The notes: generated from the sequence alone by a model not told the origin. 64,000 bases of DNA from an uncultured bacterium (GCA_963845185.1 CAWJRG010000009.1:512001-576000); one strand, 5' to 3'; positions 1-64,000 are shown, numbered from the stretch's first letter. Program-made: numbers and translations.

Positions 1-1
1 T

Positions 2-1138
2 CCAATATTTCACCCTGAATTTGATGAAGTAAAGATACTAAGTTATTTTTATATTGCCTCTATCGCTGGCGCGAGAGTAATAAATTGCAGCTGGGTTAGC
101 TCAGGTAATATAGATCAAATATTATGGTTTCAATTTGATGAAACACCTTTTTGGCAATCTGCCATTAGTTTTGCCACGTCGCTTAAATGTGTAGTAGTAG
201 CTTCTGCCGGAAATGACGGAATCTCGCATCCTGACGATCCGTGGTATAGTGTAGGAAAAATTCCAGGATTTATTATTGCGGGAGCGACAGATAGATATGA
301 TCAAAGGGTAATTTGGAATTCACAGGAATCCAGTTGTTATGGTGCGGATGTGGTCGCGCCGGGAGAAACGAGTATTATTACTACCGCATTCAGAGGCAGG
401 GGCAATTATCCGGGCGACAGCAATTATACAAATAGTTTTGGGGGCACATCCGCGGCAGCGCCTTTTGTGTCAGGATTGGTTTTTCTTTTAGCCACGCAAA
501 ATCCAAACCTTTCTCCAGCCGATATTACAGGTATAATAGAGTCCTCCGCCGATGATATCGGGCCGCCTGGTTTTGACAGCACCTATGGCCACGGCAGGAT
601 AAATGTCTGCAATGCGCTCGCAGGATTGCCCGGCGTAAGAGTATCACACAGAAAAATGGTAATTACAAACGTTAATGCCACAAATAAAATACAAATCAGC
701 GATTTATCGGGTAATTTAAAATACAGTTATACGGCATCACAAAATGATATTGACCAGGGAATTTTTTTATGGAATGGACTGGATAATGGCAACAATATCT
801 GCGGCACAGGCAACTATTCTGTAACGGTAAACGGCGTACCGCAATTTGTAGGGGTGGACGGTTTTACGGAACCGCCATCATTATATACGGATTACAGTAA
901 ACCAGTAATTTCGAACATAAATGTCCAGCCCGGTAATATAACTTTTGAAATTGATGATGGCGCCGAATACGTAAATGATCCTACACTCGATGGAGGGGCG
1001 TATGTTGAAGCGATTTATTACAACAGCGCGGGCGCCAAATTAAAAATAAGCACGAGACAATTTTATCGAAATAGCGATATGAGCCCTGGCCCCTGTGGTA
1101 ATCCGATAAAAAATTATAAAGAAGATTGCCATTGTTAA
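2..1138 (+). CDS. Subtilisin-like S8 serine peptidase with C-terminal FlgD/Ig-like region; 5' end lies outside the window
   Basis: Frame 2 is open from base 2: ARVINCSW, VVVASAGND (oxyanion Asn), DVVAPG, FGGTSAAAPFVSG (catalytic Ser), YGHGRIN; later IQISDLSGNL...WNGLDNGNNICGTGNY. Confidence 0.9.
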   Translation, partial: PIFHPEFDEVKILSYFYIASIAGARVINCSWVSSGNIDQILWFQFDETPFWQSAISFATSLKCVVVASAGNDGISHPDDPWYSVGKIPGFIIAGATDRYDQRVIWNSQESSCYGADVVAPGETSIITTAFRGRGNYPGDSNYTNSFGGTSAAAPFVSGLVFLLATQNPNLSPADITGIIESSADDIGPPGFDSTYGHGRINVCNALAGLPGVRVSHRKMVITNVNATNKIQISDLSGNLKYSYTASQNDIDQGIFLWNGLDNGNNICGTGNYSVTVNGVPQFVGVDGFTEPPSLYTDYSKPVISNINVQPGNITFEIDDGAEYVNDPTLDGGAYVEAIYYNSAGAKLKISTRQFYRNSDMSPGPCGNPIKNYKEDCHC

Positions 1139-1217
1139 ATGATTGCAGCTGCAAGACAGACTCTCTTGTCGGCGGGGAGCGGTAACTATTGTTCAAATTA
1201 TGCGCTGATGGTAAACT

Positions 1218-1676
1218 GTGAAAATACTGGTTTACGGATACGGAAACCCAGGCCGGCAGGACGACGGCTTGGGTATTTTATTTTCAGAAGCTGTTGAAAA
1301 ATGGGCAACAAAAGCGGGAATAGCCGGGATTACCTGCGATTCAAATTACCAGTTAAACGCCGAAGACGCGCAGGCAATGTCTGAAAACGACATCGTGATT
1401 TTCGCTGACGCAACAAAAAATAAAATCAGGGATATAAAATTTAAACAAATAAAGCCGGGAAAAACAATCTCATTCTCTACACACTCAATGAGCCCTGAAT
1501 CAGTGCTCGCGCTGTGCAGCGAGCTTTATGGAAAAAAGCCAAAAACATATATTATGACCATGAAAGGATATAAATGGGCTGTAAATGGGGAAGTTACTAA
1601 AAAGGCCGGCAAAAACCTGGATAAAGCTCTTAAATATACAAAAAATTTTATATTAAAAAAATATTATGCAGATTAG
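1218..1676 (+). CDS. [NiFe]-hydrogenase maturation protease (HoxW-like)
   Basis: GYGNPGRQDDGLG, YQL, IFADA, STHSMSP motifs; 152 aa. Confidence 0.85.
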   Translation: MKILVYGYGNPGRQDDGLGILFSEAVEKWATKAGIAGITCDSNYQLNAEDAQAMSENDIVIFADATKNKIRDIKFKQIKPGKTISFSTHSMSPESVLALCSELYGKKPKTYIMTMKGYKWAVNGEVTKKAGKNLDKALKYTKNFILKKYYAD

Positions 1677-1852
1677 AGCCTTTATGCACATATACCAACC
1701 TTGTTTATATATTTTGCCTGCAATTATGTCAGGTAAATTGTAGATTTCGACATTTAGTTGACTTTATTAAATATATATGGTATTTATTATACATATAATG
1801 ATTTAATGAGAATCAAATATAAAGAGGGAGCAGATAAAATAAGGAGAAGAAC

Positions 1853-4800
1853 ATGAAAAAAATTTCAAGAGGGGTTTTTGTTTCATTATTTTTCAAAACT
1901 GCAATATATTCTATAATATCAATATTTTTTCTTTCCCTAAGCAGCTCGATATACGCAAATTATTCCTCAATCACCGGAGTTACTATCAACCCGCCGAACC
2001 CAGCGCTGGGGCAGCCGTTTAATCTCAGTATTCAGATGTGCCTTGACGAATATAACACTCCGAATGAACTTGTTGTGGCCGCAAGCACAAGCAGTGCTTT
2101 CCAGAATCCCGGCATAAACGGGCAGGTATTTTTATTGAGCAGTTTGGGTGTTGACGTCCACAGTTCAAACCCGAACAACGCAAGCAATGGATATGTTGAT
2201 TTCGGCTGCCATCTCACCCAGCCGACGCCGTTTGTCACGAACTGCACGGATTGCGCTGGATCATACGCCATGTCTGTCACCGAATCATATAACCTTACCA
2301 TGCCCAGTGCTGCTGAGCTCGGAAGCCAGTGCGGCGGCGCATCGACCATATATCTGCAGATCGGATCATATAGTTTTTATTTTTACAACACCACCTGGAC
2401 GTCACTTTACAACGGTGCCTGCGGCGCGTATGAAACAAGCTGGGCGTTGCCTGCGCCGCCTGCAAATTCAATAACATTAAGCCAGAGGGCGGAAGGCGAA
2501 CTGCAGTCTGTCGGAGACCTGGTCTTATATTCCATCGATTATTCTTACGGCAACGGGCCGTTGACGATCACGGACAGCCTGCCGGGAAGCGGCAACCTGT
2601 CGCTTGCGACCTACGGGCCTTTGTCTATTACAGGCGGCACGATCACGGCACCGGCCTTAGGCTCGACATCCGGCACGATCACATGGAATTTCCCGAATTC
2701 GACAACCACGAAGCAGGGAACAGTCTGGCTGCTGATGAAAATGACCACTGCAATATCCGCAGGCACCCAGGTGCAGAATACCGCAAGCGCGGCAAGCGGC
2801 TCAAACAATATGAATTCATCGGCAATTGTCACTGCCGGACAGCCTGCCGTATCGGTGCAGAAATTTGAAAGCGCAAGCGCCTTGACGGCCATGGCCGGGA
2901 ACTCAGCGACGATAACATATTACCTTAATTACGAGGTAAACGGCGACCAGATGAAAGCTTTCAGGGCTTTTGACGATACTGCACTCGGCGCGTACACTTC
3001 ATTGCCGCCTTCGGGCTGGAAATTCATCCCGTCAGGCGCTGATAACGGTACGTGGACAATATCCGATTTCTGCGGTACAGGGGACAGGGTGCTTTGGGGC
3101 GCAGCGCAGACAAATTCTTACCCGGCCCTTTTGCTTGACGACCCGGCGCCTTCAAACGTACAGATATGCACAGGATTAGTTGAGGCCGATGTCCTTATTA
3201 ACCCGGGCTCAGACCCCGGGGCGGACGGGCTTGTGATATTGAGGAGCAACGGTTTGACAGGCAATTTAAATTATTCTTATTCATTGCTTTTATCACTGGA
3301 TACGGCGCCTGCAAACGGATATATATCGATACAAAAATGCTCGGCAGGGACATGCTCGTGGTACGCACCTGAGACTACATTTCCCATCACGGGGAATACC
3401 TGGTACAGGACAAAGACAAATATGACTGTAAGCGGGAATGATTATGTATTCCAGTATAAAATATGGCAGGTTGGCCAGCCTGAACCGTCCGGATACCTTG
3501 GAATATGGACAGACTCGGGCGCAGCGGCTAACGCGAGCTTTAATTGCTCGGGAACAGGGACATACCTGGACTGGAGGCCCGGGGTGGGCGAGCAGTCCGG
3601 TGTTTACGGGAACGAAAATGACGAATATAATAACTTTATTGCTTACGCTCCCAGGACGGCTGCAAACGCGGCATTATTCGACACGGTACCTGCAGGATTA
3701 ACGTATATTTCATCAAGCCCAATCGGCACAAATTCAGCCGGCTTTTTAACATGGAACCTCGGCAATATAAGCTACCAGAGCGGAACATACACCTGGTGGG
3801 CGTCCACGAACGCCTGCGGCCAGAGCTTTACAAACGTTGCAGGTATAGGCGGCACGGGCATGGCGCCGCAATTTTCAAACCCTGTTGTGTCCGGCCTGAA
3901 CTGCATATCGCCCACAATCACATTAACTACGCCGCCATCCAGCACGCCTTCAGTTACATATACGATTTCGCCAACAACCACAAACATACTGACAAAGACA
4001 GCAACAATGACATATACACCGGTTAATACAGCTGTGAATACAGCTACAATTACAGTAACATTTACAACAACACCAACGGCAGCTTCGCCAACATTCACAA
4101 ATATACCGACAAAAACAGTAACAATGACCGCGATTAATACGGCAGTTGTTACTGCGACAGTGACATCAACGCAGATACCGCCCGGCTCGACGATGACAAG
4201 CACGCCGACAGTATCGCCGACAATAGCTATAAACCTGTCTGCAAGTTTAACGGTATCACCGGCAAGCGCGGCAGCAGGACAGGGCATAACAGTGATAATG
4301 CAGGTAGTCAATACAGGGACTAACACCGCAAACAATGTGCAACCGTCTTCTTTAATACAGACAGGAGGAGGGGTTGCTGCTTTTTTAAGCGGGCCAAGCC
4401 CTGCAAGCGCAACAATAGCCGGAGGATTTTCGGCATCATTCACATGGGTATATAACGTAACCATTTGCGGCAATATTACATTCAGCTGCACGGCAAGCGG
4501 TACCGATGCCGTAGACGGGGTAAGCACGACAAGCATGTCGGCGTCGAGCAATACATTCACGTGCGCGACAGCGACAGCGACATATACACAGGTACCGCCG
4601 GGCTCGACACTGACAGCAACAAGAACTGTGACACCGATAGACTCGCTGACATCAATTGTAACCGCATCATTCACGCCTACAATACCGCTATGCCTGGTTG
4701 ATACACTTTCAAATTGCAACAGCACCAATGTGTGGGGCGGTCAGTGGTATACATATAACGACAGCAGCTACGGCGGGACATCGGTTGTGTGGCCGGGAGC

Positions 4801-7800
4801 AGGAAGTACATTTATAATGAGTTCGCCCGGTTTTGACGGCGGGTCGGACTGCGCGGCGCAGATGACAGGTGTTGTAACGACAGCCTACCCCGGCGGGTTT
4901 ATTGGCATGGATTCCCAGTTAAACGCAAACGCGGGATCTCCTACATACCAGGAGACGAATATCAGCGGTGCTACAGGAGTAATGTTCTGGTGCAAAGGGG
5001 ACGGGAAAAACTATACCATAAAGATACCTTATACAAGCAATACCGGAAGCTCATTGACCGGTAATGATGATTATTCATATAGTTTTTATGTATTCGCGTC
5101 TTCCTGGACGCAGATAGGCATACCTTTCTCGGGAGGGTACTTCAAACAGGCGGGAACGGGCACAGCAGTGCCGTTTGCGACGGTATTACAGCATGCGAAA
5201 GACATACAATTCCAGACCAGCGGCCAGCCGCAATCCAGCGTGGACCTGTGGATAGACGACCTGCAGCTGTACGGCGGGTGCTCGATGCCCACATCGACAA
5301 GCACGCCGACGCCGACACGAACCACGATATTGACCAGGACCGTATCGCCTACGCCCACAGTAACATATACGTATATTCCAATATTTTCACCGACGCCGAC
5401 AATTACGCCAACATTTACATGCACCGCTACACCGGCAAGCCTGTGCTCGGTGGACACTATGGCAAGCTGCAGTAACGTCAATGTTTGGGGTGGGGCATGG
5501 TTCACCTATAACGATGCAAACGACGGAGGCACTTCGGTTGTATGGCCGGCTCAGGGACAGACTTTTATAATGAGCTCTCCGGGGTACAGCGGCGGAGCTG
5601 ACTGCGCCGCGCAGATGACGGGCGTGGTTACCATAGCTTACCAGTATGGTTTTATAGGCATGGGCACCTTATTAAATCCGAATGCAGGCGCGCCGAATTA
5701 CCAGTCCACTGACTTAAGCGGAGCATTGGGAGTCAGTTTTTATACCAGAGGCGATGGGAACGTCTATACGATAATAATTACGTACCTTAACAGCAGCGGC
5801 AACACAATGACCAACTGGGACGATTATGCATACACTTTTGTCGCGTTCTCAGGATGGTCGCAGTACACTATACCTTTCACCGCGTTTACGCAACCGTATT
5901 ACACTCCATCACAATACCAGGTACCGCTGGTTACAGTATTGCAAAACGCCAAACAATTCCAGTTCGCGACAACAACCCAGCCTCTTGCCGGCGTCGACCT
6001 TTGGATAGACAACCTTTCGGTATACGGGTGCATAATACCTGCGTTTACTCCTACGATAACAACAACATTAACTTCAGTCCCGTCGGGTTCAACCATGACA
6101 AATACGCCGACTATTACTTTGACTTCGACGATTACACCGACTTACACTATGACCCCAACTGTCAACCCGAATACAGTATGCTATAGCCTGCAGTGGGGCA
6201 CCCCGGGGACAGGCATCGGCCAGTTTGATTACCCTTACGGTGTAGCTGTGGACGCGAGCGGTTATGTATATGTCGCCGACCTCTACAATAACAGGGTGGA
6301 AAAATTCACACCTGCAGGCGCCTATGTCACCCAATGGGGAAGCAGCGGCAGCGGAAACGGGCAGTTCTCATACCCTGTGTCCATAGCAATTGACGCCGGC
6401 GGTTATGTTTATGTGACCGACTGGAACAACAGCAGGGTGGAAAAATTCACGTCAACAGGGACGTATGTAACCCAATGGGGGAGTTACGGCACAGGGGCAG
6501 GGCAGTTTGAATACCCATACGGTATTGCCGTGGACAGCAGCGGTTACTTATATGTTACTGATGCGGAAAACAGCAGGGTGGAAAAATTTACATCAACAGG
6601 AGCATATGTGACACAATGGGGAACTAATGGGTCCGGCAACAGCCAGTTTAATTATCCGGCGGGAATAGCCGTTGACAGCAGCGGCTATGTTTATGTGGCG
6701 GATTCTTATAATTACAGGATACAAAAATTCACTTCAACAGGGACTTATGTCACCCAGTGGGGAAGCAACGGCAGCGGCAACAGCCAGTTTGATTATCCTT
6801 TCGGTATTACAATAGGCGGGAACGGTTTTGTATATGTGGCCGATACCTATAACAACAGGGTGCAGGCATTCACGTCAACAGGCACATACATAACGCAGTG
6901 GGGCAGCTATGGCACGGGAAACGGGCAGTTTAACGGGCCTGTGGGTATTGTGACAGACAGCACAGGAGCAATATACGTATCGGATTATAACAATAACAGG
7001 GTACAAAAATTTATTGCCTGCGTGCAACTGACAGCAACGCCGACCAATACGGGCCTGATAGCCTCGGCTACGTATACGCCTACGTACACGGTTACGGCCA
7101 CGTCAACCAGGACAAGCACCCAGGTCCCTTCAGGCTCGACCATGACAAGCACTCCGACAATGACCCCGACAATAGGCATAAATCTGGTAGCGGGCCTTAT
7201 TGTATCGCCAAACGTTGTGGCAATAGGCCAGGATGTCACGGTATTAATGGAAGTAGTTAATGTTGGCACTGATACCGCAAACAGCGTAAAAGCGTCACCG
7301 CTTTTCCAGACAGGAGGAGGAGCTGCGGTGCTTGTAAGCTCCCCGAATCCGTCCAGCACGAATATAGGGCCGGGTTCCTATACAATATTCACGTGGGTTT
7401 ACAGCATGGCAATATGCGGAGATATAGTATTCAACGGGACAGCGAGCGGGACCGACGCTGCAGACGGCGTGAGCATGACAAGCCCACAATGTTCGAGCAA
7501 TACTCTTTCATGTTCTTCCGGAGCCCCGACTGCCACAAGTACAATGTATGTAGCGCCGGGTTCGACATATACAATTACGCCTACGCTCACGCCGACATTC
7601 ACGATGATACCGTCAGGCTCCACTTTAACAGTTACACCGGTGGTGACACCCACAATAGGCATTAACCTTGTTGCAGGACTGACTGTTTCGCCTGCCAGCG
7701 CGGGGGTGGACCAGGATATTACAGTAATAATGCAGGTGGTGAATATAGGGACAAACACCGCGGATAATGTCGTGCCGTCATCGCTTATGCAGGCTGGAGG

Positions 7801-8882
7801 CGGGGCAGCTGTACCGGTGAATCCTGTAAGCCCGTCGAGCGCATCGATAGGCTCATATGCACAGGCGTCATTTACATGGGTATATAAGGTTGTAATATGC
7901 AACAACCTTACATTCAGCGGAACGGTAAGCGGCACGGACGCCGTTGACAGTGTCAGCATGACGAGCTCGCAGTGCGAAAGCAATATGATGACGTGCGCCA
8001 CGGCAACGCCTACAACATCAAATACTATGACGGCGACGCCTACAATAACATTGACAAATACACCGACGATCACGCCTACAATAGCGATAAACCTCATTGC
8101 AAGCATGTCTTTGTCTCCGTCAAGCGCGGCTGGCGGGCAGCAGATTACCGTAGTGATGCAGGTGGCAAATACCGGCATGAACACTGCAAATAACGTCCTG
8201 CCCGTCGGTCCTGTCACAGTCTGGAGGCGGCGCGGCCCTGCTGAGCGGGAATGCGCCTTCGGCAATAAACATAGCAGGCAATACATTGGCATCGTTTACA
8301 TGGGTATATAATGTGGCGATTTGCGGAAACATAACATTCAGCGGAACAGTAAGCGGCGCAGACGCCGTGGATGGTGTCAGCATGACGAGCAGCCAGGTTA
8401 GCACAAACTTGTTCACGTGCGCAACAGTAACAATGACCGTAACACCTACATGGACATTGACTGCCACTCCGACATTGACCGCGACACAGACGGTTTTTCT
8501 GAGCACAACAAGCACCCAGACAATGACAACGACCTGCACTCCTACGCCTTTGCCTGGAAAGCTGGCAATAGGCCCGGTGAAACCATACCCGAACCCGTAT
8601 AACCCGGGGACAGGGCTGCCTTTGAAGATAGCTGTCAATGTAACCACAGGAGATATAGATAATATGACGCTGAAAATATATACCGCGTCATACAGGCTGG
8701 TAAAGGAGCAGGTTTTCCGGGGCGCGGATATACAGGAAGTATCGGACGGGCTTGTTGTCCTGCAGTATGACAGCACAAACCTGGCCGTGTTAAGTTCAGG
8801 GACATATTATTACATTGTGATGGCTGAAAAAGGCGGAACAAAAGTAAAGTCCAAGTCAGACGCAATTATCATATTGAAATAG
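1853..8882 (+). pseudogene. Giant secreted multidomain protein (~2342 aa if repaired): signal peptide, Cys-rich N domain, 2 DUF11-like domains (one with an inserted lectin-like domain), 2 CBM11/CIA30-like domains, 6 NHL repeats, 4 Ig-like modules, Thr linkers, YPNP tail; frameshift at ~8201 (real or sequencing error)
   Basis: ORFs 1853..8311 and 8286..8882 join if one C of CCC at 8201-8203 is removed, restoring VLPSVLSQSGGGAA, which matches the three earlier module copies; AAGGAG upstream of the ATG. Confidence 0.85.
6181..7020 (+). repeat. Six tandem 47-aa NHL repeats (6-bladed beta-propeller)
   Basis: QWGxxGxGxxQFxxP...G.VYV.D..N.RV.KF repeated six times at 141-bp period. Confidence 0.9.
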
Positions 8883-8898
8883 TATTTTAAGAAACCTC

Positions 8899-8933
8899 AA
8901 AAGGAGCGGGCAGGGATACCGCTCCTTTTTTTT
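8899..8933 (+). terminator. Rho-independent terminator
   Basis: AAAAGGAGCGG-9 nt loop-CCGCTCCTTTT followed by further T residues, just after the stop at 8882. Confidence 0.85.
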
Positions 8934-8959
8934 GTACAGGGATGCGCAAACTAATCAAT

Positions 8960-8988
8960 TTGATTTTTGTTAATAAATCGTATATAAT
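8960..8988 (+). promoter_or_regulatory. Sigma70-type promoter for the GH9/GH18 pair
   Basis: TTGATT-17-TATAAT. Confidence 0.6.
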
Positions 8989-9016
8989 TATATAACAAGG
9001 GTAAAGGAGATGTACT

Positions 9017-9100
9017 TTGAAGGTAAATTTGCGCAGGCCAATATCTATAATAACAAACAAAATAATTCTTATTTGTTTTTATAATGGTGTTATTTTATGA
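9017..9100 (+). other. Possible 27-aa upstream ORF whose stop overlaps the GH9 start (ATGA)
   Basis: AAGGAG at 9004-9009, TTG at 9017, MKVNLRRPISIITNKIILICFYNGVIL*, TGA at 9098-9100. Confidence 0.35.
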
Positions 9101-12100
9101 AAAAAAGACTGGTTGTTTTTGTTATGCTTATCCTGATTGCCGGGTTTTTCTCCGGGCTTTTACCGGCGGCTTCCATACTGGGAAACATTAAATTAGACCA
9201 TTTTGGATACCGCACAACTGACCAAAAGATAGCATATTTTACAGCCAATCCAGGCAGCAGCGTAGGGGTTTATAATGCCAGCACAAATGCACTTGTTTAT
9301 ACATCTACAAACATAACATCCAAAGGAACAGACACAAGCTCGCCATTGATATCAGGCGATACGCTGTGGTGGGTGGATTTTTCCGGATTTACAACTCCCG
9401 GCACATATTATCTTCTTTCCACAACCCTTAACGAGCAATCCTATAATTTCCAGATTTCAGACTGCATTTATCAGACGCCAATGGCAGCTACTTTAAAGGC
9501 GCTTTATTACCAGAGGTGCGGTACGCCGAAGCCTGCGCAGTACGCGGGTACGAACTGGGCTGACACTACGGCTTGCCACACAGGAGACGCCACCTGTGCG
9601 CCTGCGGCAGGATGCACTTTCCCGAATAACTACGGCACGCTGAATTTAAGCGGCGGCTGGCATGACGCGGGCGATTATAACAAGTACATTGGCACTGATA
9701 CATGCGCAAACTGGGGCGGGGACGGCGGCTCAGCGCTTCACTTTCTTTTGACCGCTTATGAATTGAATCCCAGCCTTTTTCCGGACAATATGTCGAATAT
9801 TCCGGAGTCGGGCAACGGCATTTCAGATTTACTTGACGAATGCAAGTGGGAGCTGGACTGGTATTTGAAGATGCAGATGACCGACAAGCATGTCCTGTCA
9901 GTGGTTCATCAGACGGTATATACCACAGGTTCGCCACCCAGCACAGACACGACAGTGCGGTATTATTATCCGCCAAACCCGACGGGATCAGGCGAAGCCG
10001 AATTCGTGGCAATTCTCTCGAATGCGGCAAGGGTAATGAGCACAGTACCTGCGCTTGCCAGCTACGCTGCGACGCTGAGGACAGCGGCAGAAGCTACATG
10101 GAACGCATATTCGGCAGCCTGGACAGCCAGTGACCAGAAATTCTGGGCAGCAGCAGAGATATTCCGCATGGAGGAGGCCCTTGGTGGGTCATCTACCATA
10201 ATATCAGCGGCGCAGAACATAGTTGATAATTACCAGGCGTGGAACGGTTTGTGGCTCAACGAGGACCAGGAACAGCGGGATTGGGGGATGCTTGCTTATA
10301 TGCAGTCAACCGGCGCAACGGCAAGCGTGGTATCCTACATGCAGGCTGACTGGAGCAACCTGGTAGGCGACGTATTCAATTCAAATGACCTTTATAATTC
10401 AGGCATGCACGAGTATGACTATTACTGGGGTTCAAACGAAGTAAAGATGGATTACGGAATGATTTTAGTGATGGGGGCAAAGCTCGGCCTGACAGGCACT
10501 TATACCGCGGCGCAGTGCTTGCAGCATGCCGAGGATTACATTCACTACATGAATGGCTCAAACCCGATGAACATGGTTTACATGACAAATGCTGCCGCAC
10601 TTGGCGCATCGCACGGAGTATGGCGGGTATACCATTCGTGGTTCGGCAATTACGGAGTTACTTTTTCATTTAATAATTTTATAGGCAAGCCCGCTTCGGT
10701 GACCGATCCTTTATATCCTTATTATTCCGGCACGGATAATTACGGCATCAGTGACAGCGGTACCTCAACATTCGGGCCGCCGCCGGGCATCGTGCCTGAC
10801 GGGCCTACATCCCAGTACTACACCAACAACGGCAAGGCCATACCGCCGCTTTTGACGGGCGGGGCAAGGCCGCCTGATGAAAAAGATTACAGGGACTGGG
10901 ATTATTCGGACCCAAACGGCAACGCCACGATGCCGTGGATAGTGAATGAAACAGGGATTTATTATATTACATCTTACACAATATTGTCTTCTATGTTTGC
11001 TTCTGCCTGCAGCGTTGGGACTGCGACTCCCACATATACCTATACTTCGACAATGACAGGTACACCGACAATGAGCGCGACTACTACTGCAACAAAGACA
11101 CCTACGCCTTCATTTACCAGGACAATCACGCCTACATATACGATTACAATGTCATTTACATGCGTTTGTTTAACAGCTACTTTTACGCCGACATATACAA
11201 TAACAAAAACAGACACACCTACAAACACGCAGACTATAACACCAACATCAACGCCGACTTATACCTATACAAATACCAATACGCCGACATACACGCGGAC
11301 AGATACATATACATACACATTTACGGATACGGTTACAGTGACTGAGACTTATACAAATACAATAACTCCGACATGTACAATAACAATAACATTTACGGTT
11401 GTGATATTTACCGCAACATTCACGCCTACATATACCGCAACCAGGACAAACACTCCAACATATACGATAACATTGACAGACACGCAGACAGCGACACCGA
11501 CATATACAGACACGATGTCGCCTACGCCCACATACACGCGGACAGCGACATATACATACACAGATACAATGACAGATACTTTGACATCAACGCCGACGCG
11601 CACAAACACTTTATCGCCGACATACACGTACACAGTGACATATACATATACAAGCACAGCTACATCAACGCTTACGGCGACAAGGACAAACACAGAGACA
11701 AATACGCCAACAGGAACGCAGACGCAGACTGTGACATCAACGCCGACGTACACAAACACATTATCACCGACATACACGTACACGGTGACATATACATCAA
11801 CCCTTACTGCGACAAGAACAAATACATCGACATATACGGTTACTCTGACATTGACGAACACGCCGCAAAACACGGCAACTTTAACGACGACAGGGACAAA
11901 TACGCCACAAAATACAATAACTTTAACAGCTACAGCTACAAATAGCTGTGCCTGCACAGGGACGCCCACTTATACGGCGACAATTTTTACAGCTACAATT
12001 ACACCGACATATACAGTGTCACCGACTATTACTTTGACAGACACAACATCGCCTACAACAACGGATACACCAACAGAAACTGTAACATTGACAGATACAC

Positions 12101-12972
12101 TAACATGGAGCCCCACTTATACGCCTACATTGACAAATACAGTGACGTTCACGGGTACAGAGACAGGCACAAATACGCCTTCGCTTACAGAAACATTTAC
12201 TTTAACAGCAACAATTACATCCACAGCAACCAATACAGAGTTTGTATCAGAAACACCTACTTATACATCAACGATTTTTACTGACACAATTACGCCGACA
12301 ATAACAATAACACTGACAATAACAGCAACGGATACGCCGGTAGATACAGCAACAGATACACCTACGGTAAGTGCCACGTGCACCGTGCCAAGTGCCACGT
12401 CAACTGTGACGCCAAGCGCCACACAGTCAGACACGCCGGTTAATACAGCAACGGATACTCCAGTTAACACAGCAACAGACACCCCGGGTAATACAGCGAC
12501 AAACACACCTACTGTAAGTGCCACGTGTACCATGCCGAGTGCCACGCTAACAATAAGTGCCACGTCAACCATGACGCCGAGCGCTACGCAGTCAAATACG
12601 CCGGTGCCGCCTGGTTTGACAGTAACAAATACGCTGACAGTTGTGCCGACAGGAGTGCTGGCAATAGGGCCGATAAAGCCGTACCCGAACCCGATTAACC
12701 CTGTAATAATTCCTGTATTAAGAATCTCAATAAATATAACAGGGGATGCGGACAGGATAACACTTAAGATTTATACTTGCGCATACAGGCTGATCAGGGA
12801 GCAGGTATTTGAGGGCGCGGACGCACAACAAATAGTTGAAGACGGGATTATACAATATAACAGCGACAACCTGAAAGACCTCGGCGCAGGGACATATTAC
12901 TATGTGGTGATGGCGGAAAAAGGCGGGGTAAAAGTAAGATCAAGGGTGGATAAGATTATAATACTTAAATAG
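9097..12972 (+). CDS. Secreted GH9 glycoside hydrolase (N-terminal Ig-like domain) + ~540-aa Thr-rich stalk + YPNP tail
   Basis: Signal peptide; DFS.FTTPGTY, YYQRCG, GGWHDAGDYNKY, YYWGSN, NETGIYY; tail PYPNPINP...GTYYY...IIILK. Confidence 0.92.
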   Translation: MKKRLVVFVMLILIAGFFSGLLPAASILGNIKLDHFGYRTTDQKIAYFTANPGSSVGVYNASTNALVYTSTNITSKGTDTSSPLISGDTLWWVDFSGFTTPGTYYLLSTTLNEQSYNFQISDCIYQTPMAATLKALYYQRCGTPKPAQYAGTNWADTTACHTGDATCAPAAGCTFPNNYGTLNLSGGWHDAGDYNKYIGTDTCANWGGDGGSALHFLLTAYELNPSLFPDNMSNIPESGNGISDLLDECKWELDWYLKMQMTDKHVLSVVHQTVYTTGSPPSTDTTVRYYYPPNPTGSGEAEFVAILSNAARVMSTVPALASYAATLRTAAEATWNAYSAAWTASDQKFWAAAEIFRMEEALGGSSTIISAAQNIVDNYQAWNGLWLNEDQEQRDWGMLAYMQSTGATASVVSYMQADWSNLVGDVFNSNDLYNSGMHEYDYYWGSNEVKMDYGMILVMGAKLGLTGTYTAAQCLQHAEDYIHYMNGSNPMNMVYMTNAAALGASHGVWRVYHSWFGNYGVTFSFNNFIGKPASVTDPLYPYYSGTDNYGISDSGTSTFGPPPGIVPDGPTSQYYTNNGKAIPPLLTGGARPPDEKDYRDWDYSDPNGNATMPWIVNETGIYYITSYTILSSMFASACSVGTATPTYTYTSTMTGTPTMSATTTATKTPTPSFTRTITPTYTITMSFTCVCLTATFTPTYTITKTDTPTNTQTITPTSTPTYTYTNTNTPTYTRTDTYTYTFTDTVTVTETYTNTITPTCTITITFTVVIFTATFTPTYTATRTNTPTYTITLTDTQTATPTYTDTMSPTPTYTRTATYTYTDTMTDTLTSTPTRTNTLSPTYTYTVTYTYTSTATSTLTATRTNTETNTPTGTQTQTVTSTPTYTNTLSPTYTYTVTYTSTLTATRTNTSTYTVTLTLTNTPQNTATLTTTGTNTPQNTITLTATATNSCACTGTPTYTATIFTATITPTYTVSPTITLTDTTSPTTTDTPTETVTLTDTLTWSPTYTPTLTNTVTFTGTETGTNTPSLTETFTLTATITSTATNTEFVSETPTYTSTIFTDTITPTITITLTITATDTPVDTATDTPTVSATCTVPSATSTVTPSATQSDTPVNTATDTPVNTATDTPGNTATNTPTVSATCTMPSATLTISATSTMTPSATQSNTPVPPGLTVTNTLTVVPTGVLAIGPIKPYPNPINPVIIPVLRISINITGDADRITLKIYTCAYRLIREQVFEGADAQQIVEDGIIQYNSDNLKDLGAGTYYYVVMAEKGGVKVRSRVDKIIILK

Positions 12973-12981
12973 GGGGATTGA

Positions 12982-15192
12982 TTGAAAAAATATCTTTTAA
13001 TTATGTCAATTGTTTTTACAACCCTGCAAATGTTCAATTTTAATCTTTCAGCTGCCTGCACAAAAAGGCTGCTGGCGTATTACCCGTACTGGAACTCTAA
13101 TTACAGGTCAGACAAACTGCAATTCTCAAAAATAACCCATGTCATCCATGCCTTTGCGGAACCGAATACAGACGGCACGCTTTACCTGGATCCGGGGCCG
13201 CCGCCTTTGCTTGAGCCCGCGCTTATAACAAGCGCGCACTCAAACGGGGTATATGTGCTTATCTCAATAGGAGGGGCATCCACTGCAGGGCAGCCGCCTG
13301 ATTCCACATTCAGGACAATATCGCAAAGCGCCGCATTAAGGACAGCTTTCGCAAATAATATTGTCACATTCTGCACAACATACGGCTACGACGGGGTGGA
13401 CATTGACTGGGAAATGCCGGGCGCAATGGACCCTACTGACCCCGGAGCCACAGACAAGGCAAATTTTGACCTGATGATACAGGCAATAAGGACGGCTTTT
13501 AATTCCGCGCCTGCGCCTGCCTTGTCGCCTACATGGCTCATATCAATAGCCACCTCGTGCGACAACTGGGGCGCGCAGTGGCTGGATTACCCGACGCTGA
13601 ACAACTACGTGGACTTTTACAATGACATGACATACGACATGCACGGAAGCTGGAACAACACAATGGGGTATAACGCGCCGCTTTTCCAGGGCAACTACGC
13701 TGAAGACAATTTGTGCGGCCAGACTGCAATGGACTATATGCTCACCACAAGGGGAGTGCCCGCGGTAAAAGTAAACATGGGCATACCGTTTTACGGGTAT
13801 TATTTTCCTGGAGGGAACACGCTTTTTTATACATGCGGCAACTGCAACGCTACGGAAGAAAACTACAACGCAATACAGCCCCTGATAGGAAACGGCTGGA
13901 CATACCACTGGGACGCCGCTTCTGATGTGCCGTACCTGATAATAAACAGCGGGGACGGGATTTATTCTTATGACGACCCGCAGTCAGTTGGGCTCAAGGC
14001 CGATTACGCGCTGAATACCAGGAACGTGGGCGGCATTTTTATGTGGGATGTGTCAGAGGACTACATGGGGCCGTCAAATGAGCCGCTTCTGGACGCGATG
14101 TACTCCAAGTTCAGCGCGTTCTGCGCCAACGCCTCGCCGACTTTTACGCCTGTTGTTTCGCCTTCGGCGAGCGCCACGAACACTGCGACAAGCACATATA
14201 CAAAGACTTCTACCGCTACAAGCACACCAACGATTACAAAGACGCCTACGATAACATATACGGCGACATGCCCGTGTTATTGCGCAACGATGACGCCTAC
14301 TTTTACGATTACAAGAACCGCCACTTTGACAAACACTGTTACCAATACAGGCACATACACGGCGACTTACACTTATACCTGTACAAAAACACCAACACCA
14401 ACATATACAATAACTATGTCGCTTACGTCGGGCATAATCATCACTATGACAGTGACTGCGACATTTACCGGCACATGCACAGAAACCCGGACCCAGACAA
14501 TCACAGCTACCTATACAAACACATGCGGGGCCTGTATTACTGCGTCCTATACGCTTACGCCATCGCCGACCGCTCCAATGACAGGAACACCTACATTTAC
14601 CACAACTCTTTCATATACGCAGACAATCACACCGCAAGATACGGCTACAGCGAGTGTGACATGCACCGTGCTGAGTGCGACGTTAACTGCAAGCTTAACG
14701 CTAACTGCAACAACAACCACAAGTGCCACGCCAACAGAAAGCCCAACGGTCAATGTTCAAAGTTCAATGACTAATACTGCAACGGCAACAGCTACTGCGA
14801 CGTTAACTGCGACAAATGTTATTGGGACAGATACACCTACGCCTACATTCACAGTCACGCCGACAATGCCACCCTGCATGTGCGGCCATAATTATGTCAA
14901 AAAAATATATCCGAATCCGTACAACCCAAAACTGGGAAATCCGTTACGAATTACCGATTTTTATTCGTGGGATGGTTATATTGATTTGAAAATATACACA
15001 CTGGCATTCAGGCTGGTCAAAGAGTTAAAATATAAGACCTCAGAACAGACATATGAAACCGGAATCTTACAATGTGACAGCAGTAATTTTATCAGCCTTG
15101 CCGCCGGCAGCTACTATTATAAAGTTACGCTTGAAGGAAATGACCTGGAAGCAAAATATATGTGGGACGGCATGTTTATTATCCTGAAATAA
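12982..15192 (+). CDS. Secreted GH18 chitinase-like hydrolase + Thr-rich stalk + YPNP tail
   Basis: SIGG, YDGVDIDWE (intact DxxDxDxE), MTYD, GIPFYG, SYDD, GGIFMW; TTG start after GGGGGA. Confidence 0.93.
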   Translation: MKKYLLIMSIVFTTLQMFNFNLSAACTKRLLAYYPYWNSNYRSDKLQFSKITHVIHAFAEPNTDGTLYLDPGPPPLLEPALITSAHSNGVYVLISIGGASTAGQPPDSTFRTISQSAALRTAFANNIVTFCTTYGYDGVDIDWEMPGAMDPTDPGATDKANFDLMIQAIRTAFNSAPAPALSPTWLISIATSCDNWGAQWLDYPTLNNYVDFYNDMTYDMHGSWNNTMGYNAPLFQGNYAEDNLCGQTAMDYMLTTRGVPAVKVNMGIPFYGYYFPGGNTLFYTCGNCNATEENYNAIQPLIGNGWTYHWDAASDVPYLIINSGDGIYSYDDPQSVGLKADYALNTRNVGGIFMWDVSEDYMGPSNEPLLDAMYSKFSAFCANASPTFTPVVSPSASATNTATSTYTKTSTATSTPTITKTPTITYTATCPCYCATMTPTFTITRTATLTNTVTNTGTYTATYTYTCTKTPTPTYTITMSLTSGIIITMTVTATFTGTCTETRTQTITATYTNTCGACITASYTLTPSPTAPMTGTPTFTTTLSYTQTITPQDTATASVTCTVLSATLTASLTLTATTTTSATPTESPTVNVQSSMTNTATATATATLTATNVIGTDTPTPTFTVTPTMPPCMCGHNYVKKIYPNPYNPKLGNPLRITDFYSWDGYIDLKIYTLAFRLVKELKYKTSEQTYETGILQCDSSNFISLAAGSYYYKVTLEGNDLEAKYMWDGMFIILK

Positions 15193-15339
15193 TGTAAATA
15201 AATGCAGGACAGGACAGGGATTTTTCCAAAATATTATTGACAGGGGATAGTGGCGGGTGTATCTTGTATACACAATGAAGCCTACGAATGGAGGATATAT
15301 AATGACGGCGTTCAGGTTTACAAACAAGGGGGTGAAGCT

Positions 15340-15552
15340 ATGAAAATACCAATCTCTGAAATCATCGAGGACCCGAATAACCCAAGGAAAATCATCACAG
15401 ACGCCATGGTGGCCCGGACAGCCGCGTCCATGTCGGCAGGCGGCCTGAAAAACGCTATAAAAGTTCAAGGTTCAAAGCTCAATGCTCAAGGTAAAGAACC
15501 GGTTTACTGGCTGATTTCAGGGCACATCAGGCTGCTGGCAGCGAAGATTTAA
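15340..15552 (+). pseudogene. Truncated ParB/Srx-like N-terminal domain
   Basis: MKIPISEIIEDPNNPRK...GLKNAIKV...YWLISGHIRLLAAKI*; 70 aa, ends right after the GH.R motif. Confidence 0.65.
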
Positions 15553-15865
15553 ATAAATTGATAGAAACATTAGATTATATTGAAGAAGACTTAAAGATTC
15601 CCGGAAAGGAAATAATATTAGATAAAAATATTATGTCACCGCGTCATCATTAATTATTAAAGTTGATGAAATACCTAAATATAAAAGTAAATATGCAAAA
15701 TTAGCGAATATGATTTATAAAATATTTAAAAGACGCAATTTAACATTGCCTCAATCATTATTAAATTGGAAAATTAAAATACAGGAAGATACTTTGCCTG
15801 AAGTAAGACGGCAATGGGAAGAATAAATAAGTTTTAAAATATATAATAATTACTTGCATTTACTG

Positions 15866-16297
15866 TAAGAGGAGAGTTTTATCATAAAAATCGCAATCTC
15901 AAAGATTCGTCTCAACCCGAACAATCCACGTCATGTGATAATAAAAATGACTGGGGACAGACCTTACCTTTCGGCAAGCTCAGGACTATGCTTGTTGCGG
16001 AGTTTTCGGCTTAATTAGCTTCAAAATGGCAAAGGGATGAAGGACTAAAAGATGCAAGTGATTATTGCAATAGCGGTTTTAATATTATCCGGCCTTACAT
16101 TTTTACTCCCACTCCGCGAAAACCCGCCAGTAGAGGCGGGATTGGATAGCGCTACGGCACCACTTGTGCTGATAAGGCCAGCACTGGAACGGGTGCTTGA
16201 TCTCGTAATATTTTGCCTTCGCTGATAAGCTCGACAAAATAAACAATATCAAGGGATGGAGCGTATTAAAAAAATTTTACGGCATAAAAAACCAATA
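15866..16297 (+). repeat. Direct repeat copy 1 (~430 bp)
   Basis: 15887-16202 matches 20232-20547 base for base by eye (offset 4345); flanks are similar but diverged. Confidence 0.95.
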
Positions 16298-16520
16298 ATG
16301 CCGCAATTTGCAAGTTTTCCAATCGCGGCAAAGGAGCTTTGGGCGGACGTAAAGAGCGGAGGATTAGAAGGATAGAGGATTGGAGGCTTGGCAAAGGCGG
16401 CGTTCTTAGCAAGCAGAAAGTGCCTATAAAATAAGGCTTGATTTTCGGTTGGGAGTTTGATACTATTAAAAATATAATTACGTTGGTATTGAAATCCATA
16501 CTGAAAAGGAAGGTGATTTT

Positions 16521-17924
16521 ATGGAAGAGTTTTATAAATTGTGGATGGCAGGGCTCCAGAAGCTTATGGAGCGTTATATATATGACGCTTCGGGTTTGCC
16601 GTATCCTGCGCGCGACGATTTTGACCTGCTGAAGCAAAGAGTGGAAAGGTTGCTTGCAGGCAGTTTATCCGAGAATGAAAAAATAACGGTATTAACAGGG
16701 CTGCGCGGGACCGGGAAAACCACTATCCTGGCCCAGTTGTTCGTGCTGGCCGCGGAAAAAAGAACGCGGGCGCTTTACATAGATGCCGGAAGGCTGGAAC
16801 TCGAGGGATTGAACCTCAACATGTTCCTGAAGAAATGGGAGGATGACGCTTCTTTTCTCGCGGAACACCCGGTCAGAAAAACCCTGCTGCTCATAGACGA
16901 GGTCCACTACGATGAAAACTGGGGGCTTTTCCTTAAAACAATTTTTGACAGGAACAAGGGAAACGCGGATTTAATGGTTGTCGCCACAGGATCCTCCGCC
17001 CTGAAGATTAAGATTAATCCCGACCTGGGCAGGAGGGCAATGTTCAAGGAAATACTCCCGCTTCATTTCCGCGAATACGCGAGAATATACGGCGTGAACC
17101 AGGACACGGCCGCGCCGGAGGCTTCTTTTATCATTACTTCCGGCGACGCGGACAGCGCGCGGCAAAAAGCGCTGGATATATCCGCCGGCGTAAAAAAATA
17201 TTTTTCAGGGCTGCCTTCCGGGGCGGCGGACAGGTATTTTACATCAGGCGGGCTGCCTGTTTTCAAGCACATAAACGAGCCGCTGCTCATGAACAGCGCG
17301 ATAAAGAATATTGTGGAAAGCGTAATAGCCAGGGACATAACCGCGATGAAAGGATACAAGGCGCAGGCGCTTTCCAAACTGTACAGCCTCGCGTGCCTTA
17401 TAGCGGAGTCCGAAAAAATAACCCTTGAAAAACTTGCCTCCAGCCTGAACCTCGGAGACAACAGGACGCTTTACGGCCTGATTGAGGGTTTTGCCATGAG
17501 CGGCCTGATCTATCCGGTCAAAAGCTACGGCAGAAGGCACCATCAGGCCAGAAAAACGCCGAAACTGCTTTTTTCCCATCCTTTGTTCAGGGAAGCCCTG
17601 CTTGAAGGCATGGTTCCCACGAGAGTGGCTGGAAGAAAATACGAGGAAATATTCGCGGCGGCTTTCCGCAGGAGCTTTGGCGAAAATTCCGGAGCGGAGA
17701 TATTCTATGATTCGGCTGAAGGCGGAGCCGACTTCATAGTCAGAAGGCCGGACAGGACAAAGATAACAGTCGAAGTGTCGGCGGCAAAAGAAGACACGGG
17801 CCAGATAAAGAAAACAATCAAAAAATCAGATTCTGTGTATGGTGTCTTATTAGGCGCAAAAGACATAGAACTGGTTGAAAAAAATATCGTGAAAATACCG
17901 ATTCAGTATTTGATGATCATGTAA
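16521..17924 (+). CDS. AAA+ ATPase (AAA_14 / DUF4143 type)
   Basis: GLRGTGKTT, LLLIDEVH, ATGSS, GGLP, C-terminal ADF...EV. Confidence 0.85.
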   Translation: MEEFYKLWMAGLQKLMERYIYDASGLPYPARDDFDLLKQRVERLLAGSLSENEKITVLTGLRGTGKTTILAQLFVLAAEKRTRALYIDAGRLELEGLNLNMFLKKWEDDASFLAEHPVRKTLLLIDEVHYDENWGLFLKTIFDRNKGNADLMVVATGSSALKIKINPDLGRRAMFKEILPLHFREYARIYGVNQDTAAPEASFIITSGDADSARQKALDISAGVKKYFSGLPSGAADRYFTSGGLPVFKHINEPLLMNSAIKNIVESVIARDITAMKGYKAQALSKLYSLACLIAESEKITLEKLASSLNLGDNRTLYGLIEGFAMSGLIYPVKSYGRRHHQARKTPKLLFSHPLFREALLEGMVPTRVAGRKYEEIFAAAFRRSFGENSGAEIFYDSAEGGADFIVRRPDRTKITVEVSAAKEDTGQIKKTIKKSDSVYGVLLGAKDIELVEKNIVKIPIQYLMIM

Positions 17925-18035
17925 AGGGGAGGTTTGCCATGAAAATCGTATTTAAAACAATTCTCAATGAAAAATTGTCAATTATCAATGAAAAATGCTG
18001 TAAGATAAATAAAATAATAACAAAGGTGGAATATC

Positions 18036-18857
18036 ATGAATATAAAGTCCAAACAAAAATTAACAGACCCGGATTTTTACATTCCCACTAACAAGGCATT
18101 CTGGGAAAAGATGGTCAAAGAAGAATGCGGGTTTACGAAGCCGTGGCTGGATTTGGACACTAAAATCCTTAAAAAACTCGCCAATGGTAAGTTGAAAAAT
18201 CCACCTGCACCGCTGAATGATATATATCCTGTCAGCATATTCAGAGGTCTTAAAAATAAAAATGTTTTATGCCTTGCGTCAGGAGGCGGGCAGCAATCAG
18301 CGGTTTTCGGCCTGCTCGGCGCAAAGGTAACGGTTGTGGATATCACAGGGGGCCAGCTGGAAGCGGACAGGAAAGCAGCCGCGCATTATGTTTATCGGGT
18401 CAGGACAATCTGGGGCGATATGAATGACCTTTCAATGCTTAAAGCCGGTTCATTTGACCTGGTTTACCAGGCGCCTTCCATGGGCTATGTGCCGGACGTG
18501 GAAAAGGTCTATAAGCAGGTTTATCGCGTGCTGAAAAAAGGCGGATTGTACCGGGCTGATGCCCAGAATCCGCAATCGCAGTTCATCTATGAATCCTCAT
18601 GGGACGGCAAAGGATACCGCATTACCGTGCCGTATGCAGTAAAAGCCATGCAAAGGGCGGAGGATGAAAAAGTGATTGAGTACCGCCATTACCTGGATGA
18701 GATTTTCAACGGGCTTGTTGACTGCGGATTTGTGATCGAGCATGTCGAAGAAATGCCAAAGGGCCTCTACCAGAAAAAGAATGCCAGGCCTGGAAGCTGG
18801 GAGCATTCTTTATTGTACATTCCGGGGTGTTTTGCAATATTAGCGAGGAAAAGTTAG
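18036..18857 (+). CDS. Class I SAM-dependent methyltransferase
   Basis: VLCLASGGGQQ, SFDLV, RVLKKGG. Confidence 0.9.
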   Translation: MNIKSKQKLTDPDFYIPTNKAFWEKMVKEECGFTKPWLDLDTKILKKLANGKLKNPPAPLNDIYPVSIFRGLKNKNVLCLASGGGQQSAVFGLLGAKVTVVDITGGQLEADRKAAAHYVYRVRTIWGDMNDLSMLKAGSFDLVYQAPSMGYVPDVEKVYKQVYRVLKKGGLYRADAQNPQSQFIYESSWDGKGYRITVPYAVKAMQRAEDEKVIEYRHYLDEIFNGLVDCGFVIEHVEEMPKGLYQKKNARPGSWEHSLLYIPGCFAILARKS

Positions 18858-18889
18858 ACGGATTGGCAAAGTAAACAATATAATATCAA

Positions 18890-18981
18890 GTACCTCTTGT
18901 CCCTTCGGGACTGGAACGGGTACATGCTAGCGTAATATTTTGTCTACGCTGGTAAGCTTGACAAAATAAACGCTATCAAGG
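18890..18981. repeat. Two-hairpin palindromic element (related copies at 16157-16253, 20502-20597, 39451-39528; short variant at 20730-20773)
   Basis: GTACC..GTCCC/GGGAC-TGGAAC-GGGTAC, then TAGCGT-AA-TATTTTGTC...GACAAAATA-A-ACGCTA. Confidence 0.8.
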
Positions 18982-18992
18982 GAGTATAAATA

Positions 18993-19673
18993 ATGAACCT
19001 TGTTGTTTTTGATATTGATGGGACATTAATCAAATACCATAGGAAAATGAATGACCGGGCTTATGTAAATGCCATTAAAGATGTTTTTGGGATAACGATA
19101 CAGGACAACCCGGAAAGCTGGTCGGAATACCACAGCTCTACGGATTCCGGTATACTTCAGGAAATCATTGAAAAGAACATGGGGCGTTCATGCACGCCAG
19201 CAGATATAATTGAATTTAAAAAGAGCATGGCTTCGTGGCTTGACAGGGAATACGGGAGAGAGCCTTTTGAAAGCATGATTGGCGCAAAAGAATGCCTGAA
19301 AAAGTTATCAAATACTCACGGCTGGTTCACAGCTATAGCAACAGGAAACTGGCGTGTTTCGGGGCGGTACAAGCTAAAAAACGCAGGGCTTGACTGCCGG
19401 AACATGCCGATGGCTTCAGCCGAGGACGGGCTGTCGCGCGAGATAATCATGAAAATAGCTCTCGAGGAGTCTATGAAAAAATCCAGGGTAAAGAAGTTTA
19501 AAAAGATTGTTTATGTTGGAGACTGGATATGGGATGTAAAAGCTGCGGATGCCCTTGGATGGGAATTTATCGGAATTGCTTCCGGCAAGGAAAAGAAAGC
19601 CCTTTTAGAAGCCGGGGCAAAACATATATTGCCTGATTTTAAAGAAATGATAAGATTGTTGAATAAAATGTGA
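18993..19673 (+). CDS. HAD-family hydrolase
   Basis: FDIDGTL, ATGN, YVGDWIWD. Confidence 0.9.
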   Translation: MNLVVFDIDGTLIKYHRKMNDRAYVNAIKDVFGITIQDNPESWSEYHSSTDSGILQEIIEKNMGRSCTPADIIEFKKSMASWLDREYGREPFESMIGAKECLKKLSNTHGWFTAIATGNWRVSGRYKLKNAGLDCRNMPMASAEDGLSREIIMKIALEESMKKSRVKKFKKIVYVGDWIWDVKAADALGWEFIGIASGKEKKALLEAGAKHILPDFKEMIRLLNKM

Positions 19674-19686
19674 AGGTGAAAATTAT

Positions 19687-20202
19687 ATGGATGAATCACT
19701 TGAAAATCTCATACAGGAAATAAACAGCAGGCAAAAGACGCTTTTTATTTTATGCGGGATGCCGTATTCGGGCAAAACATATATTGCCGAAAAGATTCTC
19801 AAAAGCACCAAATGCGCGTATGTAAGTATTGATGAGATTTTTAAGGCGCATGGATTTGACTGGAGTTCAAACAAGATTCCTGACGAAAAAGCATGGGCAA
19901 GCATTTTTGGCATAGCGTCAGCCAGGTCAAGAATGGCACTGGAAGATTCATTGAATGTTTTATACGATTCCACAAACCATACACGGCAAAGCAGGGATGA
20001 TTTGCGCAGGATAGCCGGAGAATCCGGCGCTGATGCGGCTGTTATTTATGTCGAAGTCCCTGTGCCGAAGATATATGAAAGGTGGGAGGAAAACAAATCC
20101 GGCAAAAGCCGCTCGATAATAGATAAGAATCTTCTGGATATGACAATCAAGGCTTTTGAGCCTCCGGCTGAAGATGAAAAAATTATAATAATAAAAAATT
20201 AA
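19687..20202 (+). CDS. P-loop kinase (AAA_33 type)
   Basis: CGMPYSGKT, DSTNH..QSR, FEPP..DE. Confidence 0.85.
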   Translation: MDESLENLIQEINSRQKTLFILCGMPYSGKTYIAEKILKSTKCAYVSIDEIFKAHGFDWSSNKIPDEKAWASIFGIASARSRMALEDSLNVLYDSTNHTRQSRDDLRRIAGESGADAAVIYVEVPVPKIYERWEENKSGKSRSIIDKNLLDMTIKAFEPPAEDEKIIIIKN

Positions 20203-20211
20203 TAGAAAATT

Positions 20212-20641
20212 TAAGGGGAGGTTTTACCATGAAAATCGCAATCTCAAAGATTCGTCTCAACCCGAACAATCCACGTCATGTGATAATAAAAATGACTGGG
20301 GACAGACCTTACCTTTCGGCAAGCTCAGGACTATGCTTGTTGCGGAGTTTTCGGCTTAATTAGCTTCAAAATGGCAAAGGGATGAAGGACTAAAAGATGC
20401 AAGTGATTATTGCAATAGCGGTTTTAATATTATCCGGCCTTACATTTTTACTCCCACTCCGCGAAAACCCGCCAGTAGAGGCGGGATTGGATAGCGCTAC
20501 GGCACCACTTGTGCTGATAAGGCCAGCACTGGAACGGGTGCTTGATCCCGTAATGTTTTGCCGGCGCCTTCGGCTTGGCAAAACAAACGATATCAAGGGA
20601 TGGAGCGTATTAAGAAATTTCTATGGCATGAAAAACCAATA
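20212..20641 (+). repeat. Direct repeat copy 2 (~430 bp)
   Basis: See copy 1; starts with an RBS and MKIAISKIRLNPNNPRH. Confidence 0.95.
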
Positions 20642-20801
20642 GATAAAGGCAAAGTTCAAGGTTCAACAGAAAAGACGTGCGGCGTGCAATTATGCGTGTC
20701 CCGCTCGGACTGACGCCCTTGACCGGGGACTGTATTCCATAAATTTTTACTTCGTAAAAATAACGGACTACAGCCGCGTGGGACGGAAAGGCAAAGAAAT
20801 A

Positions 20802-20954
20802 ATGAATTATAGCCGGATAAAGGAACTTCATTACATCTGCCATATTGAGAATCTTGAATCCATAATCAAGATCGGGCTATTGTGCCATGAAAAGGCAAAA
20901 GAGTTCCGGCATGCCGATGTTTTCATGCCTGAGGTTCAGGACAGGCGGGATTAA
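20802..20954 (+). pseudogene. darT: N-terminal fragment of a DarT-like (DUF4433) DNA ADP-ribosyltransferase
   Basis: MNYSRIKELHYICHIENLESIIKIGLLCHEKAK...MPEVQDRRD* fits the DarT N-terminal pattern H..H..NL.SI...GLL...VQ.RR; only 50 aa; no darG nearby. Confidence 0.7.
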
Positions 20955-21006
20955 AAGTTTAGCCGGAGATGAAACTATTCATCTCCGGCCCAATAATATG
21001 TGGGTT

Positions 21007-21174
21007 TTACCACAGGCTAAACTGAAATACTTCAGGCTTTTCGTTGAAGTCAGCCTTGAGTTCTTCCGGCAACCTGTGCCAGTTTGTCAGCTTGCAGCAG
21101 CCAGTCCGATTCTTGAGATAGTACACAAGTTCGCCGGCTCCAAGCTTGTCTCCGAAAATGTCTGTGTGTATCAT
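21007..21174 (-). CDS. Small hypothetical protein (55 aa)
   Basis: AAGGAGGTGA Shine-Dalgarno (complement of 21181-21190) 6 nt before the ATG; MIHTDIFGDKLGAGELVYY...FQFSLW*. Confidence 0.5.
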   Translation of the reverse strand: MIHTDIFGDKLGAGELVYYLKNRTGCCKLTNWHRLPEELKADFNEKPEVFQFSLW

Positions 21175-21324
21175 ATAGCTTCACCTCCTTTCTTTATATA
21201 ATAGGACTTAATAATTATATTTTTTATGTAATTTATATTAAAATATGATATAAATAGCATAGTTTATATATTTTTCTTGACAAACTGTATTTTTTATGCT
21301 AAATATATCAATAAGAGGTATAAA

Positions 21325-22152
21325 ATGAATAAAATATACAGTAAAACTTTAGGACCAAGAGAATCACAGCTTATTACCATGTTGTATGAATTAAATAAGC
21401 CGGTTTTTAAACTAAGCGACGTGAAAAAGGCCATGAATATCGGCGGAATACGGGCAGCAAACATTGTGAGCAGACTGAACGCAAAAGGCGTGGTATCGCG
21501 TGTTAAGCAGGGGCTTTACAGCATAGTGCCGTCTGAAATGGGCAGGGAAAAGACATACGCGCCTGACCCATCTATAACAGCAAGGGAAATCATGGGCAAT
21601 AAGGAATACTATATTTCCTTCGCGTCTGCGCTGCAGATACACGACATGACCACGCAGCCGCAACTGATAAATTACGTGTCGGTTAAAAATATGATGAGGC
21701 CGGTTACAGCAGCAGGGAATAAATACAGGTTTATATTCACAAAGAAAGAATATTTTTTCGGCCTGGAGGATTTCTGGGTTACAAAACAGGAAAAAGTTAA
21801 AGTAAGCAGCCCGGAAAAAACAATAATAGATTGCCTGCATTTTCCAAAATACTGCGGAGGAATCACCGAGGCGGCAAAGGCCATGTACATGAAAAGGGAC
21901 AGCCTGAAGAAAGACCTGCTTATTGAATACGCGAAGAAAATGGGGACAGGCAGCGTGCGGGCCAGGCTCGGTTACCTGATGGAACTCTATGAAATGGCCG
22001 GAGAAAAAGAAATTGAAACACTGAAAGAAAACCCCGGCGCTTCATACGTTTTGCTCGACCCCGCGCTCCCAAAAGAAGGAAAATACATGAACAGGTGGAT
22101 GCTGTTCCTGAACGTACCAGGGGAAGAACTGAAAAATATAGGGAGGACGTAA
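21325..22152 (+). CDS. abiEi: Type IV TA system AbiEi-family antitoxin / transcriptional regulator
   Basis: N-terminal wHTH (RVKQGLY), YISFASALQIH, SSPEKTIID, YCGG; ATG at 21325 after AAGAGG (the upstream TTG at 21277 is part of a TTGACA box). Confidence 0.85.
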   Translation: MNKIYSKTLGPRESQLITMLYELNKPVFKLSDVKKAMNIGGIRAANIVSRLNAKGVVSRVKQGLYSIVPSEMGREKTYAPDPSITAREIMGNKEYYISFASALQIHDMTTQPQLINYVSVKNMMRPVTAAGNKYRFIFTKKEYFFGLEDFWVTKQEKVKVSSPEKTIIDCLHFPKYCGGITEAAKAMYMKRDSLKKDLLIEYAKKMGTGSVRARLGYLMELYEMAGEKEIETLKENPGASYVLLDPALPKEGKYMNRWMLFLNVPGEELKNIGRT

Positions 22153-22153
22153 T

Positions 22154-22990
22154 TTGATACCGCAAAAAAATTTGTCGATGCTTGCAAACAGGCTCTTAAA
22201 GGAAAACGGCGGGCAGAGGATACAGGAACAAATCCTGGAACGGGATTACTGCGTTTCGTGGTTTCTCGCAGGGCTTGACAACAGCGATTTGAAAAACAAA
22301 CTCGTTTTCAAAGGCGGCACTGCGCTGAAAAAATGTTATTTTTTGGATTACAGGTTCTCGGAAGATATGGATTTCACCATGAAGGAGGATAATAATTTTG
22401 ACCAAATCAGGCAGGGGTTTAACCTGATATTTGAAAATGTTCAAAAAGCATCGGGCATAAGAATGGAATTTTCCAGGCCCGACCCGGATTCCCACCGGAA
22501 CAGCCATACTTTTTATATTTTTTACGACGGGCCGCTTCCAAAAACAAAACCGAGAGAGCTGAAAACAGACATCACTATAAAGGAAAAAATTATTACACCC
22601 GTGGAAACAAGGCAATTGCTCTCATACGGCGAATATGAGGACATGCCGAAAGCAAGCGTAATTTCCTACAGCCTTGAAGAAATAGCAGTTGAAAAAATAT
22701 GCGCGCTTTTTGACAAGGCGAGAAATGAACCCCGCGACCTTTACGACATCTGGTATTTGCTTAAAGACAGGCATATTGAATCCGGCGATTTGAAAAGCGG
22801 TGTCGAAGCAAAAATGAAATTTAAGGAAAAGGATTTTATTGCCGGCGGAAAAGAATTTATAGAAAAAGAGGCAAGATTGAGGAAATTATGGGAAAAGAGG
22901 CTCGCCGTACAGACGGCAAATATGCCGATGTTTGACGAGGTTTACAGGCTGGTTAAAAGAGAACTGAAAAAAGCATCATTGATTGAATGA
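22154..22990 (+). CDS. abiEii: Type IV TA system AbiEii/AbiGii nucleotidyltransferase toxin
   Basis: ERDY, FKGGTALKK, RFSEDMDF, EK..A, RDLYD. Confidence 0.92.
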   Translation: MIPQKNLSMLANRLLKENGGQRIQEQILERDYCVSWFLAGLDNSDLKNKLVFKGGTALKKCYFLDYRFSEDMDFTMKEDNNFDQIRQGFNLIFENVQKASGIRMEFSRPDPDSHRNSHTFYIFYDGPLPKTKPRELKTDITIKEKIITPVETRQLLSYGEYEDMPKASVISYSLEEIAVEKICALFDKARNEPRDLYDIWYLLKDRHIESGDLKSGVEAKMKFKEKDFIAGGKEFIEKEARLRKLWEKRLAVQTANMPMFDEVYRLVKRELKKASLIE

Positions 22991-23033
22991 AAACAACAGG
23001 TTAAAATAGTTACAAATTTTCGGGAGATAAAGA

Positions 23034-26000
23034 ATGAAAGCATTTTTTGAGTCTGAAATTGAGAGTTTTTGCATAGATGAACTGAAAAAAATAAAGTATT
23101 CCTACATACCCGGGCCGATGATCGCGCCGGATACGGTTGAAACGGAAGAATTGCCTCTAGTTGCCGAAGAGCACGCTGATTACGGTTTAGCGAAAAGGCG
23201 GAGCTATGAGGACGTCATCCTCTTTGACCAGCTTGAAAAAGCCGTCGAGAAAATCAATCCCACTATACCCGCAAGCGCCATGGAAGAGGCGATAAAAGCA
23301 GTCCGCACAATCTACTCGCCGCAGCTAATAGATGCCAATGAAAAATTCCATAAAATGCTCACTGAAGGCGTTCCTGTCAGCGTCAATAAAGACGGACAGG
23401 AACGGGGGGAAACTGTATGGCTCCTCGACTTTAACAAACCGGAAACCAACACTTTTTACGCCATAAACCAGTTTACCGTAATGGAAAAAAACCAGACAAA
23501 AAGGCCCGATATCATCCTTTTTATAAACGGTCTGCCGCTTGTTGTCATGGAGCTGAAAAACCCGGGCGATGAAAACGCCACGGTCAGGAAAGCATTTGAC
23601 CAGATACAGACATATAAAGCTGTTATTCCTTCACTGTTCTTTTATAACACCGTATGCGTAATAACGGACGGGCTTGAAGCAAGGGCAGGCACCATATCCT
23701 CGCCTTATTCGCGTTTCCTCGCGTGGAAAAGCGCTGACGGCAAAAAAGAAGCGCCGTCCGTGACAGGCCAGATAGAAGTCATGTTAAAAGGCATGCTTAA
23801 CCCGAAAACTTTGCTTGACTTAATAAGAAACTTCATAGTTTTTGAGAAAGAAGAAAAGATAGACAAAAAAACAGGGCTGAAACAAATAGAAACCGTGAAA
23901 AAAGCCGCACAATATCACCAGTATTACGCTGTTAATAAAGCAGTGGAACGGACAATACAGGCGAGGAAAAAGGGCGGCAGAAAAGCAGGCGTGGTATGGC
24001 ACACGCAGGGATCGGGCAAGAGCATATCAATGGTATTTTACGCCGGCAAGCTGATACACGAGATGAACAACCCGACAATCGTCGTTATCACTGACCGCAA
24101 CGATCTTGACAACCAGCTTTTTGATACGTTCGCGGCCTCGACCCAGCTATTGCGACAGGCGCCTGTGCAGGCTGAATCCAAAGAAGGATTAAAAACCCTT
24201 TTAAAAGAATCCAAGAAGAAAATCATATTCACGACAATACAGAAATTTTTTCCTGATGACGAAACCGGCGTTTACGGGGAACTGTCGGACAGCGATAATA
24301 TAATAGTGATTGCGGATGAGGCACACCGCACCCAGTACGGGCTTAACGCAAAAGTAGTTGATGTAAAGGATAAAAAGGGGAACGTCAAAGGCAAAAAAAT
24401 AACTTATGGTTTCGCCAAACACCTGCGCGACGCCATTCCAAACGCGACGTTTATAGGGTTTACAGGCACGCCCGTCGAAAAAGCCGATATAAATACGCCT
24501 GCTGTTTTCGGCGACTATATAGACGTTTACGATATCGCGCAGTCCGTGGACGACGGCGCGACAGTGAGGATATATTATGAAAGCAGGCTCGCAAAGGTTA
24601 ATATAACAAAAGAGGGCCGTAAACTTATAGAAGAGTTTGAGAAAGAGATGGACGAGGACGGGGCGACTGAATCGCAGAAAGCAAAGATAAAATGGACAAA
24701 ACTTGAATCCATAGTGGGGAACCCGGAGCGCGTAAAAAACCTTGCGAACGACATAATCCGGCATTATGAAGACAGGACAAAACTTATATAAGGCAAGGCA
24801 ATGATAGTGGCCATGAGCAGACGCATAGCAGTGGCGCTCTATGACGAAATAATAAAAATCAGGCCGCAGTGGCATTCGGAGGAATTAACAAAAGGGGCAA
24901 TTAAGGTTGTTATGACGTCTTCGTCGTCGGACAAACTTCAATATGACCCCGAAGACCCGGAAGGGCTCGTAATACCCGCTTATCACAGAACTGATAAAAA
25001 AGACAGGACTTTGCTCGCGGAAAGAATAAAAGACCCTGACGACCCTTTGAAAATTGTTATAGTAAGGGATATGTGGCTCACGGGTTTTGACGTGCCGTGC
25101 CTGCATACAATGTACATAGACAAGCTCATGAAAGGCCATACTTTAATGCAGGCAATAGCAAGGGTAAACAGGGTATTTAAAGACAAGCCCGGCGGGCTTA
25201 TTGTGGACTACATAGGCATAGGCAATGCCCTGAAAGAGGCCCTGTCGTTTTATTCCGGCGCAGGAGGCAAAGGCAGGCCGGCAGAGACGGAAGAAAAGGC
25301 CGTGGGAATGCTGCTGGAAAAAATCGAGGTTGTGAGGCAGATGTTTCACGGCATTAATATTAAAAAGTTTTTTACGTCCTCGACATCCGAAAAATTATCC
25401 ATCATATTGCAGGCCGAGGAGCATATTTTAGGGCTTGAAAAGGGCAAGGAGAGATTCATAAGGGAATCCACAATACTATCGAGAGTTTACGCTATAGCAG
25501 GAACAAATGAAACCGCGCTGGATTTGAGGGATGAGGTAGCTCTTTACCAGGCAATCAGGGCAAGGTTTCTTAAGTTCGAAGGCACAGATGAGGAGCAAAA
25601 AAACAGGAATTATGAATCGGCAATAAAGCAGATTATAAACGAGGCGGTCGAGTCAACCGAAGTAATGGATATATTTGAGGCTGCCGGGATAAAAAGGCCT
25701 GAAATATCCCTGCTGTCGGACGAATTTTTGCAGGAAGTAAAAGACATGCAGCATAAGAACCTGGCTTTTGAGCTTCTAAAAAAAATACTCAATGATGAAA
25801 TCAATGTCAGGGTAAAATTCAATATCACAGAAAGCAAAAGGCTGCTTGTAATGCTGGAAAACGCGATTAAAAAATACCAGAATAATTTACTTACAACAGC
25901 GGAAATAATAGAGGAAATGATAAAGATAGCCAAAGAAATAAAAGACATGGACGGGTGCGCTGAAAAACTTAATCTTTCAAAAGAGGAGTTTGCTTTTTAC

Positions 26001-26258
26001 TCTGCGCTCGAGACAAACGACAGCGCGGTCAAAGTACTCGGTGATGATACGCTCAGGACAATAGCGAGGGAAATAGCGGAAAAGGTGAGGCAGAACGCGA
26101 CAATAGACTGGACGATGAAAGAAAGCGCAAGGGCGAAGATAATGGTTCTCGTAAAGCGCACTTTGAATAAATACGGCTATCCGCCGGATAAACAGCAAAA
26201 GGCCGTGGATATAGTACTGAAGCAGGCTGAAGTCATGGCGGATTTCTGGACGAAATAA
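23034..26258 (+). pseudogene. hsdR: Type I restriction enzyme R subunit with in-frame nonsense codon
   Basis: RPD...[40 protein letters not shown] at 24789-24791 is followed in frame by [11 protein letters not shown]. Confidence 0.92.
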
Positions 26259-26276
26259 AATAAACAGGTAAAAGAA

Positions 26277-26975
26277 ATGAAAGAAAATAATCTAAAAAAA
26301 ATAACAAAGCCATCCTTGTGGGATGCCGGACATGCTGTAATAACCGGTATCCTGCCGCCTGTTGCCGCTCAGTTTTTTGGACTTATAGTTGCTCCACCAA
26401 TTTCAAAACGAAGAGATGAATTTTTAGCAGGATTATATGAAGACATAATGAAATTAAAAAAACAAATTAAAAGTTTCGACGAGAAGAAGCTGGAAAATAA
26501 CGAGCTATTTCAAACAATGGTATTTAATGCCGCGAGGATCGCCATTTCTACACACCAAAAAGAAAAAATTGAAGCGCTAAAAAATGCCGTTTTAAACTCT
26601 ATAATTGAGCCTGAAATTAATGAAAGCGTACAACTGCTTTTTTTAAACTATATTGATCGTTTGTTGCCGATTCATTTAATGTTACTCGATTTTTTTAAAA
26701 AACCGTATGACTATTGTCTGAATAAGAAAGTTGATATGCGCTTGCTTTCTAATGCTTCGATTTGGACTCTCTTAAATAAAGCTATTCCTGGCATTGAAAG
26801 ATCCTTGCTTATGCAAATAATTAATGATCTTTATAACTATGGCTTTATTACTGTCTCTGGTTCAAATATTGAAGCTGCGATAGAGCCATTTTTTAGAGCG
26901 ATTTATAACGAATGCACAACACCATTAGGAAATAGTTTTATTAAATTTATAACTTCCCCAATAAAAGAAAGTTAA
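26277..26975 (+). CDS. Hypothetical protein (AT-rich, follows hsdR)
   Basis: 232-aa ORF; no motif I can assign with confidence. Confidence 0.7.
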   Translation: MKENNLKKITKPSLWDAGHAVITGILPPVAAQFFGLIVAPPISKRRDEFLAGLYEDIMKLKKQIKSFDEKKLENNELFQTMVFNAARIAISTHQKEKIEALKNAVLNSIIEPEINESVQLLFLNYIDRLLPIHLMLLDFFKKPYDYCLNKKVDMRLLSNASIWTLLNKAIPGIERSLLMQIINDLYNYGFITVSGSNIEAAIEPFFRAIYNECTTPLGNSFIKFITSPIKES

Positions 26976-27067
26976 ATCAATACCTGCAATTTAGTAACGA
27001 AGTTTTTCGGCTTAATGGCGCTGCGCAATTCGGGGGATTCACTAACTTGTAGGCAAATAATTATTAT

Positions 27068-27189
27068 AAGCCCGGGCTTGACCTCCACTATTTTGTAGAG
27101 ATAACCCTCGGGGCTTTCTAGCTCTTAGACGCCCCTTAGGGGCGTCTCTACAACGACAAGAATGAGCGGCAGAAAGCCGCCGCTCTACA
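27068..27189. repeat. Cluster of short REP-like palindromes
   Basis: AAGCCCGGGCTT; AGACGCCCC-TTA-GGGGCGTCT-CTACA; GAGCGGC...GCCGCTC-TACA; GTAGAG at 27095. Confidence 0.6.
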
Positions 27190-27258
27190 ACAACAAATAA
27201 AGGCTGGAGCTCAAACGAACCACTATTATAAAAACGATTGATATGGCGTTGATGGGAT

Positions 27259-27287
27259 TTGGAAAACCAAAAATAATATGATATAAT
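27259..27287 (+). promoter_or_regulatory. Extended -10 sigma70 promoter, probably producing a leaderless mRNA
   Basis: TTGGAA-17-TATAAT with TG; ATG begins 7 nt after the -10 box; no SD. Confidence 0.55.
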
Positions 27288-27293
27288 TCTTGT

Positions 27294-30092
27294 ATGAAAA
27301 AAATATCAATCCTTATACTTGCAGCGGTTTTATTCGGCTTCACATACCTGCACCCTGCATATTATGACATCCGCCTGAATTCCCTTGGCTTTCTCCCGAC
27401 AGGCGACAAGAAAGCTTCCATTGACGTTTCCTGCACAACATTTAACCTGGTCAGGGCATCGGACGGCACAGCCGTCAGCACAGGCACAGTGAGCGGACCT
27501 TTTGCGGCAGCGGACAGCGGCGAGACAATATGGATCGCGGATTTTTCATCATACACAACGCCGGGCACTTATTTTTTAAGCGTCCCGGGAGTCGGGAACT
27601 CCATTGATTTTAATATTGCGGACGGCATTTATAACAACGCTTTTTACATGGCAATGAAGGCGCTTTATTTGGCCCGCTGCGGCACGGCAGTATCGTATAC
27701 ATATCCTGCGGACAGCAACACGTACGCGCACGGTTTATGCCATGACAACGACGCGTACCTTGACAATGTGGGAGGGCCGGCGGGCGCGACAAAAACCTCT
27801 AAGGAAGGATGGCACGACGCAGGCGATTATAACAAATACATTGTCGACGCAGGCGAGACGCTCGGCATGTTGTTCATCGGCTGGGAGCAGTTCCAGAATA
27901 AGATAAGCCAGATACCGTTAAACCTGCCGGTGACTGCTGCGGGATACCCTGAATACCTTGAGGAAATAAAATGGGAGACAGACTGGTTTTTGACCATGCA
28001 AACAGCAAACGGTGGGGTGTACGACAAAGTAAGCGAGGTTACTTTCTGCGGTTTTATCATGCCTGAGGCAAACACGGTCAACAGGTATTTCTGGGGATAC
28101 AATAACATCGGCACGGTTGAAACGGCAATATTCTGCGCAACAATGGCCATGGCATCAAGGATTTTTGCGCCTTATGACTCAGCGTATTCTACAACTTGCC
28201 TTAATGAGGCTAATGCAGCGTACAGCTACCTTATAAATAATCCGGTCGATACAGTGGCAAACGTTTCCGGCTGCGGCACAGGCAATGCCACAAGCAGCGA
28301 CCCGGAACAGGCCAGGCTGTGGGCAGCGGCAGAGATGTGGGAGACCACAGGGAACAGCGCAATGCTGACGGATTTTGAGACAAGGGCAGCCAGCTACGCT
28401 CCAAACTACGTTGACGTTGATTTTGACTGGGAAGGCGACAAAAACCTGGGCATGTACACATACGCGCTGTCAGCCAAAGCAGGCAGGAACCCTGCGCTGC
28501 TCGCCGCCATACAAAACAACATCATATACGACGCAAACAGCATAACAACAACGACAGCAAGCCATCCTTACGGACGGCCGCTCGGCACGAATTATTACTG
28601 GGGCTGCAACGGCAGCAACGCAAGGACCTCGATGCTGCTGCAGATAGCAAACCAGCTGTCGCCCAGCACAAATTATATCAACGGAGTGATTGACGCAGTT
28701 TCGTATTTATACGGAAGGAACACGCACGACAGGTCGTATGTGACAGGGGTAGGGATTTACGCGCCCATGAACCCGCACCACAGGCCGTCAGGTTCAGACG
28801 GAATAGTAAACCCCTGGCCCGGGTACCTTGTCGGAGGCTCAGCAGGCAATAACCAGCAGGACCCGGTATTGACGCTTACGCCGACAGGATTGCCGCCGGC
28901 TGAATACTGGGCGGACCAGCAAAATTCCTGGTCGTCGAATGAAGTATGCCTGAACTGGCAGGGCGCCCTTGTGTACGCGCTCAGCGGGTGCATAGGGAAC
29001 GCAGGCCCCAGTCCTACGCCCACGCCTGCTGCAGTGCCTGCCTCATGCGGCACAGGCATAACAATAGACGGAAACCTGAACGACGCGGCATGGCAGACAG
29101 GCGACTGGGCGTCGTTTAACAGGCTTGTGTCGGGCTTGGACCCAAACGGCACGAGCGCGAAGTTCAAGGTGAGATGGGACAACAACTACCTTTATGTAGC
29201 TGTCGCGGTTTCGACAAGCTCACCGCATAATGACTCGGTAAATTATTTCGACGACGACTCGGTCGAGATATACCTTGATATGTTTCACGACAAGTCAGCG
29301 GCATATAACCCGGGAGCCTTGAATGATTTTGAGTTTTCCATGCGGTATAACGACCAGACAATAAGGGGGCAATATACCACGGGCGTGCTGGGGCACACGG
29401 CCGCTACGCCTGACGGCTACGCAGTGGAGATGGCGTTTCCGTGGACAACGCTGAACGCCACGCCTTTGGCCGGAGCAATTTACGGTTTTGATGTGGGAAT
29501 AAACGTAAATCCAAACGGAGGCACGCCGCGCGACGGGGTGCTCATGTGGCACGGGGACTCAAACAACTGGCAAGACACAAGCAAATTCGGCGATATGCAG
29601 CTGGGCCTGGCATGCGGTTCATCGCCTACTTATACAATATCACCTACAGCCACGCAAACAGTGAGTGCCACGTGCACCGTGCCAGGCGCCACGTTAACTG
29701 CAACTGCTTTTGAAACAAATACTTTAACGCCGACGCCTGCAATCACGGCTACGCCAACCAGTGTGACTTCCGGGAACCTGGAGATTGGCCCGATAAAGCC
29801 ATATCCAAACCCGTACAATCCTGCGTTAGAGCCTTTAAAAATCCGGGTTAACATGACCCCCACTGATATAGACAGCATAAAGCTGGAGATATATACAATG
29901 GCATACAGGCTAATAAAGGAAAAGACATTTGAGGGCACGGAAATGGAACAAGTCGGGGACGGGGTTATTTTAACCTGTGAAAATAATGAACTCAGCGGAC
30001 TCAGCTCAGGGACATATTATTATTTTGTAGTTGCTGAAAAAGACGGAGCCAAGGCAAGATCCAGGGCAGACACGATTATCATATTAAGATAG
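27294..30092 (+). CDS. Secreted GH9 + CBM9-like sugar-binding domain + short Thr linker + YPNP tail
   Basis: GWHDAGDYNKY, YYWGCN, PHHR, PGYLVGG, NEVCLNW; IDGNLND..W, WDNNYLYV, DDSVEIYLD, YAVEMAFPW. Confidence 0.92.
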   Translation: MKKISILILAAVLFGFTYLHPAYYDIRLNSLGFLPTGDKKASIDVSCTTFNLVRASDGTAVSTGTVSGPFAAADSGETIWIADFSSYTTPGTYFLSVPGVGNSIDFNIADGIYNNAFYMAMKALYLARCGTAVSYTYPADSNTYAHGLCHDNDAYLDNVGGPAGATKTSKEGWHDAGDYNKYIVDAGETLGMLFIGWEQFQNKISQIPLNLPVTAAGYPEYLEEIKWETDWFLTMQTANGGVYDKVSEVTFCGFIMPEANTVNRYFWGYNNIGTVETAIFCATMAMASRIFAPYDSAYSTTCLNEANAAYSYLINNPVDTVANVSGCGTGNATSSDPEQARLWAAAEMWETTGNSAMLTDFETRAASYAPNYVDVDFDWEGDKNLGMYTYALSAKAGRNPALLAAIQNNIIYDANSITTTTASHPYGRPLGTNYYWGCNGSNARTSMLLQIANQLSPSTNYINGVIDAVSYLYGRNTHDRSYVTGVGIYAPMNPHHRPSGSDGIVNPWPGYLVGGSAGNNQQDPVLTLTPTGLPPAEYWADQQNSWSSNEVCLNWQGALVYALSGCIGNAGPSPTPTPAAVPASCGTGITIDGNLNDAAWQTGDWASFNRLVSGLDPNGTSAKFKVRWDNNYLYVAVAVSTSSPHNDSVNYFDDDSVEIYLDMFHDKSAAYNPGALNDFEFSMRYNDQTIRGQYTTGVLGHTAATPDGYAVEMAFPWTTLNATPLAGAIYGFDVGINVNPNGGTPRDGVLMWHGDSNNWQDTSKFGDMQLGLACGSSPTYTISPTATQTVSATCTVPGATLTATAFETNTLTPTPAITATPTSVTSGNLEIGPIKPYPNPYNPALEPLKIRVNMTPTDIDSIKLEIYTMAYRLIKEKTFEGTEMEQVGDGVILTCENNELSGLSSGTYYYFVVAEKDGAKARSRADTIIILR

Positions 30093-30178
30093 TTTAAAAA
30101 ATTTGAAAATCCCGGAAAAGGAGCTTATTATTTTATCGCTCTTTTTCACTTTCTCATATTGAATTTGTATTTTATATC

Positions 30179-30207
30179 TTGAAACTTTTAATAGTTTGTG
30201 GTATACT
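30179..30207 (+). promoter_or_regulatory. Sigma70-type promoter for GH5 and the stalk gene
   Basis: TTGAAA-17-TATACT with TG extension. Confidence 0.6.
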
Positions 30208-30296
30208 TTAGCCAGATATTAATAAAAACGCTTTCGCTTGGTGATTTAAACGGTGAATTAGAAAAGTAAAATGCAATCAAAGTCCAGGGGCGTGTT

Positions 30297-31940
30297 ATGG
30301 CAACAAAGAAAACTTCAGTACCAATAAATTCAAATATTATTCCAATTATATTATTCTGTTTATTCTTATCAATTTCATCTTACCTGTCCGCAGCACCGGC
30401 CCAGCTCCAGATTTCAGGGACTCATTTTGTCACTGTAAGCAACGGCTGCCAGATGAGACTGGTGGGCGTTGATGTGGACGCTTTGGAATGGTCTCCAAAC
30501 GGTTATGGACCGCCGAGCGGGGCAAACGGCGACATGACGCAATCTGTTACCGCTGCAGTAAACACCTGGAAAGCGAATATTGTGAGAATACCGGTAAGCC
30601 AGGATTTCTGGTTCGGTTACGGCAATTCGCACGGTACGCCGACAAGCGCGGCAGCATACAGGACCCTGGTCGATAATGTAGTGACAGCCGCGTCAAATCT
30701 TAATTGCTATGTTGAGCTGGATTTACACTGGTCAGGTACCGGAACGTGGGGAACTGCAGCGCAGCAGGACAGCATGCCCGACAACAATTCCATAGCATTC
30801 TGGCAGGATGCAGCAACAAGGTACGCGAATAACCCGGCTGTAATGTTCGACCTGTATAATGAGCCATTTCCAACCGCATGGAGTACATGGAAGAATGGTG
30901 GGACAAGTAACGAGGGTTTCACTTGCCCGGGATTCCAAACACTGGTTCAGACTGTGCGGGATAAAGGCGCGAAAAATGTAATTATGGTCGGCGGCCTTGG
31001 ATATTCATGGGACATGACAGGAATTTCAAGCAATGCTTTAACCGATAAAAACACAGGCAACACCTTAACCGGTTACGGCATAGCGTATGAAGCCCACATA
31101 TACGACAATAAAGGTGGAACAACCGAGTCTGATAAAATAAATTTATGGAACACAAACGTAACTGTAGCGATAACAGCAGGGTATTGCGTAATAATATCGG
31201 AATTTGGGGCAGCCAGCGGCGAGGACAACAGCGGTTGCACGCCTTTTGAGTCTGACCTCATTTCATGGATAAACGGAAACAACACTGATAGTTACGTATA
31301 CAGCGCAATGGCATGGGACTTTAATACGCAGGCAGCACCGTGCCTTATATCGGATTGGAACTTTACAGCTACAACGTGTCATGGAGCACAGGTGAAAAGC
31401 TGGCTGGCAGCGGTGACGCCTCCGAACTGCGGCGGCGGCTCCACCCCAACAAACACACCCATTTTAACGCGTACTTTCACGCCTACTTTCACACGCACAC
31501 CAATGCCTACCAGCACCATAACTTTCACGCCCACGCCCATGCCTGCAATGTCGCTGACAAAAACCGTAAATAAAGCTTCTCTTACGCTTGGAGACACGGT
31601 CACATTTACGCTTTCTTACCAGAATACAGGTTCTGTTGCAGCACCTAATGTGCCGTTATGGGACACCATACCGGGCTGTGTTTCGTATATAGGCAGCAAT
31701 CCTGCCGCGACGCAGAATGGGAGCCTGCTCAGCTGGAACCTGGGAAACATTAATTCGGGGAGCAACGGAAGCGTAACATGGTGGGGCGTGGTCACCTGCT
31801 ATTCATATAACCCGCTTTTTAACAAAATGTTTTATTTTGCTTATTATGACAAAAAGTTTTTTACGCACATATACAATTATTATTATGACTTTGCATGGGC
31901 TGACGGCCCGTATAAAAAGAAATTGCAGGAGATGGAGTAA
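30297..31940 (+). CDS. Secreted GH5 glycoside hydrolase + Thr/Pro linker + C-terminally incomplete DUF11-like domain + aromatic tail; no YPNP tail
   Basis: NIVRIP, DLHW, FDLYNEP, AHIY, ISEFG, AWDF; LTKTVNK...GDTVTFTLSYQNTG...WDTIP...LSWNLG. Confidence 0.92.
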   Translation: MATKKTSVPINSNIIPIILFCLFLSISSYLSAAPAQLQISGTHFVTVSNGCQMRLVGVDVDALEWSPNGYGPPSGANGDMTQSVTAAVNTWKANIVRIPVSQDFWFGYGNSHGTPTSAAAYRTLVDNVVTAASNLNCYVELDLHWSGTGTWGTAAQQDSMPDNNSIAFWQDAATRYANNPAVMFDLYNEPFPTAWSTWKNGGTSNEGFTCPGFQTLVQTVRDKGAKNVIMVGGLGYSWDMTGISSNALTDKNTGNTLTGYGIAYEAHIYDNKGGTTESDKINLWNTNVTVAITAGYCVIISEFGAASGEDNSGCTPFESDLISWINGNNTDSYVYSAMAWDFNTQAAPCLISDWNFTATTCHGAQVKSWLAAVTPPNCGGGSTPTNTPILTRTFTPTFTRTPMPTSTITFTPTPMPAMSLTKTVNKASLTLGDTVTFTLSYQNTGSVAAPNVPLWDTIPGCVSYIGSNPAATQNGSLLSWNLGNINSGSNGSVTWWGVVTCYSYNPLFNKMFYFAYYDKKFFTHIYNYYYDFAWADGPYKKKLQEME

Positions 31941-31941
31941 A

Positions 31942-34900
31942 ATGCCAAAGGCTAGGGCAAAAGAAAAACGAAGCAGAGAAGGGGCGTGTAAAAATAATCT
32001 GATAATATTTTTTATTTTTTACGCAATTATACTAATGCCTTCCATGGCTTTTGCTACGACAACTGTCCAGAACATGGCAGTCTCACCGGGCACTGTATCC
32101 GCAGGCCAGAATGTAACGATAACATTTTCATTTATGAGCACAAATACAGGCTGTAAAATATCATATTTCGCGGCTTTATCAAACCAGTGCGCCCTGCAAA
32201 ACGCGGGTACAGCGGGCCAGTCCATACTTGTTTCAGAATCAGGCATGGATGTATTAAACACAAGCGTTAACGGCGGCAGGACCAGCCTGTGCAACGGGGA
32301 CAATACCTATCACGCTACAACAGAAACCACGTGCGGCATGGAAACAGGCGGGGGGCCTATTTACATGACCGTGCCGTCAAGCTGGGCAAACGGCACATAT
32401 TACGCGATAGTTGCGGTCAGGGACTGCAATATATACATGAACCCGGCATGCTGCTCAAATATGGACAACCAGTATTGCGTGTCATTTAATGTGGGTGTGG
32501 CGGGTTCGCCGACAAATACGCCCTTGCCGACGAGGACAACGACGCCCACGCCCGTGCCTGTCGGGGTTATAGTCAATGTGGCGCAGATAGGTTTTGGCAA
32601 TTCCAGCAGCGTTTCTTTTAATGTTTTATCGCCAACGCAGACAAGCACGCAGCAGTCAAACCCGACTTTTACACGGACCTCAACAATGACAAATACAAAG
32701 ACAAGCACACCATCTTTTACATTTACATGCACAAATACATTCACTCCAACAAACACATTTACCGTAACAGGCACAAATACGCCGCAGAACACGGTTACAT
32801 TAACCGCTACAGGCACAAGCACGGCATTGCCTACAGCTACAAATACGGCAACGCCTACACTTTCGGCGACAAGGACAAATACTGTGACCCCGACATATAC
32901 GGCTACGGCGACAAATTCGCAATTGCCTACAGCTACGCGCACAAATACACCGACATATACAGTTACCTTAACGTGGACAAGCACGTTGCAGAACACGGTT
33001 ACATTAACCGCTACAGGCACAAGCACGCCATTGCCTACAGCTACAAATACGGCAACACCTACACTGTCAGCGACAAGGACAAATACTGTTACGCCTACAT
33101 TTACCAGTACAACTACCGTGACTTATACAAATACCCTGACATGGACAAACACGCCACAAAATACAGCAACATTAACAGCTACAGGAACAAATACGTTATT
33201 GCCGACAGGAACAAACACACAATCTCCTTCACCTTCGGCTACGGTGAGCATGACAGCTACGAGGACGAGCACAGCGACAAATACGCCGACATATACAGCC
33301 ACCCTGACATGGACAAACACACCACAGAACACAATAACTTTGACAGCTACAGGAACAAATACACCATCAGCTACAGCTACATTTACAGCAACAAAGACAA
33401 GCACAGCAACAAATACACCGACATATACAGTTACCTTAACGTGGACAAACACACCACAGAACACGGTGACTTTAACCGGGACAGAAACGAATACACCCTC
33501 AGCTACAGCTACATTTACAGCGACAAGAACAAATACATTGACATATACGGCTACGATGACGTGGACCAACACACTGCAGAATACAATAACTTTAACAGTT
33601 ACAGGAACGGATACATCCTCAGTTACGCCTACGTTTACGGTGACAAAAACAAACACTGCATCTAATACACCGACATATACATGTACAATGACAGGCACAA
33701 GTACGGTGACGTTGACATTTACACTGACAAATACGCCTTCATTAACAGTAACAGCAACTTTCACAAGAACAGTTACACCGACATTTACCAGTTCACCTGT
33801 GGTATCACCTACACCCACATTTACGAATATAATATTCACATGGACAATAACGCAAACATTTACCATATCCCCGACAATTACAATGACAAACACGTTATTG
33901 CCCACAGGAACAAACACAGCAACGCCTTCATTAACGGCGACAAGGTCAAATACGGCAACACCAACATTCACTTCGACACCCACGGCAACATATACAGTCA
34001 CCCTGACGTGGACAAACACACCGCAGAACACGGCAACTTTAACTGAGACAAGCACAAATACCCAGCTGCCAACAGGGACAAATACAGCAACGCCTTCATT
34101 AACGGCAACAAGGTCGAGCACGGCAACACCGACTTTAACTGTAACATCTACGGCGACGTATTCAGTCACCCTTACATTGACAAATACGCCGCAGAACACA
34201 GCGACTTTTACAGCAACAGAAACAAACACATCTTCTGCGTCGCCTACATTTACAATGACAAGGACAAATACTGCCACAAATACCCAGACAAACACACCTT
34301 CATTTACAACAACACTGACTTTTACAAGAACAGTTACATTGACATTTACCAGTTCACCCGCGGTATCACCCACACCCACATTTACGAACATAATATTCAC
34401 ATGGACAATAACGCAAACATTTACAATATCCCCGACAATTACCATGACAAACACGCCGATCCCGACAGAAACAAATACAGAGACGCCTACTTTTACAGCA
34501 ACACGGACAAACACAGCAACGATGACTTTAACTACGACATTGACGCAGACATATACAATTACTTTAACGTGGACAAGCACAGCGCTAGATACTGCTACTT
34601 CAACGGAAACAGGCACAAATACAATATTGCCAACATGGACAAGCACAGCGACATTAACGTTCACAGATACAAGGACATACACTGCGACAATTACGCCGAC
34701 ATATTCAGCAACATTGACCTGGACAAACACGCCGCAGAACACAACAACCTTAACTGTTACTGCTACAAATAGCTGCGCCTGTACAGGGACTCCGACTTAT
34801 ACAGCAACTATTTTTACGCCTACAATTACTCCTACATATACAGTGTCATTGACAATTACCCTGACAAACACGCCTTCGCCTACAGCAACATATACAGCTA

Positions 34901-36054
34901 CACCTACGGGAACAAAGACAATAACACCAACATGGAGCCCGACGAATACACCGACACTGATAGATACACCTACATTCACCGGTACAGCAACTGCCACAAT
35001 TACACTTACGTTTACAGGAACATCGACATTTACAGCAACAATTATATACACACTTACCAATACTGAAATTGTATCGGAAACACCGACTTATACAGCCACA
35101 ATTTACACGCCGACAATTTCGCCGACATCTACAATAACACCAACAATAACATTAACGGAATCGCCTTCATTAACAGATACGGCAACGTACACTACAACAG
35201 GAACAAAGACATGGACAAATACACCATTACCTACGCTTACAAATACGCCACAAAACACCGCAACAAGTACAGTCACGCCTACTGTAGGAGCAAATCTTGT
35301 AGCGGCTATTACTGTATCGCCGGGGAGTGCAATGATCGGCCAGGATATAACTGTAATAATGCAAGTAGTAAATACAGGGACAAATGGCGTGGATAACTTA
35401 CAGCCTTCAACGCTGGCTCAAACAGGCGGTGGAACAGCTGTCCTTGTAAGCGGGCCCAGCCCTGCAAGTACTGCAATAGCCTCGGGGACAGCAGGATCAT
35501 TTACGTGGATATATACAGTGACTTCTGTGGCAGGGAACATAACATTCAGCGGCAGTGCAAGCGGCACAGACGCGGTAAACGGCATAATAGTTTCAACTTC
35601 ATCAGTGTCGAGTAATCCTTTAATATGCGTTACAGCCACAGCAACATTAGCAAATTCGATTACAGTTACCATAACGGCGACAAATACAATAACGCCGAGT
35701 ATTACGGCGACCAATCCAGTGGCGACAGCCAGCTTTACACCGACAAACCAGGTTACTGTTTTGACTGTCACTGCTACTATTGTTATCGCAGAACCGCCAC
35801 GGATATATCCAAACCCGGTGAAAGACAGGTTTAGATATGTATTTACCCTGACAGAAGACGCGGATATAGAAATAACAATATATACAGCGGCATACAGGCT
35901 GATAGCAAAATTTGACCAGAGACAGAGCGCAGGGTTAAACACTATTGTAATAGACACACAAGGTATGGCAAACGGAACATATTTTATCGTATATAAGCAA
36001 AAAGGGCAGACAACAAATACCAGAAGAATTGATAAATTTATTGTTTTAAAATAA
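31942..36054 (+). CDS. Secreted non-catalytic stalk protein: Cys-rich N domain, orphan DUF11-like terminal strand, ~880-aa Thr-rich region, Ig-like module, YPNP tail
   Basis: ATG 1 nt after the GH5 stop, preceded by GGAG; signal peptide ending AFA; internal duplications (~33760-33890 vs ~34320-34450); tail IYPNP...NGTYF...KFIVLK. Confidence 0.85.
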   Translation: MPKARAKEKRSREGACKNNLIIFFIFYAIILMPSMAFATTTVQNMAVSPGTVSAGQNVTITFSFMSTNTGCKISYFAALSNQCALQNAGTAGQSILVSESGMDVLNTSVNGGRTSLCNGDNTYHATTETTCGMETGGGPIYMTVPSSWANGTYYAIVAVRDCNIYMNPACCSNMDNQYCVSFNVGVAGSPTNTPLPTRTTTPTPVPVGVIVNVAQIGFGNSSSVSFNVLSPTQTSTQQSNPTFTRTSTMTNTKTSTPSFTFTCTNTFTPTNTFTVTGTNTPQNTVTLTATGTSTALPTATNTATPTLSATRTNTVTPTYTATATNSQLPTATRTNTPTYTVTLTWTSTLQNTVTLTATGTSTPLPTATNTATPTLSATRTNTVTPTFTSTTTVTYTNTLTWTNTPQNTATLTATGTNTLLPTGTNTQSPSPSATVSMTATRTSTATNTPTYTATLTWTNTPQNTITLTATGTNTPSATATFTATKTSTATNTPTYTVTLTWTNTPQNTVTLTGTETNTPSATATFTATRTNTLTYTATMTWTNTLQNTITLTVTGTDTSSVTPTFTVTKTNTASNTPTYTCTMTGTSTVTLTFTLTNTPSLTVTATFTRTVTPTFTSSPVVSPTPTFTNIIFTWTITQTFTISPTITMTNTLLPTGTNTATPSLTATRSNTATPTFTSTPTATYTVTLTWTNTPQNTATLTETSTNTQLPTGTNTATPSLTATRSSTATPTLTVTSTATYSVTLTLTNTPQNTATFTATETNTSSASPTFTMTRTNTATNTQTNTPSFTTTLTFTRTVTLTFTSSPAVSPTPTFTNIIFTWTITQTFTISPTITMTNTPIPTETNTETPTFTATRTNTATMTLTTTLTQTYTITLTWTSTALDTATSTETGTNTILPTWTSTATLTFTDTRTYTATITPTYSATLTWTNTPQNTTTLTVTATNSCACTGTPTYTATIFTPTITPTYTVSLTITLTNTPSPTATYTATPTGTKTITPTWSPTNTPTLIDTPTFTGTATATITLTFTGTSTFTATIIYTLTNTEIVSETPTYTATIYTPTISPTSTITPTITLTESPSLTDTATYTTTGTKTWTNTPLPTLTNTPQNTATSTVTPTVGANLVAAITVSPGSAMIGQDITVIMQVVNTGTNGVDNLQPSTLAQTGGGTAVLVSGPSPASTAIASGTAGSFTWIYTVTSVAGNITFSGSASGTDAVNGIIVSTSSVSSNPLICVTATATLANSITVTITATNTITPSITATNPVATASFTPTNQVTVLTVTATIVIAEPPRIYPNPVKDRFRYVFTLTEDADIEITIYTAAYRLIAKFDQRQSAGLNTIVIDTQGMANGTYFIVYKQKGQTTNTRRIDKFIVLK

Positions 36055-36068
36055 CACACTAAAAATAA

Positions 36069-36148
36069 TTGACAAAATCGCAGAATAGTGTAAAATTTCA
36101 CATAACCAAAATCCAAAGCAGGGAACGGCGACAAAAAGTGCCGTTCCC
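36069..36148 (+). promoter_or_regulatory. gap operon promoter and leader hairpin (the hairpin may also terminate the upstream gene)
   Basis: TTGACA-16-TAAAAT; GGGAACGGC...GCCGTTCCC at 36121-36148. Confidence 0.55.
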
Positions 36149-36160
36149 GCAATTATTTAA

Positions 36161-37204
<1,044 letters not shown>

Positions 37205-37271
37205 TTAAAAAAGTGTTTTAGGTTTTTAATCATAGAGATATTTATTAAGATAATTAACGGAGGTAATTTTT

Positions 37272-38498
37272 ATGGCTAAGTTAACCATTGAAGATTTGGG
37301 AAACAGCGGAGAACTGACAGGCAAAAGAGTATTGATGCGCGTTGATTTCAACGTGCCTCTTGACGAGAAACGCAACATAACTTCTGACAAGAGGATAACA
37401 GCGTCTTTGCCGTCCATAAAATATGTAATCGAAAAAAAGGGCAGGCTTATCCTGATGTCCCATCTCGGCAGGCCAAAAGGCAAGAAAGCCCCTGAATTCT
37501 CGCTTGACGTGGTGGCTAAAAAATTGTCCGAACTGCTCGGAAAAGAAGTAAAGTTTGCGCCTGACTGCATAGGGCCTGAAGTGAAAAAAATGGCGGATTC
37601 TTTAAAGGACGGCGACGTGATGCTGCTTGAAAACCTCAGGTTTTACAAGGAAGAGGAAGGCAATGACCCGGAGTTCGCGAAAAAACTCGCGGAACTCGGA
37701 GAAGTCTATATAAACGACGCATTCGGCACGGCACACAGGGCGCATGCGTCCACCGAGGGCGTGTGCAAGTACATGAAAAAATGCGCGGCAGGCTTTTTGA
37801 TGCAGAAAGAACTGCAGTTCCTCGGCCAGATACTGACAAACCCGGCAAGGCCTTTTCTGGCAATACTCGGCGGGGCAAAAGTAAGCGATAAAATAATGGT
37901 TATAGAAAACCTTCTTAACAAGGTAAACTCCCTGATAATAGGCGGAGGAATGGCGTACACGTTTCTGAAAGCCCAGTCAAAAGAAATAGGCAATTCACTT
38001 TGCGAAAACGACAAGATTGACACGGCAAAGGATATAATTAAAAAGGCGCTGGACAAGGATGTTGCTATTTACCTTCCTATAGATCATATAGTGGCTAAAA
38101 GGCCTGCCGGCATACCGGATTTTATAGAATCCCTGAAAAAAGCCGAATACAAAGAGGTAATGAGGGATACCATAGACGAAGGATGGGAAGGTGTTGACAT
38201 AGGGCCAATGACAATAGAAAAATTCAAAAATGTCATAAAGAAATCTAAAACAATATTCTGGAACGGGCCTATGGGAGTATTTGAAGTCGAGCAGTTTGCA
38301 AAAGGCACACTTGAAATAGGAAAGGCAATGGCTGAGTCAGGCGCGGTTACCGTGGTAGGCGGCGGAGATTCGGCGTCTGCCTTAAAAAAGCTTAAACTTA
38401 CGGATAAAATGACTCATGTATCTACTGGAGGAGGCGCTTCGATGGAATTTATGGAAGGAAAAGAGCTTCCAGGTGTGGCAGCGCTGACTAATAAATAA
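37272..38498 (+). CDS. pgk: Phosphoglycerate kinase
   Basis: RVDFNVP, SHLGRP, LENLRF, STGGGA. Confidence 0.98.
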   Translation: MAKLTIEDLGNSGELTGKRVLMRVDFNVPLDEKRNITSDKRITASLPSIKYVIEKKGRLILMSHLGRPKGKKAPEFSLDVVAKKLSELLGKEVKFAPDCIGPEVKKMADSLKDGDVMLLENLRFYKEEEGNDPEFAKKLAELGEVYINDAFGTAHRAHASTEGVCKYMKKCAAGFLMQKELQFLGQILTNPARPFLAILGGAKVSDKIMVIENLLNKVNSLIIGGGMAYTFLKAQSKEIGNSLCENDKIDTAKDIIKKALDKDVAIYLPIDHIVAKRPAGIPDFIESLKKAEYKEVMRDTIDEGWEGVDIGPMTIEKFKNVIKKSKTIFWNGPMGVFEVEQFAKGTLEIGKAMAESGAVTVVGGGDSASALKKLKLTDKMTHVSTGGGASMEFMEGKELPGVAALTNK

Positions 38499-38570
38499 AT
38501 TTGTATTGGTCTCTGACTGTAAATTTTGATAAAATTTTTTAGCAGATAGACAAATAATAGGAGGTTTAAT

Positions 38571-39332
38571 TTGCGGATTCCTTTAATAGCCGGTAACTGG
38601 AAAATGTATAAGACAATAGATGAAGCTGTGGAGCTGATAAAGACCTTAAAAACGGTTTTAAAAGACGTTCCGCCACAGCAGGTTGAGATAGCTGTTTGCC
38701 CTCCTTTTGTTGATTTACAGGCAGTGGCAGCGCTTGTCGAAGGCACGAATATAATACTTGGAGCACAAAATATGTACGCTGCACAGGAAGGTGCATTTAC
38801 AGGTGAAATATCGCCATTAATGCTCCGCGAAGTCGGGTGTGAATATGTTATAATAGGGCATTCGGAAAGAAGGACTTATTTCAAGGAAACAAATGAGGAT
38901 GTAAATAAAAAAGTAAAAATTGCGATAGAGCACGGCTTGAAGCCTATTATGTGTGTCGGAGAAACCCTTCAGGAAAGGGAAAAAGGCGTCACAAACGACG
39001 TTGTAAAAGACCATGTTCTGGGAGGGCTTAAGGACATACCAAAAGAAAAAGCGCAGGGTATAGTCATAGCATATGAACCTGTATGGGCCATTGGTACAGG
39101 CAAAACAGCCACGCCCGAACAGGCGCAGGAAGTCCATAAATATATCAGGGGCTTGCTTGCAGGTTTATACGATGATAAAACTGCTGAGATAATGCGGATA
39201 CAATACGGCGGAAGCGTAAAGCCGAACAATGCAAAGACATTGATGGCACAGCCGGATATTGACGGCGCGCTTGTGGGCGGAGCATCCCTCGATGCAGGTT
39301 CGTTTGAACAGATTATAAAATTCTATAAATGA
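38571..39332 (+). CDS. tpiA: Triosephosphate isomerase
   Basis: AGNWK, GHSERR, AYEPVWAIGTG, YGGSV; TTG start after AGGAGG. Confidence 0.98.
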   Translation: MRIPLIAGNWKMYKTIDEAVELIKTLKTVLKDVPPQQVEIAVCPPFVDLQAVAALVEGTNIILGAQNMYAAQEGAFTGEISPLMLREVGCEYVIIGHSERRTYFKETNEDVNKKVKIAIEHGLKPIMCVGETLQEREKGVTNDVVKDHVLGGLKDIPKEKAQGIVIAYEPVWAIGTGKTATPEQAQEVHKYIRGLLAGLYDDKTAEIMRIQYGGSVKPNNAKTLMAQPDIDGALVGGASLDAGSFEQIIKFYK

Positions 39333-39543
39333 TTTCGCACGGATGATTTAGAAAATATCCATGCAATCATACCGCTTGTCTGGGTAGTTTTTATATTAAA
39401 TGAATTATGGATACTATCCGTCAAATAATCCACCGGATTATTTAACTGACCGCTCGGGACTTGAGCGGGTATAAGAGTCCGTAAAATTTTGTCCTTGCTG
39501 TTGACGCTCGACAAAATCAACGGACTCTAAAAGAGGTGAGAAT

Positions 39544-40020
39544 ATGCTTTATTCAATAGTATGGTTTTTACACGTAGTAATCACATTTCTTCTTATAATC
39601 GTCGTTCTGTTGCAGACAGGTAAAGGTTCTGAAATAGGTTTTGCCCTTGGTGCAGGCACTGCACAGACAATGTTTGGCGCAAGCGGGGGCAGGACATTCA
39701 TAACAAAGTTTACCGTAATTCTCGCAGTTTCCTTTATGTGCACTTCGATATTCCTGGCCATATACCAGTCAAAAAGTCTGGAAGGGTATCATGGTGTTAT
39801 TAAGCCTGTAAAAAGCTCGGGAATGCCCGAAGCTCCAGGAGCCCAACAGCAGGCACCGGCATCGAATGAACAGGGAAATGCAAATGAAATGGCAGTCCCA
39901 AATAATAAAGAAGGCGGAAAATCCCAGGCAAATTCACAGCCTGCGCCCGCGAATAAACCAGTAGTTCCGTCCGGTCAGAATTCAGGGTCAAATCCGCAAC
40001 TGCCGGTGGAAGGAAAGTAA
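39544..40020 (+). CDS. secG: Preprotein translocase subunit SecG with long disordered tail
   Basis: Two TM segments, VLLQTGKG, FG...G.TF.TK.T; usual position after tpiA. Confidence 0.92.
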   Translation: MLYSIVWFLHVVITFLLIIVVLLQTGKGSEIGFALGAGTAQTMFGASGGRTFITKFTVILAVSFMCTSIFLAIYQSKSLEGYHGVIKPVKSSGMPEAPGAQQQAPASNEQGNANEMAVPNNKEGGKSQANSQPAPANKPVVPSGQNSGSNPQLPVEGK

Positions 40021-40103
40021 TTTAAAGTATTTTGTATCCGTGTTTAACTTTTAGCAGGCTTGCTTTTGGCACATTTCTATAATTCAAAATATCAAGGGGT
40101 ATT

Positions 40104-41732
40104 ATGAAAAAAACTTCAATTCTGATTTTATCGCTGCTTATAATATTAATCTTTTATTCCTGCAATCAAAAACCAAAATATATCATGAAAAAAGACTATG
40201 TTGACAAACCGGCATATGGCGATATGCTGGTTGATTCAACTTCAAGCGACCCGATAGCGTTAAATCCTGTACTTGCCTCTGATTCAGCATCTTTTGCAGT
40301 TATAGACATGATTTTTAATGGTCTTGCCAAGTATGATAAGGATTTGAACCTCGTCGGCGATTTGGCCAGCAAATGGATAATTTCGCCTGACGGTAAAATG
40401 ATCACTTTTTACTTAAAAAAAGGCGTGAAATGGCAAGATGGAGTTGAATTTACTGCTGAAGACGTAAAATTCACTTATGAAAAATTTGTTGATCCCAAGA
40501 TTAAGACCGCATATAGCAGCATGTTTCAAATGGTAGATAAGGTTGAAATTATTGATAAATATAAATTTAAAGTATTTTATAAGGAGCCTTTTGCGCCAGC
40601 TCTTGAAACATGGGGAATATCCATATTGCCCAAGCACCTTTTAAGTGGCAAGGATTTTAATACTGCTGAATTCAATAGAAATCCTGTAGGAACAGGCCCT
40701 TATAAGTTTAAAAAATGGATTACAGCCCAAAAAGTTGAACTTGTTGCCAATAAAGAGTATTTTGAAGGAGAACCATATATACAAAACCATACTTTTATGA
40801 TAATACCTGACGAATCAGCCCAGTTCATGAACCTTCAAGCAGGCAATATTGATTTTATGGGATTAACACCAGACCTTTATTTTACAAAAGCAGCGACAAA
40901 AGAGCTAGAGCAAAGCTTTAACAAATACAATTATCCATCATTTTCATACACTTATATCGGATATAATGAAACTAATCCTTTATTTACAAGTAAAAATGTG
41001 AGGCAGGCATTATCATATGCTATTAATAAAGATGAGATTATAAAAGGTGTCAGGAGAGGCCTTGCTATGCCTATTACAGGTCCTTTTATACCTGGTTCCT
41101 GGGCTTATAATACAAAAGTCAAGAGTTATGACTATGATCCTGAAAAAGCAAAGAAAATGCTTGAAAAAGAGGGTTGGAAACAGGAAAAAGACGGTTTTCT
41201 TTATAAAGACGGCAAAAAGTTCTCTTTTACACTTATGACAAATCAGGGAGTGAACGAAAGAATGCAGATTGCCACTATAGTCCAGCAGCAATTTGCCAAA
41301 CTGGGAATAGAGGTTAACATTAGGGTTATTGCCTGGAACGTTTTTATACCTGAATATATAGACAAAAAAAAATTTGAAGCAGTAGTAATGGGCTGGCAAT
41401 TATCGCGAGACCCCGACTGCTATGATATATGGCATTCATCAAAAACAAAAGAAGGCGAGTTTAATTTTATATCCTATAAAAATCCTGAGGTGGATAAGCT
41501 GCTTGTTCGGGGCAGAACAACCTATGACAAAAGCAAAAGAAGAGCTATTTACCATGAAATACATAAACTTATAGCAGAGGATTGCCCATATACATTTTTA
41601 TACACGCCATATGAACTGCCCATTATTCATAAAAGGTTTCACGGCATAGCACCGGCTCCTGCAGGAATTGGATATAATTTTATAAAATGGTATGTGCCGG
41701 CTGAAATACAAAAATATGAAATGATGCGATAA
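40104..41732 (+). CDS. ABC transporter substrate-binding lipoprotein, family 5 (peptide/AppA-like)
   Basis: Lipobox-like YSC, KWQDG.EFTAEDVKFTY, PVGTGPYKF. Confidence 0.92.
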   Translation: MKKTSILILSLLIILIFYSCNQKPKYIMKKDYVDKPAYGDMLVDSTSSDPIALNPVLASDSASFAVIDMIFNGLAKYDKDLNLVGDLASKWIISPDGKMITFYLKKGVKWQDGVEFTAEDVKFTYEKFVDPKIKTAYSSMFQMVDKVEIIDKYKFKVFYKEPFAPALETWGISILPKHLLSGKDFNTAEFNRNPVGTGPYKFKKWITAQKVELVANKEYFEGEPYIQNHTFMIIPDESAQFMNLQAGNIDFMGLTPDLYFTKAATKELEQSFNKYNYPSFSYTYIGYNETNPLFTSKNVRQALSYAINKDEIIKGVRRGLAMPITGPFIPGSWAYNTKVKSYDYDPEKAKKMLEKEGWKQEKDGFLYKDGKKFSFTLMTNQGVNERMQIATIVQQQFAKLGIEVNIRVIAWNVFIPEYIDKKKFEAVVMGWQLSRDPDCYDIWHSSKTKEGEFNFISYKNPEVDKLLVRGRTTYDKSKRRAIYHEIHKLIAEDCPYTFLYTPYELPIIHKRFHGIAPAPAGIGYNFIKWYVPAEIQKYEMMR

Positions 41733-41821
41733 TTAAAAAAATAACCTTCTATTTCGGGGAGATAGGCACTAATATCCCGTTTGAAAAGCTTAATTTTTAA
41801 ATTGTTTACTGGAGGTGAGGT

Positions 41822-43057
41822 GTGAAAAGGGCAGGTTACAGGCAGTCAAATACACGCTTAACATCTGCTTGTGCGTGTGCAATGGCTGTTCTTGCTATTG
41901 TTTTATGCCTTTTTAAAAATTCTATGGCTGAAAACCAAAAAATTAGACTTGTCTGGCAGAGGCCGGTTGTGCCGTCGCAATATTCCGAAGCCTGCATGGC
42001 AATACATGACAATGAAATTTATTGTAATAATGCACGATTAAGCATTAAAACAGGAAATATAAAACATATCTTTCGCACGGAAACCATGCTGGGGGCAGGT
42101 ATAGAAATCATTGGTTTCGCCGCGGGGACAATCATATTTGCTGCAAAGAATTACTTTGATGAGGAGGAAGAAAACCCAGGTTGTGAATTTTCTTGGCACG
42201 CATTTGATTTAAGAACAAACAGATTGCTGTGGACAACCGCAAATGCAATAACCGGTCATTTTTTCAATGTCCGCACGAAAACACGGCCGGATGCAATACT
42301 TGCGGTATGCGGCGATACCGCGCTTCTCGTAAAGGGAGATGAACAGGAGCAACTGGAGGCACTGAACGCAAGAACGGGAAAAACAATCTGGCTAAAGCAT
42401 GATATGGCCGTATATGATATGGTTGCGGAAAATGACCGTGTTTTCATAACAACAAATGACAATAAAGCAATTGCGTTATCATTGGCAGATGGGAAACTTA
42501 TATGGCAAGCAAAACTGCTTGGAGACCGGATAGAAAAAATATCGCTCGGCAAAAAGCTGATATATATACCTTGCAGCAGGTCTGAAAACGAAGAAAGCCT
42601 GCTGACGGCTCTGGACAAGGAGACAGGCAAGCAGGTCTGGAAAAAAACATTTTCGAAAACAAACCTGTTTCCGGCAGCAGTATCCGATGATATGCTATGC
42701 ATAACAGAGCAGCCGGTTGCCGACTTTAAACCGGGCAGTTTTCTTGCCCTGGACGCTGTCAACGGACAAGAAAAATGGAAATACGAAATAACCGCGGATT
42801 ATAACGGGCATGATTTTCAGCCAGTTATAACGGAAGATAAGGTTATAATATGGTCGGGGGATCCTGAATATATGAGGAAAAACGGCTCAAGCGGCGATAT
42901 CAGCATGCTGTGCCTGAACCGTTATGACGGGAAATTGATATGGAAATACAAGCCGCCTGAAAAGGAAAAATACATATATTCCAGGCTAATTGTTTGTGGA
43001 AAATATATTTTTTTCAACGACACGGAAGATGTATATTGCATAAAATCAGGTATTTGA
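41822..43057 (+). CDS. Secreted PQQ-like beta-propeller repeat protein
   Basis: Repeated ALD..TG...W motifs; hydrophobic N-terminus. Confidence 0.8.
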   Translation: MKRAGYRQSNTRLTSACACAMAVLAIVLCLFKNSMAENQKIRLVWQRPVVPSQYSEACMAIHDNEIYCNNARLSIKTGNIKHIFRTETMLGAGIEIIGFAAGTIIFAAKNYFDEEEENPGCEFSWHAFDLRTNRLLWTTANAITGHFFNVRTKTRPDAILAVCGDTALLVKGDEQEQLEALNARTGKTIWLKHDMAVYDMVAENDRVFITTNDNKAIALSLADGKLIWQAKLLGDRIEKISLGKKLIYIPCSRSENEESLLTALDKETGKQVWKKTFSKTNLFPAAVSDDMLCITEQPVADFKPGSFLALDAVNGQEKWKYEITADYNGHDFQPVITEDKVIIWSGDPEYMRKNGSSGDISMLCLNRYDGKLIWKYKPPEKEKYIYSRLIVCGKYIFFNDTEDVYCIKSGI

Positions 43058-43233
43058 TAGGTCAGTGCTGGATGCGGAAGAAATCAGTATTAAGATACGC
43101 AATTAATTTCACCCGTGTATTAAATTATAATTTAAGGCGAGAGGTTTTAAATATATTGCATTTTTTTTTGTTTATTATATAATAACGCGTCATTTCACAT
43201 CTGATTCATTACATAAACACAAGGAGAATATTT

Positions 43234-44889
43234 TTGAAGATAGTGCTTTATCTAAAGGATAAAATTACAAAGATAATTAAAGAAAAATACAGCGTTGAAA
43301 ACGCTGATTTTGACGTAACAAGGCCGCCGGAAAACCAGGCTGCTGATTATGCTGTAAACGCGGCTTTTATACTGGCGAAAACCGCAAAAAGGCCGCCGAT
43401 GGAAATAGCCGGAGAACTGGCTGCTTTGTTGAAGAATGACAACGATATCATTGCCGCTGGCACAACGAACGGATATGTAAATATTACGCTTAAAAATGAG
43501 GTTTATCTTGAAAATTTAAACGAGCTTTTAACTGAAACTGATTATTTCAGCAATAATACGGGAAAAGGCAAAAAAATAAACCTTGAATTTGTAAGCGCAA
43601 ACCCGGTGGGGCCTTTAAATATAGTCAGCGGCAGGGCCGGTGCATACGGCGATGCAATGGCCAACCTCCTTTCTTATTCGGGCTATAAAGTGCACAGGGA
43701 ATACTATTACAACGACCATGGCAGACAGGCACATCTATTTGCGGCATCCATTTTAATGAGGTATCTTGAACTTTTTGGCCTGTCCACCGAGATACCCGAA
43801 GACGGGTATAAGGGCGATTATGTAATAGATATAGCGAAAAAAATAAAAGATGAGAACGGCTCGCACCTGTTTTTTATTAAAGACAACAAAGTGCATGTTA
43901 AATTCAAGTTCTTCGTGAAATACGGCCTTGATTATGTATTAAACTGGCAGAAACAAACTCTCGAAAAATACGGTGTCAATTTTGACGAATGGTTTTCCGA
44001 AAGCCGGCTTTTTGAACAGGGTACGGTTGATGAATCAATGAAAATTATTGAATCAAAAGGTTTGCTTTATGAAAATGAGGGGGCTTTATGGTTTAGGACA
44101 ACAGATTTTGGCGATGACAAGGACAGGGTGGTGAGAAAAAGCGACGGAGGATATACTTATTTTGTGAGCGACATAGCGTATATGTACAACAAGATAAAAA
44201 GGGGCTTTGATAAAATGATAACCATACTCGGGCCGGATCATCACGGGTATATATCAAGGCTTGAGTCAATAATACAGGCACTTGGATATCCGAAAGAAAT
44301 GTTCCAGGTGATAATACTTCAGCAGGTTAACCTGATTGAATCGGGTGAAAAATTGAAGATGTCAAAAAGGGAAGGAAAGTTCGTGATGCTTGACGAACTG
44401 CTTGACTCTGCGGGAAGAGATGCTGCACGGTATTATTTTATAATGAGAAATTTCAATTCCCATCTTGATTTTGACATGCAACTGGCTAAGGAGCAGTCTG
44501 AAAAAAATCCAGTATTCTACGTACAGTACGCATATGCCAGGGTATGTAATATATTAAAACACGCGAAAGAAAAGGGATTTGAATCTGAAAAATACCAATT
44601 ACGTGAAATAGATTTTTCATATCTTGAGCCAGAGGAAAAAGAATTGATATTTCATATTGTGGATATCCCGGCGGCAATAAAAGAGGCGGCTGACAAATAT
44701 TCACCCTCTTTTTTAGTGCAACATATATACGACCTTGTGGCAAAGTTTCATTCTTTTTACAACAAGCACAGGGTTGTTTCGGAGAATATAAAAGATACTC
44801 AGAAAAGGCTTTTCATAATGCTTGCATTAAAAAGGGCTTTATACGAAAGTTTCACTATTATAGGTATTACCGCAAGGGAGAATATGTGA
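43234..44889 (+). CDS. argS: Arginine--tRNA ligase
   Basis: EFVSANP.GPL, KMSKR, YVQYAYAR, C-terminal ENM. Confidence 0.96.
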   Translation: MKIVLYLKDKITKIIKEKYSVENADFDVTRPPENQAADYAVNAAFILAKTAKRPPMEIAGELAALLKNDNDIIAAGTTNGYVNITLKNEVYLENLNELLTETDYFSNNTGKGKKINLEFVSANPVGPLNIVSGRAGAYGDAMANLLSYSGYKVHREYYYNDHGRQAHLFAASILMRYLELFGLSTEIPEDGYKGDYVIDIAKKIKDENGSHLFFIKDNKVHVKFKFFVKYGLDYVLNWQKQTLEKYGVNFDEWFSESRLFEQGTVDESMKIIESKGLLYENEGALWFRTTDFGDDKDRVVRKSDGGYTYFVSDIAYMYNKIKRGFDKMITILGPDHHGYISRLESIIQALGYPKEMFQVIILQQVNLIESGEKLKMSKREGKFVMLDELLDSAGRDAARYYFIMRNFNSHLDFDMQLAKEQSEKNPVFYVQYAYARVCNILKHAKEKGFESEKYQLREIDFSYLEPEEKELIFHIVDIPAAIKEAADKYSPSFLVQHIYDLVAKFHSFYNKHRVVSENIKDTQKRLFIMLALKRALYESFTIIGITARENM

Positions 44890-44953
44890 AATATTGGGAA
44901 TGATTTTAACGAAAGCCCAAAACCAAATACCCGATATATTTCAGGGAGGATAA

Positions 44954-45940
44954 ATGGAAGAAAAAGAGATTGAAAAAGATATTAAAGAGATAAAGAAACA
45001 AAATGAGTCTTTGTCCGGCGAAATAGCGAGCATAAAGCAGGAAATAGTAAATCTTAAAAAGATAAAGGATGAAATACAGGAACGATATGAAGACCTTTTG
45101 CGTAAGGAAGAATCCTTTTTGAACGACGTCAACGACCAGATAGAACGCGAAATATTTGTTGTCGTGCTCGGCACAATAAAAAAATATGTCAACAAGGAAA
45201 TGGTTGCACTTAAATTGCTGCGCAGGCGCATAAGAGCTCAGGTAAGGCACCAGGTAAAAAGAGAAACTGACAAGGAAGTAAGAAACCTGCTGCCAGGCAT
45301 AAAGAAAGAAATGCAAAAAATAGCACTCGATATATTAAATCAGCTGAAACGGCAGACGGGCAAACAACTTGAAAAAGAAGTGCAGGAGCAGGTTAAGGAA
45401 ACAGCACAGATATTGATTGAGAAAATGGAAGAAAGCGAAATAAAAGCTATAACAGACGCATTGACAGGCGTTTTTAACCGCAGGTATTTTGAGACAAGAA
45501 TAGAGCAGGAATTGAAACTTGCCAAAAGGTTTCAGAACCAGCTTTCCCTGATAATGCTTGATATAGACCATTTTAAAGATATAAATGACACTTACGGGCA
45601 CCAGACAGGGGATCTTGTGCTGCAGGAAATAGTTACGGTAGTGAAAGGAACTATAAGCAGCACGGATTTTCTTTTCAGATACGGCGGTGAGGAATTCGCT
45701 GTAATAATGCAGGAAACACCGGTGGATAAGGCGTTCGAGATTGCCGAGAACATGAGAAAAGCCGTGCAGGAACATACTTTTTACGGCGGAAATAAAGTAA
45801 TAAACGTCACAATAAGTCTCGGAGTTGCCGAATATCCAGCACACGCAATCATAAAACACGTGCTTGTAGAAAAGGCCGACGACGCTCTTTATTATGCCAA
45901 ACAAACAGGCAGGAATAACACGAAAATAGCTGTTAAATAA
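44954..45940 (+). CDS. Diguanylate cyclase with N-terminal coiled coil
   Basis: DALTG, DIDHFK, RYGGEEF. Confidence 0.93.
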   Translation: MEEKEIEKDIKEIKKQNESLSGEIASIKQEIVNLKKIKDEIQERYEDLLRKEESFLNDVNDQIEREIFVVVLGTIKKYVNKEMVALKLLRRRIRAQVRHQVKRETDKEVRNLLPGIKKEMQKIALDILNQLKRQTGKQLEKEVQEQVKETAQILIEKMEESEIKAITDALTGVFNRRYFETRIEQELKLAKRFQNQLSLIMLDIDHFKDINDTYGHQTGDLVLQEIVTVVKGTISSTDFLFRYGGEEFAVIMQETPVDKAFEIAENMRKAVQEHTFYGGNKVINVTISLGVAEYPAHAIIKHVLVEKADDALYYAKQTGRNNTKIAVK

Positions 45941-45960
45941 TCCTTATATTCAAGGTAAAA

Positions 45961-46743
45961 ATGGACAAAAAAAATTTTAAGTGTACGGTTGCATATAAAG
46001 GCACGGTTTACTACGGATGGCAGAAACAGAAAAATTTTCTGACAATCCAGGGGATAATAGAATATGCGCTGGGAAAAATATTTGCAAAAGAAATAAGCAC
46101 TTATGCAGCCAGCAGGACAGATGCTGGCGTGCACGCCTTTGGCCAGGTTTTTAATTTTAAAACAGAAACTTCGTTAGAGCCTGAAAATATAAAAAATATT
46201 TTAAACGACCTGCTTCCTGAAGACGTGGTGATAAAAAACATAGAAGAAGCAGATTCCAGTTTTAATCCGCGCCAAAATGTGAAAAAAAAATTCTACAGGT
46301 ATTTGATCTTCAACGCCAATTTTTTACATCCTGTTTATAAAGGCCTGTGCTGGCAAGTCATAAAACCCATAAAAATCGACGAAATTATGAAAATTCTGCC
46401 GGCCTTTTTAGGTATAAAAAACTATTTTTCTTTTTCAAAATCCGGTTCTGATGATAAACAGTTTGAACGTACGATTGATAAAATAAGGGTAAAAAGGAAA
46501 AACAAGTGGGTTTATTTTGATTTTGAGGGGCAGAGTTTTTTATACCAGATGCTGCGTAAAATCACAGCGGTTTTGGTGATGTTTGCACATGGCAAAGTGA
46601 GCAGGGAGACAATTGAAGAAATGTTCAAAAAAGAGGACAGAACAATTTCGGGGCATATAGCGCCACCTGATGGGCTGTATCTTATGAAAATAACTTACGA
46701 TAAAAATCGGCGTACAAAAATTTCGGCTGCATATGACAGGTAA
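45961..46743 (+). CDS. truA: tRNA pseudouridine(38-40) synthase
   Basis: Y.G..YYGWQ, SRTDAGVHA, FLYQMLR, APPDGLYL. Confidence 0.95.
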   Translation: MDKKNFKCTVAYKGTVYYGWQKQKNFLTIQGIIEYALGKIFAKEISTYAASRTDAGVHAFGQVFNFKTETSLEPENIKNILNDLLPEDVVIKNIEEADSSFNPRQNVKKKFYRYLIFNANFLHPVYKGLCWQVIKPIKIDEIMKILPAFLGIKNYFSFSKSGSDDKQFERTIDKIRVKRKNKWVYFDFEGQSFLYQMLRKITAVLVMFAHGKVSRETIEEMFKKEDRTISGHIAPPDGLYLMKITYDKNRRTKISAAYDR

Positions 46744-46796
46744 TAAAGTTTTGCAAGCACCGGATTTGAAGTCTTTATTTCTTAAAAGGAGATAGT

Positions 46797-49397
46797 TTGG
46801 ACAAAACATTTTATATTATTGACGCTAATTCTTTTGCGTACAGGGCTTTTTACGCCCTTCCGCCGCTTACTACAAAAGACGGCATTGAAATACAGGCTGT
46901 TTACGGGTTTTACAACATGCTGCAGAAAATTATGAAAGAAAAAAAGCCAGATTACATAGCTTTGACTTTTGATTATCCCGGGCCCACCAAACGGCATAAG
47001 ATGTTTGCCGAATATAAAATCCAGCGTGAGAAAATGCCTGAGTCACTGCAAATCCAGATGAAAATTATAAAAGAAATAGCCGGAAAAGGCAAAATCCCTG
47101 TTTTTGAAAAAGAAGGTTATGAAGCAGACGATATAATAGCCGCTGTGGCGGATATTTCCCAAAAAACAGCAAACGTGGTTGTCCTCACGGGCGATAAGGA
47201 TATTTTGCAGATAGTAAATAAAAATATCAGCGTAATGAAAATAAAAAAAGACGGCGATATATATTTTACACCCGAGAAAATGAAGGAAGAATACGGAATT
47301 GAACCGGCAAATATAGTCGATGTGCTTGCTTTAATGGGTGACTCATCTGACAATATACCCGGGGTAAAGGGCATAGGTGAAAAAACAGCTTATACGCTTG
47401 TCCGTGAATTTAAAACCGTCGAAAATCTTATTGAAAATTCTAGCAAAATCAAGCGGGAAAAAATTAAACAACTTGTAGAGGCCAATGTCGAATCTATAAA
47501 ATTAAGCAAAAAACTTGCTGAATTAAAGCCCGATAAAGAACTGATAGATTTAATAAATTTTGATATAAACGAATGCGCATCAGAAAAGATAAATAACGAA
47601 GGCTTGAGTGCGGAATTTCTGAATTATAATTTTAAAACACTTGTTGGCAACAAAAGCCCTGTAGACGCTGAAATCAAAATGAATAAGGAAGTTAGCAAAA
47701 TAAATGATTTTGAGGAAATAACCGGTTATATTAAAAAAGCCGAAGAAATTACAATATTCTTTTCGGGGGTGGAGGATGATATTGAAATTATATCTGCCGG
47801 GGTAAATGATAAATTTTATTATTTTATAAATGATTTTAAAGCCTTACCTGAAGAAATAAATAAAAAAAATATAATAACGAACTCGGTAAAGCATATTTTC
47901 CGGCATTTAAAAACTACAATGAATAAACCGGTGTATGACCTTACGATTATGAGTTATCTGCTTGACCCGGATAAAACGTACAGGGATTTGTCATATGTGT
48001 TGACGGCGTATTTGGGCAGGACATTTCTTTCTTTTGAGGATGTTGCGGGCAAAGGCGTAAAGAAAATAACGCTGCAGGATGTGGACGAAAAATTGCTTAA
48101 AAAATATGTCTTTTTACTGCTTGATTCGGCAGGTGAAGCAAAAAACAAACTTTATAATGAAATAGAAAGCAATAATTTAAAGAAGGTTTATGAAAATATA
48201 GAAATCCCGCTTTCGAGGGTGCTGGCCGATATGGAAAAAAACGGTATAAAGATAGATACGGCATACCTTGATGAACTCATAACAAAAACGGGCAATTCCA
48301 TAAAAGAACTTGAAAAAGGTATTTATGAAGACGCGGGCACTGAATTCAATATAAACTCGCCAAGGCAAATCGGCGAAATACTTTTTGAAAAGTTAAATTT
48401 ACCAAAAGGGAAAAAGATAAAAACAGGATATTCGACGGACGTGGATGTCCTGGAATCGCTTTCCGGGATACATCCGGTAGTGGAAAAAATCCTGCGGTAC
48501 AGGTCTTTGAATAAATTTAAAAACAGCTATCTAGACGTGATAAAGGGATATGTTGATAAGGACAATAAAACTTATCCGGTATATAACCAGACCACTGCAG
48601 CTACCGGCAGGCTATCAACATCAAGGCCTAACATACAAAGTACGCCTGTTCGCGGGATTGAGGGCAGGGAAATAAGAAAGATTTTTATACCGCTTGAGGA
48701 TAAGCAGATTGTTATAAGCGCGGATTATTCGCAGATTGAGTTGAGAATCCTTGCACACTTTTCAAAGGATAAAAAACTAAAGCAGGCCTTTGTGGAAAAT
48801 ATAGATATACATACGCTTACGGCTTCGGAAATATTTGAAGTCCTGCCAGGGTTTGTAACAAAAGACCAGCGCAGGGCAGCTAAAACTATTAATTTCGGTA
48901 TAATATACGGCATGAGCCCTTTTGGACTTTCAAAAGAACTGAGAATTTCAAACCGAGATGCGCAGAGGTACATAGAAAAATTCATTTTAACTTTTCCGGG
49001 TGTAAAAACATACCAGAATGATATAATAGATGCGGCCAGAAAAAACGGTTTTGTGGAAACTCTGACCGGAAGGCGAAGATACATGGCAAATATTAACAGC
49101 GCAAACAGGACAATAAGGGAATTCGCGGAACGGGCAGCCATAAATGCGCCCATACAAGGGACTGCCGCGGATATAATTAAAATAGCGATGATAAACATAT
49201 TTGACAAATTTTCAAAGTTTAAGTTAAAAACAAAGATGATTCTACAAATTCACGATGAGCTTGTTTTCAGCACTGTGCCCGAGGAGAAGGAAAAAGTCAA
49301 AGAAATAGTTAAGGAATCCATGGAGACCGCGTTGAAAATTGATGTGCCGCTTGTTATTTCAATGGGGGAAGGAAAAAACTGGTATGAGTGCGGGTAG
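46797..49397 (+). CDS. polA: DNA polymerase I
   Basis: 5'-3' exonuclease EADD and GDSSDNIPGV; ADYSQIELR, AKTINFGIIYG, QIHDEL; TTG start. Confidence 0.97.
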   Translation: MDKTFYIIDANSFAYRAFYALPPLTTKDGIEIQAVYGFYNMLQKIMKEKKPDYIALTFDYPGPTKRHKMFAEYKIQREKMPESLQIQMKIIKEIAGKGKIPVFEKEGYEADDIIAAVADISQKTANVVVLTGDKDILQIVNKNISVMKIKKDGDIYFTPEKMKEEYGIEPANIVDVLALMGDSSDNIPGVKGIGEKTAYTLVREFKTVENLIENSSKIKREKIKQLVEANVESIKLSKKLAELKPDKELIDLINFDINECASEKINNEGLSAEFLNYNFKTLVGNKSPVDAEIKMNKEVSKINDFEEITGYIKKAEEITIFFSGVEDDIEIISAGVNDKFYYFINDFKALPEEINKKNIITNSVKHIFRHLKTTMNKPVYDLTIMSYLLDPDKTYRDLSYVLTAYLGRTFLSFEDVAGKGVKKITLQDVDEKLLKKYVFLLLDSAGEAKNKLYNEIESNNLKKVYENIEIPLSRVLADMEKNGIKIDTAYLDELITKTGNSIKELEKGIYEDAGTEFNINSPRQIGEILFEKLNLPKGKKIKTGYSTDVDVLESLSGIHPVVEKILRYRSLNKFKNSYLDVIKGYVDKDNKTYPVYNQTTAATGRLSTSRPNIQSTPVRGIEGREIRKIFIPLEDKQIVISADYSQIELRILAHFSKDKKLKQAFVENIDIHTLTASEIFEVLPGFVTKDQRRAAKTINFGIIYGMSPFGLSKELRISNRDAQRYIEKFILTFPGVKTYQNDIIDAARKNGFVETLTGRRRYMANINSANRTIREFAERAAINAPIQGTAADIIKIAMINIFDKFSKFKLKTKMILQIHDELVFSTVPEEKEKVKEIVKESMETALKIDVPLVISMGEGKNWYECG

Positions 49398-49989
49398 GCA
49401 AAAAGTAATCATAGGGGTTACGGGAACAATAAGGTCCGGGAAAACCGAAGCATGCAGGCATCTTGAAAAAGCCGGCTATTATGTTATAGATGTGGATGAA
49501 TTTGCCCATAAATTATATAAAAAAGGCAACAGGCTGTGGAATATATTAAAAAATGAATACGGAAGTGTGATACTAAGTAAAACCGGGGAAATTGACAGAG
49601 AAACACTTGCAGAAATTGTATTTGAAACCAAAAAAAAATACCGAACGTTTGCCTCGCTTATATTTCCTTTTTTGAACGATATGCTTTTAAGGTATATCAA
49701 AAAACTCAAAAAAAGAGTTATTGTACTTGATATGGCTGTGCTTTTTGAGTCGGGATTTTACAAATATGCTGATTTTATATTAATAATCCGGGTCAATAAC
49801 AGTATATGGATAAAAAGAATGAAAAAGAGACAAAACATAGAAAAGGCCAAAAAAATCATGGGTTTTCAGAATATATTTTCGATATCAAAAAAGATTGCAT
49901 TAAGCGATATTGTCATATATAATGATAAAAGTAATAGAGAACTCGGTAAAAACATAAAAAGGGCCGTAGAAAATTTACTCAGGAGATAA
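49384..49989 (+). CDS. coaE: Dephospho-CoA kinase
   Basis: GVTGTIRSGKT, IDR..LA..VF, VLFE; follows polA; ATG at 49384 chosen as start. Confidence 0.88.
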   Translation: MSAGRQKVIIGVTGTIRSGKTEACRHLEKAGYYVIDVDEFAHKLYKKGNRLWNILKNEYGSVILSKTGEIDRETLAEIVFETKKKYRTFASLIFPFLNDMLLRYIKKLKKRVIVLDMAVLFESGFYKYADFILIIRVNNSIWIKRMKKRQNIEKAKKIMGFQNIFSISKKIALSDIVIYNDKSNRELGKNIKRAVENLLRR

Positions 49990-49995
49990 TTAGTA

Positions 49996-50862
49996 ATGAA
50001 TCTCAAGGAAAAAGAAGAGCAAATAAAGAAAATAGTGGACAGAATGAAGGCTTTGCCTACACTTTCTATAGTTGTTGCTAATGCAATTCAAGTTGTTTCT
50101 AATCCTTTGACCTCTGCTTCCGATTTAAGCAGGATAATATCGGTTGACCAAGCCTTGACGGCTAAAGTTTTAAGGCTTGCAAATTCAGCATTTTATGGGT
50201 TTCCTTTTAGAATTAAAAATATAACCCAAGCCATAGCTATCCTGGGGTTTGATACCATCAGAAACTTGGTACTTACGGTGTCAGTATATAAAATATTCAC
50301 GAAAGATATTAATATAGAGTTTTCACACCAGGAATTTTGGAAACACTGCGTGGGCGTGGCAATATGCGCAAAATTACTGGCAAAAAGAATAAAATATAAG
50401 TCAATTGAAGGTGCATTTACCGCAGGGCTTTTGCATGATATAGGAAAAAATTTCTTTGAAGAGTATATGACAAATGAATTTCAGCAGGTTTTAAAATATG
50501 TAAAGGAACACAATACAAGCATTTATAACGCTGAAAAGGAAGTGATAGGGGTTGACCATGCGACTGTTGGGAAATGGATGGCTGAAAAGTGGAACCTGCC
50601 CCAGGAACTTGTCGCGGGGATAGGATATCATCACAATCCTAATGAAGAAAAAGAAGAATATGTAATAGCAACAATAATAAATGCAGCAAATATATTATGC
50701 AAACAAAAAGGGATAGGTTTCTCGGGGGATAATTCGATAATGCCTTTGAACAGAGAGAATAGAAACCTCCTTAACCTTGATGAAAATAATGAAAAGGCAC
50801 TTATTGAATCGCTTGATGGCGAGCTTAAAGAGGCTGAGGCATTTTTATCAATACCACAGTAG
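49996..50862 (+). CDS. HDOD domain protein
   Basis: LPTL, DQALTAKVLRLANSAFYG, AGLLHDIG, DHA.VG...AEKWNLP. Confidence 0.93.
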   Translation: MNLKEKEEQIKKIVDRMKALPTLSIVVANAIQVVSNPLTSASDLSRIISVDQALTAKVLRLANSAFYGFPFRIKNITQAIAILGFDTIRNLVLTVSVYKIFTKDINIEFSHQEFWKHCVGVAICAKLLAKRIKYKSIEGAFTAGLLHDIGKNFFEEYMTNEFQQVLKYVKEHNTSIYNAEKEVIGVDHATVGKWMAEKWNLPQELVAGIGYHHNPNEEKEEYVIATIINAANILCKQKGIGFSGDNSIMPLNRENRNLLNLDENNEKALIESLDGELKEAEAFLSIPQ

Positions 50863-51036
50863 TGATGTCATAAATGGCAGCTGAAAGTCATAAAATATAT
50901 ACTATGGGGATTTGTGGAGCCAGAGGTTATAGGTTAAAAATAAAAGATTAAAATTCCAAGCTTAAAACCAAAAGCAGAAACAACTGTATTTGCTAAGAAA
51001 TTTTCACAGAACAATGACGCAGGAGGTCGCAATATT

Positions 51037-52170
51037 ATGCCTGACAGTGAAGGAACCAGCGAACTAAAAGATTATATAAAAAATTTAGAGGTCATAAATG
51101 AAGGGTTAAGGCAATCGTTTGAGGATTTGACTACCCTTTACCGTCTTGTTGACATCATTACAGAAGCCAAAACACTTGAACGAGTTTTAAATTCCTTGAT
51201 GGATCTTACAGCTGAAATAATATCCTATGTCGGTGCCGAGCTTTTTTTAATAGACGAAAAAACAGGCGAGCTTGATGTGGGAATAAAAAGGAATATAAGC
51301 AAAAGTATTGAAGCAAAAATAAACCTTCAAAATAAAAGAAAAGTAATTGACTGGGCTTTAAAAGAGGGCAGAACAATAGCCATGCCGGATATTGAGGAAG
51401 AAATACCGGAGTCTCAGAAAATGACCATTGTGTTGGTGCCTTTAATTGCCCACGACAAGTCAATAGGCATACTTGATATCATTACCGATACAGGAGAAGG
51501 TAATATCACCAGCAGGGATTTATCACTGCTGACAGTACTTGCCAAACAGGCAGCTCTTGCAATTGAAAATGTCAAGCTTTATGAGAGTATGAAGAAGGAT
51601 CAGATCAGCATAATAAGGGCGCTTGCATCGACAGTTGACGCAAAGGATCATTACACACTCGGCCATTCACAAAAAGTTTCCGAGTTATCTGTATCAATAG
51701 CCGAAGAACTCGGGCTGCCGGAAAGGGAAATTGAAATAATTCAATATGCAGGGCTTTTACATGACGTAGGAAAAATAGCGATACCTGATGAAGTGATAAA
51801 AAAACCGACAAAGCTTACAGCAGAGGAATTTGAGATTGTAAAGAATCATCCTGCTGTCGGCGCAAAAATTATAAAAGAAATAGAGGCTCTTTCGCCAATG
51901 GTGCCTATAGTGCTTCACCATCATGAGCGCTTTGACGGGAAAGGATATCCCAACGGGTTAAAGGGGGAAGAAATACCTATCGGAGCTCGCATAGTTCTTG
52001 TCGCTGATGCATTTGATACAATGGTATCAGCAAGAGCATACAGGGATATGATGCCGAATGAGCTGGCAATTTCCGAACTGCGTAAAAACGCAGGGACCCA
52101 ATTTGATCCAAATGTGGTGGACGCTTTAATCATACGTTTGAGGAAAAAAGCGGTGGATAATGAGCGATAG
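51037..52170 (+). CDS. GAF + HD-GYP c-di-GMP phosphodiesterase
   Basis: HSQKV, LHDVGK, HHERFDGKGYP. Confidence 0.93.
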   Translation: MPDSEGTSELKDYIKNLEVINEGLRQSFEDLTTLYRLVDIITEAKTLERVLNSLMDLTAEIISYVGAELFLIDEKTGELDVGIKRNISKSIEAKINLQNKRKVIDWALKEGRTIAMPDIEEEIPESQKMTIVLVPLIAHDKSIGILDIITDTGEGNITSRDLSLLTVLAKQAALAIENVKLYESMKKDQISIIRALASTVDAKDHYTLGHSQKVSELSVSIAEELGLPEREIEIIQYAGLLHDVGKIAIPDEVIKKPTKLTAEEFEIVKNHPAVGAKIIKEIEALSPMVPIVLHHHERFDGKGYPNGLKGEEIPIGARIVLVADAFDTMVSARAYRDMMPNELAISELRKNAGTQFDPNVVDALIIRLRKKAVDNER

Positions 52171-53620
52171 TTTTTCATTCGAAAAATTATTCTATAAAGA
52201 AAACGACAGCATCCCTTTTATAGTAGCCAACATTATTTTAATAGCATTTATAACCGTGGTTTTATTTATAATTGCATTGGACCCAAGAAAAGCACTTATA
52301 ATGATTCTGGGATATTTTTTAATTGTCTATGCTTTCTATACTATGGGAAAAGGTATATGCGTTATATACGGAATAATTTACAATTTTTTTATACTTGCCC
52401 TAATGCTTACCGCCCATAAAAACGCAAGTGCTCTATGGGGATATTTTTTTATTATGGTTTCAAGCATAGGTCTTATTTTTCAGGTTATAAGTTATATTAA
52501 TGAAATAGAAGAAGAAAAGAGTTTAATTGAGATAAAAGAAACTGAATTTTTAAAGGAAATGAACGACACCAAAAAAAATATTGAAAAAAATAGAAATATG
52601 ATGGAAGGAAACGAAACAAGGATAGAAAACTATAACCTATTGAATAAAATAGCCCAGAAGCTTTCCAGCACGCTTCGCAGGACAGATATTGTGAAAATAA
52701 TTTCTACTGAAATGTCGCGGATAGCTGGAAATAAAAAAATCAATTTTCAAGTCATTATCTGGGATGAGGATGCGCAGGCATATTTTCCGGTAGAAACGGA
52801 TAATATTGAATACGGCACAATGAAAATTTATAAGAAAGACGCTTTTGATGAGTGGATATTTACTAATAAATTTACTCTGCTGATCAAGAATATCGACGAA
52901 GATTTCAGGTTTAAAATGCTTGAAAAGGAAGATTTGAAATTTAAATCCATGGTAGCTGTTCCGCTTGTGGAAGAAAAAAAAATTATTGGAATTTTAAAGT
53001 TTATGGCGGAGGAAGCCAATGTATTCGACACAGAAGACGCCAGACTTTTTAATTATCTTGGCGATGTGTGCACAACAGCTGTTGAAAACGCTATTCTTTA
53101 TAAAAAAACCGAGGATCTTGCAATAAAAGACGGACTCACAGGGCTATTTATACGAAGATATTTTATTGAAAAACTTGAAGAAGAAGTAAGAAGGGCAAGA
53201 CAAAGCGGAAGTACTTTTTCCTTTTTAATGATTGACCTCGACCATTTCAAGGAATGCAATGATACTTACGGGCATCTTGCGGGCGACAGCGTATTAAAAG
53301 ATCTGGGAACATATTTAGGAAGCTTTGTAAGAGATGTGGATATAATAGGCAGGTATGGAGGAGAGGAATTCGCCATTATACTTCCCGATACTTCCTTGAA
53401 TGGCGCAAGGTTTGTAGCGGAAAGAATCAGGGCCGATTTTGAAAAGCACCAACTAAAAATATCCGACGAGAAAACTATAAAACTTACATTGAGCATTGGC
53501 GGTGTTGAATTCAAAAAGGACCATAAACTTATGGAAATAGTAAACATGGCCGACAAAGCGCTATATTACTCAAAAGGAAACGGCAGAAATATGGTAACTT
53601 TCTGGGAGGACATAAATTGA
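52160..53620 (+). CDS. Membrane GAF-GGDEF diguanylate cyclase
   Basis: N-terminal TM segments, GAF, RDVD (I-site), RYGGEEF. Confidence 0.93.
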   Translation: MSDSFSFEKLFYKENDSIPFIVANIILIAFITVVLFIIALDPRKALIMILGYFLIVYAFYTMGKGICVIYGIIYNFFILALMLTAHKNASALWGYFFIMVSSIGLIFQVISYINEIEEEKSLIEIKETEFLKEMNDTKKNIEKNRNMMEGNETRIENYNLLNKIAQKLSSTLRRTDIVKIISTEMSRIAGNKKINFQVIIWDEDAQAYFPVETDNIEYGTMKIYKKDAFDEWIFTNKFTLLIKNIDEDFRFKMLEKEDLKFKSMVAVPLVEEKKIIGILKFMAEEANVFDTEDARLFNYLGDVCTTAVENAILYKKTEDLAIKDGLTGLFIRRYFIEKLEEEVRRARQSGSTFSFLMIDLDHFKECNDTYGHLAGDSVLKDLGTYLGSFVRDVDIIGRYGGEEFAIILPDTSLNGARFVAERIRADFEKHQLKISDEKTIKLTLSIGGVEFKKDHKLMEIVNMADKALYYSKGNGRNMVTFWEDIN

Positions 53621-55041
53621 ATAGACCCAGGATAAACCTGCTAATACTTAGCTTGATTTTATACACAGTAACTATCATCAGCAATAAATTATTGGTTAAA
53701 GATTCTGATTATAATTCACTTGTATTAAGCCTGCCACTTCTAATGCCTGAAATCAGGAGGAGATTTGATAAAATAGGGGCTTTAGTTTTCAGTATAATTT
53801 TAGTTGCCGCAACGCTTGTCCTTGCTTTGCCTTCGATAAATGTCATTTCACGTGAAATTTTCATTATTGTTTTTCTTTTTTTTCTCACGCTTTATTTTTA
53901 TCCGGATTTTTTTACGGCGTATATAAGAAAAATAAATCAAAAAGAATTATCGCTTCAGCAAAAAATACATGAGCTTAAAAAGATGAAAGATGAAATTGGA
54001 TCGCTATCCAAGATTAACGAAGACCTAGAAAAAGAAATAAAGGATGTAACTTCACTTTATGGCATGATAAAAGAATTAGGTTCCCGGTCCCTGACGCTGA
54101 CAGACAGCATTGGCAATATAACGGAGACTATAAAAAGAATAATCAAATATAACTTCAAAATAAACCTCGATGAAATAAATTTTTTTATGATTGTGAAAAA
54201 AGGAAACATTTTTTCGGTAGCGCAGTCATTTGGGTACGATGAGAATTATTTGAAAGAAAACGAAAAAACAATAATTGAGGCCGTACTGAAAAGAATATCC
54301 GATAAGCGCGATATGATATATAGCAATAAACTTGACAATAAAGAATGGGATAAAAACGAGGCTTTTTTTAATAAAAGTGTGTTATACGTTCCTTTTTATG
54401 TGGAAAATAAACTGCTTGGAGTTTTATTCTTTTCCGGGAGCAAAGAAAATATTTTTGACGAAAAGCAAATTGCAAGCATAAGAATTTTAACAAACCAGAT
54501 TGCGATATTACTGGAAAAAGTTTCTCTTTACGAAGAAGAAGCTATGATGTCAAAAATAGACAGTTTAACAGGACTTTATGTACACAGAGAATTTCAGGAA
54601 CGGCTTGAAAATGAATTAAAGCGAAGTTCCAGATACCAAAAAGAACTGGGGCTTATAATGGGAGATATTGATTTTTTTAAAAAGATGAACGATTATTACG
54701 GGCATCTGGCAGGCGATTATGTACTTAAAACAATAGCACTTATTTTAAAAAATAATACGGACCCGGCAGATTCAGTGGCTAGATATGGCGGCGAGGAATT
54801 TGTTATTATTTTGCCTGATTCAGACAAGAAAAAAGCTTTTTTAAAAGCAGAATCAATTAGAAAAGTAATTGAGGATTATGGATTTGCATATAAAGGGACA
54901 AAAATGGGCGTAACAATGAGCTTTGGTGTTGCGGCATATCCTGGCGATGCTATAACGCGAAGATCATTAATTGATAAAGCAGACAAGGCACTTTATAAAG
55001 CTAAAGAAACAGGCAGAAATAAAGTATTAAAAAGCGAATGA
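53617..55041 (+). CDS. Membrane GAF-GGDEF diguanylate cyclase
   Basis: N-terminal TM segments, coiled coil, GAF, RYGGEEF; TTG start overlaps the previous stop. Confidence 0.92.
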   Translation: MNRPRINLLILSLILYTVTIISNKLLVKDSDYNSLVLSLPLLMPEIRRRFDKIGALVFSIILVAATLVLALPSINVISREIFIIVFLFFLTLYFYPDFFTAYIRKINQKELSLQQKIHELKKMKDEIGSLSKINEDLEKEIKDVTSLYGMIKELGSRSLTLTDSIGNITETIKRIIKYNFKINLDEINFFMIVKKGNIFSVAQSFGYDENYLKENEKTIIEAVLKRISDKRDMIYSNKLDNKEWDKNEAFFNKSVLYVPFYVENKLLGVLFFSGSKENIFDEKQIASIRILTNQIAILLEKVSLYEEEAMMSKIDSLTGLYVHREFQERLENELKRSSRYQKELGLIMGDIDFFKKMNDYYGHLAGDYVLKTIALILKNNTDPADSVARYGGEEFVIILPDSDKKKAFLKAESIRKVIEDYGFAYKGTKMGVTMSFGVAAYPGDAITRRSLIDKADKALYKAKETGRNKVLKSE

Positions 55042-55317
55042 ATGCATTAACAAAATTTAAGCCTATAATTACATGATATGCATAAAAATGAAGGGGCAAA
55101 TATTTTCGGACATAACAAAATATTTTTTTAGTTAAAGCTTTTGAGAATATGATGCATAATTATTCACCGTGGTTGAGTAATAATACACTGGATAATCATT
55201 TTTTTGTTCTAATTTTTTTTGAAATATTAATGCGTTAAAAATCAAATTTAAGGGCGTTGTGCGCTTATAAATATTTATTTTAGATAGCAGTTATTAATAT
55301 ACATGCCAAAAATATCC

Positions 55318-55342
55318 GCAACTTTTTTATAATTCAGTCGTA
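55318..55342 (+). promoter_or_regulatory. Putative ECF-sigma autoregulatory promoter
   Basis: GCAAC-N16-CGTA, 31 nt upstream of the sigma ATG. Confidence 0.65.
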
Positions 55343-55373
55343 CTAATAAGAAGTCGAAATATAAAGGTGAAAA

Positions 55374-55964
55374 ATGGATATTGAAAAAGAAAATGAATTA
55401 ATTGAACAATCAAAATCAGATCCGAAAGCATTTGAAAAGTTGTTTGATAATTATTATCATGCCGTTTTTAGATATGCAGCACACAGAACGGGAAATATAG
55501 AAGTCTCAAGCGATATTGCGGCTGAAACATTTTTTAAAGCATTTAATAAAATTTATACTTATAATCCTAAAATAGCCCCGTTTTCGGCATGGCTTTTTAA
55601 AATAGCCAATAATGAAACAAATTATTATTTCAGGAAACACAAATATACACCCTTTTCTTATAATGCCGCAGTTGAAGATGGTGGATTCAGGGAACCGGCA
55701 TCGCCAGTCGATATTGAAAAGGAATTTATGGATGCGCAGGAAGAAATGGAAAAAAACAAGGATTTTTTACAGGTAAAGGAAGCTATATGCAAATTACCCG
55801 CAAGATATCAGGAGGTAATAGTTCTTAAGTTTCTGGAGGATAAAAAAATTTCCGAAATCAGTTTAATCCTGAATAAAAAAGAAGGAACAATAAAATCACT
55901 TATATCCAGGGGTTTGGCAAGATTGCGAAAATATTTTTCCCGAAAAAGACGCAACCATTTATAA
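55374..55964 (+). CDS. ECF-subfamily RNA polymerase sigma factor
   Basis: AFEKLF..Y, D...ETF.KA, FSAWLFKIA.N, region 4 EIS.IL...EGTIKSLISRG. Confidence 0.95.
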   Translation: MDIEKENELIEQSKSDPKAFEKLFDNYYHAVFRYAAHRTGNIEVSSDIAAETFFKAFNKIYTYNPKIAPFSAWLFKIANNETNYYFRKHKYTPFSYNAAVEDGGFREPASPVDIEKEFMDAQEEMEKNKDFLQVKEAICKLPARYQEVIVLKFLEDKKISEISLILNKKEGTIKSLISRGLARLRKYFSRKRRNHL

Positions 55965-55975
55965 TCTGAAGCATA
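55951..55975 (+). promoter_or_regulatory. Second ECF-like promoter, spanning the sigma stop and facing the anti-sigma gene
   Basis: GCAAC-N16-CATA, same spacing as the upstream site. Confidence 0.5.
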
Positions 55976-56013
55976 TATTAAGTAACAGCAAGAATAACGA
56001 AAGGCGGCTTTAA

Positions 56014-56841
56014 ATGGAAGAAAAAGATATAATTAAAAAGCTGGAAAAAGCAAGGCTTTCAATGCATGGGTTTAAAGCCCACGGCGCCAGAGTTAAAGCA
56101 GTGCTTTTTAGCAGGAAAATTAAAGAGGAAAGAAAATATATACCCGAATATTTTAAAATTTTAACAGCCATGGCTGGCATGTTTGTTTTGGCAATTGCGT
56201 CTTATTATGTAGTTGATAACATGGATAAAGGTAATAAATTCAATAAAAACGGTGGAATCTGGTCAACCTACAGCGATGTTCAGGAAGGTGGAGATTCAAA
56301 GGTATGGCCTCCGCCGGCTTCAGCAACTGGAAATGATTTTGTGATGTCAAAGCCCGGTTACGGAGGAGAGGGTTACGCAGTAAGGATTACAGGCATGACA
56401 GGCTCCAAACTCGGCTTAAATTATAATTATTTTGGCGTGGTAAACAGATTTAGCAGTGATTCTTCCTGCCCCAAATGTAAAGGTGCAAATATTAAAAAAT
56501 ATTCCGGCATAATGTTCAGGATTAAGGGAAAAATACTGTCAGGCAATCTTTTTTTTATACTGCCTTATGAAGGCAATGAGTGCGTAGCTGAAAGGCTTAC
56601 ATGCAAGAGTTTGACCGGCTATGCGGATTACGAAAAGGACATTACAAATGAAGTCAAGCAAAACTGGAACTTTATTGTTATTGATTTCAGAAGAGATTTA
56701 AGGCAACCTTATTGGACGCCAAACAATGCAGTTGTGCCGATTGAGAAAGTACTTGAAAATGTTCACCTTTTCAAGTGGCAGTTTAAAAACGGGGACGGCA
56801 ATTTAGTGGATATTTGGATTGATAATGTCCGACTTTTCTAA
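56014..56841 (+). CDS. Putative anti-sigma factor: short cytoplasmic N-terminus, one TM helix, extracytoplasmic CBM11/CIA30-like domain
   Basis: Directly after the ECF sigma; TM ILTAMAGMFVLAIASYYV; GGIWSTYSD..EGG.S.VWP, QPYW, DIWIDNV. Confidence 0.8.
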   Translation: MEEKDIIKKLEKARLSMHGFKAHGARVKAVLFSRKIKEERKYIPEYFKILTAMAGMFVLAIASYYVVDNMDKGNKFNKNGGIWSTYSDVQEGGDSKVWPPPASATGNDFVMSKPGYGGEGYAVRITGMTGSKLGLNYNYFGVVNRFSSDSSCPKCKGANIKKYSGIMFRIKGKILSGNLFFILPYEGNECVAERLTCKSLTGYADYEKDITNEVKQNWNFIVIDFRRDLRQPYWTPNNAVVPIEKVLENVHLFKWQFKNGDGNLVDIWIDNVRLF

Positions 56842-56941
56842 CGTAAAGATTGAAAAAAGACCGAAAGGAGGCATGTACAGAGTTTAAATCTAGATTATTT
56901 GCGAAGTAATTAATTTGCTGAAGAAAATACTGAAAAAAATG

Positions 56942-56970
56942 TGGACAAAAAAAAATATATTACTTATAAT
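56942..56970 (+). promoter_or_regulatory. Sigma70-type promoter
   Basis: TGGACA-17-TATAAT. Confidence 0.6.
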
Positions 56971-57010
56971 AACAGCACTTAATTGAAAAATATAAAAAGG
57001 AGGAAGGAAA

Positions 57011-59332
57011 ATGAAAAAAAGCAAGAAAACATTATTTTTATCGGCAATTGTTTTTTCTTTATTGTTTATTTTATGTTTTAGTAAGATAGCGTTTGCTGCG
57101 GACACCACGCAAGATGCAAAAGCAGTTGAAGCAATGAAAGCAAGCCATAATATTGTACTGTGGAATTTCGAAGATGGCACAACAGATGGGTGGCATGGTG
57201 CAGGCGCAAAATGGGGAAAAGCTTCCTCGGTCAACAACAAATCTGATTTTGTAAGCGAAGGAAAATACTCTTTGGAAATTAATTGTAAGGGTTCGACGGA
57301 CTGGAACCAGGATGCTGCGGTCAATGATGGGCCGTTTCCGAAAGAGTTTCAAAAACTTGTCGAGATCACAATGGATGTATTCGTGCCAGCAGAGACATTA
57401 AAAGGAATGGAATATGCCGAGCTTTATTTCGTGATTTCTGGCGCTGCAAATACATGGTATCAGCTCAAACAACAGTTAAATCAGGGCTGGAACAATCTGG
57501 TATTTAAGGTTGACACGGCAAATGTAAGAGGAGAGATATGGCATACGTATATTGTAGTAAATTCAACCGAGCCTTTTAACGGGCCAATCTATGTTGACAA
57601 TGTAAAAGCAAGGGTACAGGGACCATTGGGCGAAATTAAAGGTAAAGCCATTGATAAAGACAGTAAACAGCCATTAAAAGGAGCATGTTTTGTAATTGGT
57701 GATACTTTGGTTAAAACCGACGACGGTGGAAATTTTCAGGCAAATGTATACGAGGATGAATATAGTAAATTGGCAATTATTATGCCGGGATATATGGATA
57801 AGACAATGGATAAAGTTGTTGTTTGGGGTGGAAAAACCACTGATTTAGGAGAAGTTTTAGTCACTAAGAAAAGCGAGCCTAAAGAAGAGCAGGTAAATGT
57901 TACAGTAGATGCGTCAAAGGTTATAAGGGAATTTGATCCGCACAAGGTTTATGGCAACAACGCAGCAGTGTGGGATAAAAAAGACGGATTTGTTGACAAT
58001 ATTGCACTTGAAAAAATAAGAAAATCAGGTGCCACACTTATTAGGTTCCCTGGCGGTGATTACGGCAACCTTTATAACTGGAAAACAGGTGAGGTTTATA
58101 AATGGGATGGTTCTGTTTCATGGACGCCGGAAATGAATTATTATATGTTTATAGCCTTCATGAAAAGGCTTGACCCAATAAATGCCGAAGTACTTCCAAC
58201 CTTAAATGTAATGACACCTCCAAACAAGACATTAGTGGAAAGAGTTAAATTTCAGATAGAATGGCTTAAGGACATGAGGGAAAAAGGTCTTAAATTCCGG
58301 TACGTTGAAATCGGAAACGAGCCTGATAACAAGCCTGCGGTAAAAGCACCATCCGATATGAAAAAATTGGCGAAGAAAAAAGACGGTACGGAATTCTGGA
58401 CAAGTATTGATGATTACTGCGCTGTTTTTAACGAAGCAGCAAGCATTATAAAAAAAGAGATTCCTGATGTAAAAATTTTGGGTCCAGTTCCAATGCAACC
58501 AATGAATCAACTTAGATTGGAAGGAGAGCCATGGAAAGCCGAAGGCGACCCAAAAGCGCCTTTCTGGCTTGAAAGGTTTTTAAAACTTTCGGGTAAATAT
58601 GTAGATGTCTTGGTGACACATGAATATCCATTATGGGCAAATAACAGCACTGTGGCACTTTTGAAAAGGCCGCAGGAAACATGGCCGGTATATATGCCGA
58701 AAATAAAAGCATGGATGAAAAAGTACGTGCCTGAAAAAGCTGACACTATGGAAGTTGCCTTAACCGAATGGAACTCGGGGCAAGAAAATCCGACAACGGC
58801 ACAGCTTATAAACGGTTTGTTTGCGGCAGACTATCTTGCATCTTTTATTAAGTCGGGTGGAGATATAGCTTGTATCTGGGACATGTATACACAGAAAGCT
58901 GGCCAGGGTGGAGGGCACGGAGTTCTTGATGAAGAGTTTGATCCTAGCAATAAATATGCGGAAAGGTCATCTTACTGGGCGCTATATATGATGTATAACA
59001 TGTTGGGTAAAAAAATGGTTAAAGCAGATTCAAATAACCAGGATCTTTCCGTTTACGCTACAATGCTTGACGACGGAAATTTGGCGATAATGGCTATAAA
59101 CAAAACAAGCTTGTCGAAATGCAAGGCAACAATAGATATTTCCGGCTTTAACGTGGGAAATGGCACTGCGGATGCTTGGCAATTTTCAGATAAGGAATAT
59201 GTATGGAGCACAATGCTTTTTAGGGCAATTATTAACTCGGGCCCATCTCAGTTCCAGATTAACAATGTGAAAAACACGTTTACTGAAGATTTCCCGCCTT
59301 ATTCAATCACGATATTGCATATAAAAAAGTAA
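57011..59332 (+). CDS. Exported clan GH-A glycoside hydrolase (GH44/GH51/GH79-like) with N-terminal CBM-like and carboxypeptidase-regulatory-like domains
   Basis: Signal peptide ending AFA; NFEDGT..GW...YVDNV; IRFPGG...YNWK, EIGNEP, THEYP, LTEWN. Confidence 0.82.
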   Translation: MKKSKKTLFLSAIVFSLLFILCFSKIAFAADTTQDAKAVEAMKASHNIVLWNFEDGTTDGWHGAGAKWGKASSVNNKSDFVSEGKYSLEINCKGSTDWNQDAAVNDGPFPKEFQKLVEITMDVFVPAETLKGMEYAELYFVISGAANTWYQLKQQLNQGWNNLVFKVDTANVRGEIWHTYIVVNSTEPFNGPIYVDNVKARVQGPLGEIKGKAIDKDSKQPLKGACFVIGDTLVKTDDGGNFQANVYEDEYSKLAIIMPGYMDKTMDKVVVWGGKTTDLGEVLVTKKSEPKEEQVNVTVDASKVIREFDPHKVYGNNAAVWDKKDGFVDNIALEKIRKSGATLIRFPGGDYGNLYNWKTGEVYKWDGSVSWTPEMNYYMFIAFMKRLDPINAEVLPTLNVMTPPNKTLVERVKFQIEWLKDMREKGLKFRYVEIGNEPDNKPAVKAPSDMKKLAKKKDGTEFWTSIDDYCAVFNEAASIIKKEIPDVKILGPVPMQPMNQLRLEGEPWKAEGDPKAPFWLERFLKLSGKYVDVLVTHEYPLWANNSTVALLKRPQETWPVYMPKIKAWMKKYVPEKADTMEVALTEWNSGQENPTTAQLINGLFAADYLASFIKSGGDIACIWDMYTQKAGQGGGHGVLDEEFDPSNKYAERSSYWALYMMYNMLGKKMVKADSNNQDLSVYATMLDDGNLAIMAINKTSLSKCKATIDISGFNVGNGTADAWQFSDKEYVWSTMLFRAIINSGPSQFQINNVKNTFTEDFPPYSITILHIKK

Positions 59333-59350
59333 AGATAAACAGTAGAAAAT

Positions 59351-59395
59351 ATAAGCCCTCTTTGCGGAAACGCCGAGAGGGCTTTATATTTTTAT
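59351..59395 (+). terminator. Rho-independent terminator
   Basis: AAGCCCTCT-TTGCG-GAAA-CGCCG-AGAGGGCTT followed by a T-rich run. Confidence 0.8.
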
Positions 59396-59467
59396 ATTCA
59401 TTTTATTCCGGAAAATTTCCAATTTTTTTGACAGAATTTCGCTAAATAGTAAAACAATTGAAAATTA

Positions 59468-59495
59468 TTGACAAAAATACCGATTTTTATATAAT
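59468..59495 (+). promoter_or_regulatory. Sigma70 promoter for the polyamine operon
   Basis: TTGACA-16-TATAAT. Confidence 0.7.
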
Positions 59496-59537
59496 TAATC
59501 ACGCGTTTATGATGTTACAATACGAAGAGGAGATAAA

Positions 59538-60044
59538 ATGAAAAACGGAAATAAATCTAAAGTACCTAATCAAGGCATAAGCCAAATAATCCCGACAAAA
59601 TTTTTTCTTGTGGCAGGACATTCCGAAGGCATGACGCCTCTTAATGCTTTTGACAGCGCACTTCTTGATGCGGGCATTGGCAACACTAATCTGGTAAAGA
59701 TGAGCAGTATACTGCCACCCGGAGCGAAAAAAATTAAACCGATAAAATTACCTTTAGGAGCGCTCGTGCCCGTAGCTTATGCATCAAAAGTCAGCACACA
59801 GGTTGATGAAATTATATCTGCAGGAGTGGCTGTTGCGATACCAAAAGACCCTAAGAAAAACGGGCTGATTATGGAGTATTCAGGTGCAGGACACAAGGAA
59901 GAAATTGAAAGAATAGTCCGCCATATGGCTGAAGAGGGCATGAGATACAGGGGATATTCGATTAAGGAAATACAGAGCATAGCGGCACAACATAATATTA
60001 AAAAAATAGGTGCTGCATATGCTGCAGTAGTGCTGTGGTGGTAA
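59538..60044 (+). CDS. pdaD: Pyruvoyl-dependent arginine decarboxylase
   Basis: [22 protein letters not shown] (Ser-Ser cleavage site), G.IME. Confidence 0.93.
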
Positions 60045-60886
60045 AAGTGAAAGAAATTAGCAGGAAATGGGCTCGTGAAATTTACAAGGATACGGCCTTA
60101 TCTTATGAAATAATCAAAAAGCTTTACGGCAAGCGAAGCAAATTTCAAATGGTGGAGGTCTATAAGACAAAAAAACACGGAAATTTAATGGCGCTTGACG
60201 GTTGTTTTATGCTGACTGAAAAAGAAGAATTTGTTTATCATGAAATGATAGCACATATCCCGCTCTTTTCTCATCCCAACCCACAAAATGTACTAGTTAT
60301 AGGAGGAGGCGACGGAGGTACAGTAAGAGAAGTCTTGAAGCACAAAACAGTCAAGAAAATAGATTTTGTCGAGATTGACGAAGATGTTTACAAAGTTTCT
60401 TTAAAATATTTTAAAACTCTTACGGATCCGGTTAAAGATAACAAAAAAGTTAATTTTCTTTTTGGGGATGGCATAAAATTTGTTACTGAAACAAGCAATA
60501 AATATGATGTTATTTTGATTGATTCAACAGATCCTTCGAATATAAGCGGCGGGCTTTTTGGTACAGAATTTTTTAAAAATATCTACAGAATTTTGAATAA
60601 AAACGGTATTATGGTAAGCCAGTCTGAAGATCCGTTTTTTGATGGGCATATAATAAAAAATGTTCATTCCCGCCTAAAAAAAATATTTAAGCATGTGAGG
60701 CTTTATCTTGCTTTTATTCCGACTTATCCATCCGGTTGCTGGAGTTTTATTTTTGCCTCAAAGCGCCTTACCCCCGATGTAATAAGAAATAAATTTTTAA
60801 ATAAATTTAAGACAAAATACTATAACTCTGAACTCCATAAAGCGGCTTTTATTTTGCCGGAATTTGTAAAGGGGCTTACAAAATGA
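60035..60886 (+). CDS. speE: Polyamine aminopropyltransferase (spermidine synthase)
   Basis: [30 protein letters not shown]. Confidence 0.95.
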
Positions 60887-61734
60887 AACTAACAAAAGAA
60901 ACTAATTTTATTGGTTGTGATTACGATTTTGAAGAATCCCAACTTGTATTGGCAGGAATTCCTTATGATGGTACTTCTTCGTTTAGGCCGGGATCTCGTT
61001 TTGCGCCGGATAGCATCAGGAAATTTTCATATTCAATAGAGACTTTTTCACCAGATGCCGTTCTTGATATTACTGATTTTAAAATAAGCGATATTGGAAA
61101 TGTGGAATTACCTTTTGGCAACAGGGAAGAGGTTATTGGTGATATAAAAAATCTTGCTGCATATATATTAAAAAACAAAAAAAAAGCTGTATTCATGGGT
61201 GGTGAACATCTTTTAAGCTATCCTGTCATAGAAAAGTATAAAGAAAGGTATAAAGACCTGAAAGTCATATATTTTGATGCGCATGCTGACATGCGTGACG
61301 ATTATTTGAATGATAAACTATCACATGCATGCGTAGCCAGGCGTATTACAGAAAATATAGGTAAGGAAAATATTTTTATGTTCGGCGTCAGGTCCTTTGA
61401 GAAACAAGAATTTAATTATATAAGGAACAACAATATTTTTTGCGATTCAAAATGTGAACAAATATGGAACGTTATCGATACTGTAAAATCTTTTCCTGTT
61501 TATCTATCACTTGACCTCGATGTTTTTGATCCGGCATGCCTGCCGGGACTTGGCACGCCTGAAGCCGGTGGTATTTTTTATAATGATTTTGTCGAAATCC
61601 TTGAAGGCTTGTCTGAAATTAAAAATATAGTAGCAGCTGACGTAGTTGAATTATCCCCGACTTTTGACCCATGTGGAAATTCTAGTGTTTTTGCCGCAAA
61701 AGTCATGAGGGAACTTATTTTACGTTTAATTTAA
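60883..61734 (+). CDS. speB: Agmatinase
   Basis: GGEH, DAHAD, SLDLDVFDP...PG.GTPEAGG. Confidence 0.95.
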   Translation: MKLTKETNFIGCDYDFEESQLVLAGIPYDGTSSFRPGSRFAPDSIRKFSYSIETFSPDAVLDITDFKISDIGNVELPFGNREEVIGDIKNLAAYILKNKKKAVFMGGEHLLSYPVIEKYKERYKDLKVIYFDAHADMRDDYLNDKLSHACVARRITENIGKENIFMFGVRSFEKQEFNYIRNNNIFCDSKCEQIWNVIDTVKSFPVYLSLDLDVFDPACLPGLGTPEAGGIFYNDFVEILEGLSEIKNIVAADVVELSPTFDPCGNSSVFAAKVMRELILRLI

Positions 61735-61735
61735 A

Positions 61736-64000
61736 ATGACTAGAAAAGATAAATTACTAATATCGACTTTCTTGTTGTTCTCTTTTTTAATATTTTATCC
61801 CCAATACATTTCAAATAAAATAATAGCTTGGCTTGACATGACATATTATTTTTTCCCGTTCAGGTTTATAGTTGCGGAATTAGTCAAATCCAATATTTTA
61901 CCTTTATGGAATCCATATATATACTGCGGAAACCCGTTGATGGCTAATATGCAATCCGCGGTTTTCTATCCACTTAATGTCTTTTTCTATATAATGCCAA
62001 TGGATTTGGCCCTTAAAATAACTACGTTTATATCTTTTTTTTTATTTGCATTTTTTACCTACGCTTTCCTAAGACTACATAAAATATCGGAAGAGGGAAG
62101 TTATATTGGAGCAGTGTCTTTTGTTTTTACTTTTTACATTACTGCTAAAGCAGTTGAACTAGCTGATTTTAATGTGCTTTTGTGGATGCCTGCGGTCTTG
62201 TATTTTACGCGAAAGTATTCTTTTAAGAAAAGGATTTTTGATGCTATATTTCTGGTAGGAACACTTTCTATGTCTTTTTTAGGAGGGCATCCGCAAGTTT
62301 TTTCTTGCGTTTATTTCATTTTTTTTGCCTTATTTTTTTACCATCAACTTTTCGATAGCAAGGATTTTCGTGGCAGTATAAAACCGTTTTGCTTAATAAA
62401 TGCCTTATTTTTATTTATTGTATTATTGCAGCTACTGCCTACAGTAGAATTTATGAAATTATGCAACAGAATAACAACTGGTGTGGATTTTTTAAGAAGT
62501 CAACAAAGTTTTATGGAATTAGAACATTTTATATTATTTATTTTCCCGCCTGCCACGATTTTTATTTCGAAATATACTAGTTTTTTAAATTGGGTATCGC
62601 TTATAGAACTGGGAATTTTATCTATTTTACTGTTTGTTTTGGGAACCTGGAAAACAACCGAAAAAAGATATAGGAATTTTCTTTTTGTTTTATTTGTTTT
62701 TTCATTTTTTATTTCATTCTTGGGAAATATGCCTTTTTACAAATGGATATACGATACGGTACCTCTTTTGAAAATGATAACCTATCCAAGTAAGATTAAT
62801 GTATTATGGTTTTTTATAACCTGCATGATGGTAGGTTACGGTTATGATATTTTATTTCAAGCCAAATCTGTAGAAACTAAAAATTTTAGGATACTAGTTT
62901 ATTCAGCTGGATTCTTTATTTTTGTTCTTTATTTGATTTGCAGCGTTTATGAAAGGCAAATCCTGTGGTATTGGAAAAAGTTATTCGACCCGTTAATTAA
63001 ATTTCAAAAATTATACGAAATAACTGAAAATTATGAAATTTTTCTTCGCAGTTTTTTTATTTATATGTTTATGCTGTCAGTGTCGTGTTTTTTTGTATAT
63101 TTAATTTCAGCAAAGGGAATTAAACAACAATATATACAAATAGCCGTAATATTATTTGTAATTTTTAATATTTTTATTTATCATTGGGGCGGATTTGAAG
63201 TTTATGTTGATTATAAAATTTTTACTACGGAATCAAAAACTATAAATTTTCTTTTTAAAGACAAGGAAATGAAATTTCGAAGAATTCTTGCTCCGGGAAT
63301 AAAAAACAGGATTGAGTTTGAAACAAGAGGAACCGATTCGGAATCTATATTTGCCTATATTTTTGATACTTTAACCCCGAACATTGGCATGGCAAATCAC
63401 CTTATTAATGTTGATGGTTTTGATTCGCTTGTAATTTCGAATTTTAGCATGTTTAAAAAAAACTTGGCCAGGCTTGATAAGCCATGGGATAACGATGCTT
63501 TTAAAATATTAGGTGCTAAATACATATCAAGCAGATCATTGATAAATGGTAAAAAAATAAAATTTAGTTTTTCGACGGCAACAAATATTTATCAATATAA
63601 AAATCCTGCAGATATTATATTTTTTGTGCCTGCCGTCAATAGCGACATATTATTTACTGATAATGAAAAGAATATTATTGACGAAATGTTTAACAAGCCT
63701 TACAACTGTTTTAATAAGATTTTTTTAAATAAGGAATACGAAAAATACTTTAAAGATGTTTTAAACCTGAAATCTTCACAAGGAAGCGATAGAACGACAG
63801 TAATTAAATACAACATGGTCAATGTAAATACATACTCTGTTTTTGCTAAAATAAAAGAGCCCGGTTTCTTGATTTGTACGGATAATTATTATCCGGGATG
63901 GAATGTATATGTTGACGGCAAAAAAGAAAAATTGTTAAAAGCGGATTTGACATTTAAAGCTGTATTTTTGAAGGCAGGCGAACATTTTATCAAATTTATA
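61736..64000 (+). CDS. YfhO-like multi-pass membrane protein (GT-C fold candidate); runs off the window end
   Basis: ATG at 61736: D...YFFP, LPLWNPY..CGNPL.AN.Q..VFYP, GGHPQ; YYPGW.VYVDG in the same frame at the window edge. Confidence 0.85.
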   Translation, partial: MTRKDKLLISTFLLFSFLIFYPQYISNKIIAWLDMTYYFFPFRFIVAELVKSNILPLWNPYIYCGNPLMANMQSAVFYPLNVFFYIMPMDLALKITTFISFFLFAFFTYAFLRLHKISEEGSYIGAVSFVFTFYITAKAVELADFNVLLWMPAVLYFTRKYSFKKRIFDAIFLVGTLSMSFLGGHPQVFSCVYFIFFALFFYHQLFDSKDFRGSIKPFCLINALFLFIVLLQLLPTVEFMKLCNRITTGVDFLRSQQSFMELEHFILFIFPPATIFISKYTSFLNWVSLIELGILSILLFVLGTWKTTEKRYRNFLFVLFVFSFFISFLGNMPFYKWIYDTVPLLKMITYPSKINVLWFFITCMMVGYGYDILFQAKSVETKNFRILVYSAGFFIFVLYLICSVYERQILWYWKKLFDPLIKFQKLYEITENYEIFLRSFFIYMFMLSVSCFFVYLISAKGIKQQYIQIAVILFVIFNIFIYHWGGFEVYVDYKIFTTESKTINFLFKDKEMKFRRILAPGIKNRIEFETRGTDSESIFAYIFDTLTPNIGMANHLINVDGFDSLVISNFSMFKKNLARLDKPWDNDAFKILGAKYISSRSLINGKKIKFSFSTATNIYQYKNPADIIFFVPAVNSDILFTDNEKNIIDEMFNKPYNCFNKIFLNKEYEKYFKDVLNLKSSQGSDRTTVIKYNMVNVNTYSVFAKIKEPGFLICTDNYYPGWNVYVDGKKEKLLKADLTFKAVFLKAGEHFIKFI

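Follow-up and report, generated by a model that had tools for sequence, protein, structure and literature searches.

We lean, with some reserve, towards a mechanism in which complementation in trans docks enzymes lacking a C-terminal sorting domain (CTD) near the tip of a surface stalk, possibly with a Lys-Asn isopeptide lock. As part of this reading, the GH5 and stalk genes of the window (the whole 64,000-nt stretch of DNA from an uncultured bacterium that was analyzed) would be a natural tag/catcher pair, whose sequences point to a split CLIPPER (DUF11) isopeptide domain. Docking in trans had already been proposed in an original prediction made from this DNA. The truncation of the enzyme's domain, the pairing of the genes and the invariance of the residues involved speak for it, while the weak match of the tag and the disorder of a relative's tag in an AlphaFold2 model speak against it.

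Organization of the GH5 and stalk genes

The features of the two genes are listed in Table 1. The positions predicted for both genes and for Lys (31560), Asp (31662) and Asn (32575) all proved to be correct. Pfam scanning of the GH5 protein located the catalytic domain at aa 80–335 (Cellulase, E 9e-32) and a DUF11 domain at aa 419–495 (E 2.8e-10); a T9SS sorting domain is absent, there being no Por_Secre_tail match. The claim that this is the only CAZyme of its cluster without a YPNP tail holds against the translated GH9, GH18 and GH9-CBM9 genes, and its scope is those three. The stop codon of the GH5 gene occupies positions 31938–31940 and the ATG of the stalk gene lies at 31942, so that the second gene begins 1 nt later in a different frame and, as judged by eye, with its own signal peptide, as had been described. 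The DNA encoding the GH5 tail, at 25% GC, resembles intergenic DNA; it contains one promoter-like site (31819–31847), no more than expected by chance, and no terminator-like site. Pfam scans of six window proteins (E 0.01 or better) and of 15 cargo proteins (E 0.001 or better) revealed no cohesin or dockerin families.

In the stalk protein, the tip domain (N-dom) also opens giant adhesin-like paralogues, for example that encoded at 1853–8311, a gene that is frameshifted near 8181–8311. An N-dom homologue was modeled by AlphaFold2 with pLDDT mostly 80–94, and its structural matches are generic beta-sandwich or CBM-like domains (Z 8.8 or less). The Ig-like domain gave no Pfam match at E 0.01 or better, and the sorting tail scored 34.1 bits with PF18962 (cut-off 27), as expected of a T9SS cargo. 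A search for the T9SS translocon and sortase found a 2148-aa ORF with four collinear SprA matches, all below the cut-off; the PorU model gave 50 matches through its CTD part and one at model positions 335–442, none of which exceeded the cut-off.

Table 1. Features of the GH5 and stalk genes, in window positions
Feature	Position	Strand	Remarks
GH5 'cargo' gene	30297..31940	+	ORF, 547 aa; signal peptide, GH5 domain, Thr/Pro linker, catcher, tail
Thr/Pro-rich linker, GH5 domain to catcher	31440..31547	+	From translation
Catcher, CLIPPER/DUF11 strands A-F, aa 418-501	31548..31799	+	Pfam, hhalign, AlphaFold2; last two strands absent
Lys422, candidate isopeptide lysine	31560..31562	+	15/15 catchers
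Asp456, WDTIP motif, candidate catalytic aspartate	31662..31664	+	15/15 catchers
GH5 tail, 46 aa	31800..31937	+	25% GC; also contains ribosome-binding site of stalk gene
Stalk gene	31942..36054	+	ORF, 1370 aa; signal peptide, tip domain, tag, Thr-rich stalk, Ig-like domain, T9SS CTD
Signal peptide of stalk protein, aa 1-38	31942..32055	+	By eye: K/R-rich, hydrophobic, AFA
N-terminal tip domain (N-dom), aa 39-185	32056..32496	+	Beta-sandwich, no Pfam family; order-wide matches
Tag VGVIVNVAQIGFGNSSSVSFNVLSPT, aa 207-232, 26 aa	32560..32637	+	Hydrophobic island flanked by Thr/Pro-rich linkers
Asn212, candidate isopeptide asparagine	32575..32577	+	10/10 aligned tags
Thr-rich repetitive stalk, aa 233-1150	32638..35289	+	42% Thr, 8% Pro, 7% Ser
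Ig-like (CARDB/DUF11-like) domain	35290..35634	+	By eye; precedes sorting tail, repeated in paralogues
T9SS C-terminal sorting domain ('YPNP tail'), aa 1288-1359	35803..36018	+	PF18962 Por_Secre_tail, E 3.4e-8

The enzyme carries a truncated CLIPPER/DUF11 domain

As predicted, the DUF11 domain of the GH5 protein lacks its closing strands. It covers profile positions 3–80 of 114 of PF01345 in the whole protein (40.9 bits) and 3–81 in a separate scan of the C-terminal piece (45.4 bits), both scores being above the cut-off of 24.6, and its final strand (...GSVTWWGVVTC) ends at 31799. A complete domain would reach profile position ~100–114, with all 7–9 strands and the Lys/Asp/Asn triad in one chain; the window catcher stops short of this, and no Asn strand follows it in the GH5 protein. 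The truncation recurs. Among 15 catchers, 13 matched DUF11 at E 0.01 or better. Catcher matches start at profile position 2–3 and end at 74–86 of 114 (one at 97), whereas intact DUF11 domains of the same lineage extend to 99–114. When intact domains were aligned with the catchers using hhalign, the alignment stopped at the last catcher strand (column 84 of 122 and 70 of 116 of the intact domains).

The Lys and Asp are two of just six invariant columns in the 15 catchers, which are 21–88% identical to that of the window; they are the residues named in the original prediction, as is the Asn found in all 10 aligned tags. In an alignment with the CLIPPER crystal structure 9IFR, the Lys column of a relative's catcher falls on the VVK-motif Lys, and the Asp (WDTIP) on the NDT motif. 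In AlphaFold2, the window catcher forms seven strands (pLDDT 92–97). Structural comparison with 9IFR gave a VIA Z of 9.2 (rmsd 2.3, 91 residues aligned), which puts 9IFR among the top matches at a score shared by AP-4 mu, integrin and further Ig-like sandwiches; for the relative's catcher (Z 8.8), 9IFR is likewise tied with Ig-like sandwiches. Both halves of the pair are under purifying selection, with dN/dS values of 0.08–0.12 for the catcher and 0.19–0.22 for the tag in three paralogous pairs of this genome (dS 0.17–1.5).

The stalk protein carries an isolated Asn peptide

The isolated Asn-containing peptide reported between two Thr-rich linkers is indeed present, at aa 207–232 of the stalk protein with the Asn at residue 212, and by eye the same Asn also occurs in further tags outside the 10-tag alignment. 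Its proposed equivalence to the missing part of the enzyme's domain stood as regards the NVAxIG motif and not as regards significance. In pairwise comparison with the missing strands, just this motif aligns, with a score equalled by 5842 of 20,000 shuffled sequences; none of 10 tags matched DUF11 in Pfam, their sole match being one weak and unrelated hit to EP400_N (E 0.024). With hhalign, the tags matched one type of intact domain at a probability of 0.4% and the other type at 30% (E 5e-4), the latter for the second half alone. To judge from these comparisons, the likeness of the tag to the missing DUF11 strands is one of motif, without pairwise significance. The paralogous domain that had been put forward as an internal control is intact in its C-terminal half alone (about 3605–3946), a half that recurs across the genome in 14 large ORFs; its first strands, which bear the Lys, are found ~240 aa further upstream, on the far side of a nested inserted domain.

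One relative (locus L030) encodes a single protein with both tag and catcher. AlphaFold2 left the tag of this protein as coil (pLDDT < 50), not docked in cis; the alignment was shallow and unpaired, and the two parts may not be cognate partners. Such a protein has what an adaptor would need, and short chains may thus be possible in the genome that encodes it.

Catchers and tags are paired across the order

HMM searches of the genome found exactly five C-terminal catchers and five tags, each catcher ORF lying directly upstream of a tag ORF. Cargo is exchanged in modular fashion among these pairs and is of at least three kinds: GH5, a Sortilin/BNR-type domain, and small or multi-domain proteins without a Pfam family on the cargo part. 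The sequences fall into two classes, with three class I and two class II pairs, and adjacent catchers and tags are of the same class.

The pair is present in 13 of 24 genomes of the order, representing 7 of 10 families (in one of the 13, the tag was recognized by eye only). Wherever upstream DNA was available for a tag-bearing N-dom locus (17 distinct loci), a catcher ORF ends 59–186 nt before the N-dom, as compared with 1 of 14 tag-less N-dom loci, the exception being a locus whose tag variant the HMM missed. The recurrence of the catcher-tag gene order clearly exceeds chance; the pairs are kin, and part of the recurrence comes from common descent and block duplication. A one-off insertion into DUF11, with homologous loci showing one continuous gene, had been named as an outcome that would tell against the prediction. 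It was not seen, given the spread of the split pair and the absence of DUF11 from the GH5 homologues of the lineage, which at 8 of 14 loci show the arrangement usual in this lineage, with enzyme, Thr linker and CTD in one chain.

A candidate mechanism of docking and its alternatives

In the mechanism that we favor, the GH5 enzyme, which has no T9SS sorting domain, would leave the cytoplasm by Sec. The 26-aa peptide of the stalk would then enter the catcher as its missing strands, by donor-strand complementation in trans, either in the periplasm or at the cell surface, after which a Lys422-Asn212 isopeptide bond may arise spontaneously with Asp456 as the catalytic residue. The enzyme would thus be fixed near the tip of the roughly 900-aa Thr-rich stalk, with the stalk's own CTD supplying export by the T9SS and anchoring at the surface. 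What we infer is the binding and the formation of the bond, because the similarity of the tag is at motif level and AlphaFold2 leaves a relative's tag disordered, and likewise the place of assembly and the passage of the CTD-less enzyme across the outer membrane. We also know of no route by which the T9SS carries a second chain lacking a CTD, a point against this mechanism.

The catcher could instead be completed in cis by the conserved tail that follows it, the tag gene being unrelated to the domain. The first ~20 residues of the tail (alignment columns 101–120) do form an order-wide motif (aromatic/Arg, Pro, aromatic and, later, aromatic-aromatic-Ala), and its codons vary synonymously, which indicates conservation at the protein level. 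The mechanism that we favor leaves this motif without account. However, the tail holds no conserved Asn in the catcher alignment and its dN/dS (0.32–0.33) exceeds that of the three other segments measured. In AlphaFold2, the tail of the window protein (pLDDT < 50) is not folded back onto the catcher, and that of a relative (pLDDT about 50) forms helices instead of strands. The seven confident strands of the catcher together with its disordered tail therefore give no sign of the self-completion that had been raised as a counter-argument to the prediction, and we consider completion in cis very improbable. The split could also be an artefact, with one real gene divided by misassembly or a sequencing frameshift: Thr-rich repeats assemble poorly, and the gene at 1853–8311 does have a frameshift. 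Against this, the same junction is found at five loci of the genome and in 12 further assemblies, and the segment between the halves contains stop and start codons with a ribosome-binding site and encodes a signal peptide plus a 147-aa domain, so that we give an artefact practically no credence.

A more serious, if still unlikely, competitor is that the two genes are operon partners without complementation. An old recombination would have landed the 5' end of an adhesin gene within DUF11, leaving a self-sufficient seven-strand Ig- or CBM-like module in the enzyme, and co-expression would keep the genes together; the tag would have some different role, whether in extending the tip domain or as a site of processing or glycosylation. 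Several results are in line with this. The likeness of the tag to strands of DUF11 is not significant, AlphaFold2 needs no added strand to fold the catcher with confidence and leaves a relative's tag disordered beside a catcher, CBM2 cellulose-binding domains top the catcher's Foldseek list (E 3.5e-4), and compact CLIPPER_2 relatives have seven strands, according to PMC12617251. What such partners would not explain is why Lys and Asp are invariant where a bond in cis is impossible, and likewise the Asn of the tag; nor would they explain the exact five-to-five pairing with differing cargo, or the association of catchers with 17 of 17 tag-bearing and 1 of 14 tag-less loci. They would also leave secreted enzymes that lack a CTD without a route to the surface. 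Alternatively, complementation in trans could occur non-covalently, as in chaperone-usher or type V pili, with Lys, Asp and Asn kept for packing or hydrogen bonding. This shares the comparative evidence for the mechanism that we favor, namely the invariant residues and the gene pairing. In addition, a report on BsaA describes oligomers that are SDS-stable even without the bond (bioRxiv 10.1101/2024.11.04.621531), and that on CLIPPER notes DUF11 domains from which the bond is missing (PMC12617251). The latter domains, however, do not conserve the triad, whereas the triad here is invariant across 21–88% identity, and we judge purely non-covalent docking to be rather improbable.

A bolder extension of locked docking would be an enzyme-free covalent counterpart of the cellulosome. 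Secreted enzymes without a sorting signal would click via split CLIPPER domains onto the tips of T9SS-anchored, Thr-rich stalks, orthogonal classes would sort the cargo and tag-plus-catcher proteins would act as adaptors; assembly would be periplasmic, with the cargo riding the T9SS on the signal of the stalk. We regard this as a doubtful conjecture.

Should the pair react, it would be a natural Tag/Catcher system, by which bacteria build surface machines through spontaneous isopeptide ligation. Between two different proteins, such ligation has to our knowledge so far been mainly a laboratory invention. It would also represent a third display route for polysaccharide-degrading enzymes, beside cohesin-dockerin attachment and fusion to a sorting domain, here in an uncultured cellulose-degrading lineage, and would raise the question of piggyback T9SS export for cargo without a CTD. 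The two sequence classes and their variants across 13 genomes would be candidate orthogonal ligation pairs; as far as we know, the CnaA-like fold has not yet been used for such pairs in protein engineering.

Comparison with known systems

No description of split catcher/tag docking of this kind was found in the literature searched. CLIPPER/DUF11 (PF01345) is an intramolecular isopeptide domain of fibrillar adhesins, whose Lys-Asp-Asn triad was solved in crystal structure 9IFR and which co-occurs with Por_secre_tail sorting domains; the words 'split' and 'catcher' are absent from the text of the paper (PMC12617251). The window pair resembles it in a catcher that scores above the Pfam cut-off and aligns with the Lys and Asp motifs of 9IFR, in the same kind of triad and in co-occurrence with Por_secre_tail. 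In CLIPPER, a single chain holds all strands and the triad and forms the bond within itself, whereas the window domain stops at about position 81 and the Asn lies in the product of another gene.

Engineered split isopeptide pairs include isopeptag/pilin-C, SpyTag/SpyCatcher and SnoopTag/SnoopCatcher. In these, a beta-sandwich with a spontaneous isopeptide bond is cut in two: the Lys and catalytic acid stay with one partner, and the other reactive residue sits on a short peptide. They are laboratory-made, starting from Gram-positive domains of the CnaB or pilin type. At the level of sequence, the window pair has the same division into a truncated Lys/Asp domain and an Asn peptide, and its tag would correspond to the C-terminal strand region with the Asn, as in isopeptag/pilin-C. 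Unlike the engineered pairs (reviews: PMC6539128 and PMC5487036), it is natural and of CLIPPER type with a putative CnaA-like fold, and is encoded by two adjacent genes with the tag internal.

Donor-strand exchange-and-lock is described for filaments of BsaA of Clostridium perfringens, with an N-E-K triad (bioRxiv 10.1101/2024.11.04.621531), and for an archaeal thread filament (PMC9715654). In both, a strand from another chain completes the sheet, and an isopeptide bond that arises spontaneously between the chains has been proposed or has support from mutants; the window pair would share the foreign-chain strand and the putative lock. Those systems are homopolymeric TasA-like or thread fibres with N-terminal donor strands, whereas the partners here are an enzyme and a stalk. 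Cargo and stalk are dissimilar, unlike the similar subunits that polymerize head to tail in BsaA and the threads, and the window system has apparently one internal tag per stalk, a putative CLIPPER fold and a proposed role in enzyme display. With cohesin-dockerin cellulosomes and direct T9SS display of CAZymes, it would share the placing of polysaccharide-degrading enzymes on a surface scaffold. Unlike cellulosomes, the system shows no cohesin or dockerin family in the proteins scanned, and attachment would run through a split Ig-like domain, perhaps covalently.

Recurrence of the catcher–tag pair

The main result of this analysis is the recurrence of a two-gene arrangement in which an ORF ending in a truncated DUF11 domain (the catcher) precedes an ORF carrying a short peptide (the tag), as the GH5 and stalk genes do in the window. 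A 781-nt block spanning the junction was found again on another contig of the same genome (84% identity); there the linker, catcher and tail are attached to a Sortilin/BNR-type enzyme, and a stalk gene of like kind comes next. Searches of the 3.5-Mb genome with HMMs derived from the alignments gave exactly five catchers at protein C-termini and exactly five tags, and the catcher ORF lay directly upstream of the tag ORF in all five cases; a sixth catcher-like match was rejected, since a frameshift there ends an otherwise intact domain early. Catchers and tags fall into two sequence classes, and the two partners of each pair agree in class: three pairs of this genome, that of the window included, are class I, and two are class II, one of them at G000:C6:12641–17977.

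Three of the five pairs stand in tandem at 5.5–23.6 kb of contig G000:C6. The cargoes, that is, the protein parts bearing the catcher, are in this tandem (locus L067, G000:C6:5400–24000) a Sortilin/BNR-type enzyme, a 347-aa protein and a 378-aa protein, and the middle pair is of the other class. The tag protein of the fifth pair (G000:C1:161278–173878, minus strand) is a 3445-aa ORF in which a right-handed beta-helix-like region precedes the tip domain; its Thr/Pro stalk ends in a frame change.

Catcher-then-tag pairs were present in 13 of the 24 genomes of the order and in 7 of its 10 families, the tag of one genome (G012) being seen by eye only; in two further genomes catchers are present and the downstream gene extends past the fetched DNA. 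Among loci anchored on the N-terminal tip domain of the stalk protein (N-domain), a catcher ORF ends 59–186 nt upstream in 17/17 distinct tag-bearing loci (19 table rows, two loci being entered twice) versus 1/14 tag-less loci, this one being in G012, where the HMM had overlooked a variant tag; since the loci are kin, these counts overstate independence. In the same phylum outside the order, the N-domain query matched 1 of 17 genomes, the match being an intact adhesin-type protein. A profile search with the catcher alignment against 1.84 billion representatives returned 39633 proteins at E <=0.001, of which the best 150 were all long multi-repeat DUF11 proteins (1141–7419 aa), uninformative on where C-terminally truncated forms occur. 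Seven matches came from a word-based homologue search with GH5 residues 410–547: three from the window genome itself, and others including a 386-aa small-domain-plus-catcher protein and an adhesin-like protein of 837 aa with a catcher at its C-terminus.

Features of the GH5–stalk gene pair and of the commonest cargo
Feature	Location	Strand	Remarks
GH5 gene	30297-31940	+	547 aa; family-5 cellulase domain (Pfam) aa 80-335
DUF11 domain of GH5 protein	aa 419-495		Pfam profile positions 3-80 of 114; C-terminal piece alone: 3-81
Lys422 of GH5 protein	31560		candidate isopeptide Lys
Asp456 of GH5 protein	31662		candidate catalytic Asp
Last catcher strand, ...GSVTWWGVVTC	ends 31799		
GH5 stop codon	31938-31940		next ATG at 31942, different frame
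Stalk gene	31942-36054	+	1370 aa
Stalk protein start			signal-peptide-like, judged by eye
N-domain of stalk protein			147 aa; then short Thr/Pro linker
Tag	32560-32637		26 aa; Asn212 at 32575
Thr-rich stretch of stalk protein			~900 residues, 42% threonine; then Ig-like domain
Sorting domain of stalk protein			T9SS C-terminal; 34.1 bits, cut-off 27
~230-aa Cys-containing cargo domain	G000:C6:18193-19326, G000:C6:12641-13681, L016-L018, L020, L033, L041, L042, P0158		

The truncated domain and its tail

The DUF11 domain of the catcher is truncated. Catchers of the window genome and its relatives end at DUF11 profile positions 74–86 (one at 97), whereas intact domains of the same lineage extend to positions 99–114. 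In profile–profile alignments with the catchers, a set of nine intact domains matches 15 catchers (probability 97%) as far as column 84 of 122, and a set of 13 intact C-terminal halves from the window genome matches (probability 98%) as far as the TWW strand at column 70 of 116. On re-translation, the positions originally predicted for Lys422, Asp456 and the end of the last strand proved exact. A Pfam scan found no sorting domain (T9SS C-terminal domain, CTD) in the GH5 protein, and the GH9, GH18 and GH9-CBM9 genes of the window all end in one, which bears out the earlier description of this enzyme as tail-less.

AlphaFold2, run with a 15-sequence alignment, modelled the catcher as seven strands with a pLDDT of 92–97. 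Among its tied top structural matches is 9IFR (Z 9.2, rmsd 2.3, 91 residues aligned), a solved domain whose authors rename DUF11 CLIPPER and describe a Lys715, Asp748, Asn806 triad (PMC12617251); generic Ig-like sandwiches tie with it, and Foldseek ranks CBM2 modules first. The catcher of a relative aligns with 9IFR across the Lys and Asp motifs.

Other accounts of the junction were weighed. A one-off insertion into a continuous GH5–DUF11–stalk gene, which the original prediction had named as the alternative and which would leave a single gene at homologous loci, was rejected: the pair recurs and GH5 homologues are without DUF11. Fusion of these ORFs by frameshift or read-through was dropped because a ribosome-binding site, a start codon and a signal peptide belong to the downstream ORF itself and are conserved in the paralogue. 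Between the two genes there is a single promoter-like site (31819–31847), no more than expected by chance, and no terminator-like site.

The 46 residues that follow the catcher (the tail) were considered likewise. Completion of the GH5 domain by its own tail was checked in the AlphaFold2 model, where the pLDDT is below 50 from residue 104 onward, and the catcher is therefore not completed in this way in the model. The tail is encoded in a stretch of 25% GC, like the neighbouring intergenic DNA. A motif common to the order (31800–31860, columns 101–120 of alignment A1: aromatic/Arg, Pro, aromatic, later aromatic-aromatic-Ala) is kept at the protein level in its first ~20 residues, with codons varying synonymously. 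A promoter signal in the DNA was rejected as the sole reason for this conservation, relatives retaining the amino acid motif through synonymous changes and without the AT-richness. One idea is that the motif may act as a placeholder strand, for which AlphaFold2 gives no support.

The tag and its resemblance to the missing strands

The claim that the tag is the missing part of the domain stood only in part. In its favour are the NVAxIG motif and a profile match (hhalign) of the tags to the second half only of one type of intact domain (probability 30%, E 5e-4), which falls beyond the region covered by the catcher, so that tag match and catcher are complementary. Against it, NVAxIG is all that aligns pairwise between the tag and the missing strands, with a score reached by 5842 of 20000 shuffles; hhalign against the other type of intact domain gave a probability of 0.4%, and none of ten tags matched DUF11 in Pfam. 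MAFFT (alignments A5 and A7) repeatedly put the tags on the catcher's own E–F hairpin (W-N-L-G-N-I...G-S-V), and the tag therefore resembles this internal hairpin as much as the missing one. Judged by sequence, the tag resembles the missing strands only weakly, and the likeness cannot stand by itself.

Across 15 catchers with 21–88% identity to that of the window, no more than six alignment columns are invariant, the Lys and the Asp among them. Ten aligned tags have an invariant Gly, Asn and Gly; in further tags, compared by eye, the Asn is kept throughout and the second Gly is not in all. For three paralogous pairs in the window genome, with dS up to 1.5, dN/dS was 0.08–0.12 in the catcher, 0.14–0.17 in the N-domain, 0.19–0.22 in the tag and 0.32–0.33 in the tail. 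Neither the catcher nor the tag half is decaying.

Cargo proteins and secretion

Cargoes across the pairs comprise GH5, Sortilin/BNR-type and CBM3-bearing proteins, proteins with more CLIPPER-type domains and a ~230-aa Cys-containing domain. The last, which has no Pfam family and is fused directly to the catcher, is the commonest. GH5 homologues gave 17 matches in 7 of 24 genomes. At the 14 loci inspected besides that of the window, catcher, tag and N-domain are all absent, and at eight of them GH5, Thr linker and sorting domain form one ORF; at the others the ORF passes the locus end, meets a run of Ns, or is not the longest ORF, which there belongs to a different gene. This enzyme family thus has two modes of display, in cis or, in the window, putatively through the catcher.

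At locus L030 (G023:C153 of a related genome, minus strand), a signal peptide, N-domain, tag, Thr linker and catcher are combined in one protein, a candidate adaptor that would allow chains longer than two proteins. Its gene is preceded by a second catcher gene and followed by one for a beta-helix protein.

About 50 ORFs of the window genome have a T9SS-type C-terminal domain. A 2148-aa ORF (G000:C9:~182500–188000) is distantly SprA-like, with four collinear matches to this translocon protein below the cut-off, and NF033707 gave no clear match to the PorU sortase in this genome. In the window, the reading frame of the 2152-aa adhesin-like gene at 1853–8311 changes near 8181–8311, so that the final Ig-like domain and the T9SS sorting domain are read in another frame (8181..8882); the explanation is a frameshift, an error in sequencing or pseudogene status. 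In the giant paralogues (aa ~330–700 of this protein, window ~2840–3946; loci L025, L027 and L035–L038), a nested domain interrupts the second DUF11 domain, and its Lys-bearing first strands and Asp-bearing strand are ~240 aa apart. Large insertions are therefore tolerated by DUF11 domains of this lineage.

Structure predictions of docking

The L030 protein was folded with alignment A8, A5 and A7 having been discarded for laying the tags on the E–F hairpin and A6 for splitting the tag. N-domain and catcher were confidently predicted, and the tag (residues 153–173) was a coil with a pLDDT below 50. Docking of the tag in cis was thus not predicted in this model, for which the alignment rows were unpaired and in which tag and catcher are perhaps non-cognate; the prediction counts mildly against docking without refuting it. 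A co-fold of catcher and tag, run without controls, gave ipSAE values of 0.21 and 0.24 (mark 0.32) and was counted neither for nor against.

Discussion

The features first described at the GH5–stalk junction are confirmed. The pair is best read as a split CLIPPER module, conserved and spread over two genes, through which enzymes lacking a CTD would be docked close to the tips of stalks anchored by the T9SS; in the window, the GH5 enzyme would be held there through the split domain. That the tag complements the catcher in trans is judged somewhat more likely than not, and a covalent lock between the candidate Lys422 and Asn212 is possible.

Among open-access papers and preprints, no account of a naturally split DUF11/CLIPPER pair was found. 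The words 'split' and 'catcher' are absent from the text of the CLIPPER paper (PMC12617251), and T9SS, threonine, DUF11, linker and sorting domain do not occur in a paper on cellulose-degrading Goldbacteria (PMC7031533); apparent DUF11 matches in PMC11821415 were set aside as DUF1102. That CLIPPER domains form intramolecular bonds is established (PMC12617251). For BsaA, spontaneous bonding between chains that have exchanged donor strands is reported, mutants included (bioRxiv 10.1101/2024.11.04.621531); such bonds have also been proposed for archaeal threads (PMC9715654), and the engineered Tag/Catcher pairs are themselves split versions of isopeptide domains (PMC5487036, PMC6539128).
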